Positions 1 to 64,000 of a stretch of DNA of 64,000 nt are shown here, piece by piece. The notes under the pieces are model-generated. The model did no database searches and was not told the origin of the DNA. It worked only from the letters and a program-made list of their open reading frames with translations. This stretch comes from a virus (lineage: Duplodnaviria; Caudoviricetes), in IMG/VR virus record IMGVR_UViG_2974632701_000001, positions 1 through 64,000 of that record. One strand, 5' to 3'. Numbering within the stretch: position 1 is the stretch's first letter; the number at the start of each line of letters is the position of its first letter. The translations under genes and the position numbers were made by a program.

Positions 1-19
1 CAGCACAGGAGCACACACC

Positions 20-274
20 ATGGGTATCTTCCGTTCCGCATCCAATGCCATCACCTCCATCTTCGATACCGTTACCGACGTGGCCAACACCGCAGGAGAA
101 AGCGTCTCCATGGCCACCACCTATGTCCACAACAGAGCGGTGAGTCAGAAGCTCACTGACAAACAAGAAGTCATGGTCTCCACTGCCGAGACACTGGCTG
201 CACTCCAGACCAAGCTGGACGCAGACGAGAAACTGGCCGCAATCTACGCCTCTCTCGAAAAGGAGTTCTCGTAA
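20..274 (+). CDS. Early protein, N4 gp1-like
   Basis: 84 aa, AGGAG RBS, first gene before the gp2-like gene; N-terminus MGIFRSASNAITSIFDTV resembles N4-like gp1 proteins (from memory). Confidence 0.55.
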   Translation: MGIFRSASNAITSIFDTVTDVANTAGESVSMATTYVHNRAVSQKLTDKQEVMVSTAETLAALQTKLDADEKLAAIYASLEKEFS

Positions 275-281
275 CTCTCTC

Positions 282-336
282 GCTCTCATCACCTAAGGGT
301 GGTGAGGGCAAAGCCGTTTACCAGACAGACAGATAG
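282..336 (+). repeat. Early-region element A: 12-bp hairpin followed by CAGA repeats
   Basis: GCTCTCATCACC-TAAG-GGTGGTGAGGGC (2 G.U pairs), then CAGACAGACAGATAG at 322-336. Confidence 0.7.
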
Positions 337-384
337 AAACCTCTATCTTCTGACTAAACTCACCCTAAAACCTAAGAGATCCAA

Positions 385-615
385 ATGCTGATCTTCTTCA
401 ACGAATACCTCAAACCAATCACAGAAGAACCCCACATCTATGGGTTTACTTCTGTCCGTAATGACACAACAAATAATCTGGTTGTGTTTCATATGAATGA
501 ATGTGGTCTTACTTCAACTGTCAATCTTTCTGAAGATGAAGCCGTTGCCGCAGCAAAGACCATTCTCGCTCACTTCGAAAACAGCAATCAATCTCAACCA
601 AGGAAAACCCAATGA
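385..615 (+). CDS. Hypothetical early protein
   Basis: 76-aa ORF, ATGA overlap with the next ORF. Confidence 0.6.
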   Translation: MLIFFNEYLKPITEEPHIYGFTSVRNDTTNNLVVFHMNECGLTSTVNLSEDEAVAAAKTILAHFENSNQSQPRKTQ

Positions 616-704
616 AACACTTCATCGAAGACGTCATCGGACTCATCTCCATTGTCCTGATTTTCGTGTGTTTTCTATACTTCACATTTCCCGGTATGCC
701 CTGA
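612..704 (+). CDS. Small membrane protein (30 aa)
   Basis: MKHFIEDVIGLISIVLIFVCFLYFTFPGMP, one TM segment, AGGA RBS, ATGA coupling. Confidence 0.55.
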   Translation: MKHFIEDVIGLISIVLIFVCFLYFTFPGMP

Positions 705-733
705 AATCTCTACCTCAACCAAGGAGAACTCAC

Positions 734-1063
734 ATGATCATTCATTCCTCTGACATCCAAAATGCCATGCCTGTGAAACTCTTTGGAGATATTAATCTTC
801 TGGTATCTCCAGATATCTTTTTGACGTTGCAGTTCTTTCGTGAAGAAAGAACCATGACCCGTAACTTCTACAAGAAGGGTAGAGTCATTGTTGATCCCTA
901 TGCACAAAATGGGATCAAACTCGAAGTCGATGAAAACATCAACGTCAATGGCATCGAACTCTCGGTGCTCTGTTCACCTGAAGAATCTGCTGCCATTGAG
1001 GCCAAAGTTCCGGGCTTCAGTGACTGCAATAATCCACTCAACCAGATAATTTTCTATCGTTGA
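734..1063 (+). CDS. Hypothetical early protein (109 aa)
   Basis: AAGGAGA RBS at 721 places the start at ATG 734 within ORF 497..1063. Confidence 0.7.
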   Translation: MIIHSSDIQNAMPVKLFGDINLLVSPDIFLTLQFFREERTMTRNFYKKGRVIVDPYAQNGIKLEVDENINVNGIELSVLCSPEESAAIEAKVPGFSDCNNPLNQIIFYR

Positions 1064-1128
1064 AGGGAGAATGCTAACGCATTCATTACTCTCTTCCTTC
1101 GGTCATTTCTGGTGACTGAAGTCGGAGA

Positions 1129-1147
1129 ATCGCCTCCGGCGATCTTG
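1129..1147 (+). promoter_or_regulatory. vRNAP hairpin promoter (Pe2-like), predicted +1 G1147
   Basis: ATCGCC-TCC-GGCGAT; template strand reads C-GGA-G triloop as in N4 early promoters; G at the N4-equivalent +1 position; directly upstream of the gp2-like gene. Confidence 0.8.
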
Positions 1148-1186
1148 GGAATCTTCCCATAACATCCATCATGAAGGAGAAATCAG

Positions 1187-1597
1187 ATGGCTTTCAAACT
1201 TGCAACGAAGCGTACCAACCAGACCACTCGTCAGACGGCTGCTCAGGCCGATGAGGACGAATACGCTGGTCTGTGGATCAACGTCGGTCTCGTCACCGAG
1301 GTTGAGGGCGAAGGTGATTCGTCCATGAAGTTCAACCGCTTGCCGCGTGGTGTGGCAGTGTCGGATCTGGTGCCTCACCGGATCTATGCGAACTCGCACG
1401 AGCGGAATCCCGATTGGGCCGAGGAAGCTATCCTCGTCAACGCTCTGATCGAGAAGATCCGTGAGCACGGCTCGAAACTGGCCGAAGGCGAGTCGATGCC
1501 GCTGCAACTCAGTGTGCAACTCTACCGTCGTCAGGAGCAAGTTGCTCCGGTCGATACACCGAAGGTCGATGTCGATCTCGACTCGCTGTTCGGCTGA
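1187..1597 (+). CDS. N4 gp2-like ssDNA-binding RNAP II co-activator
   Basis: Motifs WINVG, RLPRG, LAEGE...LSVQLYRR match the N4 gp2 pattern; AAGGAG RBS; follows hairpin promoter. Confidence 0.75.
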   Translation: MAFKLATKRTNQTTRQTAAQADEDEYAGLWINVGLVTEVEGEGDSSMKFNRLPRGVAVSDLVPHRIYANSHERNPDWAEEAILVNALIEKIREHGSKLAEGESMPLQLSVQLYRRQEQVAPVDTPKVDVDLDSLFG

Positions 1598-1608
1598 TCT
1601 CAGCGAAC

Positions 1609-1676
1609 TCTCTGGCCTCTCAGCTTATGCTGGGAGGTCAGGGACTTCTTCCTGATGACAGACAGACAGACAGACA
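1609..1676 (+). repeat. Early-region element B: 16-bp hairpin followed by (GACA)5
   Basis: TCTCTGGCCTCTCAGC-TTAT-GCTGGGAGGTCAGGGA, then GACA x5 at 1657-1676. Confidence 0.75.
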
Positions 1677-1691
1677 TGAAAACTATGGTCA

Positions 1692-1769
1692 GTGCAGGTA
1701 GCCGAATGTTGAGCGCACATCTCAACAACGTCCGTGCAAACGTAGCTTGGTTCGAATCCAAGGCTCTCA
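1692..1769 (+). ncRNA. Degenerate tRNA-like element
   Basis: Perfect T-arm CTTGG-TTCGAAT-CCAAG (1746-1762), 6-bp/7-nt-loop arm GTTGAG-CGCACAT-CTCAAC, long variable-arm-like ACGT...ACGT; acceptor stem does not pair. Confidence 0.4.
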
Positions 1770-1788
1770 GAAAACTAAAGGAACTGAA

Positions 1789-2052
1789 ATGAAAATCCTC
1801 AAGATTGACGACAAATACTCTGTCGAAATTGACGATCAAAACAATGATCGTCCAATGAATATCCTTCGTCATGGTGAGCAACATCATGCAATCACCGTTG
1901 ATACACCCAACTGGGTAGTCGCTCTCATCTACAGTCTGACTCAAGAAGAACAAGAAAAAGTTGAAATCACCAAACTTGACTACTGTCGATGTCAGAAAAA
2001 GAACGTTGAGCGTTGTGCCTGTATGGAGGATTCTCTCTCCCAAATTCGGTGA
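1789..2052 (+). CDS. Hypothetical early protein with Cys-rich C-terminus
   Basis: AAGGA RBS, ATG 1789; CRC...CAC motif. Confidence 0.6.
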   Translation: MKILKIDDKYSVEIDDQNNDRPMNILRHGEQHHAITVDTPNWVVALIYSLTQEEQEKVEITKLDYCRCQKKNVERCACMEDSLSQIR

Positions 2053-2147
2053 ATCTCAGTTTGTAGCTGACAAACTGCTGCTGCTGGTAATCCATGACTA
2101 CTTGAACTTCGATGTAAACCAAACCAACCAACACAAGGAACTTTCCA

Positions 2148-2408
2148 ATGCCTGATGGTCTCTCCAAAGCCAATGCTCGCCAGTCCTCCAAGTGGCAGCG
2201 GTCCAGCAAAAGCCGTCGTGCTGCGAACCTGCCTGCCAAGGCTGGTCGTCGCAAGCCTCCTGCCGCCAAGAAAGGCAAGCACATCACCACTCACGAAGAA
2301 CGTCAGCGTGGTATCTTCCTCACTCAGTTCGGTCTCAAACCCTTCGTGAATCCGTGGATCAATCGGAAAGGACCGAAAGAATCCGTGGGTGAGGATGAGT
2401 TCGCCTGA
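2148..2408 (+). CDS. Small highly basic early protein
   Basis: 86 aa, K/R-rich N-terminal half; AAGGA RBS. Confidence 0.65.
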   Translation: MPDGLSKANARQSSKWQRSSKSRRAANLPAKAGRRKPPAAKKGKHITTHEERQRGIFLTQFGLKPFVNPWINRKGPKESVGEDEFA

Positions 2409-2434
2409 TCTGAACTGAAGTTCAACTGACTAAA

Positions 2435-2496
2435 CTCTGGCCTCTCAACAATAGTTGAGGGGTCAGAGCTTATTTTTTCAATGAGAACAGACAGAC
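2435..2496 (+). terminator. Early-region element C: 15-bp hairpin, U-tract, CAGA repeats
   Basis: CTCTGGCCTCTCAAC-AATA-GTTGAGGGGTCAGAG, then TTATTTTTT and ACAGACAGAC; stem homologous to element B. Confidence 0.7.
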
Positions 2497-2512
2497 CTGA
2501 GATCTGATTCTC

Positions 2513-2530
2513 CCGCCTCCGGCGGTCTCG
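2513..2530 (+). promoter_or_regulatory. vRNAP hairpin promoter (Pe3-like), predicted +1 G2530
   Basis: CCGCC-TCC-GGCGG-TCTC-G; shares CGCCTCCGGCGRTCTYG with the 1129 site; upstream of RNAP1. Confidence 0.8.
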
Positions 2531-2650
2531 CGTTGCTCGATAACCTCTCTTTGAGCACGTCAACTCGGGTTCCAACACCTAAATCCTAAAAGTTCAGGAA
2601 TGACCCCGTTTTGACTAAACGAAGATAAACCCTAACCAAAGGAAAAACCC

Positions 2651-3433
2651 ATGACTAACATGGTGACAACTCAGCTTAACCTCGAAGAACTCTACAACAG
2701 AAACCAGTTGATGGATGTACTTCGTGATCAGTTTGCACCGCTGACTGATGATCCTTTCAAGCTCGATTGTGTGGTACAAATCTACCTGCACAAGCAAGCT
2801 GATGTGCCTACCATGGTTGGACTGTTCTCCCCCAAATGGGGTGAACCTCAGGACGTAGCTGAGATGCTCAAGGAAGTCGTTGAAGACGATCTCATTGACT
2901 TCGACATGGACAACATGCGCTTCGTCATGAAGTACGAGATCTCTCGTGATGTCGAAGAACTCCTCGAACTGTACCAGTTCCCATTGCCAATGGTCGTTCA
3001 GCCCAACAAGGTGGTGAACAATCACATGGGCAGTGGATACTTCGACAAGAAGGGTCGGATTGTCCTCAATGGATCTGATGTCTTCGACAATGAAGATGTC
3101 TGTCTCGACCATATCAACCGTGCCAACAGCGTAGGACTCACATTGAATCTCGATGTGATTGCCTCTGCTGAAGGCATGATGATTCTTCCTAAGCGAAAGC
3201 ATGGTGAAGCCTTTGACGATTTTCAGAAGCGTCAGAAGCAAGCCAAAGTCTTCTACGAAACCTCCTATGAGGTGATGCAGGGACTGCTGACTCTGGGCAA
3301 TGAGTTCTGGCTCACTCACAAGTATGACCGTCGTGGTCGTACCTATGCAGTGGGCTATCACGTCAACTCTCAAGGCACTGACTACAACAAAGCAGTGCTC
3401 GAACTCTTCAGAAAGGAAGTGATCAATGGCTGA
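2651..3433 (+). CDS. RNA polymerase II subunit 1 (N4 gp15-like)
   Basis: 260 aa; YQFPLPMVVQP and DRRGRTY motifs of the N-terminal half of the split T7-like RNAP. Confidence 0.92.
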   Translation: MTNMVTTQLNLEELYNRNQLMDVLRDQFAPLTDDPFKLDCVVQIYLHKQADVPTMVGLFSPKWGEPQDVAEMLKEVVEDDLIDFDMDNMRFVMKYEISRDVEELLELYQFPLPMVVQPNKVVNNHMGSGYFDKKGRIVLNGSDVFDNEDVCLDHINRANSVGLTLNLDVIASAEGMMILPKRKHGEAFDDFQKRQKQAKVFYETSYEVMQGLLTLGNEFWLTHKYDRRGRTYAVGYHVNSQGTDYNKAVLELFRKEVING

Positions 3434-3749
3434 TGCCCGCTTCACAACACTGCCTGAACTTCGTGAACTCATGTCAGTGGATGTGGTCTCATCCCAGAAG
3501 ATCAACTGCATCAAGCTCCTTCGCCAGATCACTGGCGAGGGACTGAAAGAAACCAAAGACTTCTTCGAACAGGAATGGATGCCATTCGTTCTCGAAGGCC
3601 AACGCTTTGGCAAACCTACCATGACTCCTCCTGCTCAATCTCTTGAGCTTGTAGATATCATGGATCGACTCCAAGCCTTGGAAAACATCGTGAGTGAACT
3701 CACTCGGAATGAAACCAAGAAGATGGCCGCAACCATCTTCACTGAATGA
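3426..3749 (+). CDS. rplL: Ribosomal protein bL12 (L7/L12) C-terminal-domain-like protein
   Basis: KINCIKLLRQITGEGLKETKDFFE matches the bL12 CTD motif KIxxIKxxRxxTGxGLKEAKDxxE. Confidence 0.75.
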   Translation: MADARFTTLPELRELMSVDVVSSQKINCIKLLRQITGEGLKETKDFFEQEWMPFVLEGQRFGKPTMTPPAQSLELVDIMDRLQALENIVSELTRNETKKMAATIFTE

Positions 3750-3758
3750 GGAGAACCA

Positions 3759-3944
3759 ATGCTTCAAATCTTGGCTCAAGACATCATCAATGATGTCACT
3801 CTACTGAAGACTGATCACAAAGGACATCTCTTCAATGTCCGATATGGTCTTCAGATTCGTGCATGGAACTCTTTGGAGAATGCTCTCGCTGATTTCCATG
3901 AATGCCAACAACACGCTCTCAACTGCAAAGGATTCACACTATGA
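3759..3944 (+). CDS. Hypothetical protein
   Basis: 61 aa, GAGGAG RBS. Confidence 0.65.
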   Translation: MLQILAQDIINDVTLLKTDHKGHLFNVRYGLQIRAWNSLENALADFHECQQHALNCKGFTL

Positions 3945-4114
3945 TTCTCATCGGAATCTTCATGATCATGCTCAACTGGATTCTGAAACTCCTCGTCGGA
4001 TTGGCTTCGTACCATCTGATGATGTGGTTCGGAGCACCTGAATGGGCTGTAATCACTGTTGTTGCAGTCGCTGCTGCATCAACTTCCATTAACTTTGAAA
4101 TCAACCGGAGGTAA
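3941..4114 (+). CDS. Small membrane protein
   Basis: 57 aa, two hydrophobic stretches, ATGA overlap. Confidence 0.6.
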   Translation: MILIGIFMIMLNWILKLLVGLASYHLMMWFGAPEWAVITVVAVAAASTSINFEINRR

Positions 4115-4118
4115 TCAC

Positions 4119-4226
4119 ATGCCCTGTCCTGCTGGAGCCGTGATTGGGATTCTCTCAATCCTCGCCCTCTACTTCCTGTACAAATACGCTGATGAACTCA
4201 GCGATGGAAACATCGAAAGGAAATGA
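4119..4226 (+). CDS. Small membrane protein (35 aa)
   Basis: GGAGG RBS; MPCPAGAVIGILSILALYFLYKY. Confidence 0.55.
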   Translation: MPCPAGAVIGILSILALYFLYKYADELSDGNIERK

Positions 4227-4229
4227 TCA

Positions 4230-4469
4230 ATGGCTAAATGGGATCTCACCCAACTCCACAAAGAGAACAATGCAAAAGGCAACAATTCGCCTTTTGATCT
4301 CTCTCACCATGGAGATGAGGTCATCTGTTACACCAAAGATGACCGGATTCATGTTGCTGTGAAGATTCAGACTGGACTCGATGAGTTCAGATCCACTCTT
4401 CTCACCTTCGAAACCCAAACGCAGATGGAACGTCTATTCCCTGCAATCATGAAAGGATTGCCAAGATGA
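4230..4469 (+). CDS. Hypothetical protein
   Basis: 79 aa, AAGGA RBS. Confidence 0.6.
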   Translation: MAKWDLTQLHKENNAKGNNSPFDLSHHGDEVICYTKDDRIHVAVKIQTGLDEFRSTLLTFETQTQMERLFPAIMKGLPR

Positions 4470-4621
4470 ATTGGTGGAGGTTTCTTGTTGCAGTTGCAGC
4501 CATCATCCAAATCATCTTGGTGATTTTGGCTGAAGCTCAAGAAGAGTACATCAAAGCATCCTATGAAATGTTGTGGTTGTTCTTCTTCACGTATCTCTAT
4601 CACATGGAGGACAAGAAGTGA
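4466..4621 (+). CDS. Small membrane protein (51 aa)
   Basis: MNWWRFLVAVAAIIQIILVIL..., two hydrophobic segments, ATGA overlap. Confidence 0.55.
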   Translation: MNWWRFLVAVAAIIQIILVILAEAQEEYIKASYEMLWLFFFTYLYHMEDKK

Positions 4622-4626
4622 TCTTC

Positions 4627-4737
4627 ATGAACAAAATGCTTCTGGTCTACGATCCCAATCCAGACCCGATGAAAGCCAACAAATTTGCACAACAAGTCTT
4701 GATTTGGGGTGCTCAATTCAGAGGAGAAATTCCGTGA
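4627..4737 (+). CDS. Small hypothetical protein (36 aa)
   Basis: Fills the gap between coupled ORFs; GTGA overlap with the next gene. Confidence 0.45.
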   Translation: MNKMLLVYDPNPDPMKANKFAQQVLIWGAQFRGEIP

Positions 4738-4979
4738 TCACTGGTGAAGACATCGACCGCTGCATCGAAGAGAAGCAAGGTCTCAAACTCGTCGTCGTAG
4801 ATACTGACCAATTCTTCGAATTCGAAATCCCTGTGGGACAAGATACAGAAGAGTTTGTCAATTCTGCTGAATGCCGTGCTGAATGTGCAGCCCGCATTCT
4901 CAAACAAACAACTGATCTCATCATCGACCGTGAATGCACACAATTTGATGAGACCAATGGATATTGGATGGACCCATGA
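4734..4979 (+). CDS. Hypothetical protein
   Basis: GAGGAG RBS before GTG 4734 within ORF 4563..4979. Confidence 0.65.
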   Translation: MITGEDIDRCIEEKQGLKLVVVDTDQFFEFEIPVGQDTEEFVNSAECRAECAARILKQTTDLIIDRECTQFDETNGYWMDP

Positions 4980-5137
4980 ACAATCATTTCCCTCACCTGA
5001 AGAGCCAAGAAGAAATTGATCGTGAGATCGCTGGTCCCATTCTCTGGTGGAAAGTCTACTTCGCAAGCTCTCTGATCCTCACGATCACGTTCTACTTGCT
5101 GGCCATCATTGCAATGCTGAAGTGGATCTTCTCATGA
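4976..5137 (+). CDS. Small membrane protein (53 aa)
   Basis: C-terminal TM VYFASSLILTITFYLLAIIAML, ATGA overlaps. Confidence 0.55.
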   Translation: MNNHFPHLKSQEEIDREIAGPILWWKVYFASSLILTITFYLLAIIAMLKWIFS

Positions 5138-5215
5138 TCCCGATGCACGCAATCCTCTATGACTTCCTCAAAGTCTGTGAATGGCCATGGCTCTGCTTCT
5201 ACTATCGGTATTCCG

Positions 5216-5506
5216 ATGTCAGATACTGAGCCACCACTCACTGCTGTTCAGGATCGACATTACCTCAAAATGTCCATTCCAGAATACAGGAGCTTTGCAG
5301 AGGCTGTCTCATCCTTCTGTTACATCGACAGAGAAGGCAACCACTGCAAGTTACGGAATGCCAAAACCAAAAAGCTGAAGAATCTCAGACATGGGATTCG
5401 AAAGAGTGACTTCCTGATGAAATCTCTCATCTGGAAAGAACAGCTACGCTTATTGGAAGTGGAACTGAACAAGCGTCAGCGATTTGCAAAAGGGGATTAC
5501 TCATGA
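5216..5506 (+). CDS. Hypothetical basic protein
   Basis: Probable ATG 5216 in ORF 5159..5506. Confidence 0.55.
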   Translation: MSDTEPPLTAVQDRHYLKMSIPEYRSFAEAVSSFCYIDREGNHCKLRNAKTKKLKNLRHGIRKSDFLMKSLIWKEQLRLLEVELNKRQRFAKGDYS

Positions 5507-5691
5507 ACAACAGGAAATCATACCTCTTCAAATACAATGCCCAAGCCATAATCAAATACCTCGTTCCGGCTCATGCGAGTCGGTGCGAGATCCACAAAGA
5601 CGAAGAAGGCTACTGGATCAACGTCTGGTGGCACTGTGGCGTAATTGCACCACTCACTCACCAAGAAGAAGCACAAGCATTAGGAGAATGA
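5503..5691 (+). CDS. Hypothetical protein
   Basis: 62 aa, ATGA coupling on both ends. Confidence 0.6.
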   Translation: MNNRKSYLFKYNAQAIIKYLVPAHASRCEIHKDEEGYWINVWWHCGVIAPLTHQEEAQALGE

Positions 5692-5693
5692 AA

Positions 5694-6893
5694 ATGCTGA
5701 AGGTCCAAGAATTCCGTGAACTGACTGGTAAAGAGTATCTGATGGCTGACATCGCGTGCAAACATGACAAAGCCTATGAGAAACTGAGTTGGGATCAACG
5801 AATCTATCACTTCTCGGAAATCGACTTCAAAGACCCGAAGACGTTCAAAGAAGCCAGCAACCCTGTGGGGTTGAGGGCAGCCTATGTTGCAATGGAACAC
5901 ACTGCACTGAATCGTCCCAGTGGCTACATGATCAGTCTGGATGCTGCATCGTCCGGACTCCAACTGCTCAGTTTGTTGGTATCCTGCCCCGTAAGCTGGA
6001 AGCTCTGCGGTGGCGATGAGAACATCCTTGATGCTTATGCAGAAGTGTTCCTCCACATGAACACTGGCCTCAATATCGACCGCAAAGATGTGAAGCAAAG
6101 CATCATGACTGCTCTCTATGGTTCAACAGCCACACCCAAAGCCGTATTCGGTGAGGATGTGGATGTGTTCTATGAAACCATGGAGAAAATGGCACCCGGT
6201 GCATGGGATCTCAACCTTGGGATCCAAGAACTCTGGGATGAAGTCGAAGGCACCACCTACGATTGGACCATGCCTGACAACTTCTATGCCTGCATCGAAA
6301 CTCACGACAAAGACGTGATCAAGTTCAAGTTCTTGGATGAAGAGTTCCAAGTCGTCCAGAAAGTGAACGAACGTCCTCGGTTCCATAAAGGACTAGGACC
6401 GAATCTCATTCACTCTCTGGATGGTATGATCGTCCGTGAGATGTGCCGCCGTTGTCAGTACGACCTCAACACCATGCAGCGTGTCCTTGAACTCATCGCT
6501 GAAGGTGTGACTGGTGGAACCACTGGTAAATCTGCTGCTATGGTTCAGATCCTCTGGGAACTGTACCAAGAATCAGGATTCCTCAGTGTCCGTATCCTCG
6601 ACTATCTCTATGAGGATACCTGTGGACTGGTTGACATGCAGATCATCAAAGATCTCATCGTCACCATGCCTCATGTTCCTTTCCAACTCGTCACAGTGCA
6701 TGACTGCTTCCGTTGCCATCCCAACTATGGCAATGACCTTCGCCGTCAGTACAACACAATCCTTGCTGACATCAATGATAGCAACATCCTGCCATTCATT
6801 GCATCTCAAGTCGCAAAACAACCGATCTCAGCCCGGAAAGTGGGAAAAATACCTCGGGAGGTAATTCTCAATGCCAACTATACCCTCTCGTGA
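5694..6893 (+). CDS. RNA polymerase II subunit 2 (N4 gp16-like)
   Basis: Motif A LDAASSGLQ, motif B RKDVKQSIMTALYGS, motif C TVHDCF; AGGAGA RBS. Confidence 0.95.
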   Translation: MLKVQEFRELTGKEYLMADIACKHDKAYEKLSWDQRIYHFSEIDFKDPKTFKEASNPVGLRAAYVAMEHTALNRPSGYMISLDAASSGLQLLSLLVSCPVSWKLCGGDENILDAYAEVFLHMNTGLNIDRKDVKQSIMTALYGSTATPKAVFGEDVDVFYETMEKMAPGAWDLNLGIQELWDEVEGTTYDWTMPDNFYACIETHDKDVIKFKFLDEEFQVVQKVNERPRFHKGLGPNLIHSLDGMIVREMCRRCQYDLNTMQRVLELIAEGVTGGTTGKSAAMVQILWELYQESGFLSVRILDYLYEDTCGLVDMQIIKDLIVTMPHVPFQLVTVHDCFRCHPNYGNDLRRQYNTILADINDSNILPFIASQVAKQPISARKVGKIPREVILNANYTLS

Positions 6894-7035
6894 TGAATTT
6901 GATGAGCTTGCTTATCGGTTCTGGAGTATTCATCCTCGTGACATTCCAATAGATCCGGAGATGCCTCCGAATTATCCCGGTGGTCCACGAACATGGATGT
7001 ATGCCAAAGAAATGAGAGAACTAAAACTCTCGTAA
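6871..7035 (+). CDS. Small hypothetical protein (54 aa)
   Basis: GGGAGG RBS; MPTIPSRDEFDELAYRFW...; ends just before a terminator. Confidence 0.55.
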   Translation: MPTIPSRDEFDELAYRFWSIHPRDIPIDPEMPPNYPGGPRTWMYAKEMRELKLS

Positions 7036-7041
7036 AAAAAT

Positions 7042-7080
7042 CCCCTCTCTGCTACTTCAGCAGAGAGGGGTTAATTTTTT
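7042..7080 (+). terminator. Intrinsic terminator
   Basis: CCCCTCTCTGCT-ACTTC-AGCAGAGAGGGG followed by TTAATTTTTT. Confidence 0.85.
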
Positions 7081-7105
7081 GACCAACGCAAGAAGGACAG
7101 AAATC

Positions 7106-7309
7106 ATGACGACGACGCAAGACTACAGATACTATTACATGGATGACCACACAAGAACAATTTTCTACTCTGATACTGATGTCAGTGAAGAAAGACCTGA
7201 TCTTGTTTTTGTGGGCATGAGCCAAAACCCAAATCCCAAAATGGCTGTTGCTGTCTTCACACAGAAAGACCTAGTAGCCAAAGGATACAAGATCAAACCC
7301 TTGGTTTGA
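7106..7309 (+). CDS. Hypothetical protein
   Basis: AAGGA RBS before ATG 7106. Confidence 0.65.
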   Translation: MTTTQDYRYYYMDDHTRTIFYSDTDVSEERPDLVFVGMSQNPNPKMAVAVFTQKDLVAKGYKIKPLV

Positions 7310-7357
7310 TTCTTCTTTTTTGGTTTTCGATCAACATCAACAGAAGGAGTACACCAT

Positions 7358-7516
7358 GTGATCTACTTTCTTCTGACCATCATGATCATCTTCCTTTCGT
7401 GGGAATGGATGGTCTTCAGAGATATCCTTGTCTTGTCTCACAAGGATGATGTCCACCTTAGTCTGGTCAACAGTAAACCGCAGGAACCGGGATCCTGTAT
7501 GGATGCACATAGTTGA
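7358..7516 (+). CDS. Small membrane protein (52 aa, GTG start)
   Basis: AAGGAG RBS 8 nt upstream; N-terminal TM IYFLLTIMIIFLSW. Confidence 0.45.
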   Translation: MIYFLLTIMIIFLSWEWMVFRDILVLSHKDDVHLSLVNSKPQEPGSCMDAHS

Positions 7517-7595
7517 TATGAGACAAGTAGAGACTGACCTGAGCACGTCGTAAAAAGGCTCACTCAACCCCAACATAGCTACAAGGAAGCATTCA

Positions 7596-8792
7596 ATGTC
7601 TAACGACGTTTTGAAGCTCTCACCTTCTGAGGTGTATGAGTTCGTGACTGCCGCGCTCAGTCTCAAGCAAGTCCCTTACATCGCTGGCCCGCCTGCCATC
7701 GGTAAGTCGCAGGTGGTCCATCAAGTCGCTCAAGATGCGAATGCTTTGATGATCGACCTTCGTCTGAGCCAAATGCTGAGTGAAGACATGACTGGTCTTC
7801 CGGAGCGTGATGAGAAACGCGGCAAAGCTGTGTATCTCCCCTTCGAACAGTTCCCTCTTGAGGGTGATCCCATTCCTGATGGTTACAGCGGCTGGCTGCT
7901 GTTCCTTGATGAGCTTTCTTCAGCCACTGAAGAAGTCCTTGCTGCTGCATACAGCTTGATCCTTGATCGGACTGTCGGTGGCAAGAAGTTCCACAACAAG
8001 TGTCTGGTCGTGGCCGCTGGCAACCGTGCCAGTGACTCTGCAATTGCACGAGAACTGCCTGACACTCTGATCACTCGTATGCTCCCCTGTGAGATGAAAA
8101 TCAGCACCAAAGACTGGCTGTACTGGGCTTCCCAACAGGGAACCAAAGCCAATGATGCAGTCGTGGACTTCATCAAAAAAGACCCTAAGATGCTGTATGC
8201 TCCGACCAAAGCCAAGGAACGTGCTGAACTGGAAACCTATCCCACTCCTCGTGGATGGGAAAAAGTCTTCGCTCATGTGAACATGCATGAGAAGATGACC
8301 AAGAAACAACAGGAAGGCGTAGACTCTGCTGGTGTTCCTACAGGTCAGATGGTCATGTCTGGACAGCCCATCTCTGCCATGTGCTTCAATCTCATGGCTG
8401 CTGCTGTTGGTCCGATGGCTGCACGCTCGTTCAAGGAAACCTATGACGAGAACATCCAGCTTCCCTATCCGTGGGAGATTGCTCAATCTCCTGCAAGCTC
8501 TCGTGTTCCCAGTGCAGGTGTCGCCAAAGCTCGACTGATGAACGATCTGGCCAAATACTTCATGGAATCTGACTCTCAGACCCGTGACAATGTGCTGATC
8601 TACGTCAATCGTGTTGGTGGTGAGTACAGCGAACTGTTCTTGTCTGAGATCAAAGGCAAGCTGAAAGAGACTCCCAGCGACAAACGTCTGCTGCAAGAGA
8701 CCTCTGAACGTCTGAATATTGATCCTTTGCTGGGTGCTTCTGGTTCTATCAAGAAAGGGGGATCGGGCAACGACCCGAGCCAGCCCTTTTAA
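7596..8792 (+). CDS. MoxR-like AAA+ ATPase (N4 gp24-like)
   Basis: Walker A GPPAIGKS, Walker B LLFLDE, AAGNR, PTPRGWE. Confidence 0.9.
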   Translation: MSNDVLKLSPSEVYEFVTAALSLKQVPYIAGPPAIGKSQVVHQVAQDANALMIDLRLSQMLSEDMTGLPERDEKRGKAVYLPFEQFPLEGDPIPDGYSGWLLFLDELSSATEEVLAAAYSLILDRTVGGKKFHNKCLVVAAGNRASDSAIARELPDTLITRMLPCEMKISTKDWLYWASQQGTKANDAVVDFIKKDPKMLYAPTKAKERAELETYPTPRGWEKVFAHVNMHEKMTKKQQEGVDSAGVPTGQMVMSGQPISAMCFNLMAAAVGPMAARSFKETYDENIQLPYPWEIAQSPASSRVPSAGVAKARLMNDLAKYFMESDSQTRDNVLIYVNRVGGEYSELFLSEIKGKLKETPSDKRLLQETSERLNIDPLLGASGSIKKGGSGNDPSQPF

Positions 8793-8848
8793 GAAGCAAA
8801 ACAAACAGTCATCCAACAACAACCCTTTGAGTGGAAAAGGAAAATCCT

Positions 8849-10186
8849 ATGGAGAGCATGTTGAACAAGGCTGGGGAAAGTTTGTTAAACCACACCCAGA
8901 CATCGACCTCATCAGTCCAGAAGACGATCTCGACTCCCTCTGGAACAATGGGAGTTGGTGAGCTTCTGAGTGCTGACGACACGCTGAAAAGCTATGTCGA
9001 AGAAATGGTGATCACAGATAACCGATTCAAAGGCATGAGTCGGTATATCTTTGACATCAACTTCTATTGGAGCACAGCTATTGCTACTGCTTGTGCTGGT
9101 CATGGATTCATCTTCTTCAACCCTCAGTGGTGGGACAAGATGATCCATGAAGAACGGAAGACCGTGATTGCTCATGAGATCTGGCATCTCATTTGTAACC
9201 ACCTCGAAAGAGGAAAAGACAAGGATCCTGAATCCTACAACATTGCTGGTGATCATGTGATCAACCTGAACTGCCACAATGATGGTTTCATCACGACTCT
9301 GAACAACACTGGTAAACCCAACACCAACTTTGGTGGTGCTGGGATGGTCATTGATGAACGCTTCAGAGGCATGGGAACTGATGCAATCTACAAGATTGTC
9401 CATGCAGAACGTAAGAAAGATCCGAACTCTCACGGTCCTTCCAATGCTCCTTCTACTGATCAGATCGAAGAACTGGTTCAGCAAGCTCTTGAAGGAACTG
9501 GCAAAGATCTTCAGCAACAAGCTGAAGAACATGAGAAAGATCGTCAGAAAGCTGTAGATCAAGGACAGCAAGCTGGGTCTGGTGCTGGAACAAACTCAGA
9601 CATCCTTCGAACTGAAGGAATGAGGATCTTCATTAAGACTGCCACCTATGAAGAGATCTTTGAAGAGTATCTCACTGATCCTCTAACTGGTGGTAAAAGG
9701 ACGTATATGCGTCCCTCTCGTCGCCAAGCCAAAGATGGTCTTAGACTCAAAGGCAAGTATCCCAAACGTGGACGCAAAAACCGTTTGACCCATCTTGTCT
9801 ATGCACTGGATGTCTCTGGTTCAATCACTGCTCATCAAAAAAAGCAGTTCTTGGCTTCGGCTAAGACATTGAAAGAAAAGCTGAATCCGCAATTGATGAC
9901 TGTCATGCTCTGGGATGACGGCATTCGATTCGAAAAAACTTTTCGTGAAGATGAGCTTCTCGACAACATTCATGTGATGTCTGGAGGTGGTACAAATCTC
10001 AATCCTGTCTACAAGCGTGTTCAACAAATCATGCCTGAAGCACTGGTGATCTTCACTGACCTTGTTGTGAACATTCCTCCCAAGCCTGATTGGGAAACCA
10101 TCTGGTTTGTTCCCACAATGGGAATCGGAGATTACTACCTGAAAGCAGTCACTTATGGTGACATCTACCTGATTCCGGAGAAGTGA
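8849..10186 (+). CDS. Metallopeptidase-like/vWA domain protein (N4 gp25-like)
   Basis: HEIWH zincin motif, NIAGDHVIN, MIDAS DVSGS, GGGT, VIFTD. Confidence 0.88.
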   Translation: MESMLNKAGESLLNHTQTSTSSVQKTISTPSGTMGVGELLSADDTLKSYVEEMVITDNRFKGMSRYIFDINFYWSTAIATACAGHGFIFFNPQWWDKMIHEERKTVIAHEIWHLICNHLERGKDKDPESYNIAGDHVINLNCHNDGFITTLNNTGKPNTNFGGAGMVIDERFRGMGTDAIYKIVHAERKKDPNSHGPSNAPSTDQIEELVQQALEGTGKDLQQQAEEHEKDRQKAVDQGQQAGSGAGTNSDILRTEGMRIFIKTATYEEIFEEYLTDPLTGGKRTYMRPSRRQAKDGLRLKGKYPKRGRKNRLTHLVYALDVSGSITAHQKKQFLASAKTLKEKLNPQLMTVMLWDDGIRFEKTFREDELLDNIHVMSGGGTNLNPVYKRVQQIMPEALVIFTDLVVNIPPKPDWETIWFVPTMGIGDYYLKAVTYGDIYLIPEK

Positions 10187-10187
10187 T

Positions 10188-10466
10188 ATGCTGGTTCTCA
10201 AGCTCGAACTTCACAGTGCTCAGACTGGAGAAATCACTGAGATCGGACGTACCATCATCGCCAATGTTGGTAGTACGTCTGAGCTTGGGAATTATCTCTG
10301 CAAGGTTGCTCGCAAACAGCCTGATGGCTCTGAGTATTCCAATACCAAAGTGTGGAAAAATCCTCTTCGCACAGGAACTGTCACTGGGTATCCCAGACTT
10401 CGTTACAACGTCTGGAGACTGGTGATTCGTTCCCTTCTTGCTGCTTTTCCTGAGGAACGCAAATGA
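10188..10466 (+). CDS. Hypothetical protein
   Basis: 92 aa, operon context. Confidence 0.65.
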   Translation: MLVLKLELHSAQTGEITEIGRTIIANVGSTSELGNYLCKVARKQPDGSEYSNTKVWKNPLRTGTVTGYPRLRYNVWRLVIRSLLAAFPEERK

Positions 10467-10927
10467 ACTGGACCGAAGCCAACATGCAAGGTGATGAAGA
10501 AGCACGTCTTTTGACTACTCTGGAGGATGAACTCTACCATCCCACACCCGAAGAAGAACGTGACTACTGGGCTGGAGAAGGCCATTTGGTCTTCCATGTC
10601 CTGTCATATGACCCGACTTCCAAATACTGCCCTTATGAAATCGACTACGACGATTACTCTGGTTGTGTTGGTGGTCTGCAAGAATCTCTTGGACTCGATT
10701 ACGCAATCAATGAAGGTATCCTCGACGTAGGGAAACTTCAGATTGGTATGACCTATGAAGTCCGTGGCATCACAGTTCACTTCACTCGCGGTGACGGATG
10801 GATGACTGATGACGACGCTGATTACTACGTCGAATCTGTCACCAAGATCCTCTATCCCACCCGCTTCATCAAAGCATGGTGGTGGCATCTTATCGGCCAT
10901 CGCATCAGAAACTGGAGAAAATCATGA
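10463..10927 (+). CDS. Hypothetical acidic protein
   Basis: 154 aa, ATGA overlaps, GAGGA RBS. Confidence 0.7.
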   Translation: MNWTEANMQGDEEARLLTTLEDELYHPTPEEERDYWAGEGHLVFHVLSYDPTSKYCPYEIDYDDYSGCVGGLQESLGLDYAINEGILDVGKLQIGMTYEVRGITVHFTRGDGWMTDDDADYYVESVTKILYPTRFIKAWWWHLIGHRIRNWRKS

Positions 10928-11403
10928 CCAAAACCAATACAAAACTGACTGAAGTCATCACGACTGAAGAATCCCCCAGCTACAAGCGTCAGCGTATGCT
11001 GGAAGTCCGTCAGATCGTCGCAAACGCTGTGAAGAACAACCAGCGTGTCGATCAACTGGGCTTCACTGGGACTGACATCGCTCGTTCTCAGATTGCTCTG
11101 CAAGATCTGCTGGACAAGGAACGTCAGAAGCATTCTCGTGCTCGTCACCACATCCTGAATCTGAAGGATGACACCATGTTCCTGTCTGATGTCATGCAAA
11201 TGACCCAGACTGGCATGATGATGATCATCTCTGATCTGTCAGCCAAAGTGCTGCATCAGGACAAGATGCTGAACGCTGCTCACGATGAATGCTTTCGTCT
11301 GGCTTCCGGCTGGCACGATGCCATGAAGAGTCAATATGAGATGCAGACTGAAAATGCTGCTCTGAAGACCAGTCTCAAAGTTGCTCTGCGAGATGCAGTA
11401 TGA
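10924..11403 (+). CDS. Hypothetical coiled-coil protein
   Basis: GGAGA RBS, ATG 10924. Confidence 0.7.
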   Translation: MTKTNTKLTEVITTEESPSYKRQRMLEVRQIVANAVKNNQRVDQLGFTGTDIARSQIALQDLLDKERQKHSRARHHILNLKDDTMFLSDVMQMTQTGMMMIISDLSAKVLHQDKMLNAAHDECFRLASGWHDAMKSQYEMQTENAALKTSLKVALRDAV

Positions 11404-11687
11404 CCCAGCGTCTTTACTGTGTCTGGAGGGTAGATGGAGAGTTCTCCATTACAGACATTGATGTGTCATTTCGTGACAAAGATTTCAACACTATCGTCAA
11501 AGAAGCTATCCGTAAGGATGCTGACGATATGGGGATGTCTGCTTTCTTGAACAAAGAAGACAAAAAGCAACACATCAATGACCTCATCGCCATTGCAACT
11601 GATTCAGACCATCCGGCTTTCATTGGTTATGAAATGCCTATGGTCATTGTTGCAGATCCTGAAACCATTGAATTCATTGGAGCTTAA
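11400..11687 (+). CDS. Hypothetical protein
   Basis: 95 aa, ATGA overlap. Confidence 0.65.
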   Translation: MTQRLYCVWRVDGEFSITDIDVSFRDKDFNTIVKEAIRKDADDMGMSAFLNKEDKKQHINDLIAIATDSDHPAFIGYEMPMVIVADPETIEFIGA

Positions 11688-11688
11688 T

Positions 11689-12117
11689 ATGCGTCCCAGA
11701 TTTGATGAATGGGCTTTGGGGCTGGCTGAAGCCGTCTCCAAACGCTCTCGTGATCCCTCGACCAAGGTCGGAGCCGTGATCATTCGTCCTGACAAGACGA
11801 TTGCTTCTATGGGCTACAACGGCTTTCCTCGAACCATGGAAGACAAAGAAGAGTGGTGGTCTGACAGGCCACAGAAATACTCTCGTGTCATCCATGGTGA
11901 GATGAATGCTCTTCTCAATGCCAAAGAACCCGTGCTAGGAATGACGCTCTACTGCACTCATCCGTGCTGTGAGCACTGTGCAAAGCACATCATTGCTGCG
12001 GGAATCACTCGTGTTGTCTTTGGCACCAGCGAAGAAATCCGTCAGCGTTTCGACATCGCAAAATCTCTCGAACTCTTCGAAGATTGCGGTGTTGAAGTCA
12101 TCGAACTGGAGATCTGA
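11689..12117 (+). CDS. dCMP deaminase
   Basis: RSRDPSTKVGAVI, HGEMNA, PCCEHC zinc-binding motifs. Confidence 0.92.
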   Translation: MRPRFDEWALGLAEAVSKRSRDPSTKVGAVIIRPDKTIASMGYNGFPRTMEDKEEWWSDRPQKYSRVIHGEMNALLNAKEPVLGMTLYCTHPCCEHCAKHIIAAGITRVVFGTSEEIRQRFDIAKSLELFEDCGVEVIELEI

Positions 12118-12546
12118 ATGACAGAAGTTGGACAAACAGCTTCGGGAGCAAAACGTGAATCCATTGGAACCAAGATTGATACTGATCTGGTTCCATTTGA
12201 ACTAATCGCAGCGGCTGCTGTCGGTCTGGGCTTGGGTGAACACAAGTATGCTGCTCGCAACTTTGAGAAAGGACTGAGCTATCGGTCCTTGATCAACTCA
12301 CTGGAACGTCACTGTAAAGCATTGAAAGACGGGGAAGAATTCGATGCAGATACGGGCATTCCTCATTACATGCTGATTGCATCCTCCACTGCTATGTTGG
12401 TTCACAACATCATGCAGGGTGTGATCATTGATGATCGTGCTCCTCCCAAGAACTACAAGCTCGACATCGCAGATGTTGCCAAGCTCGCTCAAACTGAGTT
12501 GAACAAGGCAATTGAATTCTGGGAGACCAAGAATGCAAACAAGTAA
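12118..12546 (+). CDS. dATP/dGTP diphosphohydrolase-domain protein (DUF5664-like)
   Basis: K..DLVP...LGLGEHKYAARNFEKG...SLERH...DADTGIPH pattern. Confidence 0.8.
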   Translation: MTEVGQTASGAKRESIGTKIDTDLVPFELIAAAAVGLGLGEHKYAARNFEKGLSYRSLINSLERHCKALKDGEEFDADTGIPHYMLIASSTAMLVHNIMQGVIIDDRAPPKNYKLDIADVAKLAQTELNKAIEFWETKNANK

Positions 12547-13426
12547 TCTGGTCTACAATCATCCCGGTCAGCCACAAATGCAGGTAGAAGTCATCTTGGC
12601 CTCTGCCAGCAACACTGGCTCTCCTCCTATCTACACCATTCGACTGAGATATCCTCGTCCCATTCATGGTGAGATCATGACTCATCGAGTCTTTGGTCGA
12701 AATGCTCGATCTTCTCGTGCAGTTCCTGTCCTAACCATGCTCAACGAAGTGCAAAACACTCCGTATGTTCCTTGGCATTGGCTCAAGAACAAGCGTGGGA
12801 TGCAAGGAACTGAACGTCTGACTCCTGAAGAAGAACAGAAAGCCATTCAAATCTGGCTCACTGCTCGTGATCGTGCTGTCGAATCTGTCATTGAACTGTT
12901 TGATCCTAATGGACTGAACATTCATAAACAGAATCCAAATCGTCTGCTGGAACCTTTCTCGTGGATCGACACTCTGATCACTGCTACCCAATGGCAGAAC
13001 TTCCTGTGGCTTCGTCAACATCATGCTGCTGAACCACATCTTCAAGATCTTGCCAATCTGGTTGCTGATGCAATGCAATACTGCACTGTTCAGCATCTGG
13101 AATTCGGTGAATGGCATCTGCCATACATCAGCGAAGAAGAGAAACGACTCTACCATACAGACGTGCTCAAGAAGCTGTCTGCTGCTCGGTGTGCTCGAAT
13201 CTCGTACAAACCTTTCAATGGTGAGGCTTCAATTGAAGCTGAACTTGAACGGTACAACCTGCTCGTCACTGATGAACGGGTTCATGCTTCGCCTCTGGAA
13301 CATCAGGCTTCACCTGATAACTACAATGCAGCCAATGGAAAATGGGATCATTCCCAATTCCATGGGAATCTTACAGGATGGATCCAAGCTCGTAAGCTGG
13401 TTCCAAATGAAGTTTACCACGGCTGA
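12533..13426 (+). CDS. thyX: Flavin-dependent thymidylate synthase (phage-type ThyX)
   Basis: EIMTHRVFGRNARSSRAVP, NRLLEPF, SAARCARISY, HASPLEH. Confidence 0.85.
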   Translation: MQTSNLVYNHPGQPQMQVEVILASASNTGSPPIYTIRLRYPRPIHGEIMTHRVFGRNARSSRAVPVLTMLNEVQNTPYVPWHWLKNKRGMQGTERLTPEEEQKAIQIWLTARDRAVESVIELFDPNGLNIHKQNPNRLLEPFSWIDTLITATQWQNFLWLRQHHAAEPHLQDLANLVADAMQYCTVQHLEFGEWHLPYISEEEKRLYHTDVLKKLSAARCARISYKPFNGEASIEAELERYNLLVTDERVHASPLEHQASPDNYNAANGKWDHSQFHGNLTGWIQARKLVPNEVYHG

Positions 13427-13438
13427 GGCTCATGCTAA

Positions 13439-13469
13439 GGGAGTCCTGACCCTCAAGGAAAGGACTCCC
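13439..13469 (+). promoter_or_regulatory. RBS-sequestering hairpin upstream of the phosphoesterase gene
   Basis: Perfect 9-bp GGGAGTCCT/AGGACTCCC overlapping the AAGGA SD of gene 13471. Confidence 0.6.
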
Positions 13470-13470
13470 C

Positions 13471-14622
13471 ATGAGTAAGTATCATGATTACTGGGTCCAA
13501 AATGGGAAACCATCTTATACAGATGTAGCTCTCCATTTTGGTGTCAACGAATCCACAGCCCGAAAATCCATTACTACCAAAGAAAAAAGGCTCAATTCCC
13601 GTGATCTTGCTGAACAAGCAGTGATTGATGGGATGGATGCTCTAGGCTTTGACGGTGTACCTGACGGGGGTTGGGTCAAATCCCAAACTCCAGACAAACA
13701 CGGTCGGACCTATTCTTTCCGGTTCTCCAAAGAGAAAGAAGATGAAGAAAACAAGATTCAGCGTATTGCTGCTATGTTCTCTTCCACCTCTCCAGTCCTT
13801 TTCACACCACCTCCTCTACTCCTCACCAAACGTGTGAAGAAAGCCTTCATTTCCATCAACGATCTGCATTCTGGTGCTCTCGCTTGGGGGAAAGAAACAG
13901 GCTACGGAGACTGGGATCTTGAGATCGCAATGTCCCGTCTTCATCAGTGGCTCTGTCGTCTCTTCGATCATGTCGAAAAAGAAGGCGTTCAAGAGATCAT
14001 CCTCTACTACAATGGTGATGTTCTCCACGCCAACGGCCAAGTACCAATGACTGCCACTCACGGCTCAGATCACATCCTTGATGTCGATTCTCGTCACTTC
14101 AAAGTAGTTGATGTCACTGGTGAACAAATCATTCATACCACTGATATCGCTGCACAAATCGCTGATGTACGTCTCGTCATCAAGCGAGGGAACCATGACG
14201 GAGACAGTTATCTGGCTTTACTTCAGGGTGCCAAGTGGCGATACTTCAACCAACCAAACGTCACTGTTGAGATGGATCCCAATTCCTATTGGGCGCACAT
14301 CTTCGGCAAAGTGGCTCTTTTTGGTCATCATGGCGACAAGATCAAACCTGATCGTCTCATCATGCAGTTCCTCCAACGCTATCGCAAAGATATTGCTGAC
14401 GTGGAACACATCACTGTCTGGACAGGGGACAAGCATCACCGTAAGGTCGAGCAGTTCCCCGGTGTGATGTGGGAACAAGCCTCCAACTGGTCAGAACCTG
14501 ATCTCTATGGTTCAGCTTTTGGAGAAACTGCGATGGCTCAAGCAGTCATCTATGATGAACTCGAAGGTGAGGTATCACGGTTTACAGTGAAAGCCTACCA
14601 AGTATTTGGAGACGACCAATGA
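13471..14622 (+). CDS. HTH + calcineurin-like metallophosphoesterase
   Basis: N-terminal HTH-like VALHFGVNESTARK; DLH, GDVLH, GNHD, GHHGD, GDKHH motifs. Confidence 0.8.
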   Translation: MSKYHDYWVQNGKPSYTDVALHFGVNESTARKSITTKEKRLNSRDLAEQAVIDGMDALGFDGVPDGGWVKSQTPDKHGRTYSFRFSKEKEDEENKIQRIAAMFSSTSPVLFTPPPLLLTKRVKKAFISINDLHSGALAWGKETGYGDWDLEIAMSRLHQWLCRLFDHVEKEGVQEIILYYNGDVLHANGQVPMTATHGSDHILDVDSRHFKVVDVTGEQIIHTTDIAAQIADVRLVIKRGNHDGDSYLALLQGAKWRYFNQPNVTVEMDPNSYWAHIFGKVALFGHHGDKIKPDRLIMQFLQRYRKDIADVEHITVWTGDKHHRKVEQFPGVMWEQASNWSEPDLYGSAFGETAMAQAVIYDELEGEVSRFTVKAYQVFGDDQ

Positions 14623-14840
14623 TGGACAAAGCCAAAATCGAAAGCCTGTTTCGATATGCTCATTTTCCTGAGCATCTTCAGGCTGTGAGCAAACCATTCC
14701 ATGATCTTGCTCTCACTCTCATTGCTGAACTGCCTCAGTCAGCAGAACTGACACTGGCTATTCGTAGCCTGTGGGAAGCGAAGAATCTCGCAGTCTTCGC
14801 AAAAGTGGAAGCCAAAGATAAGGAGGTGGCAAATGTTTGA
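14619..14840 (+). CDS. Acb2/Tad1-hairpin-like small protein (candidate nucleotide sponge)
   Basis: FRYAHFPEHLQAVSKPF...LPQSAELTLAIRSLWEAKNLAV resembles the F.YH.P...P.SxExxLAxxKLxEA helical-hairpin pattern. Confidence 0.55.
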   Translation: MMDKAKIESLFRYAHFPEHLQAVSKPFHDLALTLIAELPQSAELTLAIRSLWEAKNLAVFAKVEAKDKEVANV

Positions 14841-14946
14841 GTTCGTAATTGGAATGGGGGTGGGCCTTGTGCTGGGCTGGAATCTCATTCCTCAGCCCGC
14901 ATGGGTACGCAACCTCTATTCCCGCTGGTTCGTAGAAGGGAGGTGA
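14833..14946 (+). CDS. Small membrane protein (37 aa)
   Basis: AGGAGG RBS; MFEFVIGMGVGLVLGWNLIPQPAWV. Confidence 0.65.
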   Translation: MFEFVIGMGVGLVLGWNLIPQPAWVRNLYSRWFVEGR

Positions 14947-14991
14947 TCCCGTATCTCCCTGTGATCCTACGGATCCAGCGGTAACAATGAA

Positions 14992-15023
14992 GCCCCCCTG
15001 CCATTAGGTAGGGGGGTTTTTTT
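14992..15023 (+). terminator. Intrinsic terminator
   Basis: CCCCCCTGCC-ATTA-GGTAGGGGGG followed by T7. Confidence 0.85.
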
Positions 15024-15100
15024 ATTGACTTTCAGTTTAATATGGTCATGCAAACCTGCACATGGTAAAGCAAGCTAAACTAATCGCATGAGGGTATAAC

Positions 15101-15433
15101 ATGGCAGACGAAGTTCGATATGAATTCACCCGAGGTGATGATTTCAAAATCCCTATGACTCTCACAGACCCTGCCAACAACGGGGTTCCTGTTGATATCA
15201 CCGGATGGACGATTGCTTCTCAGGTTCGATACGCTCGCAAACTGATCTCTGAACTCGACGTAACCATTACCAATGGTTCTCTGGGTCAGTTCACCATCAG
15301 TCTTCCTCATGCTCAAACGGCTCTCTGGCCTGTTCGTGTTCTCAAATGCGACATCCAGTTTGATCGTCCAGTCGAAGGTCGTGTTTCTTCACGTACCTTC
15401 TTGATTGACTGCATGGAGGATCAAACTCAATGA
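15101..15433 (+). CDS. BppU-like virion adaptor-domain protein
   Basis: RGDDF...PVDITGWTIASQVR...GQFTISL...DIQF pattern. Confidence 0.65.
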   Translation: MADEVRYEFTRGDDFKIPMTLTDPANNGVPVDITGWTIASQVRYARKLISELDVTITNGSLGQFTISLPHAQTALWPVRVLKCDIQFDRPVEGRVSSRTFLIDCMEDQTQ

Positions 15434-15930
15434 GCGATCTAAACCTCAATGCAGTCTTTGGTCCTCAGTATGAGATTGTCATCACCAACGACACTGTTGG
15501 TGTATCAGACAATTTTGACCTCACTCTTGAGGTATCTGAACCACTGAGAATCGCTGTTGGGACTGGGTACAACATCAACCAGACTTCCACAGGTACTCTG
15601 GATGTCCGAATCATCGCACTAGAGCCTGTAGGGGCTTATCGTGCTGTTGGTTACGATGGGATGTATACCCAACCTGACGTAGACAGTCTGGCAGCCTATG
15701 CCGGAGTCACACGGATGGCCACAGTTGCTGGCGATCCTATCAATGTGGTCCGGTCGGGCCTCATGACTGAAGGTGCGTGGAACTGGACACCAAATGCTCC
15801 AATCTTTATTGCAGCAAATGGTGTTCTCACGCAAACTCAACCTACTGCTGGGAACCCCGTCCGAAGGATCGGTTGGGCAATTTCTGCGACAGAACTCAAC
15901 CTCGATCCTTATCCCATCATAGGAGTATAA
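15430..15930 (+). CDS. Capsid cement/decoration-like protein
   Basis: AGVT..A..AGDPINVVRSG...WNWTPNAPIF...GVLTQTQP pattern seen in phage decoration proteins. Confidence 0.55.
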   Translation: MSDLNLNAVFGPQYEIVITNDTVGVSDNFDLTLEVSEPLRIAVGTGYNINQTSTGTLDVRIIALEPVGAYRAVGYDGMYTQPDVDSLAAYAGVTRMATVAGDPINVVRSGLMTEGAWNWTPNAPIFIAANGVLTQTQPTAGNPVRRIGWAISATELNLDPYPIIGV

Positions 15931-15933
15931 CAG

Positions 15934-16451
15934 ATGCCTGATAAGTACCTCCAACACGATGCCGCTGGCGGTTTCCGCGAAGTGGAAGCTGTAGCGACTG
16001 GTGGAGCGGGACAGGCCAACAAGATCCCTGCCTTGGACTTGTCCGGTCGTCTCGATTCTACCATGATGCCTACGGGTATTGGTGCTGAAACCAGTATCGT
16101 ACCTTCATTCAGTGCTCTTGCAGCGGGTGATCTCGTCCTCTCAAGGCTAACGTCTACAATGACGTTGGTGTGATGCGTGCTCGTAAAGCAGACGCCTCAA
16201 ACGCTACTGCCCCTGCCAATGGCTTTGTTCTGGCTGCTGTTGCAGACGGTGCCAACGCCACTGTCTACTGGGGTGGTATTAATGGTCAGCGTACAGGTAT
16301 GACCCCCGGTCAGCATTACCTGTCAACGACTGCTGGGCTTTCCAACCACGTTGCTCCGTCTACGGCAGGTAACGTCGTGCAGAAAGTTGGTATCGCAGTG
16401 AGTTCCACTACGCTGATCTTCAACCCGCAAGATCCAATCTTGCTGGCCTAA
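15934..16451 (+). pseudogene. Decoration/fibre-base protein interrupted by an 11-nt insertion (ORFs 15934..16173 + 16170..16451)
   Basis: Removing 16138-16148 restores ...ALAAGDLV-NVYNDVGVMRARKADAS..., the continuous pattern expected for this family. Confidence 0.75.
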
Positions 16452-16469
16452 GCGAAAAAGGGTGTCCCC

Positions 16470-16868
16470 ATGGCTGAACAACGTGCTCTTGTCCTCATTG
16501 ATGGACAGATCCAAGAACTTCCGATTGGGGACACTCTCACTGGTGCTTCTGGATCTACTATGGTTCAGACAGAAATCACTGATGTTGCCTATTCCACAGT
16601 GAATGGCGACTTCTCAGGTAACGTCATTCGTCGCATGAACAATGGATCTGCTCAAACCATTACCATTGAACCAAGCATGACAGGAGGTCAGCCTGTAACC
16701 TTCATTCGTGTTGGTACAGGGGCTGTCAGCTTCGCAGCAGGGGCTGGAGTGACCATTCACAGTGCTGGGGGTAATCTGTCCATTGCAGACAGATATGGCT
16801 CTGCTACGCTCGTTCCAGACGCTACCACAGCAGATACCTATTACCTCATCGGGAACCTGACGACATGA
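16470..16868 (+). CDS. Virion fibre protein
   Basis: ALVLIDGQIQELPIGDTL N-terminus; GQPVTFIRVGTGAVSFAAGAGVTI...YYLIGNL fibre C-terminal pattern. Confidence 0.65.
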   Translation: MAEQRALVLIDGQIQELPIGDTLTGASGSTMVQTEITDVAYSTVNGDFSGNVIRRMNNGSAQTITIEPSMTGGQPVTFIRVGTGAVSFAAGAGVTIHSAGGNLSIADRYGSATLVPDATTADTYYLIGNLTT

Positions 16869-17491
16869 TGAATGCTCTTCTTGGTTCAGTCTCATATGCA
16901 GCAATGAGTTCAGGCGGTCCTCCTCCGGCTCCTGTTCTCAATCTCATTTCTGCTCGGTATTGGAGAATTAACAATCTGGTCTACAATACCTCTGGTACTC
17001 AAATCAATGGACTAACCTTTGGTACAGGTGAGTCATTGGCTGCTACTCTTAATCCAGTATCAATCACCAATGATACTGGAGATGTAACTGCTACTTTCAA
17101 TAAAACTGTTCAAACAAATCCAAGACCAGCATTGTCTTTGGCAAATATTGATGCAGTTACCTTTTTTGATTTTGACTTCGGAGAACCAGTAACTCCAACT
17201 GTGTTTTCAATTTGGGGCCATGAATGGGATACTGATAACATCGTATCCTTCAATATGTCCTATTCTTCTGATGGAACAAATTGGACACTCTTGCTTACCT
17301 CATTCGCAACCGATTTCTTCACAAAATGGAGTGGTGTTAGTACAGACAGCGTAGAAATCAAACTACGAATCATCCCACCAACAAATGGTACATTTGTATC
17401 CAATGCTCATCAAAATGTCATTCTTGGTCGTAGATCAAATGCTGTGTTTAACCTGACAGCCAAAATCTATGTCATCTCTCTTCCAGAATAA
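16865..17491 (+). CDS. Fibre-associated protein with discoidin (F5/8-C)-like carbohydrate-binding domain
   Basis: ARYWRI, FDFDFGEPV, FNMSYSSDGTNWT motifs. Confidence 0.55.
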   Translation: MMNALLGSVSYAAMSSGGPPPAPVLNLISARYWRINNLVYNTSGTQINGLTFGTGESLAATLNPVSITNDTGDVTATFNKTVQTNPRPALSLANIDAVTFFDFDFGEPVTPTVFSIWGHEWDTDNIVSFNMSYSSDGTNWTLLLTSFATDFFTKWSGVSTDSVEIKLRIIPPTNGTFVSNAHQNVILGRRSNAVFNLTAKIYVISLPE

Positions 17492-17502
17492 AGGAAATCA
17501 TC

Positions 17503-18498
17503 ATGACCATCTATCTGGCAACCAATGACATCAATGATTTTGGTGGAATCACAGATGGTGTAACAACCAATACTAATTTCTTTGATTCTACTTATGTCGA
17601 TTCAGCAATCATCATGAAAACCCAAGATTCAGGTCAATTTCCTACTCATGTAGGACATTCTTTCAGTGTTTCAGGGGATAATCAAGCATGGGTTCATTTT
17701 GATTTGTACATGCCTACAACAAACTCAAGTATCGTTGATGGAAGTTTTATCACATGGATTGACAACGATGGTAATCGGGCTGTCAGTTCTTCTTTCGTCA
17801 ATGGTAACTTGATTTGTACAATCTATAATGGGGCAAATGCAAACATAGCCAATGCAATAGGTTTTTTCTTGCCTGCTGGATTGGCTACTTATGACATGGT
17901 TTATGAAGATGATGGAACCAACATCAATTTCACTATCTATGTGAATGGTGTCATATTCTTGGCACTTACTAGAGCAGCTTCAGCTACAAAACGGATTCCT
18001 ACTTCTTTTACGTGGGATAACATTGATGCTGGTCTTAGTGGTAATTTCAGCTATGTCAGTCAACTGATCATGGCTAATGAATCTACCATTGGAATGAAAC
18101 TTCAATCCATCAACCCAAGTGCAGTTGGTAATTATACTAATCTCTCAGCAACTGTTACTGAAGTAACAGATGGAAACCAAATCACTGGTTGGATCGGGGA
18201 AACGGCTGCTGATAAACAGAGTTTTGTGACCTCTGGGTATTCACTCCCAGCGGGCCGAATTGTTCATTCTGTTTTTCCGGGATTTGATCTACGTTTTGGT
18301 CCTACCGGACCACAGCAAATTCGACCATTCGTTCGAATTGGTGGCGTAGATTACAACGCTCCTGCGGACATGCAACCTCTACCGAGAACCAAACGAGGTC
18401 TATTGGGGTATGCGTGGACTACAAATCCAGCAACTGGATTGCCTTGGACTGGTGCTGAAATCGCAGCCCTAGAAGCAGGCTACGAATTAAAAGCATGA
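17503..18498 (+). CDS. Putative receptor-binding/lectin-like virion protein
   Basis: 331 aa, beta-rich N/T/G/S composition, C-terminal TNPATGLPWT...LEAG pattern; AAGGA RBS. Confidence 0.55.
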   Translation: MTIYLATNDINDFGGITDGVTTNTNFFDSTYVDSAIIMKTQDSGQFPTHVGHSFSVSGDNQAWVHFDLYMPTTNSSIVDGSFITWIDNDGNRAVSSSFVNGNLICTIYNGANANIANAIGFFLPAGLATYDMVYEDDGTNINFTIYVNGVIFLALTRAASATKRIPTSFTWDNIDAGLSGNFSYVSQLIMANESTIGMKLQSINPSAVGNYTNLSATVTEVTDGNQITGWIGETAADKQSFVTSGYSLPAGRIVHSVFPGFDLRFGPTGPQQIRPFVRIGGVDYNAPADMQPLPRTKRGLLGYAWTTNPATGLPWTGAEIAALEAGYELKA

Positions 18499-18505
18499 GG
18501 TACAT

Positions 18506-18736
18506 ATGCTCCCAGTCACTCCAATAAAACCTGTCACTCGGTTGGACCGCATCCTTCCGAGTGACCTTTACTATGCTGTCGATACTCAACAGCACCCCTT
18601 GAGATATCTTCATCTCTGTGGCACGAAGCTCACTCACGACAAGAACTATGCTTGGTATGGAACCAAGAGACAGTTCAGAAACCTCTGTCGTGAGTATGAA
18701 TGGGATGCACTCTTACTCATCAATCGTCCAAAGTAA
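18506..18736 (+). CDS. Hypothetical protein
   Basis: 76 aa, GAGGT RBS. Confidence 0.6.
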   Translation: MLPVTPIKPVTRLDRILPSDLYYAVDTQQHPLRYLHLCGTKLTHDKNYAWYGTKRQFRNLCREYEWDALLLINRPK

Positions 18737-18789
18737 GAATGCCCTGACTTTCTTTCGTTGGGTGTGTCTCCAATCAGAAAGGAACAGAT

Positions 18790-19332
18790 ATGTTTACCCA
18801 ACAACTCCCCGCTGAGGTCTTCCGTCTTCAACGGGAATTCATCAAAGCAATGGGTGGTAAGCTCGACTTCGCTTGGGCTGCTGAAACTCTCGTTGCTGAA
18901 GAAGTCAAAGAACTTCGTGAAGCCTTCCAGAAGCCCGAACTCTCAGACGAGAACATCGGTGAGATCTTCAAAGAACTCTCTGATGTGATCTATGTCGTGG
19001 CTCACTTCTACAACGTGATGCCCATCTACGCTCCAGATGTCATCTCTGATGAGCGGAACCAGAAGATCCAGTCCATCCTTGATGAAGCTGCTGTTCTGGT
19101 CTCCGAGGTATGTCAGAAGCTCCGTATCCCTCTCCCGCTGCTGCTGGCAGCCTATGAGCGTGTCCATGCCTCGAACATGAGCAAGCTGGGTGAAGACGGC
19201 AAGCCTGTCTACCGTGAAGATGGTAAGGTCACAAAGGGACCGAACTACGCCAAACCGGACATGACTCCGGTGGTGGATGCTTGGAAGCAATTCCAACGCA
19301 ATGAAGCAGAAGTGAACCAAGGAGCAGAATAA
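18790..19332 (+). CDS. MazG-like / PRA-PH-like NTP pyrophosphohydrolase
   Basis: EEVKEL...KELSDVIYV and VHASNMSKLGEDGKPVYREDGKVTKGPNY. Confidence 0.85.
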   Translation: MFTQQLPAEVFRLQREFIKAMGGKLDFAWAAETLVAEEVKELREAFQKPELSDENIGEIFKELSDVIYVVAHFYNVMPIYAPDVISDERNQKIQSILDEAAVLVSEVCQKLRIPLPLLLAAYERVHASNMSKLGEDGKPVYREDGKVTKGPNYAKPDMTPVVDAWKQFQRNEAEVNQGAE

Positions 19333-19650
19333 ATGCTGAGATCGTTGAGTGATTCTGATTTCCAACTAGAAGTCAGACAACATCCTGACCCCATCATCAT
19401 CATGTTTACGGGGTCTTGGTGTCAGCCATGCAAAAAGATGAAACCAACCTTTGAAGAGATGGCCTCTCAAATGGAAGGTGACATCCGATTTGCATATATG
19501 GATGCTGAAGATGCCGAAAAAACCATGGCAGAACTCAACATCCGCACTCTGCCTTCTTTGGCTTTGTTCGTGGATGGAATGATTCGAGAAGTCTTTTCTG
19601 GAACCATGAACAAGTCTGATCTTCGTTACTGGATCAACAACAACATCTGA
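19333..19650 (+). CDS. trxA: Thioredoxin
   Basis: WCQPC active site, IRTLPSL..F.DG. Confidence 0.92.
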   Translation: MLRSLSDSDFQLEVRQHPDPIIIMFTGSWCQPCKKMKPTFEEMASQMEGDIRFAYMDAEDAEKTMAELNIRTLPSLALFVDGMIREVFSGTMNKSDLRYWINNNI

Positions 19651-19658
19651 GATTCAAC

Positions 19659-19752
19659 TCTCAGGCTGGATGGACCTCTGTGTGAGGAGAAGCTACAGAT
19701 TCGTTTCACTAACCAGAGTGGCCTATCCAAGTGATACCGAAGCAGCCTGAGA
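19659..19752 (+). ncRNA. Candidate multibranch structured RNA
   Basis: 10-bp outer stem TCTCAGGCTG/CAGCCTGAGA enclosing a GGATGG/CTATCC stem and three short hairpins. Confidence 0.5.
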
Positions 19753-19765
19753 TGTTCGGATAGAG

Positions 19766-19798
19766 ACCCCCTGCTGGTAGTGCGGCAGGGGGTTTTTT
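19766..19798 (+). terminator. Intrinsic terminator
   Basis: ACCCCCTGCTG-GTAGTG-CGGCAGGGGGT followed by T-tract. Confidence 0.85.
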
Positions 19799-19819
19799 CA
19801 TTTTGAAAGGAGAAGACCA

Positions 19820-22407
19820 ATGCAAGTTCTTAACGGTGGTGACTTCGACCAGAAAAACGTACTGATCGGGGGGACCGGAAAGACTGAGAGCTTCGGGGTC
19901 ACAAATGATCCCGTGCTCATGGGCATGTTGTCCACTGGCCTCTACCAGAAGCCAATGCGAACCATGATCCAAGAGACGATGTTCAATGCTTGGGATGCTC
20001 ACCGCATGGGCAAGTGCCAAGACAAAGCCATCGACATCTACATCAACGATACCTCGGGCCTGATCATTCGTGACTATGGTCCGGGTATCCACAAGAATGA
20101 GATTCATCCCATTTACTGCATCTATGGGAACTCGACCAAACGCAACAACGATGAACTGACAGGTGGTTTTGGACTTGGTTCCAAATCTCCTTATGCCTAT
20201 GCAGACAGCTTCACGGTGACATCTCACCATGATGGCTTCAAAGGCATGTACATCATGAATCGTGTCTCTGAAGAAAACCAAGGTGGACCGGGACGTTCCT
20301 ACTCCTGAGTCTGGGCTGGTAGTTACCATCCCTCTCAAGAACGACAATGACATGACTCGTGCCTACGAGTGCATCAAAGACATCCTCTATCTGTCTGGAA
20401 TCAAAGCAAGAATTCACTTCAAGGACGAAGAACCTGAAGAGATCTTTGCTGATTCTATTCCTGCTGGTGAATGGATTGTCGATGAAGAAAACCACAAAGG
20501 ACAGCTTTTTGCTGTCTATGGTGGGGTTCGGTATGAGATCATCAACGATGATGCCTATGCAGATGAGTATCGTTTTGTTCGCAAAATGGCAAACCTTCTG
20601 GGCAATATGTACATCGGATTCAAGGCTTCGACTCTGACGCCTCTTCCGAGTCGTGAAGGTCTCAACCTGAACGAACGTACTGTAGCTACCATCAAAAATC
20701 AGCTTGAGGTGATGGAAGAAAACTTCCGTCAGATGCTACTTCCAGTAACACGAGCAGTCTTGAACGAATCGTTCAAATCTCTCTGTGAATCTGGCATCGA
20801 ACCCAAGTATCTTGTGGAAGCATGGTATCGTGTTGGTGATCGCAAATCTCTCAAAGAAATCACAGATGTTGGTCATCCCATCATCAGTGCAGCGAAAGAG
20901 CAATGCTCTGAATCCATGAACCAATCCATGTGGAATAGTCTGTGTGAACTGGCTTTCACTCGGACCAGAGATGTCTACTCAATGATTGGTGGTGAGAAAC
21001 TCAGCACCATGAAGTACATCATCTGGGCCAAGAAATTCCCCCAGCACACTCACTACAAAGACTATCTCATGGGTCGGATGTCTACTCGATCCAAGGTCTA
21101 CAAGACTCCCTTTATGCACGAAGCTCCAGTCTCAATGGCTGAACTCATCACTGCAAAGCAAATCTGTGATGCAGCGTCAAACCAAGACACTGATATTCGA
21201 GTAGCATATCGTGACACTTGGGAACCTGTTTCCAACCGTCGTAAGGCTGGTAAACTTCAGGGTCTTTCGTACTCCAAACAGAAAATTGCTTCGGCTCTTC
21301 TCAAAGAGAACAAGCTCAAGTTTCCGGATGCGAAATATCCTGATCGTCTTTGGTTCAAGAAAGACGGTGAAGAGTTCCACGACGTGCTTCTCACTCGAAC
21401 TGTGATTCTCGCCAAGACAATCACTGCTCTGAAGGAAACCCGATTCCAGTTTCAGGCCATGTTCACTGCAAACTACCCAACAGTAAGTAATTACCACAAC
21501 TTCCACAGAAGCAACTTTGAAGAGCAATACTACAATGCCAACCAATGTCCTGTGGCAGCCATTATCGTTCACCAACGTAATGGAGGCTATGACAACGAAT
21601 GGAGGCTATGACAACGCTCTCAAGGCTTTGTCTGACGCTGGGTACATGGTCTACGAAGCAGATGAACCAGAAGCTCGTACACGGACTGTAAAGCCTGTGG
21701 CAGCCAATGGTGTTATGGTTGCAAAAGAGGTCATCACCTATCCTCTGGTCAACCTGAGCAATGCTGATTGGGCTGATTGGAACAACTCAGTCGAAAACCC
21801 TACCTGCTATATCTGTGTCACTGAACACAAGGTACGGCATGAGTATTCTTCTGACAAACCAAGTACCAGACTTGTTGGATGGGTGAGTGAAAATACTCCT
21901 CGATTCGTCATCCTGCACAACAAAGCTCGTGCAGGTCGTCTTGAAAAGAAGGACATCCCTTCTTTTGAAGTGAAGATCCACCAACTGGTGGAAAAAATCC
22001 TTGCAGATCAGGACCGTGTAAATCGTATGGTTCTGCACAGCATCTTCAAAGACCATTCAGATCTTCCTTCCGAACTGCGTGATCTTCCTGAAGTGCAGAA
22101 GTTCTTCAAGGTTCCCTATGTCAGAAACAGCCAAAAGGACGCTTTTGCTCGTGACATGAATGTGCTCGTTGAAATCGAAAACATGCAGCGTTACGGCAAT
22201 GACTGGGTACATCGTGACACAATTCAGTTGGTCAAAGACTCGATGAATGTGGCCCGAAATACCGACTCTGTTCTTTTGGTTCGTAAGATGACCAAAAAGA
22301 CGAAACTCTTGAATGAGTATGAACTGAGAAACCACCTCTCTGGGCTTAAACCGGGAGAGGTTAAATGCTTCTCAGAAAAGCTCCTACGCTTCTTGCGTAC
22401 TGTTTGA
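19820..22407 (+). pseudogene. rIIA: rIIA-like protein split into three frames (19820..20308, 20262..21611, 21517..22407)
   Basis: HSP90-like ATPase motifs (ETMFNAWDAH, RDYGPGI, GGFGLGSKSPYAY, LPSREGL); +1 shifts near 20293 and at a 19-bp tandem duplication 21579-21616. Confidence 0.85.
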
Positions 22408-22426
22408 TCAAACGAAAGGACGAAGC

Positions 22427-23857
22427 ATGTCTTCAAACACGAAAAACATCGTGTCAATGTTGGCTTCCGAAGAGAAAATCATGCTAATCACTGCCGAAGG
22501 GCAAGTGCTCGACATGAAGAACAACGGACCCTACAACACGACAGCAATCGCGGAGTATCTTACTCCCAAACTTGATGGAAAGAGCGTGGTTCCCCTCGAT
22601 CTCTCCAACTACATGACTATCCATAAGGCCATCGTGCCTGAAGGATATGAGGGCAGCGGTATCGTTGTCACTCACATGATTGACGGCAAAGAGGTTCAAG
22701 GGATCTTCTATCCTCAGAAAGTCTCTGTGGCTGTTCAACATGAAGGACGCGAAGTGGTTATTCCGCATGTGGAAAATCTGGAGAAGCACGCTCATCGTGC
22801 TGCTTCTGAAAACTCCCCTGCGGTTCGCAACTTCCTTCGTCGTCTTGCCCCAGTGGTCGAAAGTCGCCTCCACAGTGCAGAAGATCTGATGCAATTCATC
22901 AAACGGTCTGAGCTTCCGCTCACCAACGATGGTCTGATCATCGGCTACAAAAAGGTGAACCAGAAAGCCAATGGGATGTTCGTTGATGTCCATTCCGGAC
23001 AGATCGAACAACAGGTCGGGAGTCACGTCTGGATGGACGTGGACGCAGTGGATCCTTCCCGGAACCGTAGCTGCTCTCACGGCCTGCATGTGGCCAACCT
23101 TGGCTATCTGAGTGGGTTCAGTGGTTCCCATACCCTGATCGTCTTGGTGGATCCTGCAAACTTCATCGCAGTTCCTCATGGCGAGACTGACAAATGCCGT
23201 GTGTGTGCTTACGACGTGATCGGTGTCATGACCGCATCTGCACATACTATGGTTAATTCCGGTTCATTCGTCGTGGGTGAACAGACCTTCAAATCAGTCA
23301 TTGCTGATGCAGTTGCAGGACGTGCTATCAAGCCGTTTGAAGCTGTAAAGGTTGGAACCAAAACAGTCTTGGAACGAGTTCCCCTCAAAGGGAATGAGAT
23401 TCCGTCTGTGGTACTGGAAGCTGCTCGACCTGACGTTCAACCCTCTGGAGACAGTCTGAATGTGGATGTCGTTCCAGAACAAGAGAAGAAGGACATCGTA
23501 AAGATGGCAAAATCGACCAAAGCCGCCTCTACTGGCCAAATGCCTTGGGATATTGCTCCCAAGGAAGTCATTGCAGTGTTCGAGGATCTCCGTCTGGAGA
23601 AAGGTTCGAAAGCTGCGATTGCTGCTCTGCACAACACCAGCACCCGTACCATGGGTCGGTGGTTCGAGAAGTACGACTATGAAGGTTATGTGAAGTCCAA
23701 AGAGACGACCATGACCGTTGCACAGCGTGCTCGTATGCTCTTCAACCAAGGTGCGTTCGAAGCTCTGGCTTCGTTCAAGCGTACTGCCAAGAAGAGCTAC
23801 AATGCTCTGGGTTTCAATGACTCTGAGATCACGAAGATCGAGAAGGCTCTGGCCTAA
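22427..23857 (+). CDS. rIIB: rIIB-like protein
   Basis: LPLTNDGLIIGYKKV, CSHGLHV, VDPANFIAVP, KCRVCAYDVIG; follows rIIA. Confidence 0.9.
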   Translation: MSSNTKNIVSMLASEEKIMLITAEGQVLDMKNNGPYNTTAIAEYLTPKLDGKSVVPLDLSNYMTIHKAIVPEGYEGSGIVVTHMIDGKEVQGIFYPQKVSVAVQHEGREVVIPHVENLEKHAHRAASENSPAVRNFLRRLAPVVESRLHSAEDLMQFIKRSELPLTNDGLIIGYKKVNQKANGMFVDVHSGQIEQQVGSHVWMDVDAVDPSRNRSCSHGLHVANLGYLSGFSGSHTLIVLVDPANFIAVPHGETDKCRVCAYDVIGVMTASAHTMVNSGSFVVGEQTFKSVIADAVAGRAIKPFEAVKVGTKTVLERVPLKGNEIPSVVLEAARPDVQPSGDSLNVDVVPEQEKKDIVKMAKSTKAASTGQMPWDIAPKEVIAVFEDLRLEKGSKAAIAALHNTSTRTMGRWFEKYDYEGYVKSKETTMTVAQRARMLFNQGAFEALASFKRTAKKSYNALGFNDSEITKIEKALA

Positions 23858-23863
23858 TCGTTC

Positions 23864-23994
23864 GTTAGTCGAAGCACTAGTGTCAAAATCAGGCTTAAAT
23901 CCCGAGGTTTTAAGACTAATAGAGGCACTAGTGCTTTTGCTAACTCAAGTTCACCTTTTGTTCTACATGACGCGAGTTCCGCCGCAGAACAGAA
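23864..23994 (+). promoter_or_regulatory. Two large hairpins / duplicated palindrome upstream of the HNH gene
   Basis: AAGCACTAGTGTC (23872) pairs with GGCACTAGTGCTT (23924); inner CTTAAA/TTTAAG; second hairpin TTGTTCT/AGAACAG. Confidence 0.5.
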
Positions 23995-24013
23995 ATTGAA
24001 GGAGATTTTCCAA

Positions 24014-24322
24014 ATGTGTCGTCGCTCAGAGATCGAATCCAAGATATATGCCAACGTCTGTGTCATAGATTTGGGGTACGAAACTGCGTGTCACATTTGG
24101 CAAGGTTCCAATTCCGGCACAGGACGAGGTGGGGGCTACCCTCGAATGTGTCTTAACGGACAGACAGTGGCTGTCCATCGTGTTATGTATGTGAACCATA
24201 ATGGCTACGTTCCGGGTAAGAAACAGATTGACCACAAGTGTCGGAATCGAATGTGTGTCAATCCTGAACACCTTGAAATGGTGACTCATAAAGAGAACCA
24301 AAGGAGACGAGACAATGCGTAA
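24014..24322 (+). CDS. HNH endonuclease (HNH_3-like)
   Basis: CHIWQG, AVHRVMY, IDHKCRNRMCVNPEHL; AAGGAG RBS. Confidence 0.88.
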   Translation: MCRRSEIESKIYANVCVIDLGYETACHIWQGSNSGTGRGGGYPRMCLNGQTVAVHRVMYVNHNGYVPGKKQIDHKCRNRMCVNPEHLEMVTHKENQRRRDNA

Positions 24323-24824
24323 ACTTCTATTCATGGCTCCCATGGGCCTGCTTCTTGCAGCCTGTGGAAGTCCCCCTGAGATCTGTGATCGTGAACTCCA
24401 GACTTGGGACAAATTCCAAACTGAAGAGGATCAATGTGATGGAACAAGCAATCATGTCTACAGCAGTGGTCCTGATTGGACTTACACTGGTGGGGCTTCT
24501 GATTCAGATACTGAATCAGATTCGTCTGATGAAGACAATGGATCGGATTCTGACAATGGAGGATCGAATTCTGGCCCGCCTTCTGATGGCGGATCAGACG
24601 ACTCTGGAGATGACAATGGAGGGGACTCCGATCACGATGGAGGATCTGATTCTCCGGGATCTGGAGGAACAGATGACGGGGGCAAAAACCATGGAAACAA
24701 TGGCCATGGAAACGATGATGACGGACATGACTCTTCCAACCCCGGAAAAGGACATGGTGGCCCCAACGGAAACCCAGACGGCACCGACCAAGACGGCTCG
24801 CCGGGGAAAGGGAAAGGTCACTGA
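24315..24824 (+). CDS. Lipoprotein with Gly/Asp/Ser-rich low-complexity tail
   Basis: Signal MRKLLFMAPMGLLLAAC with lipobox LAAC; C-terminal HGNNGHGNDDDGHDSSNPGKG. Confidence 0.75.
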   Translation: MRKLLFMAPMGLLLAACGSPPEICDRELQTWDKFQTEEDQCDGTSNHVYSSGPDWTYTGGASDSDTESDSSDEDNGSDSDNGGSNSGPPSDGGSDDSGDDNGGDSDHDGGSDSPGSGGTDDGGKNHGNNGHGNDDDGHDSSNPGKGHGGPNGNPDGTDQDGSPGKGKGH

Positions 24825-25214
24825 ATGATCTTCGTATTTGGTTCCAACAAATCAGGTGTCCATGGTGCTGGTGCAGCTAAAGTTGCATTTAAGCAACACG
24901 GAGCCAAATGGGGAATCGGTGAGGGCATAGTTGGAAACAGCTATGCTCTTCCCACCAAAGGATTCCACATTGAAAAAATGTCTCTTCTGGAGATTCAGTA
25001 TTCTGTCAATCGCTTCATTGAGACTGCCGAATACTGGAAAGTCAGAGGAGCAGAGTTCCAAGTCACCCGTGTTGGGTGTGGTCTTGGTGGTCACAAAGAT
25101 GCTGACATTGCTCCAATGTTCAGGACTGCCCCTGACAACTGTCTGTTCGATGAGTATTGGAAGCCTTGGCTCGATACTCATGAAGTGAAACGGAGATACT
25201 GGGGAACCTTCTGA
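24825..25214 (+). CDS. Macrodomain-like protein
   Basis: IFVFGSN.SGVHGAGAA and TRVGCGLGG correspond to the two glycine-rich ADP-ribose-binding loops of macro folds. Confidence 0.65.
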   Translation: MIFVFGSNKSGVHGAGAAKVAFKQHGAKWGIGEGIVGNSYALPTKGFHIEKMSLLEIQYSVNRFIETAEYWKVRGAEFQVTRVGCGLGGHKDADIAPMFRTAPDNCLFDEYWKPWLDTHEVKRRYWGTF

Positions 25215-25759
25215 TGACCATTTACTATGCAGGGATAGGAAGCCGTGAGACACCCGAAGACGTATGCAGAAAAATGTTTGCAGCAGGCAGGACAATGGCC
25301 AAGCTCGGATTCATTCTACGATCCGGGGGTGCTGACGGGGCAGATGCTGCTTTTGAATCAGGTGTGGCAAAAGCAGCTTCTGAACTCAATACCCACCTTG
25401 AATCTCTCGCAGAGATATATCTCCCATGGAAGGGGTTCAGGAAAAACCAGTCTCCTCTCTATGGTTCGTGCAAACGAGCTAGACTCCTTGCAAAAGAGTT
25501 TCACCCTAACTGGGCGAATGTCTCATGTGCAGGACGCGATTTTCATGGACGAAATATGTACCAGATTCTCGGACGTGAACTGGACAGACCTTCTTCCTTC
25601 GTCCTGTGTTGGACAAAAGACGGAGCAATTACCGGAGGTACAGGCCAAGCTCTCCGAGTGGCTCAAGAATATGGCATACCCATCCTCAATTTTGCATGTC
25701 ATGATGACCAGTACATCAGTGATTTTATTCTCGGAGCAGCAGAAAGGATGCGAGGATGA
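25214..25759 (+). CDS. DprA/SMF-like SLOG Rossmann-fold protein
   Basis: YAGIGSR, LRSGGADGAD, RNMYQILG, CWT...GGTGQA motifs. Confidence 0.8.
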   Translation: MTIYYAGIGSRETPEDVCRKMFAAGRTMAKLGFILRSGGADGADAAFESGVAKAASELNTHLESLAEIYLPWKGFRKNQSPLYGSCKRARLLAKEFHPNWANVSCAGRDFHGRNMYQILGRELDRPSSFVLCWTKDGAITGGTGQALRVAQEYGIPILNFACHDDQYISDFILGAAERMRG

Positions 25760-26106
25760 GCGAACACAACAAACAAGGACTTCGGTGGTGGATCTTCAAC
25801 AAATTCGGACCTCCCGAAGTACAGAACCTGATCGAGCATATCGACAATTTGACTCAGGACGGTTCGGACATTGCGATCTACCCCATTGGGGAGTTCCCCT
25901 TCAGTGTGAAAACTTCAAACAATCACGATCTGGATCCTCTGATCTTCCCCACTCCACAGGAACGAGCCTCTTTCCAAGCAGGTCTGAGTTACGGAGTTGG
26001 TTTGATGGGTGGATCCACAGCCATACTCACCAAGGATGACTTTGAAATCATTGAAGAAATGTCAAAGAAGTCCACACATGGTGGCGGAGGACATCACAAC
26101 AACTAA
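25756..26106 (+). CDS. Hypothetical protein
   Basis: 116 aa, ATGA overlap. Confidence 0.65.
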   Translation: MSEHNKQGLRWWIFNKFGPPEVQNLIEHIDNLTQDGSDIAIYPIGEFPFSVKTSNNHDLDPLIFPTPQERASFQAGLSYGVGLMGGSTAILTKDDFEIIEEMSKKSTHGGGGHHNN

Positions 26107-26179
26107 ATGTGCTTGCTCCACTAGAGAACCACTGGTACACCACAAGACCCATCTCAGTCAGAAAGCCAAGAGGTCAGCC

Positions 26180-28510
26180 ATGAGTCAAGCTCATTTCCCT
26201 CAACCTATTTCTGAACAGATCTGGAACCAAAAGTACCGTTTCAAGACGGAACGTGATGGCTTCATCTCTGATCAGAATGTGGTTGATACGTGGGGCAGGA
26301 TTGCACAAGCATGTTCCAACCTGCCACATTTCCACAACAATCATGCAGAACGTGAGGCTCTTGAGGCTCGCTTCTACAATGCTCTGTATGATTTCAAGTT
26401 CCTACCTGCTGGTAGGATCAACTCCGGTGCTGGAACAGGCCGGAACGTGACTCTCTTCAACTGCTACGTCATGGGTACTATCCCTGACAGCCTTGATGGT
26501 ATCTTCGATATGCTCAAGGAAGCTGCACTTACCATGCAGCAAGGTGGTGGAATCGGTTACGACTTCTCTACCCTTCGTCCCAAAGGTGCTCTTGTAAAGG
26601 GAGTGGAGAGCTTCTCCAGCGGTCCTCTCACCTTTATGGATGTCTGGGACTCCATGTGCAAAACCATTATGTCTGCTGGCTCCCGTCGTGGAGCTATGAT
26701 GGCCACCATGCGGTGTGATCATCCTGACATCATGGAGTTTGTCACAGCCAAACAGGATCCTCTGCGACTCCGTAACTTCAACGTCTCAGTTCTCTGTACG
26801 GATGAGTTCATGGAAGCAGTGGCTGCTGACAGTGATTGGGATCTCATGTTCGATGGTAAGGTCTACCAGACCATCAAAGCCAAAGAACTCTGGGAAACCA
26901 TTCTCTGGAACACCTACAACTACGCTGAACCCGGTGTGATCTTCATTGATCGCATCAACAAGGAAAACAATCTTTGGTTCCTTGAAACCATTGCAGCAAC
27001 AAATCCATGTGGTGAGCAACCGCTCCCTCCATATGGTGCATGTCTGCTCGGATCGGTGAATCTGGCAAAGCATGTCGTCTTTCCGTTTGTCAAAGGACAA
27101 GCTGAGATCGACATGAAAGCCTTGGAAGAATCGGTTCGCACTGGTGTTCGAATTCTCGACAGCGTGGTTGAAACAAGTCTCTTCCCACTGGAAGCACAGA
27201 GAGACGAAGCACGCTTCAAGCGTCGTCAAGGTCTCGGTGTGACTGGTTTGGCAGATGCTCTCTTCATGACTGGTCATCGGTACGGCAACCAACAAGCTGT
27301 TAATTTCACTGATACTATCATGATGAATATCGCTATCTGGGCTTACGAAGAGTCCATTCAGATGGCGAAAGAAATGGGTCCAGCCCCATGTCTCGTTCCT
27401 CTTGAAGCTCGTGAGAAGTTCATTCAATCAGGCTTCATGCAACGGATGCCAGAGTACATCAAAGATGACATTCTGGAATGGGGTATCCGTAACTCTCACC
27501 TGCTCTCTGTGGCTCCTACTGGAACCATCAGCATGTATGCAGGCAATGTGAGTTCAGGTGGTGAGCCTATCTTCGCTCCGAAGTATCAGCGTAAGGTCAC
27601 TAACGATGATGGAACCAAACGCACAGAAACAGTCTATGACTATGCTGTGCTGAAGTTCGAAGAACACTTTGGAGAAAACGACAATCCCGAAGCCATTTGG
27701 TGGTGGGAAAACTACATGGCAACAGCACAGGATCTCACTCCGTCTGATCACATTGTCATGCAGGCTGTGCTTCAGAAATGGGTAGACTCATCCATTTCTA
27801 AGACTGTCAATCTTCCTGAAGACATCAGCTTTGATGACTTCAAAGCAGTCTATGATCACGCCTACACTACTGGCTGTAAAGGTTGCACAACCTATCGGCC
27901 AAACGACGTGACAGGTTCTGTCTTGTCCGTTGAAACCAAAGAAGAAAAACCAGTCGAAACTAAGGTTGCAGAACCTGCTTACGACGGAGACATGCGTGTT
28001 ATGTCACGGCCTTCTGTCATCGACGGTACTACTTACAAGTGCCGTTGGGGTCAGGATAGCTACTATGTGACTTTCAACAATGTCATGGATCCTCAACACG
28101 ATTGGTTCATGCCTTTCGAGATCTTTATCAACTCCAAGAACGTGGAACACCATCAGTGGACTGCGGCTCTTACGAGGATGATCTCGGCAGTCTTCCAACG
28201 AGGTGGAGATGTCCGATTCGTTGCTGAAGAACTGAAGCAAATCCATGACCCGAAAGGTGGGCAATGGATTGAAGGGCGTTACTGTCCTTCTTTGGTTGCT
28301 CTCGTCGGCCAAAAGCTGAGTGAGCATCTCGACATGATTGGGTATCAATCGACCCCGGAATCAGTGCCTCTTGCTCCAGAGGAAGAAGTTCAAACGCAGC
28401 AGCCAGATCAGTCAGTCCCTGATCAATGCCCAAGCTGCAAGGGCTTCAATCTGATCACTGCTTCTGGATGCCCAACCTGTCAGGACTGTGGCTACAGTAA
28501 ATGTGGCTAA
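26180..28510 (+). CDS. nrdJ: Class II (adenosylcobalamin-dependent) ribonucleotide reductase with C-terminal TSCPD-like domain and Zn ribbon
   Basis: FLPAGRI, TLFNCY, GGGIG, TNPCGEQPL, APTGTIS, GCKGCTTYR, C-terminal CPSC...CQDCGYSKC; no nrdB gene in the window. Confidence 0.9.
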   Translation: MSQAHFPQPISEQIWNQKYRFKTERDGFISDQNVVDTWGRIAQACSNLPHFHNNHAEREALEARFYNALYDFKFLPAGRINSGAGTGRNVTLFNCYVMGTIPDSLDGIFDMLKEAALTMQQGGGIGYDFSTLRPKGALVKGVESFSSGPLTFMDVWDSMCKTIMSAGSRRGAMMATMRCDHPDIMEFVTAKQDPLRLRNFNVSVLCTDEFMEAVAADSDWDLMFDGKVYQTIKAKELWETILWNTYNYAEPGVIFIDRINKENNLWFLETIAATNPCGEQPLPPYGACLLGSVNLAKHVVFPFVKGQAEIDMKALEESVRTGVRILDSVVETSLFPLEAQRDEARFKRRQGLGVTGLADALFMTGHRYGNQQAVNFTDTIMMNIAIWAYEESIQMAKEMGPAPCLVPLEAREKFIQSGFMQRMPEYIKDDILEWGIRNSHLLSVAPTGTISMYAGNVSSGGEPIFAPKYQRKVTNDDGTKRTETVYDYAVLKFEEHFGENDNPEAIWWWENYMATAQDLTPSDHIVMQAVLQKWVDSSISKTVNLPEDISFDDFKAVYDHAYTTGCKGCTTYRPNDVTGSVLSVETKEEKPVETKVAEPAYDGDMRVMSRPSVIDGTTYKCRWGQDSYYVTFNNVMDPQHDWFMPFEIFINSKNVEHHQWTAALTRMISAVFQRGGDVRFVAEELKQIHDPKGGQWIEGRYCPSLVALVGQKLSEHLDMIGYQSTPESVPLAPEEEVQTQQPDQSVPDQCPSCKGFNLITASGCPTCQDCGYSKCG

Positions 28511-28537
28511 TCTACTGAGACTATCAATCTCAAAACG

Positions 28538-28569
28538 TCCCCCCATCAGAAATGGTGGGGGGATTTTTT
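28538..28569 (+). terminator. Intrinsic terminator
   Basis: TCCCCCCATCA-GAAA-TGGTGGGGGGA followed by T6. Confidence 0.85.
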
Positions 28570-28582
28570 CATCGAGGATACC

Positions 28583-28951
28583 ATGATCGAACTTTCTTAT
28601 GAGAACGTCAAAAATGGCTTAGACAAACAGATCAGCATGACCTGTCTATGCACTACTCAACAAGAAACTGATCGTGTATTTCGAAATGCCTTGGTTCTCT
28701 GGGGGGATCTACCTACATCCAGACCTCATCTCAATGAACGACTCATTGATATGGTTACTGAATCTGGAAAGATGTTTTCTCTTAGATTTCAAAGATTTGA
28801 AGCGTATGCTTCAAGTAACTGGAAAGGATTCAGAGGCGTATTTATGCTTCATCCTTCCATCAACCCACAAGAAATACTGCCAAGAATGTACGAGCAGTAC
28901 AAAGAAATGGTAGCTCACAATGAAAGGTATCTTGAGCAATGGCGAGCCTGA
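28583..28951 (+). CDS. Hypothetical protein
   Basis: 122 aa, GAGGA RBS. Confidence 0.65.
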   Translation: MIELSYENVKNGLDKQISMTCLCTTQQETDRVFRNALVLWGDLPTSRPHLNERLIDMVTESGKMFSLRFQRFEAYASSNWKGFRGVFMLHPSINPQEILPRMYEQYKEMVAHNERYLEQWRA

Positions 28952-30216
28952 ACCAAGAACAACGAGACGCATTTCAGGATGTACTTGCCTTCATCAATGA
29001 TCCTGACCGAAAATTCCACAGGGTTTCTGGTGGAGCAGGTACAGGAAAGAGCTTCTTCATTTCCAAAGTCACCGACGACATCCTGAAACACAAAGGACCA
29101 GACTGTCCCCTTACATCTGTAGCAGTCACTGCTACCACCAACAAAGCAGCAGCAGTCCTCAAGGCTGCAATGCAACATCGTCGTGGAGACATCCAGACGA
29201 TCTATTCATTCATGAATCTCAGAGTCCATAACGACTTCACTTCAGGTGATAAGCGTGTGGTTCCTACTGCCAAGTGGGAAGTCCATGACCGGACTCTGAT
29301 CATTGTCGATGAAGCCTCAATGGTCAACAAAACCCTGTATGACTACATCGACAAGGGAACCACCAAGAACTGCAAGATCCTTTTTGTCGGAGACAGAAAT
29401 CAGCTTGCTCCTGTCAAAGAGAATATCTCTCCTGTCTATTCGAAGAAGAAGACTGAGAGTTTCCTCATCTCTCCTGTTCGTCAACAGAATCAGAAAGCTC
29501 TCATGGAGCTTGCAGAGATGGCCAAGGATACTGTTCTGACAGGTGTGTTCCATCCCATCAAAGAAGTTCCTGGTGTGATCGACTTCGTTACAGGAAACCA
29601 ACTCAAAGGGATTCTGGAACGAGAGTATCACAAAGAGGATCCCAACAAGAGGCTCCTCTGCTACACCAATGAGCGAGTCATCAACTACAATCTCTATGTT
29701 CGTCAGCTTCGTGGATACACGCAGAACTATGAGGTTGGAGAGATGCTTACCAACAACTCATCGGCAGAACTCGTTGATAAGACACGTCTTTACACTGACC
29801 AAGTGGTAGAGGTGATCCAACGAGGTCAAGCCTATGAGAACGATCAGATCGTACCCGGAGCCATCATTGACATGGTTGATCTCGTGGTTCGGGATCCAGA
29901 GACGTTTGCAATCTACAACGTCACTGTGACCGAAGATCCCAATGATCGTGAAGAGGTGCTCAAATACTGGAAGTCCAGAAAAAAGTGGGATCGGTTCTTC
30001 AAATTCCAAGATAACCATCCTGACCTTCGTTCTGTGGCGGCCAGCACAACTCACAAAGCACAGGGTTCAACCTATGATGAAGTAATCGTGGACCTTGCTG
30101 ACATTGGCAAGTGTACCCAAACCGACATGGCAGCCCGTCTTCAGTACGTGGCTCTCACTCGACCCAAGAATCGCCTCTACATCAGAGGTGAGCTTCCCGA
30201 AAGGTTCTTCCAATGA
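28939..30216 (+). CDS. Dda/RecD-like SF1 DNA helicase (N4 gp37-like)
   Basis: GGAGTGKS, IIVDEASM, VGDRNQLAPV, TTHKAQGST, YVALTR. Confidence 0.93.
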   Translation: MASLNQEQRDAFQDVLAFINDPDRKFHRVSGGAGTGKSFFISKVTDDILKHKGPDCPLTSVAVTATTNKAAAVLKAAMQHRRGDIQTIYSFMNLRVHNDFTSGDKRVVPTAKWEVHDRTLIIVDEASMVNKTLYDYIDKGTTKNCKILFVGDRNQLAPVKENISPVYSKKKTESFLISPVRQQNQKALMELAEMAKDTVLTGVFHPIKEVPGVIDFVTGNQLKGILEREYHKEDPNKRLLCYTNERVINYNLYVRQLRGYTQNYEVGEMLTNNSSAELVDKTRLYTDQVVEVIQRGQAYENDQIVPGAIIDMVDLVVRDPETFAIYNVTVTEDPNDREEVLKYWKSRKKWDRFFKFQDNHPDLRSVAASTTHKAQGSTYDEVIVDLADIGKCTQTDMAARLQYVALTRPKNRLYIRGELPERFFQ

Positions 30217-30542
30217 TCAGCAAAGCCTGTCAATCATTCACCATCCGAATCTGGATGGCTGGGAACTATGCTCGGGCCGAAGAGATCTGTCGTGAGTTCT
30301 GTGAACGGGGCATGTGTGTAAGCATATGCCCCATGAACTACATCTACACAGGTGGTGAAGAGAGTGGCTTCTGCGTCACACTCATCAACTACCCTCGCTT
30401 CCCCAAACCAATCATCGACCTCAAGGATATCGCTTTTGAGCTTGCCACCAAGCTCATGGAAGGACTACACCAACAGTCTTTCACCATCGAGAATCCTACA
30501 GAGATGCTCTTCTTCTCTAAGAGGCCAGAAGACACGAGGTAA
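30213..30542 (+). CDS. N4 gp38-like conserved protein
   Basis: YIYTGGEESGF..LINYPRFP, located between helicase and DNA polymerase. Confidence 0.7.
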   Translation: MISKACQSFTIRIWMAGNYARAEEICREFCERGMCVSICPMNYIYTGGEESGFCVTLINYPRFPKPIIDLKDIAFELATKLMEGLHQQSFTIENPTEMLFFSKRPEDTR

Positions 30543-30545
30543 ACC

Positions 30546-33176
30546 ATGCACTATGAAATCATTGGCAAAGGCCGTCCTGCAAGGATAGCCATTCTTGTTC
30601 CCCGGATCCAAAAGACTGAGGTGATCAAACACTACATGCCAGTGCTTTCCCAGTTGAACGAAGAGGTCATGATCTGTGATATCTATTTGAATCGTAAGAA
30701 GAAAAAGACATCACACACTGAGATCAAAGAGTATCTGGATGACCTCCTTCCAAACATCATCAACGCTGGCATTGAGTTTCTGGTTGTCGCTCAACCAGAT
30801 TACTTCAAGGTACTGACAAAACAGGGGAAGACCGATGCGAACATTGGTGACATTTTTGACACAGTGGGTGGTCTCAAGACTACATACATCCCCCACTACT
30901 CCCGTGTTTTCTACGATCCGGAAAAAACCAAAGCCAAGATTGACCAAGGACTTCAGTCCGTCCTCTCCTATCTTGGATCCGGAACCTACAGAAAACTTGG
31001 CTCGAATATCATCCATTCAGCCACGTATCCATCTTCGCTGAAGGAAAAGCTCGATTGGCTAGACAAGCTGATCGAGATGGATGTTGATCTGTCCTGCGAT
31101 ATCGAAGGCTTCTCACTGAAGCACTATGATGCAGGTATAGGAACCATCACCTTCTGCTGGGATCAGCACAACGGCATTGCCTTTGAGGTGGATAACACCA
31201 AAACAAAGGCAGAGGATCACGTCCTTCGCCAAGCTCTGAAGACCTTCTTCTATAGGTATCGAGCCACTGGCCGACGTATGATCTACCATAACATCTGTTA
31301 TGATGCCTATGTGCTGATCTACCAATTATTCATGGACCATATCCTTGACCAAGAAGGTCTTCTTGAGGGTCTGGACGTGATGCTTGAGAACTGGGAATGC
31401 ACCCAGTTGATCACCTACCTTGCAACCAACAGTTGTGCTGGCAATGAGCTTGGTCTCAAAGCACAAGCACAGGAATTCGCTGGGAATTATGCTGTCGAGG
31501 ATATCCAAGACATCACCCAAATCGAACTTCCAAAGCTGTTGGAATACAACCTTGTGGACGGTCTCTCGACTTGGTTCGTGTACAACAAACACTACCAAAC
31601 AATGATCAACGATCAGCAGTTCGAGATCTATACAGGACTCTTCAAAGATGCTGTGAAAGACATTATTCAGATGCAGTTGACTGGTCTTCCGGTCAACATG
31701 GATAAGGTCATCAAGCTGAACGATCAGCTTGGTGCTGAGTCTGAGCATAACGTCTGGAAGATGTTGCAGACCAAAATCGTTCAAGGTTTTGTCTATCAGC
31801 TTGAAGAGGATGCTCTGAAGAAGAAGAACGAAAAGCTCAAGACCAAAGTCGTCACTCGTGTAGACCTTGGTTCAACTCAGGATCTGATGGTTGCTTTCAA
31901 CCCCGGATCCGCTCCACAGCTTCAACGTCTTCTGTATTCAGATGAGTTCCTAGGACTTCCTGTCCTTGATCTCACAGACTCTGGGCTACCAAGCACAGGT
32001 GCTGACACTCTGGAGAAACTTCTGAACCAGAACATTTCTGAGGAAACCAAGGAATTCTTGAACATCCTTCTGGAGTACAAGGCTTCTGCGATCATCCTCA
32101 GTACCTTCTTGCCAGCTTTCCTGAAGGCATGTCCCGGTCCTGATGGGTGGCACTACCTCTTTGGTAACTTCAGACTTGGTGGGACTCTGAGTGGTCGGTT
32201 GTCATCAAACAATCCGAACCTTCAGAATATCCCGTCATCTGCTGGTGGTCCTTTGAAGTCTCGACTTGCAAAGCTCATCAAAAAATGCTTTGAAGCTCCT
32301 CCCGGATGGCTCTTTGTGGGTCTCGACTTCGACTCATTAGAAGACAGAATCTCTGCTCTTCAAACCAAAGACCCAGAAAAACTGAAGGTGTATACGGATG
32401 GTTACGATGGTCATTCTCTACGGGCCTATGGTTATTTTGGCGATCAAATGCCAGATATCGACCCTTCTTCTGTGGATTCAATCAACTCGATTGCAAAGAA
32501 GTACAAGCCTTTGAGACAGGAAAGCAAAGCTCCTACCTTTGCTCTCACCTATCAAGGTACGTTCCACACTCTCATGGTCAACTGTGGTTTCTCCAAAGAG
32601 AAGGCTCAGGACATCGAGAACAAGTACAAGAAGATGTACAAGGTCTCGATTGAGTATGTGGAGAAGAAGCTCGAACAGGCTACTCGTGATGGCTACATCA
32701 CTGTAGCTTTCGGTCTACGTGTTCGTACTCCTCTGCTTGCACAGACTATCCTTGGAACCAACAAGACACCCAAGGAAGCAGCAGCAGAAGGCAGGACAGC
32801 AGGTAACGCTATGGGTCAGTCATACTGTATGCTGAACTCCAGAGCCGCATCTGAGTTTATGAAGAAGGTCAGAGCGTCTAAGCATAAGCTGGACATCAAA
32901 CCATGTGCTCACATCCACGATGCCCAATACTACTTGGTGCGTGATGGAGCATATGAAGCTCTGATGTATCTGAATGAGCATCTGCCCAAAGCTGTTGCTT
33001 GGCAGGATGATCCTGAGATCTGGCACGATCAAGTCAAACTCTCTGGTTCGGTAGAGATCTTCTATCCGAACTGGAACCATGGGTTCGACATTCCCAATGC
33101 AGCCAATGAGAACACGATCAAAGATCGTATCAAAGCTCACTTGGCTGAACTCAAAGAAAAAGGAATCGCAGCATGA
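30546..33176 (+). CDS. Family A DNA polymerase with 3'-5' exonuclease (N4 gp39-like)
   Basis: CDIEGF exo I, TLSGRLSSNNPNLQNIP, LDFDSLED, KAPTFALTY, HIHDAQY. Confidence 0.95.
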   Translation: MHYEIIGKGRPARIAILVPRIQKTEVIKHYMPVLSQLNEEVMICDIYLNRKKKKTSHTEIKEYLDDLLPNIINAGIEFLVVAQPDYFKVLTKQGKTDANIGDIFDTVGGLKTTYIPHYSRVFYDPEKTKAKIDQGLQSVLSYLGSGTYRKLGSNIIHSATYPSSLKEKLDWLDKLIEMDVDLSCDIEGFSLKHYDAGIGTITFCWDQHNGIAFEVDNTKTKAEDHVLRQALKTFFYRYRATGRRMIYHNICYDAYVLIYQLFMDHILDQEGLLEGLDVMLENWECTQLITYLATNSCAGNELGLKAQAQEFAGNYAVEDIQDITQIELPKLLEYNLVDGLSTWFVYNKHYQTMINDQQFEIYTGLFKDAVKDIIQMQLTGLPVNMDKVIKLNDQLGAESEHNVWKMLQTKIVQGFVYQLEEDALKKKNEKLKTKVVTRVDLGSTQDLMVAFNPGSAPQLQRLLYSDEFLGLPVLDLTDSGLPSTGADTLEKLLNQNISEETKEFLNILLEYKASAIILSTFLPAFLKACPGPDGWHYLFGNFRLGGTLSGRLSSNNPNLQNIPSSAGGPLKSRLAKLIKKCFEAPPGWLFVGLDFDSLEDRISALQTKDPEKLKVYTDGYDGHSLRAYGYFGDQMPDIDPSSVDSINSIAKKYKPLRQESKAPTFALTYQGTFHTLMVNCGFSKEKAQDIENKYKKMYKVSIEYVEKKLEQATRDGYITVAFGLRVRTPLLAQTILGTNKTPKEAAAEGRTAGNAMGQSYCMLNSRAASEFMKKVRASKHKLDIKPCAHIHDAQYYLVRDGAYEALMYLNEHLPKAVAWQDDPEIWHDQVKLSGSVEIFYPNWNHGFDIPNAANENTIKDRIKAHLAELKEKGIAA

Positions 33177-33541
33177 CGCGACCAATCAACACTCTTGTAG
33201 ATAAGGCAGCCTATGTCTTGCACATGACCAACAAAGCATGGTGTGAGGCAAATGGTGACTTCTCTCAACCACATTGGAATGATATGCCTGACTGGCAGTA
33301 CCAGTCTATCAAAGACGGTATCGACTTCCATATGAACAACCCAGACGCAGGCGATTCTGCATCCCATGACAATTGGATGAAGATGAAGCTGAATGAAGGG
33401 TGGGTCTATGGTCCTGTCAAAAACCCAGAGGCATCTCCTCCTACCCATCCTTGTTTGGTTTCTTTCGAGGAACTTCCTCAAGAGCAACAAATCAAGGACG
33501 CACTCTTCCGTGCGGTCTTCCATACAATTCTGAAAGACTGA
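33173..33541 (+). CDS. Stand-alone RyR-domain protein
   Basis: HDNWMKMKLNEGWVYGPVK...HPCLVSFEELP...KD. Confidence 0.8.
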   Translation: MTRPINTLVDKAAYVLHMTNKAWCEANGDFSQPHWNDMPDWQYQSIKDGIDFHMNNPDAGDSASHDNWMKMKLNEGWVYGPVKNPEASPPTHPCLVSFEELPQEQQIKDALFRAVFHTILKD

Positions 33542-33545
33542 ACCA

Positions 33546-34541
33546 ATGAAAAAACTGACCAACCAACATCAGATCGACCTGCCTATTGCAGTGTGGCTTC
33601 TTCAGAACGGCTATTACAGCGGGGCTGATGTCGCTCCTGAAGGTGAGTTGATCAGCGTCACTACCCTGATGAAGCCTACTCGTAGGCTGATTCTGGAACG
33701 TCAGGTAGACCAGACCCAAGAGGTCATGGATGTATCTGACTTGATTGCCTCTCGTGTGGGTCATGGTCTTCATGACTCTATCGAGCGGGCATGGACAGAA
33801 GGCGACTGGAGAGGGGCGATGCGGCGTCTCCATTATCCCCAGTCAGTGATTGATCGAGTAAAGATCAATCCAGATCCTTCTGAGGTCAGTGGGAACGATA
33901 TTCCCATCTTCTTGGAGCAGCGTCGATTCAAGGAGATAGGGGGTGTCGTTCTCACTGGCCAGTTGGATTTCGCCATCAACGGTGCATACCGTGACGTGAA
34001 GACCACTTCGACTTTCAGCTACACCAGTGGCAAGAAAGACAAGGACTACATCCTTCAGGGTTCGATGTACCGTTACATCATGCCAGAGTTTATCTGGCAG
34101 GATACCATGAGGATTGAGTTCATCTTCACTGACTGGCTGAAGTATCGGGCCGAGAGTGATCCGAACTATCCCCAAGCCAAGGTAGCTCACAAAGAGTATC
34201 CCCTCATGAGTGAGGCTGATACTGAGCGTTGGATCCTTGACAAGCTGGCTGATATCAAGAAGAACGCTCGTCTCACTCACAACCAAGACAAGCTAGTTCG
34301 TTGCACTGACGACGAACTCTGGAAGCAGCCTGACAGCTACAAGTATTACGCCAACCCGGAAACAGCTAATGCTGGGGGGCGTGCTCAGAAGAGCTTTGAA
34401 AGTCTCGCTGACGCAGAACTGCACAAAAAAGAGAAAGGTAAAGGGGTCATCGTCTCCGTACCCGGAGAAGTGAAAGCCTGTACCTATTGTCCAGCCTTCT
34501 CGGTCTGTGAACAACGTAAGGAGTATTTCCCGGATGTCTAA
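33546..34541 (+). CDS. PD-(D/E)xK (Cas4-like) exonuclease (N4 gp42-like)
   Basis: TGQLD...DVKTT; C-terminal CTYC..FSVC cysteine cluster. Confidence 0.8.
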   Translation: MKKLTNQHQIDLPIAVWLLQNGYYSGADVAPEGELISVTTLMKPTRRLILERQVDQTQEVMDVSDLIASRVGHGLHDSIERAWTEGDWRGAMRRLHYPQSVIDRVKINPDPSEVSGNDIPIFLEQRRFKEIGGVVLTGQLDFAINGAYRDVKTTSTFSYTSGKKDKDYILQGSMYRYIMPEFIWQDTMRIEFIFTDWLKYRAESDPNYPQAKVAHKEYPLMSEADTERWILDKLADIKKNARLTHNQDKLVRCTDDELWKQPDSYKYYANPETANAGGRAQKSFESLADAELHKKEKGKGVIVSVPGEVKACTYCPAFSVCEQRKEYFPDV

Positions 34542-36729
34542 TTTCTATGATCTCTCTGTCATAGAGAACACGCCTCACAATCCTGCAATGCAAGAATTGG
34601 TTGATCTCCTGTGCCATCGCACAGGGAACGTCAATCGTGACTTCTTTCAGGCTGAGGTGGCGTATTTTCTTGGCCTGATCCCGTCTACCATGAGGTGCAA
34701 GATCCGTTCACCTGAACGTGGTCTCTTGCCTGTCAACATCTACTCCATTGCTCTGGCTACGTCAGGCTTTGGTAAGGGTCACTCTGTGAACCTGCTGGAA
34801 GATGTGCTCATGGGTTTCCGTGAAGCCTTCATGAAGGGAACCTTCAATCAACTGGCTGAAACCAACCTCTTCAACATGGCAGTGGATATCGCTGCTGCCA
34901 AAGGTGGGGATGAGCAAAAAGAGCTTGAGATCCTTGAAAGTGATTTCAAGAAACAAGGTCATGCGCCATTCATCTTCGACTCTGGTACTGGTCCTGCTGT
35001 GAAACAGCTTCGGTACAAACTGCTCTTGGCAGGTGCAGGCTCCATCAATTTCCAAATGGATGAGATGGGTTCTAACCTGTTGGGCAACAACGAAGTTCTC
35101 AACACACTGCTGGAGCTTTACGACCTTGGTAAGATCAAAGCCAAGCTCGTGAAGAACACTCCAGACAATGAACGTGGTCTGGATATTTCTGGTTCAACAC
35201 CAGCGAATGTCCTCATGTTTGGAACCAACTCCAAACTGTTCGATGGTGCCAAAATCGAAGAAGAGTTCTACTCGTTCCTTGCAACGGGTTATGCTCGACG
35301 CTGCTTCTTTGGTATGGGTCGAAGTGAGACGAAGTTTGCTCAGATCAACCCTGAAGATGTCTACCGTGGTCTAGTGTCTAAGAACCAATCTCAGACACTG
35401 ACTCGGTGGCAAACCTTCCTCGCCAAGTTTGCAGATCCTCGGTATCACAACATCGAACTCGATGTACCAGAGGATGTGGGTATCGAATTGATCAGCTATC
35501 GACTTCAGTCGGAAGCCATGGCCAATGAGATGCCTGAGCATGAGGAAATCCGAAAGGCTGAACTGTCGCATCGTTACTTCAAATCCCTGAAGCTCGCTGG
35601 AGTGTATGCTTTCTTGGACGAAAGTCCTGAAATCCAGATCCAGCATCTCAGACAAGCCATCAAGGTTGCTGAGGAATCAGGTGCATCTTTCCAAAAACTT
35701 CTGAAGCGTGAACGTAACTTCGTTCGATTGGCGAAATACATTGCGACCAGTCAGAACAACCTCACCCATGCAGACTTGGTTGAGGATCTCCCCTACTACC
35801 CTACCTCGACCGTCGCTCGTAAAGAGATGATGGACTTGGCTATGGCATGGGGTGTCAGCAATCATGTCGTGATCACCAAGAACGTGGTTCAACAGGTTGA
35901 GTTCTTCTCCGGCTCTATGCTGGAAGAGACTGACCTGAACAACCTCATCTTCTCTTTGAGTGATCACTTTGCTTATGACTATGAACCACAGAAGAGATCT
36001 TTGGAAAGTCTGGAGAAGCTCTTCAAGGCTCCCAATTACCATTGGGCAAATCACACCTTCGAAGAAGAACATCGTAGTGAAGACAAGGTAATCCCCGGCT
36101 TCAATATGATTGTCATCGACGTTGATGGTCATGAGCGAGACAAAGAAGGGAACGTCACTCGGAAAGGTCCAACGCTTGATCAGGTTCACTCCCTGCTTCA
36201 AGACTATACCTTTGCCACGTACACGACCAAAAGCCATACAGACGAAGAACATCGCTTCCGTCTGGTCATTCCGACCAACTATGTCCTTCATCTTGAGAAG
36301 GACGACTACAAGGAATTCATGGCTTCATTCGCAATGTGGCTTCCATTCCACTCAGACACTGCTGCAAACCAGCGTAGTCGAAAGTGGAGGACCAATCCAC
36401 TTGCACAAGTCCACATTAACCGTGGTCCGCAAGTGCTTGATGTTCTTCCATTTATCCCGAAAACCAAATCGAACAGCGAGTATGTTCAACAGATCGTTGA
36501 TCTGGGTAATCTGGATAATCTTGAGCGTTGGTTCTTGAACCACATGGACGTAGGGGGTAGGAACAACAACCTGCATAACTACGCCAAGATGCTGATGGAT
36601 GCAGGTGCTGACTACGACCAAATCGAAAAGAAAGTCCTGAAGCTCAATCAGGATTCTGGAACTCCCCTGAAGAAAGATGAAGTCTACTCGACCATTCTGA
36701 AATCAGTGGCTTCCAAGATGTCGAAGTAA
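34534..36729 (+). CDS. N4 gp43-like primase/helicase (DNS-like)
   Basis: SGFGKG, IDVDG, YTTKSH...RFRLVIP, C-terminal GRNNNL primase-C motif. Confidence 0.88.
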   Translation: MSNFYDLSVIENTPHNPAMQELVDLLCHRTGNVNRDFFQAEVAYFLGLIPSTMRCKIRSPERGLLPVNIYSIALATSGFGKGHSVNLLEDVLMGFREAFMKGTFNQLAETNLFNMAVDIAAAKGGDEQKELEILESDFKKQGHAPFIFDSGTGPAVKQLRYKLLLAGAGSINFQMDEMGSNLLGNNEVLNTLLELYDLGKIKAKLVKNTPDNERGLDISGSTPANVLMFGTNSKLFDGAKIEEEFYSFLATGYARRCFFGMGRSETKFAQINPEDVYRGLVSKNQSQTLTRWQTFLAKFADPRYHNIELDVPEDVGIELISYRLQSEAMANEMPEHEEIRKAELSHRYFKSLKLAGVYAFLDESPEIQIQHLRQAIKVAEESGASFQKLLKRERNFVRLAKYIATSQNNLTHADLVEDLPYYPTSTVARKEMMDLAMAWGVSNHVVITKNVVQQVEFFSGSMLEETDLNNLIFSLSDHFAYDYEPQKRSLESLEKLFKAPNYHWANHTFEEEHRSEDKVIPGFNMIVIDVDGHERDKEGNVTRKGPTLDQVHSLLQDYTFATYTTKSHTDEEHRFRLVIPTNYVLHLEKDDYKEFMASFAMWLPFHSDTAANQRSRKWRTNPLAQVHINRGPQVLDVLPFIPKTKSNSEYVQQIVDLGNLDNLERWFLNHMDVGGRNNNLHNYAKMLMDAGADYDQIEKKVLKLNQDSGTPLKKDEVYSTILKSVASKMSK

Positions 36730-36738
36730 GGAGACACC

Positions 36739-37473
36739 ATGTCCGACAACAACCCACACAGTATTCTGATCTGTGGCGAATCTGGTGCAGGGAAATCAAT
36801 GTCCCTGTACGAGATACGTGATCGGTCAGACGTACTGTACCTCAACTGCGAAGGCGGTAAGCCTTTGCCTTTCAAGAACAAATTCAAGAATCGAGTAGTC
36901 ACTGACCCTCTCGATATCTTGGATTGGCTTGAACAACTGGAAGAGTTGGGGGATCAAAACCCCTTCAATTTCGTGGTGATCGACACCATCAGTTTCATGA
37001 TGGATATGTTCGAGACCATCCACGTCATCAACTCTTCCAACTCCCAGAAGATGTGGGGTGAGTATGCTCAGTTCTTCAAACGACTGATCAACCAATCCTC
37101 GAAGGTCAATGCCTTCTTCATCTTCATTGGTCACTTGGACCGTGTACTTGACGAAGAGGAAGGTATCTTCCGAACCGCAGTACCTGTGAAGGGTGCTTTG
37201 GCCAAGAAAGGTCTGGAAGCCTATTTCACGACTGTCGTGAACGTAAGCAAACAGCCTATCAAAGAACTGATCAAAAGCCCCAACAGTCTGCTGACCATCT
37301 CTGAAGAGGATGAGGAGATTGGCTTCAAGCACGTCTTTCAGACTAGAACCACAAAGAAAACTCTGGGTGATCGAATTCGTTCACCTATGGGAATGTGGGA
37401 TCGGAGCGAATTGTACATCAACAATGACCTCGCTCCTGTCATCAAGCGCCTGCTCAAATACTACGAAGACTGA
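36739..37473 (+). CDS. Sak4-like AAA ATPase (N4 gp44-like)
   Basis: GESGAGKS, LNCEGGK, VIDTIS. Confidence 0.85.
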   Translation: MSDNNPHSILICGESGAGKSMSLYEIRDRSDVLYLNCEGGKPLPFKNKFKNRVVTDPLDILDWLEQLEELGDQNPFNFVVIDTISFMMDMFETIHVINSSNSQKMWGEYAQFFKRLINQSSKVNAFFIFIGHLDRVLDEEEGIFRTAVPVKGALAKKGLEAYFTTVVNVSKQPIKELIKSPNSLLTISEEDEEIGFKHVFQTRTTKKTLGDRIRSPMGMWDRSELYINNDLAPVIKRLLKYYED

Positions 37474-37529
37474 CTCTGCTTCGTTGGTTTGACCAAACCA
37501 AGTCCTCATGAAACAAGAAGGAATCCCTC

Positions 37530-38363
37530 ATGAGTAACATTTTCGCCAAGAAAAAACCCGCTGCCAAAGCTGAAGTCGAAGACGATTACGTTGGTGGTGG
37601 TGGCGTACTGGACACGGATATCTATCCGGCTGAAATCAAGTATGCCTACGTCGGGAAAGCTGCAAACAGCGAAGCCCGCAACCTGACTCTGTGTCTCAAG
37701 ATGAATGGCATGGATATTACCCGTCAGATCTGGATGACCAACCGTGATGGTGATGTCACCTATCAAGACAAGAAAACCAAGGAAGTGAAGAACCTTCCGG
37801 GTTTCAACCAAGTCAACGGTCTCTGCATGTTGCTGGCTTCGAAAGAAGTCGGGAATATGGATGTCGAAGAAAAGACCCTCAGCCTCTACGACTATGAGTC
37901 GAAGAAGGAAGTTCCGCAGGCAGTGGACTGCTTCGTGGAACTGCATGGCCTGAAACTTCAGGTGGCTGTCCAGCGTCAGACCGTGGACAAGACCGAGAAG
38001 AATGAATCCACTGGTGAGTATGAACCCACTGGTGATACTCGTGACACCAACGAGTTCATCAAGTTCTTCCCTGAAGACCGTCTGGTTACAATCAGCGAAG
38101 TTGCACACTTCATCAAGAGCCTTGGTGGTGACTTCGAAGACGTGCTGAACGACGGTGATCTGGGCAAAGCCATCTCCAAGATGCAAGAAGACGGTGACTA
38201 TGCCACGAAGTGGCTGGAAAAGAACCGTGGTCAAACTTGGGATCGTTCGACTGGCAAGAAGGAAGGCAAAGCCTTTGCTGGTGGCAAGTCGAGTGGTGCC
38301 AAAGCGTCGGGTGGTGGATCTACCGACAAAGCAAAAACGAAGTCGAGCCTGTTTGACGATTGA
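37530..38363 (+). CDS. ssb: Single-stranded DNA-binding protein (N4 gp45-like)
   Basis: Acidic N-terminal DDYVGGGGVLDTDIYPAEI, C-terminal SSLFDD, position after the AAA ATPase. Confidence 0.85.
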   Translation: MSNIFAKKKPAAKAEVEDDYVGGGGVLDTDIYPAEIKYAYVGKAANSEARNLTLCLKMNGMDITRQIWMTNRDGDVTYQDKKTKEVKNLPGFNQVNGLCMLLASKEVGNMDVEEKTLSLYDYESKKEVPQAVDCFVELHGLKLQVAVQRQTVDKTEKNESTGEYEPTGDTRDTNEFIKFFPEDRLVTISEVAHFIKSLGGDFEDVLNDGDLGKAISKMQEDGDYATKWLEKNRGQTWDRSTGKKEGKAFAGGKSSGAKASGGGSTDKAKTKSSLFDD

Positions 38364-39298
38364 GGCAAGAAGACTTCATAGAGCTTTTCGGTGAGGTGGT
38401 GGACTCGTACTCAGTGCGAGTCCCCACTTACGTTCATGTGAGTAAGAAAAACAATCAAGCTCTGAACCTGAACATCTACCGGAATCTCCATCACCATCAT
38501 CTTGATACACAAAAGAAAAACTTCGCAGATGAGGTGAAGCCATTACTGAGGGACAAGCCACGAGCAGAGAGGATCTGGATCCACTATACGATCTTCGCCT
38601 CAAGTAATCGGAGACTCGACACAATGAATGTCGGGTCCGTCACTGACAAGTATTTCAGTGATACGATGGTGGAAGCCGGAAAAATTCCTGATGATAACTA
38701 TAACCATATTGTCCTCTCGACTTTTTCCTTTGGTGGGGTGGTCTCAATTGGAGGCCATGCCATAGCAACCGTTCACATACTGAAACCAAAACAAGAGAAG
38801 GAGCCTGAGAACATGCGTATCTTGCTCGATCAAGATGACATTCAGAACGCACTCAACGCCTACGTGAAGACTCTTCAGTTTCCCAATGCGGATAAAGCTG
38901 AAGTCGAACTCTCCATCGAAGACGATGAGATCGTTGCTGAAGTCATCATAGGGGAAGCCCCTGTGAAAAACCGTGGTGGTCGTCCTCGGAAACTTACCCG
39001 AACCACGACCTCTGCAAAGAAGACTGAGGTGACTGAGGATGCTGCTGAAACTGATTCTGAAGGAGGTTGCGATAGCACTGCTTCAGGAGGCAGTGACGCA
39101 GCAGAGACAGACGCTGAAGAAGGAGAGGCAGAAGCTCCTGTACAGCCCGCCAAAAAGGAAGCCCCCTCGGGAAACCTTTTTGGGGACGAGGGAGACCAAT
39201 CCTCGGACTCCACAGCGGAAGCTGAAGATAGTCCCCCCAAAGGGAAAACGACTATTGTGAAGCCTGCCAAGAAGTCGAGCATCTTCGATGTTGACTAA
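38360..39298 (+). CDS. RusA-like resolvase fused in frame to an acidic/low-complexity protein (internal start ATG 38813)
   Basis: NLNIYRN, RRLDTMN...KYFSDTMV..G.IPDDN RusA-like motifs; internal AAGGAG RBS before MRILLDQ. Confidence 0.7.
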   Translation: MRQEDFIELFGEVVDSYSVRVPTYVHVSKKNNQALNLNIYRNLHHHHLDTQKKNFADEVKPLLRDKPRAERIWIHYTIFASSNRRLDTMNVGSVTDKYFSDTMVEAGKIPDDNYNHIVLSTFSFGGVVSIGGHAIATVHILKPKQEKEPENMRILLDQDDIQNALNAYVKTLQFPNADKAEVELSIEDDEIVAEVIIGEAPVKNRGGRPRKLTRTTTSAKKTEVTEDAAETDSEGGCDSTASGGSDAAETDAEEGEAEAPVQPAKKEAPSGNLFGDEGDQSSDSTAEAEDSPPKGKTTIVKPAKKSSIFDVD

Positions 39299-39479
39299 TA
39301 TCAGGCAGATCATCACAGCAATAGCAGGGGTGTTCATCACCCTTGCTTCTTTTTTCATCATTGCCCTTCTGGGAGCAATGGTGATGTTCGTGGGTTACTT
39401 CCTGATCTGGGGATTGATAGGGATTGCGGTTATCTCCTTCATCGTATTCCTTGTCTGGGCTTGGATCACAGACCCATGA
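39288..39479 (+). CDS. Small membrane protein
   Basis: 63 aa, almost entirely hydrophobic, two TM segments. Confidence 0.65.
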   Translation: MLTNIRQIITAIAGVFITLASFFIIALLGAMVMFVGYFLIWGLIGIAVISFIVFLVWAWITDP

Positions 39480-39485
39480 ACACCA

Positions 39486-39860
39486 ATACCTACGGGCTAT
39501 TAGCTCACTCGTGAGAGAGAGTAACTGCTCTCAAGAATCGGGACAAGTCGGCTCAACCTGTAGGTATCTCCCCTCCCTCGATTGGTGTGCTCCAGAAGAG
39601 GGAGGGGTTTTAGCTGGGAGCTAAATAGATAGTGAGGTCCGTTGATCGCGGACATGATCAACTCAGCAGCGTGCAAGTCCTGCCTCCCGGTCCATCAAAT
39701 TCAGATTGTCTTTGTTTGGATGGCTTCCAAAGAAAGACATTGGCCACCCGGTTGGTGCTCACCAAATTCCGGCGTTATAGGAACACCGACGATATAGGGA
39801 TTCTAAAGGCATGAGATGAAACTGTCTTGGAGACTTTGCCAAAGTCATCATCTCCGGGGA
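39486..39860 (+). ncRNA. Densely structured non-coding region (candidate ncRNA cluster)
   Basis: At least five long stems: 39486-39567, 39570-39607, 39614-39690, 39707-39739, 39814-39855. Confidence 0.5.
39614..39694 (+). tRNA. tRNA-like element with encoded CCA (atypical; nominal anticodon GAT)
   Basis: Acceptor CTGGGAG/CTCCCGG-T-CCA, arm GTCCG-TTGATCG-CGGAC, degenerate T-arm GCAGCG-TGCAAGT-CCTGC; D-arm non-canonical. Confidence 0.4.
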
Positions 39861-39864
39861 CTAA

Positions 39865-39889
39865 AGGGAAGGGTTAGCTACCCTTCCCT
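39865..39889. terminator. Hairpin at the convergence of middle and late transcription
   Basis: AGGGAAGGGT-TAGCT-ACCCTTCCCT, 8 nt beyond the vRNAP stop codon. Confidence 0.7.
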
Positions 39890-39897
39890 CCTCGTTA

Positions 39898-42800
39898 TTA
39901 CTGACCCCCATTCATCAGGTTGATCCATGGGTTCAATTCAGGTGCATCAAAGAGCATCTCGAACCCTGTGGCATAGTCCAACCGACCTTCAGCAATCACT
40001 ACCAAGATGTTGTCCGTGATTGGGCCACCAACATCGACCACTGAGTTGATAGCCAATGAACGAACCGGATTATCTCGCATCTGCTTTGCAGCAATCTTGA
40101 GAATACGGATCTTAAAGGCCATAAACCAAGTAAGACCATTCGACTCCAAACCGGAGCGAACACGACCCGGAAGCACAGAGAAGTTCACGAACTCTTCGTT
40201 GATCATGGCTGATGCTACCTCAGCACTAAGTCCCTGAGAAATCAGGTGGTCGTAGTAAATAGACTTAGCGATGAAGTCACCATACTGAGTTGCTCGATTG
40301 AGCACCTGATACAGTTTCGTAGACTTTGAAACCAATCCCACCTTCACGATGTCAGTAGCACGCTCTGGCAGACGTTCAGACAGCTTCTCGATGTAATCAC
40401 CAATCCGACCAGACGAGATGTCCACATCGAGATCAGTGATGCCTTCAGACAGGTTTTTGAACTGACCAGCTTCGATCATCGGAGCAATAGACATCTGCTT
40501 GTTCAGATCCTGAAGAACCTGAATACGGTCTTGCAGAATTTGCTTTTGGTTATCGTTCCGAGCAATCTTCATCTTCTGCTGAAGATCAATAATCTTGGTT
40601 CGGTTCTGAATGAACTCCTCAGCTTCAGCCAGCTTTGCACGATACCCTTTGGTGATCTGTTTCACAGGTACACCAGCATTGGCCAACTGCATGACGTTGG
40701 CTTGCACGTTGGCTACAGGAACCACGAGAGACCGAACCACGATGATGTCCTTGGCAGTCGATACAGCCCCTTGCAGAGCCTCTTCACCAGTGGAAAGCCA
40801 CCGCATAGCCTTACGACCCATGATCGCCTCAGTGGACGCCACGATAGCAGCCTGAAGTGGTTTCGGAATACGAGTCTTCCCTGACCACATATCAGTGATC
40901 GAAGGCTCACGATACCCAACGGCAAGGTTTACCATTGACCGTGGAACCATGAATCGACCTTCGAACTTCGATTCAATGTAGTTCTTCGTAGATTGAGGGA
41001 TCAGCTTCCATGATTCCTGATAGATCTTGTCTGAAGAACGCTTCATGTCTTCAAACTCAGCATCAGTCCCATTCGGACGCTTTTCCCACAGCTTATGAAG
41101 CTCATCAACCAGTTGCTTGTTGTACTGGTCAGCAAGGCTTTCTTCCACCTGACGACCAGCCCAAGCACCCAGCATCACTGCAAGGTTCTCTTCACGACCC
41201 AAGTGAAGGTTCTGCATCTCTTCTGAGATCGACCGTTCAAACCCAAGAACAGAACCATCACCAGCAAACACTGGCATCAGTGCTTCCTGTTCATTTTCCA
41301 GAACAGTATTTGGGTTCAGTTGGTTCTGAAGGATACGATCAACCGAAGAATCTCCAGTGATAAGACCAGCCACAGAATTACCCACAGTAAGACCAGTATT
41401 GGTATCCACACCCCGGTAGGTCATGGCTACATTCTGCATCACACCTTGTGAATATCCACCCTGACGACGGACAGTCGAGATGTAGTAAGACCGTGGGAAG
41501 ATGGAATCCGTTTCACCCTCATAAGGGATATCCAGTTTCACATAACCCATCCGCTCACGAGCATCTTTGTTCGTGTCCAAGTCCACAATGATCTGGGTGT
41601 TCTTCCGACCTTCATTCGGAATGTAACCCTTGTATCCATTCAGACGAGCCTGTTCAGTGATACCCGGTTTGGCTTCTTCTGCTTCATTCAGACCCTGAAT
41701 GTATGCCACCATAGAAGTCACACCATTAGGATCAGCCTGCCACAGTTGAACAACCTCTTCACGAGTCTGAGAATCCATTCGATCCAAAGCATAGACTGAC
41801 ACCAGTCGATCAATCTTGCTCACCATGTCCGGAGTACCTTCACCATCAAGGTTCTTCACGATGGCATAAGCATTCCGAACCAAGAGCTTACCAACAGACT
41901 GACCATTCATGAAGTCAGCCAGTTGCTTTGACTTGGCAATCACATCAGCCATAGCAGACCCTGAAAGAGTCTGAGCCAGATCTTGTTCAAGACGCTGGAT
42001 CTCATTGCGACGAGTCGCACTCTCTTCAAGGAACTTCATGGTTTGACGCATGTTGTCGAGGTTCACCAGTGCTGAAAAGTCAGTCTTAGCCAGTGTATCA
42101 AACATAGCTTTCCACTGTTCTTTCGTGGGCGGATTGATGAACTCACGTTCTAGAATACCGGGAAGATCTTCACGGTAAGCCTGACGCATACCCGACACAG
42201 CAGCATTCACTTTGTTAAGCAAATCAACCACTTTCGAGTTTTGCTTATCAGTACCCACGATCTCTGAAACCATTTCCCGAATAGGAACGATAGACAGCAC
42301 AGGCAGACCCATGTGAGTGATACGCTTAGTCGCCTCACCAGTCAGTTCCGTGTTCTTCTTGTCCAGCAGATTGGTTGCCAGAGTGACCGAAGACATCAGG
42401 AAAGGAATGACCTTTCCACGAGACTGAGCCTGAATGTCCTGATCCTTACGCAGCATCCAATCCGAAGTAGCTGACAGTTTGCCAGACACAAAGTTGTCAG
42501 CAGCCGTCAAAGACTCCGTAACACGCTTCAGCAGACGGAACTCTTTCTCCTTGTCATGATCAATGATGATTTTGGCAACAGCATCCAGCACCTCTTGAGG
42601 AGCATTGCTTTCATTCAGAGACCCCATCAGCTTCTTCATAGAGAAAGATGCAGCACGAGTCATGAAGTCCACCAGAGACCCTTCCACCGAAGCCTCAGCC
42701 TCTGGTGCAGGGATCTGTTCCAGAACAGCCCGGAATTTCTTCGAAGTCTGGCTCAGAGCAAACAGCACAGCAGCAGCATCTGACGTACCTTCGTTCTCGA

Positions 42801-45800
42801 TGGAACCAAAGGAATTCAGAACAGCAGAGTACGTCTGACGATCTTCAGGAGTCGAACCAAACATCTCAGGGGTCATGTTCTCAACAATGTGCTGGAACAC
42901 ACGGGTCAGAGCAATCCGAGCCGTAGCATCCAGTTTCATGTTTGACAGCATGATACCGTAGATCGCCTTGAAGGTTGAACGATCCTTGGAGTTTGCCAGC
43001 AAACCACCCTGACGAAGATCATTGATGACCTTCTCAGCATTGTAGATATCCCGACCAGTCTTCTGCTTTGCAGGACTATCCGTCACAAAGCTACGCATGT
43101 ACGCTTTGAGGTTTTCAATCCAGTAGTCAGAATGGTTTTCAAACGGACCTGAAGTCTCATCACCCGGATCATCCGGAGGAGGAGTATTCCCGTTACCACC
43201 ATCATCCACATTCGGTTCATTCAGAACACGAGTGTTGAAGACCACATGATCGAACATCGAAGCAGGCATTCCACCCAGCATCCGACGAAGCAAAGCCATA
43301 ACCTTGCTTCCGAAGTTTGCAATGACAGAGGCTTGCTTTGCAGCAGTCCGAACACGGCTGTTCGTCAGAACATAGGCCATGAATTCGTTCACAGCAGCAG
43401 CCTGATTGACAGGATCGTTACGAGCCATACGACGAGCAATGGCAGCTTGAGCTTCATTCATGGCTTTCCCATCCGATTGGATGTCCATGAATTCTTGCAT
43501 TAGCACTTCCAAACGAGCCACAGCAGGATTGGTCACACCTTCATAGTGATTCAGCACCAGCCCATAGGTTGCAGCATGAACCATCTCATGAAGCACTGAC
43601 TCATTCGTATCCACGCTCATGAACATCACGTTGTTCTTGAAGTCGTAGTTCGAAGGAGCTTTCAGCACGACACCATCATCAGGGAAGTTCTGTTGACGGT
43701 ATTCGTTCAACTGATCCAGCGTACCGAAGATCACCGTTACATCACCCATCAGAGGCTTGAGGATCTCCACAGCCTTCTTCTGATCAGGGGTCAGGTTACG
43801 CATGTTATCCAGCAGAGCTTTGGCCGTGGTAAATTCCACAGGCTTTTTCACATCTTTTGGTTTCGTGTCGTTGTTCATCTCTTTCTCAATCCGATGGTTT
43901 ACTTCAGAAAGAGTCCAAGTCTCCCCATCACGAGAGAAACCAACATCTGAACCGCCCATTTGATCGACAGACACAGCCATCTGCCGGAAGACTTTCTTCC
44001 GAGCACGGTTCTCTTTCAGACGCTTGGCCATTTCTGCTTGCAGATCTTCCGGCCCTTGGAAGAATTTCAAGGATTCCTTTTTGTTATCAGTCATCAGTTC
44101 AGCCCAGACATCATTCAGGATGTCCGAGTCCAGCTTATTAGACATAAACCCTTCGAAGTTCTGCACAGCCATGCCCAGAACATCTCGATCCCAAGACTTC
44201 AACACAGCCTCATTGATCTGAGGAGCATACTGTTTGATCTTGGAAACCGGAACGTCGATACCATCGAACACCGGAAGAACATCATTCGGTGCATTATCAG
44301 CACCAAAGATGAGGTTCATCATCATGGCATCCCCAGTACCAATCACAGCAAATGGAAGAGCACGAACTCCAACGTCATCAGGACGACGCATCCTTGCAGG
44401 AGTGACCAGCTTTTCATCAAAGTTCGAAGACAGACGAAGGTCGGTGAGTTTCTTATCGAAACCACCCACAGCCAAAGTCTGTTCATCAGATACGAAGATC
44501 GCACCCATCTGACTCAGACGATCTTCCAGTTCTTTGAAATACTTACGAGGAATCTCTCCCTTGTTTGGTTCACCTTTCTTGTTCCGCTTGATCGTACCTT
44601 CACGAGCCAGCTTCTCAGCCAGCAGATTGATCTCACGATCAAACAGCTTCTGAAGATACTTGGACTGAATGTTCGTAGACAGCACCAGCATATCATTCAG
44701 TTGTTCAATACGATGTCCCAGAACCTGACGAGTAGCATTCGTCAGAACCTTACCAACCGTAAACTGGATCGACTTCCGGAATGCTTCCACCTGATCATTT
44801 GAGAACACAAAGTTCTTGTCGAAACTGTTAGGCAGTTTCAGACCCAGAGTTTCCATATCCTTCAGAACACCCGGATAGTAGTAGGTATCCCAATCTGCAT
44901 TCTCTGGCATGTCCTGAAGTTTCTCATAGAACTCCAGCAGCATGTCATCAGCCACACCAATAGCCACGCCTTGAACCCCAGAACCATAGTTTACCTTGGT
45001 CATTGGGTTCTTGGCAGTGTTACGGGTCATCCAGAAATCACCCGTAGTGGTGTCCATTTCGAAGTTACCAAAAGCCGAAGCCAGACGACCAGCAGCTTTC
45101 CGTTGCTCTTGTTGCCAAGGCTTCAGGAACTTCAGATCTCCAGTCATCATTTGATCACCCAACTGGGAAACCATCTCATAGAGATCTTTTTCCTTATTGG
45201 TGAAGAACTTGGTTACAGTCATTGCAGTGGTTCCAAGGAAGTAACCCACACGCTTGAAGTTGCCCCAGTCTTCAGGGGTCATCAAACCATGACCAAAGTT
45301 AATCATCATGTTGGCTGCACCATTGGTCAGGCCATCAAGCTCAAAGCTCAAAGCCGTCTCAAACGTGGCATCACCACGTTCCATAGCCAGTTCACGAACT
45401 GCCACAGCCTCGATAGCAGCCAGCACAGCAGGTTCCACTTGACCCACTTCAGCAAGGAAAGCATCAGAGTCAAACTCTCCACCTTCCAGCATAGTTTTTA
45501 CCATATCCACAGCATTGCCATACTTCGTATTGAAGGTCTCAATGGCAGCCGGAAGATGAGTTGCATGGTCCTTCTTCTCTGCTTTGAACAGATCAGCTTG
45601 CTGCACCACACCCAGCCAGAATGCCTGAGTATCGTCAGCATCAGTCGTAGACAGCACTGACCGCTGAGGTGCCACCACATACCGCATCAGCTTGTTGTTC
45701 TGCGGGTTTGGACCCTGCATCTGATGACGACCGACTTGCGTTACCCCAACCGGAAAGAAAACCTCTGAGGCTTGCTGTTCCATCATCCCATTTACGAGAT

Positions 45801-48800
45801 CGGTAACTTCCAGCAGATCACGACGGACAGACGCATTCTTGCCCAGAACTGAACGCTTGAGCACAGGATGAGTCACAGACGCAGGATCACGATAGCCCAG
45901 CATGATTGCAAGGTTATCTTCACCAATGGCTTCCAGCAGCCTTGCACGGCCTTCCTGCAAGCGATGAGGAATGTCCTGCATCCGACGCACAGCCATACGC
46001 TCCAGAACAGACATGATCCCTGTACCACGTCCCTTACGGACTGATACGGTTGGGATCTTGGAACCAATGCTGTAAGACTCACGAGATTCGTTGAAGATCG
46101 TTTCTCGAACAGTGTTCGAAATCCCTTCACCTTTAGCTCCAGCAATCCGTTTCTGATAGTCAGACATCTTCTCAGTGTTGACCAGAATCGTTGCAGCATC
46201 TTGCTGATTCGTTTCATTAGTCAGCTTCACACTGTCGATATCGATGATATCCATCTCAGCAAGAACCGTCAGGATCTCCTTGGCGAAACCATGAGTGATA
46301 CCTTCCAGATCATCGACACTGGATTCTTCATTCTCCTTGATGTGCCACAGACGCTTCAAATCATCAGCAATCGTATCAGATAGCTGACTTGGTGGAATAC
46401 CAAACAGAACCTTGTTCAGACCTTCCTCAGTCAGATCAAGTTTGTTTAGACCCATCTTTTCCAGCGTGTCATCCAGCTTACGGGGATCAGAAGCAGCAGC
46501 AGTTGCGATGAAATCCATCACTGCCAGAACCGCAAGGTTCAGCATGTTTTCATCATACCGTTCAGTTTCCGGATTCATCAGAGCACCAGCTTTGAATTTC
46601 CGGAACTCAACTCGACCATCTTTGATGTGCTGTGCAATGGTCTTGGTAATCTGACCATCTTTCACACGCATCTTCAGACGAGCATTCATACGCTGCACAA
46701 ACTCAGGCAGCACTTCATTCATGATCGTCAGGTACTCACGGTTCATTTTGAAACCAGTACCAAACTTCTGCATGAAGTCTTCCAGACTGGTGACAACAGC
46801 ATCACCAGTACGAGGTGCAAAGCTCTTGTTGAAAAGCTCCGTTACCTTCCGAATGAATCCGGATACGGGGGCGGTGTCTCCTCCCTCAGATTCTCCGGTG
46901 TCTCGCTCTCCGTTGGGTGCTTGAGTTTCTTCGCTGGATACTTCAGCGGCAGTTCCAGTTGTTTCGGTTCGGATGAGATCGCCATAAACTTCCTCCATAA
47001 AGGCAGCAGTGTATCCAAGTTCCCCACTGAATTCCTCAGTAGAGAACGCCATTTCCGTAGCCACTGCGAACAGTTCTGAAGCAATAGTTTCAGGATCTTT
47101 CCGAGTGAAAGCATACTCCAACCGATTGTTGAAATACCCACTCATCTTGCCACGCAGTGCATTCATTTCATTGAAGATCTGTCCACCCTTGTAAAACATC
47201 CGAGCAGATGAATACGGCCTGCCAACAAGATTGGCATGGTTATCAACCAGATGACCAGCTTCATGGATCAGGATCGCTTTACCCAGATCATTCAGAGTAC
47301 CATCCGGATTGAAACCATCTTCCCGAATATGGATAGTCTGATCAGCAAAGAAAGCATGGCCAAGACCAGCAACCCGCATTGGTACAATACGGATTTGCTT
47401 GATGAATTTGTTCATCGTAGGCATCGTTGTCTTGATGAAGTCACGAGCATTACCCAGACGTTCACGGACAGTTTCACGCATCCGAGACTTCTCAGCCTCA
47501 GTCATTTGAGCAACAACATCATCCCATTTGGTGCTTGAAGGGATAGGCTCATCGGAAACTATTTCCTCATTCGTCTCGACTTCAGAAGTCGCTGGCGCTC
47601 CTTCTTCCGTCTCGTCTCTTTCGGAATTACTTTCCTCTTCGACAGCCGTTGGACGTGCATCAATGTTCTGGTTCACGATGGCAATCTGATCACCATTGAA
47701 CACAATCACAATCGCTTCTGTCCCATTAGACAGAATGATCGCATCATGATTTCCGGCTTTGTAATCCATCTCCAGTTGACCACGTTTGGTCAGCCACTGG
47801 TTCTGAGGATCATCAGTCTCAACCAGCAGAGGATTTGTAGCACGGACATTCACAGACATCAGACGGGGATTGGATTTGCCAATAGCGTACTCACGTCCCT
47901 GACCCTTACGAGTGGTCAGGAAGATACCATCCTTGGAGTCAGCAAACTGATCAAACTCAACCCCACCAGTCCCATGATAGAAGACCATCACATTGTCATT
48001 GTCATCAGTGATGAAGCCAGTGTCAGTGCTGATATTCAGGTCTTCTTCTGTAGTCTGGTTCTGCTCCTCGGTTTCTGGCGAAACCTCGTCGTTGGCCGTT
48101 GGGGTTTGTGTCTCTTGGTTTGTTTGTTGGTTCTGCTCGTCAGAAGTTTCTTGGGAAACTTCCTCCTCGATACCCGTTGGTTGGGTATCAGGCTTCGCCA
48201 ATTCAACTTTCTCCATCTTGGGAAATGAACCAAGAATCTCAGGGAATTCCTCACGCAGAGTGTTGAAAGCATCTACCACAGCATTCTGGTCTTCAGCAAC
48301 CTGTTGCGCGAATGCAACACTATTTGCGTTGTCCGGGGAATACCGAACACCTTCACGACGTACACCACGAACAGGACTGTCAAAGTCCTTTAGGCGTCCA
48401 CCACGCTTCCCTTCAGGAGTGATGTATCCATCAGCCAGAGACGCATTCAGAGCCTGCACTTTGTTCACCATGTGCTGGGCAAAGTTCTGCATGTCGGTCA
48501 TGACATCGCTGACAGTCTGCACTCTTCCTTGTTGGTTGATGACGGTCCCTTCAGGGGACTGGATGCCAGTGAAAATCTCTCGGACAAAATCGTTGATTGA
48601 CCGTAGTTTCTTACCACCCTCAGACACCATGCCATCGGCAAAGATCTGACGGGAAACATCGGTGATGGTTTTCTCCTTCCCAGCCGGTCGGCCAGAAGCG
48701 GTAAGATTGACGTTTTCAGTCCGAGAGATTTGAACCTTTGCTTCAACATTCCGGTTCACAATACGAGCCAGCTTTGAAGCAGCTTTCATCAGCTTCGTAT

Positions 48801-50796
48801 CTTCAGGTGAAATTTGTTCACCCGACTGTTCCAAGATCAGATCAGTAGCATCTGGATTCACAGCAGTAGGATTCACTTTCGCTACATTGCGAACAGTGGT
48901 CACATCTGTAGGAGCACCCTCTTTATTCAGATCCAGATTGGTGGCTTTAGACACCACATTCTGAACCATTTTCGAAGAAAGAACCTTTCCAAACTCTTTC
49001 TGAGCCTGCTTAGGCAGACTTGTCACCATGCCTTGCAGCTTCTGGAATTGAGCAGCAGCATAGGCTGTATCAGCCTCAGTTGCTTTGAAGCCTTTGGATC
49101 CCATCTTCGCCACAATACCAGTGACGTTTTCAAAGACGTTGCGTGAACCACCAGCAACATCTGCCAGACCTTCAGATGGGACTTCCACATCAGGAGTTGA
49201 GAAAGCAGTCTGAACACTGTCACGAAGCTGACCTTTGGCAGCTACTTCACGCAGAGATTCAGTAGCATTCACAGTAGCCTGAACCGACTCGACAACTTCT
49301 TTGTCAGTCGGACGATTGGTGTATTCAATGATTTCTTGTCCCACACGTCCTGCCAGTTTACTGGCTTGTTCTGCACCAACAGAAACCACTGAACCAGCAG
49401 CTTCACGAACTGGACGAGTGACATCAGAAAAGACTTCAGCAGCACGAGAAACAGGTGAACCACCCAAGATCTCTTGACGCAGAGGATCATTGTACGTGGT
49501 TTCAGTGAACAGAGTATTGGCTGCATTCACAGCTTCATTGGCAGCCCCACGAGCAGTGTTTGGCGTAGCCATAACACCAGCAACACCCATACCTGCAATG
49601 GCACCCAGAGCAGCTTCTTCACCTACTCCATCAAGAGTACCACGACCAATCTGAGCATACTCTTCCACAGAAAGATTTCGGTTGATGGTTCCAGATGCAC
49701 CTTGACCAGCTTCTTCGATACCTTCACCAGCAATCGACAGAAGACCTTTGGTGACACCAACACCACGGAAACTACCGATAGGCATAGCTTCAAACCGTGA
49801 GGTGATGAAACCAAGAGCAAGAGACGGTGCAATCTGACGAATAGCAGCAGTTTCAGCAGCCATACCAGCAAGCTGAAGTTGAGCATCTTCAGGACTGAAA
49901 CCCTCAGCCAACAGAGCATTGTAGACCGAAGAAGTCTGTGCCAGTCGTTCCATAGGAATCGACATCACATCATTCACAGTCTCAGCGTACACACCTGCAA
50001 CTTCAGTCGTTGCTGCACCAGCAGAGATACCAGCAGCTTGTGCTGCACGTTGAGCCACAGTGTTCCGAATGAGAGCAGTCGATGCACCCTTGGCAATCAA
50101 ACCACCTGCACCAGCCAGAGGCACTGACAGAGCCAGATCACCGATACCTTCAGAGATGATCTGCCCAGTCACATCAGGACTGTTCCATGCACGTTCAGCA
50201 GACTCGACAGCGTTACGTCCTTCACGACGTAGAGCAGCCATAAAAGGATCAGCACCTTCTTGAACTTCACGTTCATAAGTTGCTTGGTTATCCATTGTGT
50301 CCAGTTCACCTTCGATCTGGAACAGACGAGTACGATCTTGAAGCTGAGTCGTCAGGTTATCCTGAAGGAATGATTCAACATTCGCATTGTGTTCACTGAG
50401 TATATCAGCAGTGGCTTGCTCACGAGGAATAGCCCCGTCAGTCATCCAATCAATCATGTACCCTGCACCAATACCAGCAAGGTTTCCAAAGGTACGATAA
50501 GCAGCACCAGCCGCTCCAGTTGCACTGTCACTGATCACTTCACCAGTTGAACGATCTCCACGATCAATACGCTCAACCCGAGCACTCCCTTCACCCATAC
50601 GCATGGCAGCACGATATACAGGATCTCCGTACTTCGCACGGATTTCCACATCATTGAGAGTAGCCATGTCTTGGATGAGTTGATCACTGAAACCAGTGTT
50701 TCGTGTCCGAGCGACAGCAGCGGTATCCTGAAAGTTAGGATCACGAAGACGGGCAGCAATCATTTCAGATGCTAGGAGTTCGTCGCGTTCAGACAT
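39898..50796 (-). CDS. Virion-encapsidated RNA polymerase (N4 gp50-like), polyvalent architecture
   Basis: 3632 aa; motif A ELDGLTNG, motif B RNTAKNPMTKVNYGSG, motif C VFDGID; extra ART-like and HExxH domains. Confidence 0.97.
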   Translation of the reverse strand: MSERDELLASEMIAARLRDPNFQDTAAVARTRNTGFSDQLIQDMATLNDVEIRAKYGDPVYRAAMRMGEGSARVERIDRGDRSTGEVISDSATGAAGAAYRTFGNLAGIGAGYMIDWMTDGAIPREQATADILSEHNANVESFLQDNLTTQLQDRTRLFQIEGELDTMDNQATYEREVQEGADPFMAALRREGRNAVESAERAWNSPDVTGQIISEGIGDLALSVPLAGAGGLIAKGASTALIRNTVAQRAAQAAGISAGAATTEVAGVYAETVNDVMSIPMERLAQTSSVYNALLAEGFSPEDAQLQLAGMAAETAAIRQIAPSLALGFITSRFEAMPIGSFRGVGVTKGLLSIAGEGIEEAGQGASGTINRNLSVEEYAQIGRGTLDGVGEEAALGAIAGMGVAGVMATPNTARGAANEAVNAANTLFTETTYNDPLRQEILGGSPVSRAAEVFSDVTRPVREAAGSVVSVGAEQASKLAGRVGQEIIEYTNRPTDKEVVESVQATVNATESLREVAAKGQLRDSVQTAFSTPDVEVPSEGLADVAGGSRNVFENVTGIVAKMGSKGFKATEADTAYAAAQFQKLQGMVTSLPKQAQKEFGKVLSSKMVQNVVSKATNLDLNKEGAPTDVTTVRNVAKVNPTAVNPDATDLILEQSGEQISPEDTKLMKAASKLARIVNRNVEAKVQISRTENVNLTASGRPAGKEKTITDVSRQIFADGMVSEGGKKLRSINDFVREIFTGIQSPEGTVINQQGRVQTVSDVMTDMQNFAQHMVNKVQALNASLADGYITPEGKRGGRLKDFDSPVRGVRREGVRYSPDNANSVAFAQQVAEDQNAVVDAFNTLREEFPEILGSFPKMEKVELAKPDTQPTGIEEEVSQETSDEQNQQTNQETQTPTANDEVSPETEEQNQTTEEDLNISTDTGFITDDNDNVMVFYHGTGGVEFDQFADSKDGIFLTTRKGQGREYAIGKSNPRLMSVNVRATNPLLVETDDPQNQWLTKRGQLEMDYKAGNHDAIILSNGTEAIVIVFNGDQIAIVNQNIDARPTAVEEESNSERDETEEGAPATSEVETNEEIVSDEPIPSSTKWDDVVAQMTEAEKSRMRETVRERLGNARDFIKTTMPTMNKFIKQIRIVPMRVAGLGHAFFADQTIHIREDGFNPDGTLNDLGKAILIHEAGHLVDNHANLVGRPYSSARMFYKGGQIFNEMNALRGKMSGYFNNRLEYAFTRKDPETIASELFAVATEMAFSTEEFSGELGYTAAFMEEVYGDLIRTETTGTAAEVSSEETQAPNGERDTGESEGGDTAPVSGFIRKVTELFNKSFAPRTGDAVVTSLEDFMQKFGTGFKMNREYLTIMNEVLPEFVQRMNARLKMRVKDGQITKTIAQHIKDGRVEFRKFKAGALMNPETERYDENMLNLAVLAVMDFIATAAASDPRKLDDTLEKMGLNKLDLTEEGLNKVLFGIPPSQLSDTIADDLKRLWHIKENEESSVDDLEGITHGFAKEILTVLAEMDIIDIDSVKLTNETNQQDAATILVNTEKMSDYQKRIAGAKGEGISNTVRETIFNESRESYSIGSKIPTVSVRKGRGTGIMSVLERMAVRRMQDIPHRLQEGRARLLEAIGEDNLAIMLGYRDPASVTHPVLKRSVLGKNASVRRDLLEVTDLVNGMMEQQASEVFFPVGVTQVGRHQMQGPNPQNNKLMRYVVAPQRSVLSTTDADDTQAFWLGVVQQADLFKAEKKDHATHLPAAIETFNTKYGNAVDMVKTMLEGGEFDSDAFLAEVGQVEPAVLAAIEAVAVRELAMERGDATFETALSFELDGLTNGAANMMINFGHGLMTPEDWGNFKRVGYFLGTTAMTVTKFFTNKEKDLYEMVSQLGDQMMTGDLKFLKPWQQEQRKAAGRLASAFGNFEMDTTTGDFWMTRNTAKNPMTKVNYGSGVQGVAIGVADDMLLEFYEKLQDMPENADWDTYYYPGVLKDMETLGLKLPNSFDKNFVFSNDQVEAFRKSIQFTVGKVLTNATRQVLGHRIEQLNDMLVLSTNIQSKYLQKLFDREINLLAEKLAREGTIKRNKKGEPNKGEIPRKYFKELEDRLSQMGAIFVSDEQTLAVGGFDKKLTDLRLSSNFDEKLVTPARMRRPDDVGVRALPFAVIGTGDAMMMNLIFGADNAPNDVLPVFDGIDVPVSKIKQYAPQINEAVLKSWDRDVLGMAVQNFEGFMSNKLDSDILNDVWAELMTDNKKESLKFFQGPEDLQAEMAKRLKENRARKKVFRQMAVSVDQMGGSDVGFSRDGETWTLSEVNHRIEKEMNNDTKPKDVKKPVEFTTAKALLDNMRNLTPDQKKAVEILKPLMGDVTVIFGTLDQLNEYRQQNFPDDGVVLKAPSNYDFKNNVMFMSVDTNESVLHEMVHAATYGLVLNHYEGVTNPAVARLEVLMQEFMDIQSDGKAMNEAQAAIARRMARNDPVNQAAAVNEFMAYVLTNSRVRTAAKQASVIANFGSKVMALLRRMLGGMPASMFDHVVFNTRVLNEPNVDDGGNGNTPPPDDPGDETSGPFENHSDYWIENLKAYMRSFVTDSPAKQKTGRDIYNAEKVINDLRQGGLLANSKDRSTFKAIYGIMLSNMKLDATARIALTRVFQHIVENMTPEMFGSTPEDRQTYSAVLNSFGSIENEGTSDAAAVLFALSQTSKKFRAVLEQIPAPEAEASVEGSLVDFMTRAASFSMKKLMGSLNESNAPQEVLDAVAKIIIDHDKEKEFRLLKRVTESLTAADNFVSGKLSATSDWMLRKDQDIQAQSRGKVIPFLMSSVTLATNLLDKKNTELTGEATKRITHMGLPVLSIVPIREMVSEIVGTDKQNSKVVDLLNKVNAAVSGMRQAYREDLPGILEREFINPPTKEQWKAMFDTLAKTDFSALVNLDNMRQTMKFLEESATRRNEIQRLEQDLAQTLSGSAMADVIAKSKQLADFMNGQSVGKLLVRNAYAIVKNLDGEGTPDMVSKIDRLVSVYALDRMDSQTREEVVQLWQADPNGVTSMVAYIQGLNEAEEAKPGITEQARLNGYKGYIPNEGRKNTQIIVDLDTNKDARERMGYVKLDIPYEGETDSIFPRSYYISTVRRQGGYSQGVMQNVAMTYRGVDTNTGLTVGNSVAGLITGDSSVDRILQNQLNPNTVLENEQEALMPVFAGDGSVLGFERSISEEMQNLHLGREENLAVMLGAWAGRQVEESLADQYNKQLVDELHKLWEKRPNGTDAEFEDMKRSSDKIYQESWKLIPQSTKNYIESKFEGRFMVPRSMVNLAVGYREPSITDMWSGKTRIPKPLQAAIVASTEAIMGRKAMRWLSTGEEALQGAVSTAKDIIVVRSLVVPVANVQANVMQLANAGVPVKQITKGYRAKLAEAEEFIQNRTKIIDLQQKMKIARNDNQKQILQDRIQVLQDLNKQMSIAPMIEAGQFKNLSEGITDLDVDISSGRIGDYIEKLSERLPERATDIVKVGLVSKSTKLYQVLNRATQYGDFIAKSIYYDHLISQGLSAEVASAMINEEFVNFSVLPGRVRSGLESNGLTWFMAFKIRILKIAAKQMRDNPVRSLAINSVVDVGGPITDNILVVIAEGRLDYATGFEMLFDAPELNPWINLMNGGQ

Positions 50797-50845
50797 TATG
50801 ACACCTCGGAAGGATTTGTAACCTGACCCTTAGTGTCATAATGCC
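50792..50845 (-). promoter_or_regulatory. Hairpin sequestering the vRNAP start codon and part of its SD
   Basis: 11-bp perfect inverted repeat CATTATGACAC (50794-50804) / GTGTCATAATG (50833-50843). Confidence 0.65.
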
Positions 50846-50863
50846 TGTAGGCGATCAAGAGGT

Positions 50864-52864
50864 TTAGCGACCCTCAGTCGGACTTTGACGAGAAAGAGTA
50901 GACGCAGTTTGTTCCAGTTGCTGTAGACGAGTCAGCAGTTGCTCACGAGTACGAGCATCATTTGGATCATTTGGATCGAGCTTATTCAGACGAGACAGGA
51001 TTTGACGCTGTTGACCAGCATTTTGTTCCAACTGAGATTCAATGATACTGATGTCTGAACGAGCACGATCAAACTCACGACGACGCTCAGGAGTAAGCTG
51101 GGCAATCGTTTGTTCGATGATCTCCGGATTGAAACGGTTTTCAATCGTGTTTCGGGTAAGATCAATATCACCTTCCCACCATGCACCATCATCACCCGGA
51201 TCTCGAATAAAGGCATCACGCATTGCCACTGCCATGACAGCAGGTTCAACATTGAACTTGTCAGCCATCTCGTTGATGTAGTTTCGAAGTACGTTCGAAT
51301 CGTAATCACCACGAGTTTCAGGATCAGTTGGTAGACCCAGATCAGTTTCCAGATTGGTCGTAGGATCTTCAGCATACCGACCAATATCATTCAGAGCACG
51401 ATACTGATCTTGACCTTGGAACTGACGAGTAGCGTCAGCCACAGTATTTGCAGCAGCAGCTTCGATAGCTCCAGTGATACCAGCATCCAGTGAACCACCA
51501 GTAAGATCTGAACTAAGACCTTCAGACTGACCGATCATTTCAGCACCACGACGTGCCGCAGCAAGAGCTTCAGCTTGGGTGAATCCACCACTTTCGAGGA
51601 GCATCTCACGAATCATGTTTTCAGCTTCTGCACCACTGATTGCATTAGGTGAGTTCACCACGCTCTCAGTGATACCTGCCAGCATGTCATTCTGAAGTTG
51701 GGTACGTTCATCAACAATGAGACCATCACCACGAGCACCAGCTTCACGAAGAGGAGCTACTCGACCCAGAACTTCATCAGGACGGAACAGACCTGAAGCA
51801 GCCATTTCAGCAGCCCAAGCATCTCCACCAAACCCTGTTTGTGTGTATTGTCGTGGACCACCTTGTGGTGCTCGTGCTGGACCTTGAGGGGCTGAACCAG
51901 AAGCAGCAGCAAGAATAGTGTCCCGATTTACAGGAGGCATTGAACGGATTTCATCAATCATGACATCCAGTTCAGCATCAGAAACATTCTTGAAACCTTC
52001 CCATTCAGCACGCAGACCAGCACGCTGTGATTCCCGAGTCCGAGGACCAAGGACACGCTGTTGAGCCAGATACAGACCAAGCTGTTCCTGCACAGCAGGT
52101 GAGAATGGTACATCATCAGGCAATGCCAGATCTTCTTGCAGACCCCGAAGAGTCGAACCAACAATCTGGAACTTACCCATTGGAGTAGCAACACGTCCAA
52201 TCTCAGCATTCACAGACTGACCATACTGACCACTTGGTGAAGCAAATTCACCAGCCTGACCAATCGTCATCTCTGAAACTCGAACACCATTTTCCCGGTT
52301 ACGATGTCCAAAGAGAGTATCGTATTGGTCAGCACCACCACCACTTTCAGTCCGGTCAATGTGAGCAGAGAATGCCGTACCACCCGTAAGAGCATTCCGT
52401 TCAGCTTCCAAGAAGCCACCAGCATTCCCACGAAGCCAAGCATCTTGTGCTTGTCCATGACCCCATTCAGTAGCCACACGAGCTTCACCAGCATTGGCAC
52501 GAGAATTCGCATCATTGCCCCAGCCAATAGAGGCTTGAGTCCGATCAGAGTTCACGTTGGTTGAACGAATATCAGCCCGTGCTCCCATAGCACTGTTCAG
52601 GTATTCAATACCACGCTGACCCAAGTTCAGATCACTGAAGGCACCACTTTCAAATGCAGTCCGAAGCTGATCTTGATCCATCCCACCAATACGCTTGATG
52701 AGTTCATTCTCAGCTTTGAGTTCTGCACCTTCTTGATATCGACCAAGAATACCTTCAGCAGCCGAAGCTGCATCGTTGATACCACCACGCATCTCTGACA
52801 ACAGTCCAGAGACATTTGGTGCAGCGACATTCAGTTGACGCCATTGCAGTCGGGGATCAGCCAT
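50864..52864 (-). CDS. Virion protein (N4 gp51-like) with lysozyme-like domain
   Basis: 666 aa; RTESGG...YDTLFG...PMGKFQIV.STL...QEQLG lysozyme/transglycosylase pattern; synteny. Confidence 0.8.
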   Translation of the reverse strand: MADPRLQWRQLNVAAPNVSGLLSEMRGGINDAASAAEGILGRYQEGAELKAENELIKRIGGMDQDQLRTAFESGAFSDLNLGQRGIEYLNSAMGARADIRSTNVNSDRTQASIGWGNDANSRANAGEARVATEWGHGQAQDAWLRGNAGGFLEAERNALTGGTAFSAHIDRTESGGGADQYDTLFGHRNRENGVRVSEMTIGQAGEFASPSGQYGQSVNAEIGRVATPMGKFQIVGSTLRGLQEDLALPDDVPFSPAVQEQLGLYLAQQRVLGPRTRESQRAGLRAEWEGFKNVSDAELDVMIDEIRSMPPVNRDTILAAASGSAPQGPARAPQGGPRQYTQTGFGGDAWAAEMAASGLFRPDEVLGRVAPLREAGARGDGLIVDERTQLQNDMLAGITESVVNSPNAISGAEAENMIREMLLESGGFTQAEALAAARRGAEMIGQSEGLSSDLTGGSLDAGITGAIEAAAANTVADATRQFQGQDQYRALNDIGRYAEDPTTNLETDLGLPTDPETRGDYDSNVLRNYINEMADKFNVEPAVMAVAMRDAFIRDPGDDGAWWEGDIDLTRNTIENRFNPEIIEQTIAQLTPERRREFDRARSDISIIESQLEQNAGQQRQILSRLNKLDPNDPNDARTREQLLTRLQQLEQTASTLSRQSPTEGR

Positions 52865-52876
52865 AGGGAGTTCTCC

Positions 52877-53341
52877 TTAGAGAGAATGACGGTCAATTTC
52901 GCCTTGAACTTCAGTATCAGATCGAACGCCTTCTGCGTACCGACCACGAATCCGATCTTCAAGAGCGGTGTTATAGGTTTGGGTTTGGTTCTGGAGGTTC
53001 GTATCCCATTGCTCACGAGCAAAAGCCATCTGTTCTTTGGCCATCTTGTGAGCTTGGTAGCTGGACCACAGGTTTCCAAGAACCTGCACACCACCAAGAA
53101 TCAAACCAGCACCACCCTCTTTCGACCAGAACCCCGGTCCTTGGCCAGTTTGAGGAGCACCAGCACCTGCACCAAAAACAGTCGTGGTATCAGTCACACC
53201 CATGTTCGATAGGCCGGGAGTAGAACCCCCGCCGACAGGAGTCCCCATCGATAGTTGATTGTTTGCTCCGAAACCCGTGGAACTCAGATCCAGTCCATTG
53301 GTCGTAGCTGAATTGTAGTTATTGAACTGTAGTTCTGCCAT
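52877..53341 (-). CDS. Virion protein (N4 gp52-like)
   Basis: 154 aa, glycine-rich then TM-like then QMAFAREQW coiled coil; synteny. Confidence 0.75.
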   Translation of the reverse strand: MAELQFNNYNSATTNGLDLSSTGFGANNQLSMGTPVGGGSTPGLSNMGVTDTTTVFGAGAGAPQTGQGPGFWSKEGGAGLILGGVQVLGNLWSSYQAHKMAKEQMAFAREQWDTNLQNQTQTYNTALEDRIRGRYAEGVRSDTEVQGEIDRHSL

Positions 53342-53343
53342 GT

Positions 53344-56091
53344 TCAGTTCCTCGGCAATGTTTTGGCTACATCCACATAGTCGTATACCATTGAGTGGGT
53401 TAGTTCCACAATGTCACTTCCGGTCATCGTGGTTCTGCGGATGTACTCATCAGCAGTTTCAGGAAGATAACTCCCACCACTGCCACGTCCATTGCCTGAC
53501 CCTTCTGTAAGGAATAACGGATTAAAATTCAAACCGTTTCCACCACCAAGATCAGCAATTAGGTCGTTAATATAGTCCATCCGTTCTTCATACTCATTTC
53601 GATCTGCTTCCAGATCCCCTTGCATCTCTGCAATGTCACCCTGAACCCAGCCAGCGTAACCATTGGCAACAGCATTCCCAAGGCCCAGAAGACCTTCTGC
53701 ACTGAAAAGGTTGGTTCCAGAAATTGCTGCACCCAGAGCGAAACCAGCGATAGCAGCAAACAAAGCACCCCATTTCTCTCCGAAGAGAGCCGTACCAACA
53801 ACCTTCAGAACTTCAGCAATGATGATCGAAGCGATGTAGTTTGCCACCACACCAGCAACCAAGGCAGCCGTACCTGTCAAACCTAATGCTGTACCAATGG
53901 CCAAGTTACCACCGAGCACACCACCCCCTGCTGCAAATGCACCGGGGAAAACAATCACAGCTACGATGATCACCAAAATCACCAGAAGGATCTTAAAGAT
54001 ACCTCTCTGATACCACCGTTGTTTTGTGATCGTATAGCTGTTGAACAGAATGAAAGCATTGGCTGTAGACATCTGAGTGTAGTCCACAATCCCCATTTCC
54101 AACATGGTTGGATAATGGAGTGGAATCAAAAAACCAGATTCTTCGTTGTCTTCCAGAGCTTCTTTGGAAGTAATGACAACAGCTTTCCCACCATAGACAT
54201 AGTTGTAATGAACCAGTCCCCAAATGGTCATCACTCGATAGGTATTATCAGAAGTCTGCCAATAGATCTGCATTGACGGAATGGTACTTGTCACCAGTCG
54301 TTCAATTTCTCCATCTCGATTGTTATAGCTTTCACGACGTTGCCATGTGAAATCTGAACCATTACGAAAAACGATGTCGTCTTTCTTTGCAGGCTGAAAA
54401 CCAGCAGTCACAAGGTCAATATCAAATTGCCCAGTGAACTGTTCAATCTCTGCATGAACCCAAACCAATCGAAGATCAAAGCCCAATTCAGCTTCATTCA
54501 GTCGAATGGTATTAGATGGAGGTACAGGAAGAGCAGGCAATTGAGGACGAGGTGGGATATCCCCATAGTTTCCACCTTCTCCAGCACTGGCTACTTCAGC
54601 TTCCCATGCACGTAGAGCAGCAAGGGCTGCATCATATGCTGCAACCTGATCTTGAAAGTTAGTCATAGCACTGCCTGATCCACCTTGTTGGAAAGGCAGA
54701 ATTCGTTCAAAGAAATTGAACACATACCGACGACAGGCTTTTTCTTTCACATTCAGTGAGACTCCAAAGCACAAATAGGCATAGTCAATATCATCAATGC
54801 TTTGATTCTCTTCGACAGTATCAATCAAAGAGCCAATAGACTTCTGATAACCAAACCCACGTTTGTAGGCTTTGGCCATTTCATCATACAGTCCATTCCC
54901 TGTAGTCGAATCGTAGATTGGATCTTTCAAAGACACGTTGTTGATTCGCAAAGGCATGAATGGGTAGAATTCTTGTTGAAGGCCAGAGACATCAACATCT
55001 CCAACCAATCCATCCAGCACAGCATTTCCTGTTCCAACTTGATAAATGAACATCTGTTCAGGTCCGTATTGGTTTCCCTCATACAGAGCCTGAGTATCCA
55101 AACGAGTTGAATATGATTCAGCAATCTGCTGACCAGTCGTTGTCTCTGTTCTGGTTTCAATAACTCCACCACCCAATGGAGTATTGGTCACAACCACATT
55201 GGTAAAACCACTCACAATGGAATGAGTTTCAGTTACGCTTCGAATCTGACGTTCACCTTCAACCTCAATCCCAGATGAGCCAACATAGATCTCACGTTCA
55301 TACGTAAAATTCCCATCTGGCAGTTCTGCTGAAACAGAAGCATCGACGGTATCTTCAACCGTCACATCTGGATCCCCATTGTTGTAGCTCAGGACAGTTG
55401 TCCTTGAGCGAACCAAGGTAACAGGATCAAAGGTGTCATCTGCTGCGGTCTGAGTCCATCCAGTGACATCAGGATGCACAGTGACAGTCTCAATCGTTCC
55501 TGTGACCACTGGACCTTCTGAGGACTCCAGATACTCAACGTACTTTCCCACGACATAGCGATTGTTCGGACTGTACACTGGAGCATCAGTGTTGAGCCAT
55601 GAGAAGAAATCGTTGTTGGGGAACTCCACTGAAAAGGTGTTTGTGCTTGGTTCATATTCCCCAAGCCAATCCTCACCGATTCGAGTTGGATGATTCAGAA
55701 GAATCCACCGTTCCAACCAAGCCTCAAAATCCCCATCAGTCACTTCTGCTGCAAAGCAACGAAGAGTCATTCCTGCTGGTGCAGGAGGAACTGCTGATGG
55801 AGGAATCTGACCTTGGACCACATTGGTATCCAGAGGTACAGTGTTCACAATGGTTGCAGTTGGCAAACCACGGATATCTTCCCGATCACAGTATTTGAAG
55901 AACTGACGTTGCTTCAGTCCGGGACCACCCATGTAGGCTTTTGAGATATCATCTGCGATAGACGGACTGTTTGAGATCACAGATCCAAAGACTGTTCCCT
56001 TCAAGAAATCAGGACGGTCGTTCTCATCCCCTGCCATATTGTACAGGGTTGAAGACACGTTGATGATTTTCTTTGTAGAGAACAGTCCCAT
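53344..56091 (-). CDS. Virion protein (N4 gp53-like)
   Basis: 915 aa; MGLFS..K.I.VSS N-terminus, GFLIPLHY, C-terminal TM block after WYQRGIFK. Confidence 0.8.
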   Translation of the reverse strand: MGLFSTKKIINVSSTLYNMAGDENDRPDFLKGTVFGSVISNSPSIADDISKAYMGGPGLKQRQFFKYCDREDIRGLPTATIVNTVPLDTNVVQGQIPPSAVPPAPAGMTLRCFAAEVTDGDFEAWLERWILLNHPTRIGEDWLGEYEPSTNTFSVEFPNNDFFSWLNTDAPVYSPNNRYVVGKYVEYLESSEGPVVTGTIETVTVHPDVTGWTQTAADDTFDPVTLVRSRTTVLSYNNGDPDVTVEDTVDASVSAELPDGNFTYEREIYVGSSGIEVEGERQIRSVTETHSIVSGFTNVVVTNTPLGGGVIETRTETTTGQQIAESYSTRLDTQALYEGNQYGPEQMFIYQVGTGNAVLDGLVGDVDVSGLQQEFYPFMPLRINNVSLKDPIYDSTTGNGLYDEMAKAYKRGFGYQKSIGSLIDTVEENQSIDDIDYAYLCFGVSLNVKEKACRRYVFNFFERILPFQQGGSGSAMTNFQDQVAAYDAALAALRAWEAEVASAGEGGNYGDIPPRPQLPALPVPPSNTIRLNEAELGFDLRLVWVHAEIEQFTGQFDIDLVTAGFQPAKKDDIVFRNGSDFTWQRRESYNNRDGEIERLVTSTIPSMQIYWQTSDNTYRVMTIWGLVHYNYVYGGKAVVITSKEALEDNEESGFLIPLHYPTMLEMGIVDYTQMSTANAFILFNSYTITKQRWYQRGIFKILLVILVIIVAVIVFPGAFAAGGGVLGGNLAIGTALGLTGTAALVAGVVANYIASIIIAEVLKVVGTALFGEKWGALFAAIAGFALGAAISGTNLFSAEGLLGLGNAVANGYAGWVQGDIAEMQGDLEADRNEYEERMDYINDLIADLGGGNGLNFNPLFLTEGSGNGRGSGGSYLPETADEYIRRTTMTGSDIVELTHSMVYDYVDVAKTLPRN

Positions 56092-56103
56092 AGATCGTTC
56101 TCC

Positions 56104-57456
56104 TTACAGGCCATTGTTAGTGCGGATTGCTCCCAGAACATCACCCACAGCGTCCACTTCAAACTCGATAGCCGGAGGCACAGCATCATCCAGAGTTTTC
56201 CGGGTGATCCACGTATCCAAGAACAGCTTACCTGCTTTGTGCTGGGCATCTTTGATGAAGCTGTCGATCTGCTGATCGTACAGGTCTTTCTGTTTCCCAA
56301 CAGAACCAACCACAACAGCACCATCTGAACGGTTGTTCAGAGTTTTGGCCCGTTCAGCTTCACCCTGTTCCGTAGTCAGAGTGATCTGCTCTTGGATCAG
56401 GTTAAGCTGCGTAGGCAGAGTGTTGTTCAGGTTGTACTGCTTGATGTTGTAATCAGCAGTAAGGTTCTGTTTCTGAAGCCCAACCACACCTGAAACCGGA
56501 GTGAGACCATCACGACGAGTATCCAGAGTATTGGCACGCTGAGTTTCAATCTGTTCCCGAATGAGATCAGTTTCAGCAGGTTGACGCTGGTTCAGGATGT
56601 GCTGCTGCTGTGCCAGTTCAACTGGTTGCAGCATGTCACGCTTGAAGTCTTCCATATCCGCTTGCGTCGGAATGATCCGATCACGTTGCAGTTTCTGGAT
56701 GTCTTCTTCCAAAGGCTGAAGAACACGGTTCTGGAATTCAGCAATAGCTGCTTGAGCAGGAAGGATACGATCCACCTGAATGTTGTTCATAGCCACAGTC
56801 GAAGGCATCACAGCAGTACGTTCGTAATGCGTGATTGCCAGATCAGCAGGCTGCTGATAATTCCGCTGGAATTGCTTGATAGCAACTTCCGCAGTGACTG
56901 CATCATGATTTGCCTCTTCGGTTGCAATCTGCATCTTCGTCAGAGCATATTGAGCAGCCGTGAGGTTAAGCTGGAAGTTTGCATTCGCAGCTTCAATCTT
57001 GGTTCGTTCCAGATTGATCAGAGCTTCAGTAGCTTGGATCTCAGCAATACGAGCCTGCATCTGTGCAGTGATTGCTTGCCAGCGAGCTTGGTCTTTTTGA
57101 AGAGTAAAGCCAACAGCCTGAGCCATGACCTGATTTGCAACAGCCGTATAGACTTCTGCATACTGGGAACCAGTGATTCGATTCCCTTTGAATTCACGTT
57201 CAAGGTGCTTGTCCATGGCAGTCATGAACACGTCAAATGCACCTGTACCTCCAAGGGATTTATCCCCCAAAGTCACTTCAGCAATCGTAGCACCAATGAC
57301 ATTTTGATACAGAGCAGAGTTGGCATCCGGGGTGAAGTCGTACTTCGGATCAGTGAAGTCAGGAGACGGAGGAATAGTCACCCCCGTCGTAAGAGCATTG
57401 AACAGATTATTCGCCAAACCAGACGAATTATCAGAGTTTACGAATTCATTGGACAT
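56104..57456 (-). CDS. Virion protein (N4 gp54-like) with 15-aa proline-spaced repeats
   Basis: GTGAFDVFM...RITG..YAEVY, GSVGKQKDLYDQQI conserved blocks; synteny. Confidence 0.8.
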   Translation of the reverse strand: MSNEFVNSDNSSGLANNLFNALTTGVTIPPSPDFTDPKYDFTPDANSALYQNVIGATIAEVTLGDKSLGGTGAFDVFMTAMDKHLEREFKGNRITGSQYAEVYTAVANQVMAQAVGFTLQKDQARWQAITAQMQARIAEIQATEALINLERTKIEAANANFQLNLTAAQYALTKMQIATEEANHDAVTAEVAIKQFQRNYQQPADLAITHYERTAVMPSTVAMNNIQVDRILPAQAAIAEFQNRVLQPLEEDIQKLQRDRIIPTQADMEDFKRDMLQPVELAQQQHILNQRQPAETDLIREQIETQRANTLDTRRDGLTPVSGVVGLQKQNLTADYNIKQYNLNNTLPTQLNLIQEQITLTTEQGEAERAKTLNNRSDGAVVVGSVGKQKDLYDQQIDSFIKDAQHKAGKLFLDTWITRKTLDDAVPPAIEFEVDAVGDVLGAIRTNNGL

Positions 57457-57493
57457 TGCTCTCTCCTTTTCTCTTCACCCCGGTATAGACCAC

Positions 57494-58249
57494 TTATTCG
57501 TGGGCGTCGATAGCACCACGAGCCTTCTGGTCTTGAGCCAGACCTGCAATCTCTTCTTTTGTCAGAGGAGGCAGCATCTCGATATTGAACTTTGGCATGA
57601 GAACAGTCTTGTACTGCTTCACACCAAAACTCGACACTTGTCCACGTTGCTTCACTTCTTTTCGCATCGTGTACTTCTCTTCACGAAGAGCATTCAGCAG
57701 GATCTCAGGAATATGGTAGCCATATTCATTCTCTTCACCATACGGAATGTACTTCGACACCTTGCCACAATACTTGTTGTAGACGGTCTTGATAGCACCG
57801 GGAACAGCAGAGTCTTGGGGATCAAGGTTGTGAACTCGAACTCGATGAAGACGCATAGCCTTGGCACGAACTATAGCCCGTTTCTCAACTTCAGTGAGAC
57901 CCGGAGCAGAAGGATTCAGTTGTGCTTGAGCAGTGCGAGGAAGATCCAGAACCGACTTCTTTGCTTTGGGGGCATCAGTCTTTGATTCATTTTGTTTGGC
58001 AGCCAGTGCAGCCATGAGAACAGGATCAGCTTGATCCTCATCTTCGTTTTCATCGTCATCATTCACAGGTTGATTTTCAACCTTTTCCAGCAGAATCGGA
58101 ATCAGCTTCTCTTTCAGAGTACCGACACCTGTATTGCCTGAGAACGGAACTTCCAGTTCATTCGCCACAAACCGAAGCACTTCTTTGTCTTCAGTCGATT
58201 CAACCAGAGCCAGAAGTTCTTCGGGGGTTTTTTTGGTCACATCATCCAT
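57494..58249 (-). CDS. N4 gp55-like protein
   Basis: AMRLHRVRVHNLDP, KYIPYG, PPLTKEEI..LA..Q; synteny. Confidence 0.8.
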   Translation of the reverse strand: MDDVTKKTPEELLALVESTEDKEVLRFVANELEVPFSGNTGVGTLKEKLIPILLEKVENQPVNDDDENEDEDQADPVLMAALAAKQNESKTDAPKAKKSVLDLPRTAQAQLNPSAPGLTEVEKRAIVRAKAMRLHRVRVHNLDPQDSAVPGAIKTVYNKYCGKVSKYIPYGEENEYGYHIPEILLNALREEKYTMRKEVKQRGQVSSFGVKQYKTVLMPKFNIEMLPPLTKEEIAGLAQDQKARGAIDAHE

Positions 58250-58309
58250 TGGGTGTATCCTTTTGAGTTACCATGGTGTTGTTCGCTTAACACAGCCTAA
58301 AAACCAACA

Positions 58310-58341
58310 CAAGAAATGAAAGAGGCACCCGAAGGTGCCTC
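58310..58341 (-). terminator. Intrinsic terminator after the major capsid gene
   Basis: GAGGCACC-UUCG-GGTGCCTC on the minus strand followed by TTTCATTTCTT. Confidence 0.85.
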
Positions 58342-58363
58342 AATCCTTAGTATGAACCTGAGA

Positions 58364-59812
58364 TCACTCAGGGATGGGGCTGTAAGCCACTGCCATACGT
58401 TCCCCACGCAGCTTGATGAAGCCGTAGAAGAACTTGATCGAGGAGAACCCGATCTTGCCGTATGGGTCCGTCCGGTCAGCCGTGCTTTCACCCGGCTTCT
58501 TGACGATGATCCGGAACTTGGCTTTGCCAGAACCAGTCATGCCTTGCAGACCAATCGTAGCAAACGCTTCGTTACCGATGACCAGCAGCGGAGCAACGTC
58601 GTAGCGACCACCAGTTGCCTGATAACCACCGTTGGTGCCTTCAGCAGCACCGACACCCTGCCAACGCATCATCTGCGGAACCACAACGATCCGAAGATGA
58701 GCAGTCGGGATAGCACCGATCTCACCGTTCATGATGGTTGCAGCATCTGCATACTTCTCAACTGGCACGAAATCAGCCCAGTCACTGATCATGATCTGGA
58801 GTTCCGAACCAATGTAAGCGATACGCGAAGCCGAGATCACACGAGTATCCGTCATACGGCTACCCTTGATGATCGTGGTCTTCTTGGGCGTCCGGTTGTC
58901 ATCAAGGATGACTGACAGACGCTTCAGATCGCCAACATCCAGAGCCGTGACTGCACCAGAAGCACCCGAGATGGTGGCAATCGAAGTAGCCACACCCGGA
59001 TAGATCTTCACGTCAGCCGCGTTCAGAAGGTCAGCCTGAAGCAGATCTTCGTAGATCTCGTTTGCACCACGCAGCATTTCACGAGACAGATGCCCGTAAA
59101 GCTCCGAGTCCGTATCGAACATCAGCGAATCTTCAGTCCACTCCATGAAGAAGCCGTGCTCTTGGATTTCACCCTTCCGTTCCAGACGGGTAAAGCCCAC
59201 ACGGTTCACACGACCACCTTGCTCAGTGAGCGTCGGCATCTTGCCCAGAATCGTACCCACGTCACGCGAACCACCGTACAGCGAGCCGTTGTTCTCCTGC
59301 TTCACACCTGCACCAGCAGCAGTGATAGCAGCATCAGCATCGGTTTCGTTGGCATAGTGAACCACGCTGTCAGTCAGCGTAATCAGAGCCAGACCCGAAC
59401 CACCGGAACCATCAGCACCAGCAGTGGCAACGACTTCCGCCGTACCCGTTGCCGAGTTGACGTTATCGTTGATGGCAGCAGCCGCAGCAGCTTTCGAAGC
59501 GTTGGCCACACGAACACCAGTCACTGGGAACGTGACAGTGAACGTACCGGGGACACGAGCAACACCGTTGGCGTCGATACCTTGGTCGTTCACGTTCAGG
59601 TCATCCAGCAGCGGGACGTAGTAGAAGACCTTCAGTTCCTTACCGAAGTTCTTCGGCATGGATTTGGAGTCAGCCAGCGGCGAGAAGTACATCTCTTCCG
59701 CAGCGTCCATCAGGGACTTTCGGTCCCAGTAATGGGTATTGAACTGGGGACCAACCGAACTTTGCGGCGAGCCACCGTCACCCACTTTAGGTGCATTATA
59801 GATCTGAGTCAT
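58364..59812 (-). CDS. Major capsid protein (N4 gp56-like) with about 80-aa insertion
   Basis: YVPLLDD..NDQGID, GGRVNRVGFTR, DPYGKIGFSSIKFFYG. Confidence 0.95.
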   Translation of the reverse strand: MTQIYNAPKVGDGGSPQSSVGPQFNTHYWDRKSLMDAAEEMYFSPLADSKSMPKNFGKELKVFYYVPLLDDLNVNDQGIDANGVARVPGTFTVTFPVTGVRVANASKAAAAAAINDNVNSATGTAEVVATAGADGSGGSGLALITLTDSVVHYANETDADAAITAAGAGVKQENNGSLYGGSRDVGTILGKMPTLTEQGGRVNRVGFTRLERKGEIQEHGFFMEWTEDSLMFDTDSELYGHLSREMLRGANEIYEDLLQADLLNAADVKIYPGVATSIATISGASGAVTALDVGDLKRLSVILDDNRTPKKTTIIKGSRMTDTRVISASRIAYIGSELQIMISDWADFVPVEKYADAATIMNGEIGAIPTAHLRIVVVPQMMRWQGVGAAEGTNGGYQATGGRYDVAPLLVIGNEAFATIGLQGMTGSGKAKFRIIVKKPGESTADRTDPYGKIGFSSIKFFYGFIKLRGERMAVAYSPIPE

Positions 59813-59843
59813 GGTATTTTCCTTTCAGTCTCAGAGTTTCTCA

Positions 59844-61187
59844 TCATTCGGGAGGAGGGAGTTTTGCAAAGTCCTCATCCGACAATTTATCGAAATCAAC
59901 GGCAGGTTTTCCTGTGTTACCCGTTTGTTTCGAAGGAGGAGTCGAAGAAAGATGTGGATTGGCGGCAGGTTTCTTCGGTGGCTGCTGCTTCCTCGCTCCC
60001 GATGCAAGAGGCTGACTCTGGGGTTGGCCACCACGAATGGGTGCCATCGAGCTTCCACCTTGAGCGGGACTTACAGAATTGAAAACACCAGCGTTTTTCA
60101 TTGCTTCACCAACCTGATCGAATGCTTGCAGGAAGGGGACTCCTTGCAGGTATCCAAGAGATTGTTGGTATCTCAATTCTTCAACTACCTTGTCGTACAC
60201 CCCACTCGCTTTGAAACCTTGAAGAGTGCCGATGATACTCGGATCTTCCCGGAGACGAGCTTTGGACTTTGGATCCCAGTCACGATGAATGTGGCTGACC
60301 AGCGCCTGTCCCTCAGGAGTAGTCAATGCCATGTCCAACGCATCCCGGAACTCATTGTCCTGTGGGTTGCCCTGATAGTTCTTCGCCTGATAACCCGAAT
60401 CTTTTTCAACATCAAGATCCATTGGGTCAATTTTGTGACTTTTTAGCAACTGGGTAATTGCAGCTTTGTCACCTTTCGACAGATCAATCAGGAAGTTCAG
60501 TTGATCAGCCTTGTCCAAACCATGATCCTGAAGCATCCGATTCAGTTGTTTCATTGGTTTGATCTCTTGCATACGACGTGAATAGTTCACGCCTTGCTGC
60601 ATGAGACGGATAGCGTCTTCAGGGGAACGAACATGGAAATCTTTTCCATCAGCCTTAAAAGGCGTGGTAACACGTTTGAAGAAACCAATGGCTTCATCAA
60701 CCTGTGCAGTTTCCATACCATCCGGAAGTTTGTAGTACCCAGCTTTGGCAGGAGTTTCTTTGCCTTTGGTTACTTCATCTGTTCCGGCTTTGTCGTCAGC
60801 CTTCCCTTCTTCTTCGGCGTTTGCAGCGGGCTGCTTACCACCTTGTGACTCATCACCTTCGGCTGCGGGTTTTCCTTCTTCACCCATGGGGTCTTTTTGG
60901 CTCTGATCATCGGCTTCTTCTTCCTCGCCAGAGGTGCCGGAAACAGGATCATTGTCGGACTCATCAGACTCACCACCGTCAGGAGATGTGTCAGAGCCGT
61001 CAGTGCTTTGGGCAGCAGGTGCATCATTCGTGACTTGGAAGGCTGCATCGTTTCCTCCATTATTGGAAATCGTTTGTCCAGCAGGAGCATCTCCTGAAAA
61101 CTCAGATTCATCCAGCTTGAGGAAATCTTCGTCAGACATATTGTCGAAATCGACTGGTGTTTTCGGTGCCATGATATTCTCCATCAT
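59844..61187 (-). CDS. N4 gp57-like protein (scaffold/tape-measure-like)
   Basis: MSDEDFLK acidic N-terminus, FKADGK, LMQQGVNYSRRM; synteny. Confidence 0.8.
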   Translation of the reverse strand: MMENIMAPKTPVDFDNMSDEDFLKLDESEFSGDAPAGQTISNNGGNDAAFQVTNDAPAAQSTDGSDTSPDGGESDESDNDPVSGTSGEEEEADDQSQKDPMGEEGKPAAEGDESQGGKQPAANAEEEGKADDKAGTDEVTKGKETPAKAGYYKLPDGMETAQVDEAIGFFKRVTTPFKADGKDFHVRSPEDAIRLMQQGVNYSRRMQEIKPMKQLNRMLQDHGLDKADQLNFLIDLSKGDKAAITQLLKSHKIDPMDLDVEKDSGYQAKNYQGNPQDNEFRDALDMALTTPEGQALVSHIHRDWDPKSKARLREDPSIIGTLQGFKASGVYDKVVEELRYQQSLGYLQGVPFLQAFDQVGEAMKNAGVFNSVSPAQGGSSMAPIRGGQPQSQPLASGARKQQPPKKPAANPHLSSTPPSKQTGNTGKPAVDFDKLSDEDFAKLPPPE

Positions 61188-61220
61188 TGGGCTACGGTTA
61201 GATGTGGCAAAAGCCGAGAA

Positions 61221-61604
61221 TTACTCCCCGGCTTCAGCTTTGATTGCAAGATCACGAGCTTCTTCCAAACCCTGAAGTTCATCTTTGGCCATGTTGCCTT
61301 GTTCGATGATATTCTTCATGTAGTTCCGGAATTCAGCGACAGCACCGATACTCTTCGCACAGTCATTGAAAGTCTTTTCAGTGACTCGACCAGAAGCCAT
61401 CAGTTCAGCATACCGCTGAGGTTCATCGACAAAATAACCAGTCATGACCAGCAGTTTGAAGTCTTCATTCTCAGCCAGACGCTTTGCAGCTTCGTACTTC
61501 GAAATGATGTCAGCGAAATGAGCTTTCGCTTCTTCATACTGTTCATGAGTCAGTTCGATGAACTCAGGTTCTTCAGTCCCCATAGACGCATTATACAGAT
61601 CCAT
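61221..61604 (-). CDS. N4 gp58-like protein
   Basis: 127 aa; L..NEDFK...TGYF..E..R; position between portal and gp57. Confidence 0.75.
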   Translation of the reverse strand: MDLYNASMGTEEPEFIELTHEQYEEAKAHFADIISKYEAAKRLAENEDFKLLVMTGYFVDEPQRYAELMASGRVTEKTFNDCAKSIGAVAEFRNYMKNIIEQGNMAKDELQGLEEARDLAIKAEAGE

Positions 61605-61657
61605 GTTCTTCCTCTCAGCAATTGACTAGGAGCCTGACTTTCAGGCTCCCTTCAGTC

Positions 61658-64000
61658 TTACTGAGTGCTCAATGGACCAATTGGAAGTCTTTGTCCAGAG
61701 AGTTGTGGCGGAACCATTGCAGGATCAGAGAAACCAGATCCCAAAGCAGGAGCACCTTGAGGACCAGTTCCCGGAGCAGCACCCCGTGCAATTGGCTTCG
61801 GCATATTTACCGGAGCCATGGTCTGACGGTTATTCTCCATGTCTGTCAGCTTGTTATAGCCAACAGCCGCCTCAATGTTTTGAGGAGGAGTTTCACCAGC
61901 CAGCAGAGCCTTGGTAACTTCCAGACTACGGTTGCCAGCAGCTTGAGCACCCATCTTTTCAACTTCCCGTTCATGCTTCATGCCAGACAGCAACTCATCA
62001 GTTTCTTCCAGCAGTTTAGCCGCACGAGCACGAGCTTCTTCAGCACGAGCTTGATTGAGTTCAATCTCGGTTTGAGCTTTCTGAAGTTCAGCTTCTTTGA
62101 GAGCAACTTCCAGAGGATCAGGCTGAGGCTGATACGAACGAATCTGTTCTGCAAGATCAGGCATACGCTTGAGATCAGCAATCTTACCCAGCACAATCTT
62201 CCGAAGGTTGGGATCCATATCCGGACCAACAGTCTGAAGAACCATACCAAGATCATTGGCTTTCTGTTCATCAACTGAAGCAGTCGAGATATCAACCTTC
62301 AGATCAAAGTTCCCTTCCAGTTCTGCACGAGAAACTTCTACGAACTCACGGTTGGTAACTCGAATGATTTCCTTTTCACTCAAGAACTTACCGTTCATTG
62401 AGATCATCTTCATACCAATGTCTTGAATACCTTTCGCCAGACGACGAAGGATACTCATTTCACGTTGAGATGCAGAATCCAGAGCACCACGAATACCTGT
62501 AGCCACACGTCCATAAGCATCTCCAGAGATACCTCCAGAAAATGACTTCACACCAGTCAGTGCTTCAGCTTCAGCATTCTGCCATTGAATCGTTTCATGA
62601 GCAGAACGAGGAATCTCAGGATATTCCATCTGACGAATGTTGGCTTTTGGATCACCATTCGGATTGAACTCAAAGTCTTCACCTTGAGTGAATCGACGCT
62701 TGTTCACAGGATCAAGGAATCCTTTGGCATAACCAGTCTGTGCGTTGGCAGAACGACCCATGAGATCAATCACACCACGAGTCACAGCACCAATGATACG
62801 CTGGTTATCCTGAAGCAGCGAAGCATCAGCTTCACCAAAGACTGACTTCAGAATTGGCATATACGGAACGATGACAAACGGAGGACGCTTGTCCGGGAAA
62901 GGGTTTTCACGCATCTCGATGATGGTTTCACCTACCCAAGTAACGACAATAGGAACCATGACACCATTGGCATAGATGTCATAGAGACCCCAGTATTCAT
63001 AAACCAGAACCTTTTGCTTATCCGCTGAACCAGTACCAGAAGTACGCATGTCGTTGTTTGGCGTATTGCTTTCATGGTCTGGATTTCCATGGTTTGATTG
63101 GATCTTTGCAGACTCCCAATTCACCTTGTCCAGATTCTGGTAATAGTTCTTCTTCGCCTTCAATTCAGAAGGCGTGGCTTCATAGGTGTAGATCATGTAT
63201 TGGGCTTTTTCCCATTCACCTTCACATGAAGGATCCACGAATAGGTTAGCCACATTGATGATACGAACAGATGGGCAATTCTTGACCATACGTTCTTCAA
63301 TGGTTTCAATGATCCCATCTGGTTCAGCTTTCACAAGCTGTTGCATTTCCACTGACATCTCAGCAGAGGCTTTCAGACTTTCAGGCAGTGATTCCCAATC
63401 AGCAACTTCAGCCTGCATCATCTGAATAGCAGACTCGATCATCTTTGCTTCTTGTTCATCCTGAACTGCAAAGTAGCTGAAGTTGGTCGTTTCAACCTTC
63501 TCAGTACGGAACTCTTGTTCCCATCCAACACGAACCACAACAGAACCTTCATCAACGGCTGTACGTACATACCGATCAATGAAGTCCACTTTGTTGATCT
63601 TCGTATCCCACTGCCAGTTGAGAACAACTTGGTTCTGTTCAGCCTTCGGACCATCTTCATGGGTCCGAGGCAGCACTTGGAACATACGATCCGTATTCAA
63701 AAAAGGCTCAGTCAGAGCAGGATAACGCCATTCGTTATGCTTACGAATGAGCTTAGGCTGTACAGCAGATCGTCCTGCTTTGGCTTTCTTGGGAGCTTCT
63801 GCCCCCGTAGCATTACGCAGATCAAGCCATCCACTGACGTTTGCTTTCTGGTCATCAGTTTCCTGACGAGCAAACTCAAGGTCTTGACGAAGATCTTCCA
63901 GAGTCGGTTCTTTTTCCCATTCAGTCAGCTTGTTACCAGTGACTTCTTCTTTTTGAGTTTCCTCAAATACTTCATCAAGGTTGTCTGGATCGACACCCTT
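61658..64000 (-). CDS. Portal protein (N4 gp59-like), 5' end beyond the window
   Basis: Frame is open to base 64000; QPKLIRKHNEWRYPALTEPF, NLFVDPSC, NPFPDKRPPFV. Confidence 0.93.
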   Translation of the reverse strand, partial: KGVDPDNLDEVFEETQKEEVTGNKLTEWEKEPTLEDLRQDLEFARQETDDQKANVSGWLDLRNATGAEAPKKAKAGRSAVQPKLIRKHNEWRYPALTEPFLNTDRMFQVLPRTHEDGPKAEQNQVVLNWQWDTKINKVDFIDRYVRTAVDEGSVVVRVGWEQEFRTEKVETTNFSYFAVQDEQEAKMIESAIQMMQAEVADWESLPESLKASAEMSVEMQQLVKAEPDGIIETIEERMVKNCPSVRIINVANLFVDPSCEGEWEKAQYMIYTYEATPSELKAKKNYYQNLDKVNWESAKIQSNHGNPDHESNTPNNDMRTSGTGSADKQKVLVYEYWGLYDIYANGVMVPIVVTWVGETIIEMRENPFPDKRPPFVIVPYMPILKSVFGEADASLLQDNQRIIGAVTRGVIDLMGRSANAQTGYAKGFLDPVNKRRFTQGEDFEFNPNGDPKANIRQMEYPEIPRSAHETIQWQNAEAEALTGVKSFSGGISGDAYGRVATGIRGALDSASQREMSILRRLAKGIQDIGMKMISMNGKFLSEKEIIRVTNREFVEVSRAELEGNFDLKVDISTASVDEQKANDLGMVLQTVGPDMDPNLRKIVLGKIADLKRMPDLAEQIRSYQPQPDPLEVALKEAELQKAQTEIELNQARAEEARARAAKLLEETDELLSGMKHEREVEKMGAQAAGNRSLEVTKALLAGETPPQNIEAAVGYNKLTDMENNRQTMAPVNMPKPIARGAAPGTGPQGAPALGSGFSDPAMVPPQLSGQRLPIGPLSTQ

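Follow-up and report, generated by a model that had tools for sequence, protein, structure and literature searches.

ART-PolyVal is reported to be the commonest protein-modifying enzyme domain found in polyvalent proteins (PMC5512222). Its prototype was described by Iyer et al. 2017 (PMC5512222) as an ADP-ribosyltransferase (ART) domain in the virion RNA polymerase (vRNAP) of Roseovarius Plymouth podovirus 1 (RPP1). Those authors grouped the family with protein-modifying relatives and proposed a role like that of Alt of phage T4; the fusion of an ART to a vRNAP, the family and the Alt-like hypothesis were all published in that year. In the classification of Iyer et al. 2022 (PMC9503650) the N4-like family falls under the HY-[EDQ] clade and Alt under the RSE clade, and across these two papers Alt is the only experimentally established case cited of a pre-made, injected host-modifying enzyme. 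Each virion of N4 itself carries four copies of its vRNAP, which is injected (PMC4496689). The literature that we searched gave only computational papers on vRNAP-borne ARTs, with no enzymatic activity or target reported for any ART-PolyVal member, and the accessible text of a mass spectrometry paper on the RPP1 virion does not name vRNAP among the proteins identified.

The vRNAP and its ART domain

The window considered here, a stretch of 64,000 nucleotides of DNA from a virus of the Caudoviricetes, contains an open reading frame on its minus strand whose translation, 3,632 amino acids in length, is a vRNAP. It matches PHROG 2206, 'virion RNA polymerase', over its full length (3194 bits) and is 91.6% identical at the nucleotide level to the vRNAP of Sulfitobacter phage EE36phi1. 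There are no cysteines among its 3,632 residues. Large and polyvalent, it contains a HEMVH peptidase motif that is invariant and, in addition, a HEAGH module. This is the layout set out in PMC5512222, where ART-PolyVal domains are embedded in large multidomain proteins delivered by virions or by conjugation and typically accompany a zincin metallopeptidase. The HEMVH peptidase corresponds to the MPTase that follows the N4 polymerase module as described by Iyer et al. 2017 (PMC5512222). The principal features of the gene are as follows.

39898..50796, minus strand: virion RNA polymerase gene, a polyvalent protein (ORF translation; PHROG 2206; EE36phi1 identity)
43576..43590, minus strand: HEMVH, residues 2403-2407, the conserved C-terminal metallopeptidase (H2403, E2404 and H2407 invariant in 10 vRNAPs)
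43954..45072, minus strand: landmarks of the polymerase core, N4_RNAP_helical at residues 1909-1968 and vRNAP_dom at 2144-2281 (Pfam, 31.6 and 160 bits)
46927..47520, minus strand: second variable module, a zincin-like region with HEAGH at residues 1178-1182 (47251-47265), recognised by its motif
47521..47664, minus strand: downstream acidic linker, residues 1045-1092 (33% D+E)
47665..48006, minus strand: ART-PolyVal ADP-ribosyltransferase domain, residues 931-1044 (PF18760, model, fold matches, dN/dS)
48007..48195, minus strand: upstream acidic low-complexity linker, residues 868-930 (27% D+E, 1.6% K+R)

The site of the ART is fixed: the domain follows the N-terminal injection domain and precedes the polymerase core. 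A preliminary description of this DNA had likewise placed an ART-like domain between acidic linkers and N-terminal to the core. The coordinates that it gave, 47675-48010, correspond to vRNAP residues about 930-1041, and the peptide that it quoted is found in the translation of the vRNAP gene. Its identification of the domain is supported because the profile match, the predicted fold and the conserved active-site residues all agree. With the whole protein as query, Pfam places PF18760 (ART-PolyVal) at residues 931-1044 with 34.8 bits (E 3.4e-8), in excess of the curated gathering cut-off of 31.2 bits; a six-frame search of the genome with the same profile returns 47665-48006 on the minus strand with 42.4 bits (E 6.6e-12). 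NCBIfam and PADLOC gave no match to the domain.

Structure prediction by AlphaFold, which the preliminary description had called for, yields an ART fold (AF2 model, pLDDT 92.6, pTM 0.85). The top Foldseek matches of this model are diphtheria toxin (E 1e-3), the tankyrases and exotoxin A. A wide structure search, independent of Foldseek and covering 48,161 representative chains, likewise returned top-ranked chains that are nearly all of the ART superfamily (PARPs, ParT, MbcT, Arr, exotoxin A, cholix and AcrIF11); alignment with PARP2 gave Z 8.1 and an rmsd of 3.7 over 107/126 residues (VIA-align), and that with tankyrase Z 7.9. Searches of all PDB chains by sequence, using either the single domain or an 11-sequence profile, produced no credible match, nor is any solved ART-PolyVal structure recognisable by sequence among those chains. 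Residues 931-1044 of the vRNAP form a domain with the ART fold, of the kind found in polyvalent proteins.

These structural relationships bear on the likely substrate. Given that the H-Y-[EDQ] clade includes modifiers of nucleic acids and of small molecules, an active ART might act upon nucleic acid, whether phage DNA as it enters, DNA of the host, or the 5' or 3' termini of transcripts from the attached polymerase, after the fashion of DarT or of end-modifying enzymes of the PARP/Tpt1 type. The domain is covalently joined to an RNA polymerase that would be bound to DNA where the DNA enters, and Arr, an ART of about this size that modifies a small molecule, matches the model at Z 6.4. The best structural matches, however, are protein-modifying PARPs and toxins, in keeping with the grouping of the family by Iyer et al. 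2017 (PMC5512222), and we identified no nucleic-acid-binding surface or motif in a domain whose flanks are strongly acidic. We regard a nucleic-acid target as quite unlikely and a protein target as the better reading.

Conservation of the active site was counted over 74 aligned copies of the ART family, which include polyvalent proteins other than vRNAPs.

47743..47745, minus strand: codon of Asp1018, which begins strand 5 and is predicted to be the catalytic acid (Asp in 74/74 copies)
47920..47922, minus strand: codon of Phe959, the aromatic position of G-I-F-L-T in strand 2 (F in 55, Y in 10 and W in 7 of 74)
47974..47976, minus strand: codon of His941, in the Y-H-G-T motif of strand 1 (His in 73/74 copies)

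His941, which the preliminary description had numbered correctly, is also invariant in an alignment of 10 vRNAPs and lies inside model strand 15-20. Phe959, at a position that is aromatic in 72/74 family copies, lies inside model strand 34-37 and is followed by Tyr970, in a helix; Asp1018 stands directly before model strand 95-99. Other conserved positions are F951 (74/74) and Q1037 (64/74). The assignment of a glutamate as the catalytic residue has to be revised, the invariant acid being Asp1018, whereas E1027 is Glu in only 41/74 copies. Iyer et al. 2017 define the active site of PF18760 by a His on strand 1, a Tyr on strand 2 and an Asp on strand 5; the present domain has this arrangement, with Phe959 in place of the tyrosine. 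Phenylalanine occupies this position here and in most vRNAP copies, in contrast to the Tyr of the family description, and this substitution counts against an active ART. Judged from the conserved residues and the model, the domain is nevertheless probably catalytically competent and NAD+-dependent.

Catalysis need not mean transfer. The ART-superfamily NADases RES and MbcT are among the structural matches (Z 5.7-6.5), and the domain could hydrolyse or bind NAD+ or ADP-ribose without transferring it, whether as an NADase, as a sponge for or sensor of NAD-derived immune signals of the host, or as an auto-modifying regulator of the vRNAP. Yet Iyer et al. 2022 (PMC9503650) count the N4-like family as macromolecule modifiers and remark that NADase-type ARTs are under-represented in viruses, and the invariance of the His and the Asp points to catalysis. 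The very few vRNAP molecules delivered per infection, as established for N4 (PMC4496689), weigh on both sides: they are in keeping with such a role in general but are too few for a sponge and, if the N4 numbers apply, they limit any stoichiometric role. We consider hydrolysis or binding without transfer very unlikely, and retain transfer to a macromolecule as the preferred reading.

Selection, gain, loss and replacement of the domain

Relative to EE36phi1, the ART domain has a dN/dS of 0.074, the lowest of nine vRNAP segments, compared with 0.108 for the polymerase core and 0.97 for the downstream linker, which is essentially unconstrained. The upstream linker (residues 868-930) is variable across the 10-vRNAP alignment. 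Among the segments of the vRNAP, it is the ART domain that is under the strongest purifying selection.

A search for related loci with the single domain as query returned EE36phi1 alone, and the distribution of the domain was followed by recovering ART copies among relatives through whole-vRNAP loci. It is present, as a single copy each, in 38/116 vRNAP cluster representatives, about a third, and in all 38 it lies either 340-400 or 590-620 amino acids ahead of the core. On the polymerase core tree its state changes at least 17 times, as against a shuffled mean of 28.9. The vRNAPs P0009 and P0010 lack exactly the ART module while being about 90% identical elsewhere, and P0004 has a different HExxH (zincin) module in its place. 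Both edges of the cassette carry a copy of a short repeat.

47634..47652, strand not assigned: 19-nt imperfect direct repeat, copy 1, encoding P-T-A-V-E-E, at the downstream cassette edge (repeat search, family D1)
48084..48102, strand not assigned: 19-nt imperfect direct repeat, copy 2, encoding P-T-A-N-D-E, at the upstream cassette edge (79% identical to copy 1)

The spacing of these copies, 450 nt, equals the roughly 150 residues absent from P0009 and P0010, in which the deletion junction reads PTA/VEEE. The ART is an optional in-frame cargo cassette between two acidic linkers, and the existence of close relatives without it indicates that it is dispensable for basic infection.

The position of the domain in the linker region, and the fact that it is as free of cysteine as the remainder of this ejection protein, might be taken to mean that it is a catalytically dead spacer or plug that serves in packing the vRNAP or threading it through the tail. 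Close relatives delete it cleanly, however, and it therefore has no essential structural role. Furthermore, the active-site His and Asp are invariant in distant copies, including those of polyvalent proteins that are not vRNAPs, and no other part of the vRNAP is under purifying selection as strong. On active-site conservation and dN/dS we reject this reading, to which we attach a negligible probability, in favour of a conserved enzyme carried as cargo.

The neighbouring HEAGH module is variable in its own right. It gave no match in Pfam, NCBIfam or PADLOC, and an alignment of 10 vRNAPs that bear the ART shows no conservation in this region. Two classes of spacing between the ART and the core can be told apart in such vRNAPs, according to whether about 250 amino acids are present there; as many of them do without this module of roughly 250 residues, dependence of the ART on the adjacent zincin was rejected.

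Proposed role and the gene pair at 24825-25759

We think it likely that the ART of the vRNAP is a compact (about 115 amino acids) transferase of the H-Y-[EDQ] clade, carried as cargo, delivered by the virion and modifying a host macromolecule early in infection. Each virion would carry a few copies of an N4-type vRNAP and eject them into the cell before its DNA, and for this reason the ART would reach the host pre-made, on the vRNAP. By analogy with the vRNAP of N4, delivery at time zero may reasonably be inferred. Once inside, the domain would modify some macromolecule of the host, most probably a protein, by ADP-ribosylation as infection begins, acting as an accessory effector of host manipulation or counter-defence and not as part of the transcription machinery. 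A host-modifying enzyme borne on the first protein to enter the cell would act before any phage transcription.

A more specific proposal, which we put forward tentatively and hold to be unlikely, is that the ART serves as an exchangeable counter-defence enzyme, injected and already in position on the vRNAP at the site of DNA entry, which disables a specific host immune protein or marks the entering nucleic acid before any phage expression. Were this true, the repeated gain, loss and replacement of the domain in near-identical roseophages would follow the defence repertoires of individual host strains, and the vRNAP linker would be a natural slot for effectors, from the contents of which host range could be predicted. 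A culturable system of the Sulfitobacter/EE36phi1 type, with natural isogenic variants that have or lack the cassette, would be convenient for finding the target.

The preliminary description had also suggested that the ART, as writer, could form a timed system with a gene pair at 24825-25759, read there as macro/SLOG, as eraser. The two genes are A1S_2505-like and DprA-like (SLOG). This link is unsupported. The A1S_2505-like gene, whose product has 129 amino acids, belongs to the A1S_2505 family (NCBIfam assigns A1S_2505_Nterm), and a homologue is present in 6/6 complete related genomes with an ART-bearing vRNAP but also in 4/9 with an ART-less one, a comparison confounded by relatedness since the ART-positive genomes are the closer relatives. 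The pair belongs to the early/middle region, about 22 kb from the ART, and is encoded on the other strand; there is neither the genetic linkage nor the co-inheritance that might be looked for in a writer and its eraser. Automatic names of the macro/ADPr type attached to the nearest Atlas clusters of the 129-residue protein are suggestive only. Its AF2 model is of low confidence (pLDDT 64), and although macrodomains top the Foldseek list and DarG is among the best matches, these are non-significant (best E 0.045) and mixed with cutinases; Pfam gives no macro match. A macro fold is weakly indicated, and we neither accept nor reject it. The neighbouring protein of 181 residues is PHROG 768, 'DprA-like', with a weak SLOG match in Pfam, where its SLOG and DprA matches are all sub-threshold. 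Finally, Iyer et al. 2022 (PMC9503650) argue that the main task of phage Macro/SLOG pairs is to destroy ADPr-derived signals of the host, not to reverse phage ARTs. A writer-eraser relationship is extremely improbable.

Comparison with known systems

PARPs, tankyrase and diphtheria toxin, all of the H-Y-E type, share with the vRNAP domain the order of His, aromatic residue, helix Tyr and acid (strands 1, 2, - and 5). Sequence identity is 10-17%, Asp replaces their Glu, and at about 115 amino acids the vRNAP domain is much smaller and is without their helical regulatory or acceptor loops.

Closer in size is AcrIF11, an anti-CRISPR ART that provides a precedent for a phage ART as a counter-defence enzyme. 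Both are small, phage-encoded ARTs (PDB 6kyf; Z 5.5, 99 residues aligned, Foldseek rank 38). AcrIF11, however, is a stand-alone early protein that is not delivered by the virion and has no detectable sequence relationship to the vRNAP domain.

Alt of T4 is related to the vRNAP ART at the superfamily level only. Whereas Alt is a member of the R-S-E clade and a head protein in its own right, the vRNAP domain is of the H-Y-[D] clade and is an in-frame fusion; the Arg, Ser-x-Ser and Glu motifs of Alt/VIP2-type ARTs are absent from it, and the conserved elements are H-G-T, F/Y-x-T and D. Alt is present at about 40 copies per head, far above the copy number of the vRNAP. What the two share is a proposed logic, in which the ART is made beforehand, goes in together with the DNA and acts on proteins of the host at time zero (PMC5512222).

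The closest relationship is to the 'N4-ART' of RPP1 (PF18760; Tox-ART-HYD2-related), with which the present domain shares its Pfam family and its H / aromatic / D layout. The vRNAP of RPP1 (P0034) has a homologous ART domain at 1014-1153, and the copy in EE36phi1 is 96% identical to the one described here. The zincin module after the ART is without a Pfam match in this vRNAP and is PF06167 in RPP1. Both domains reside in the N4-type vRNAP of a roseobacter phage, beside metallopeptidase modules, and there is no difference of kind between them.

An ADP-ribosyltransferase domain in the virion RNA polymerase

The domain at issue lies within one long open reading frame:

39898-50796, minus strand: virion RNA polymerase (vRNAP) open reading frame of 3,632 codons, enclosing the finding
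47665-48006, minus strand: ADP-ribosyltransferase (ART) domain, from a six-frame genome search (42.4 bits, E 6.6e-12)

The product matches phrog_2206 of PHROGs (virion RNA polymerase) from end to end (3194 bits), and the Pfam landmarks of the N4 polymerase fall at residues 1909-1968 and 2144-2281. The source virus record is 74,675 bp long; the closest named relative is Sulfitobacter phage EE36phi1, with 91.6% nucleotide identity across the finding. The preliminary description placed an ART-like domain at 47675-48010, N-terminal to the polymerase core and flanked by acidic linkers, and all of this is borne out. The coordinates correspond to residues ~930-1041, the peptide quoted is present in the translation exactly as given, and the numbering of His941 is right. 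Pfam ART-PolyVal (PF18760) matches residues 931-1044, ahead of both landmarks, at 34.8 bits against a curated cut-off of 31.2, and a six-frame search of 14 control genomes for ART-PolyVal gave no matches. The linkers on both sides are acidic and of low complexity (D+E 27% and 33%). Given the profile matches, the clean controls and the acidic flanks, the domain is real and not a chance motif.

The expectation of an ART fold also held when the structure was predicted. Eleven aligned copies of the domain (21-96% identity), taken from homologous vRNAP loci in IMG/VR, yielded a confident AlphaFold2 model with a pLDDT of 92.6 and a pTM of 0.85. Diphtheria toxin, tankyrase 1/2 and exotoxin A headed the Foldseek matches in the PDB (E ~1e-3, TM ~0.5), and VIA-align superposed the model on PARP2 with a Z of 8.1 (rmsd 3.7 Å, 107/126 residues). 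When 48,161 representative chains were scanned independently of Foldseek, members of the ART superfamily likewise dominated, among them PARP1-4/10/13/15, tankyrases, plant RCD1/SRO1, ParT, MbcT, Arr, exotoxin A, cholix, NatT, RES toxins, AcrIF11 and diphtheria-like toxins. A lone Z near 8 is not decisive for the predicted fold; the uniform match list, taken with the profile match, is.

At Foldseek rank 39 stands chain B of PDB 9k3a, a solved ejection protein from the pre-ejectosome of cyanopodophage A4, a region of which aligns with the model (Z 6.7, 107 residues, 15% identity). This chain gave no match to the ART profile at the sequence level, and ADP-ribosylation is absent from the paper describing the structure. 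This packaged protein may contain an unrecognised ART-like domain.

The active site was examined in 74 ART copies from vRNAPs and other polyvalent proteins, collected by exhaustive phmmer search. Y940-H941-G942-T943 is conserved (His in 73/74), as are T961 and N988-P989; F951 is kept in 74/74, Q1037 in 64/74, and position 959 is aromatic (F 55, Y 10, W 7). In the model, H941 lies on strand 1, F959 on strand 2 and Y970 in the helix that follows. The His and strand-2 aromatic of the catalytic pattern first proposed stand, but its acid is not Glu: Asp1018, where the fifth conserved strand of the model begins, is present in 74/74 copies, whereas nearby E1027 is conserved in just 41/74. That a domain with these residues acts as an NADase or a binder seems quite improbable.

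A cargo slot in the acidic linkers

Three further features surround the domain:

47521-47664, minus strand: acidic linker downstream of ART (dN/dS 0.97 vs EE36phi1)
46927-47520, minus strand: module after ART with an HExxH motif (HEAGH at 47251-47265)
47634-47652 and 48084-48102: copies of a 19-nt imperfect direct repeat, 450 nt apart

ART is an optional part of vRNAP: ~38-40 of 116 cluster representatives have it, never in more than one copy and at a constant relative site that lies 340-400 or 590-620 residues ahead of the core, the two spacings arising because a second module between them is present or absent. Here, this module has no match in Pfam or NCBIfam and no specific PHROG match; the same region in other vRNAPs holds PF06167 (M90-like) or PF10263 (SprT-like) peptidases, and ART-bearing vRNAPs occur both with and without it. 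On a FastTree phylogeny of the core region, ART presence or absence takes at least 17 state changes; label shuffling gave 28.9 on average and never fewer than 24. Two relatives (P0009 and P0010), ~90% identical elsewhere, are without exactly residues ~902-1051, the ART cassette. Their deletion junction, PTA|VEEE, falls in the acidic linkers and corresponds to the direct repeat. At the ART site, P0004, a third relative that shows 95% identity downstream, instead has a different HExxH (zincin) module. Because ART is missing or replaced there in close relatives, the linker site behaves as a swappable cargo slot.

Nei-Gojobori dN/dS values against EE36phi1, across nine vRNAP segments, are lowest for ART (0.074), with the polymerase core at 0.108; that ART is a dead spacer is barely credible. 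The linker after it evolves neutrally, adjoining segments lying at 0.07-0.14, which is consistent with a pure spacer.

Proposed action and the gene pair at 24825-25759

N4 carries four vRNAP copies per virion, above the portal, which are injected before the DNA, and genome injection requires the vRNAP N-terminal domain (PMC4496689). The 3,632-residue protein studied here contains no cysteine, ART and zincin cassettes included, and N4 gp50 and DEV gp71 are likewise reported to have none (PMC11445570). Since N4 vRNAP is packaged and injected, and cysteine is absent here as in the N4 protein, the best-supported reading is that a pre-made ART would ride into the cytoplasm on vRNAP and then ADP-ribosylate a host macromolecule ahead of all phage gene expression; we infer its activity, delivery and target alike. 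A nucleic acid as the substrate is unlikely. The patchy distribution of ART argues for an accessory role in host manipulation or counter-defence, rather than a core transcription function.

The preliminary description further proposed that ART forms a writer-eraser system with a macro/SLOG pair:

24825-25214, plus strand: 129-aa A1S_2505-family ORF (NCBIfam NF049995, 135 bits; phrog_2072, function unknown)
25214-25759, plus strand: 181-aa DprA-like/SLOG-like ORF (PHROG 768 'DprA-like'; SLOG match sub-threshold)

The two genes overlap by one base. In the interpretation of Iyer et al. 2022 (PMC9503650), the Macro/SLOG pairs of phages destroy host signals derived from ADPr. The 129-aa product has no macro match in Pfam; its AlphaFold2 model is poor (pLDDT 64), its top Foldseek matches include macrodomains and DarG mixed with cutinases (E >=0.045), and the ADPr-type names of its Atlas neighbours are automatic, so 'macro-like' is possible but unproven. 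Among records at least 90% complete, an A1S_2505 homologue occurs in 6/6 ART-positive, which are the closer relatives, and in 4/9 ART-negative ones; there is no specific linkage to ART. The pairing is therefore unsupported, and ART as a writer matched to these genes is very improbable. Many N4-like roseophages retain a member of the A1S_2505 family (12/30 records), and two TGA codons interrupt the homologue in G003, a complete related genome.

Relation to known systems

What the present analysis adds is the cassette behaviour of ART in very close relatives, with a deletion junction bounded by a repeat, its replacement by a zincin in one of them, the strength of purifying selection upon it and its lack of linkage to the A1S_2505/DprA-like pair. 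No experimental study of a vRNAP-borne ART was found in the searched literature. The fusion itself is already known: for Roseovarius Plymouth podovirus 1 (RPP1), Iyer et al. 2017 (PMC5512222) described an N4-like vRNAP with a fused NAD+-dependent ART, which they made the prototype of a polyvalent-protein ART family and placed in the Tox-ART-HYD2 clade; Iyer et al. 2022 (PMC9503650) name this family 'N4-like' or N4-ART. The RPP1 (P0034) and EE36phi1 (P0008) proteins both carry the domain, and the arrangement of H941, aromatic 959 and D1018 is the His/Tyr/Asp layout given for the family by Iyer et al. 2017 (PMC5512222).
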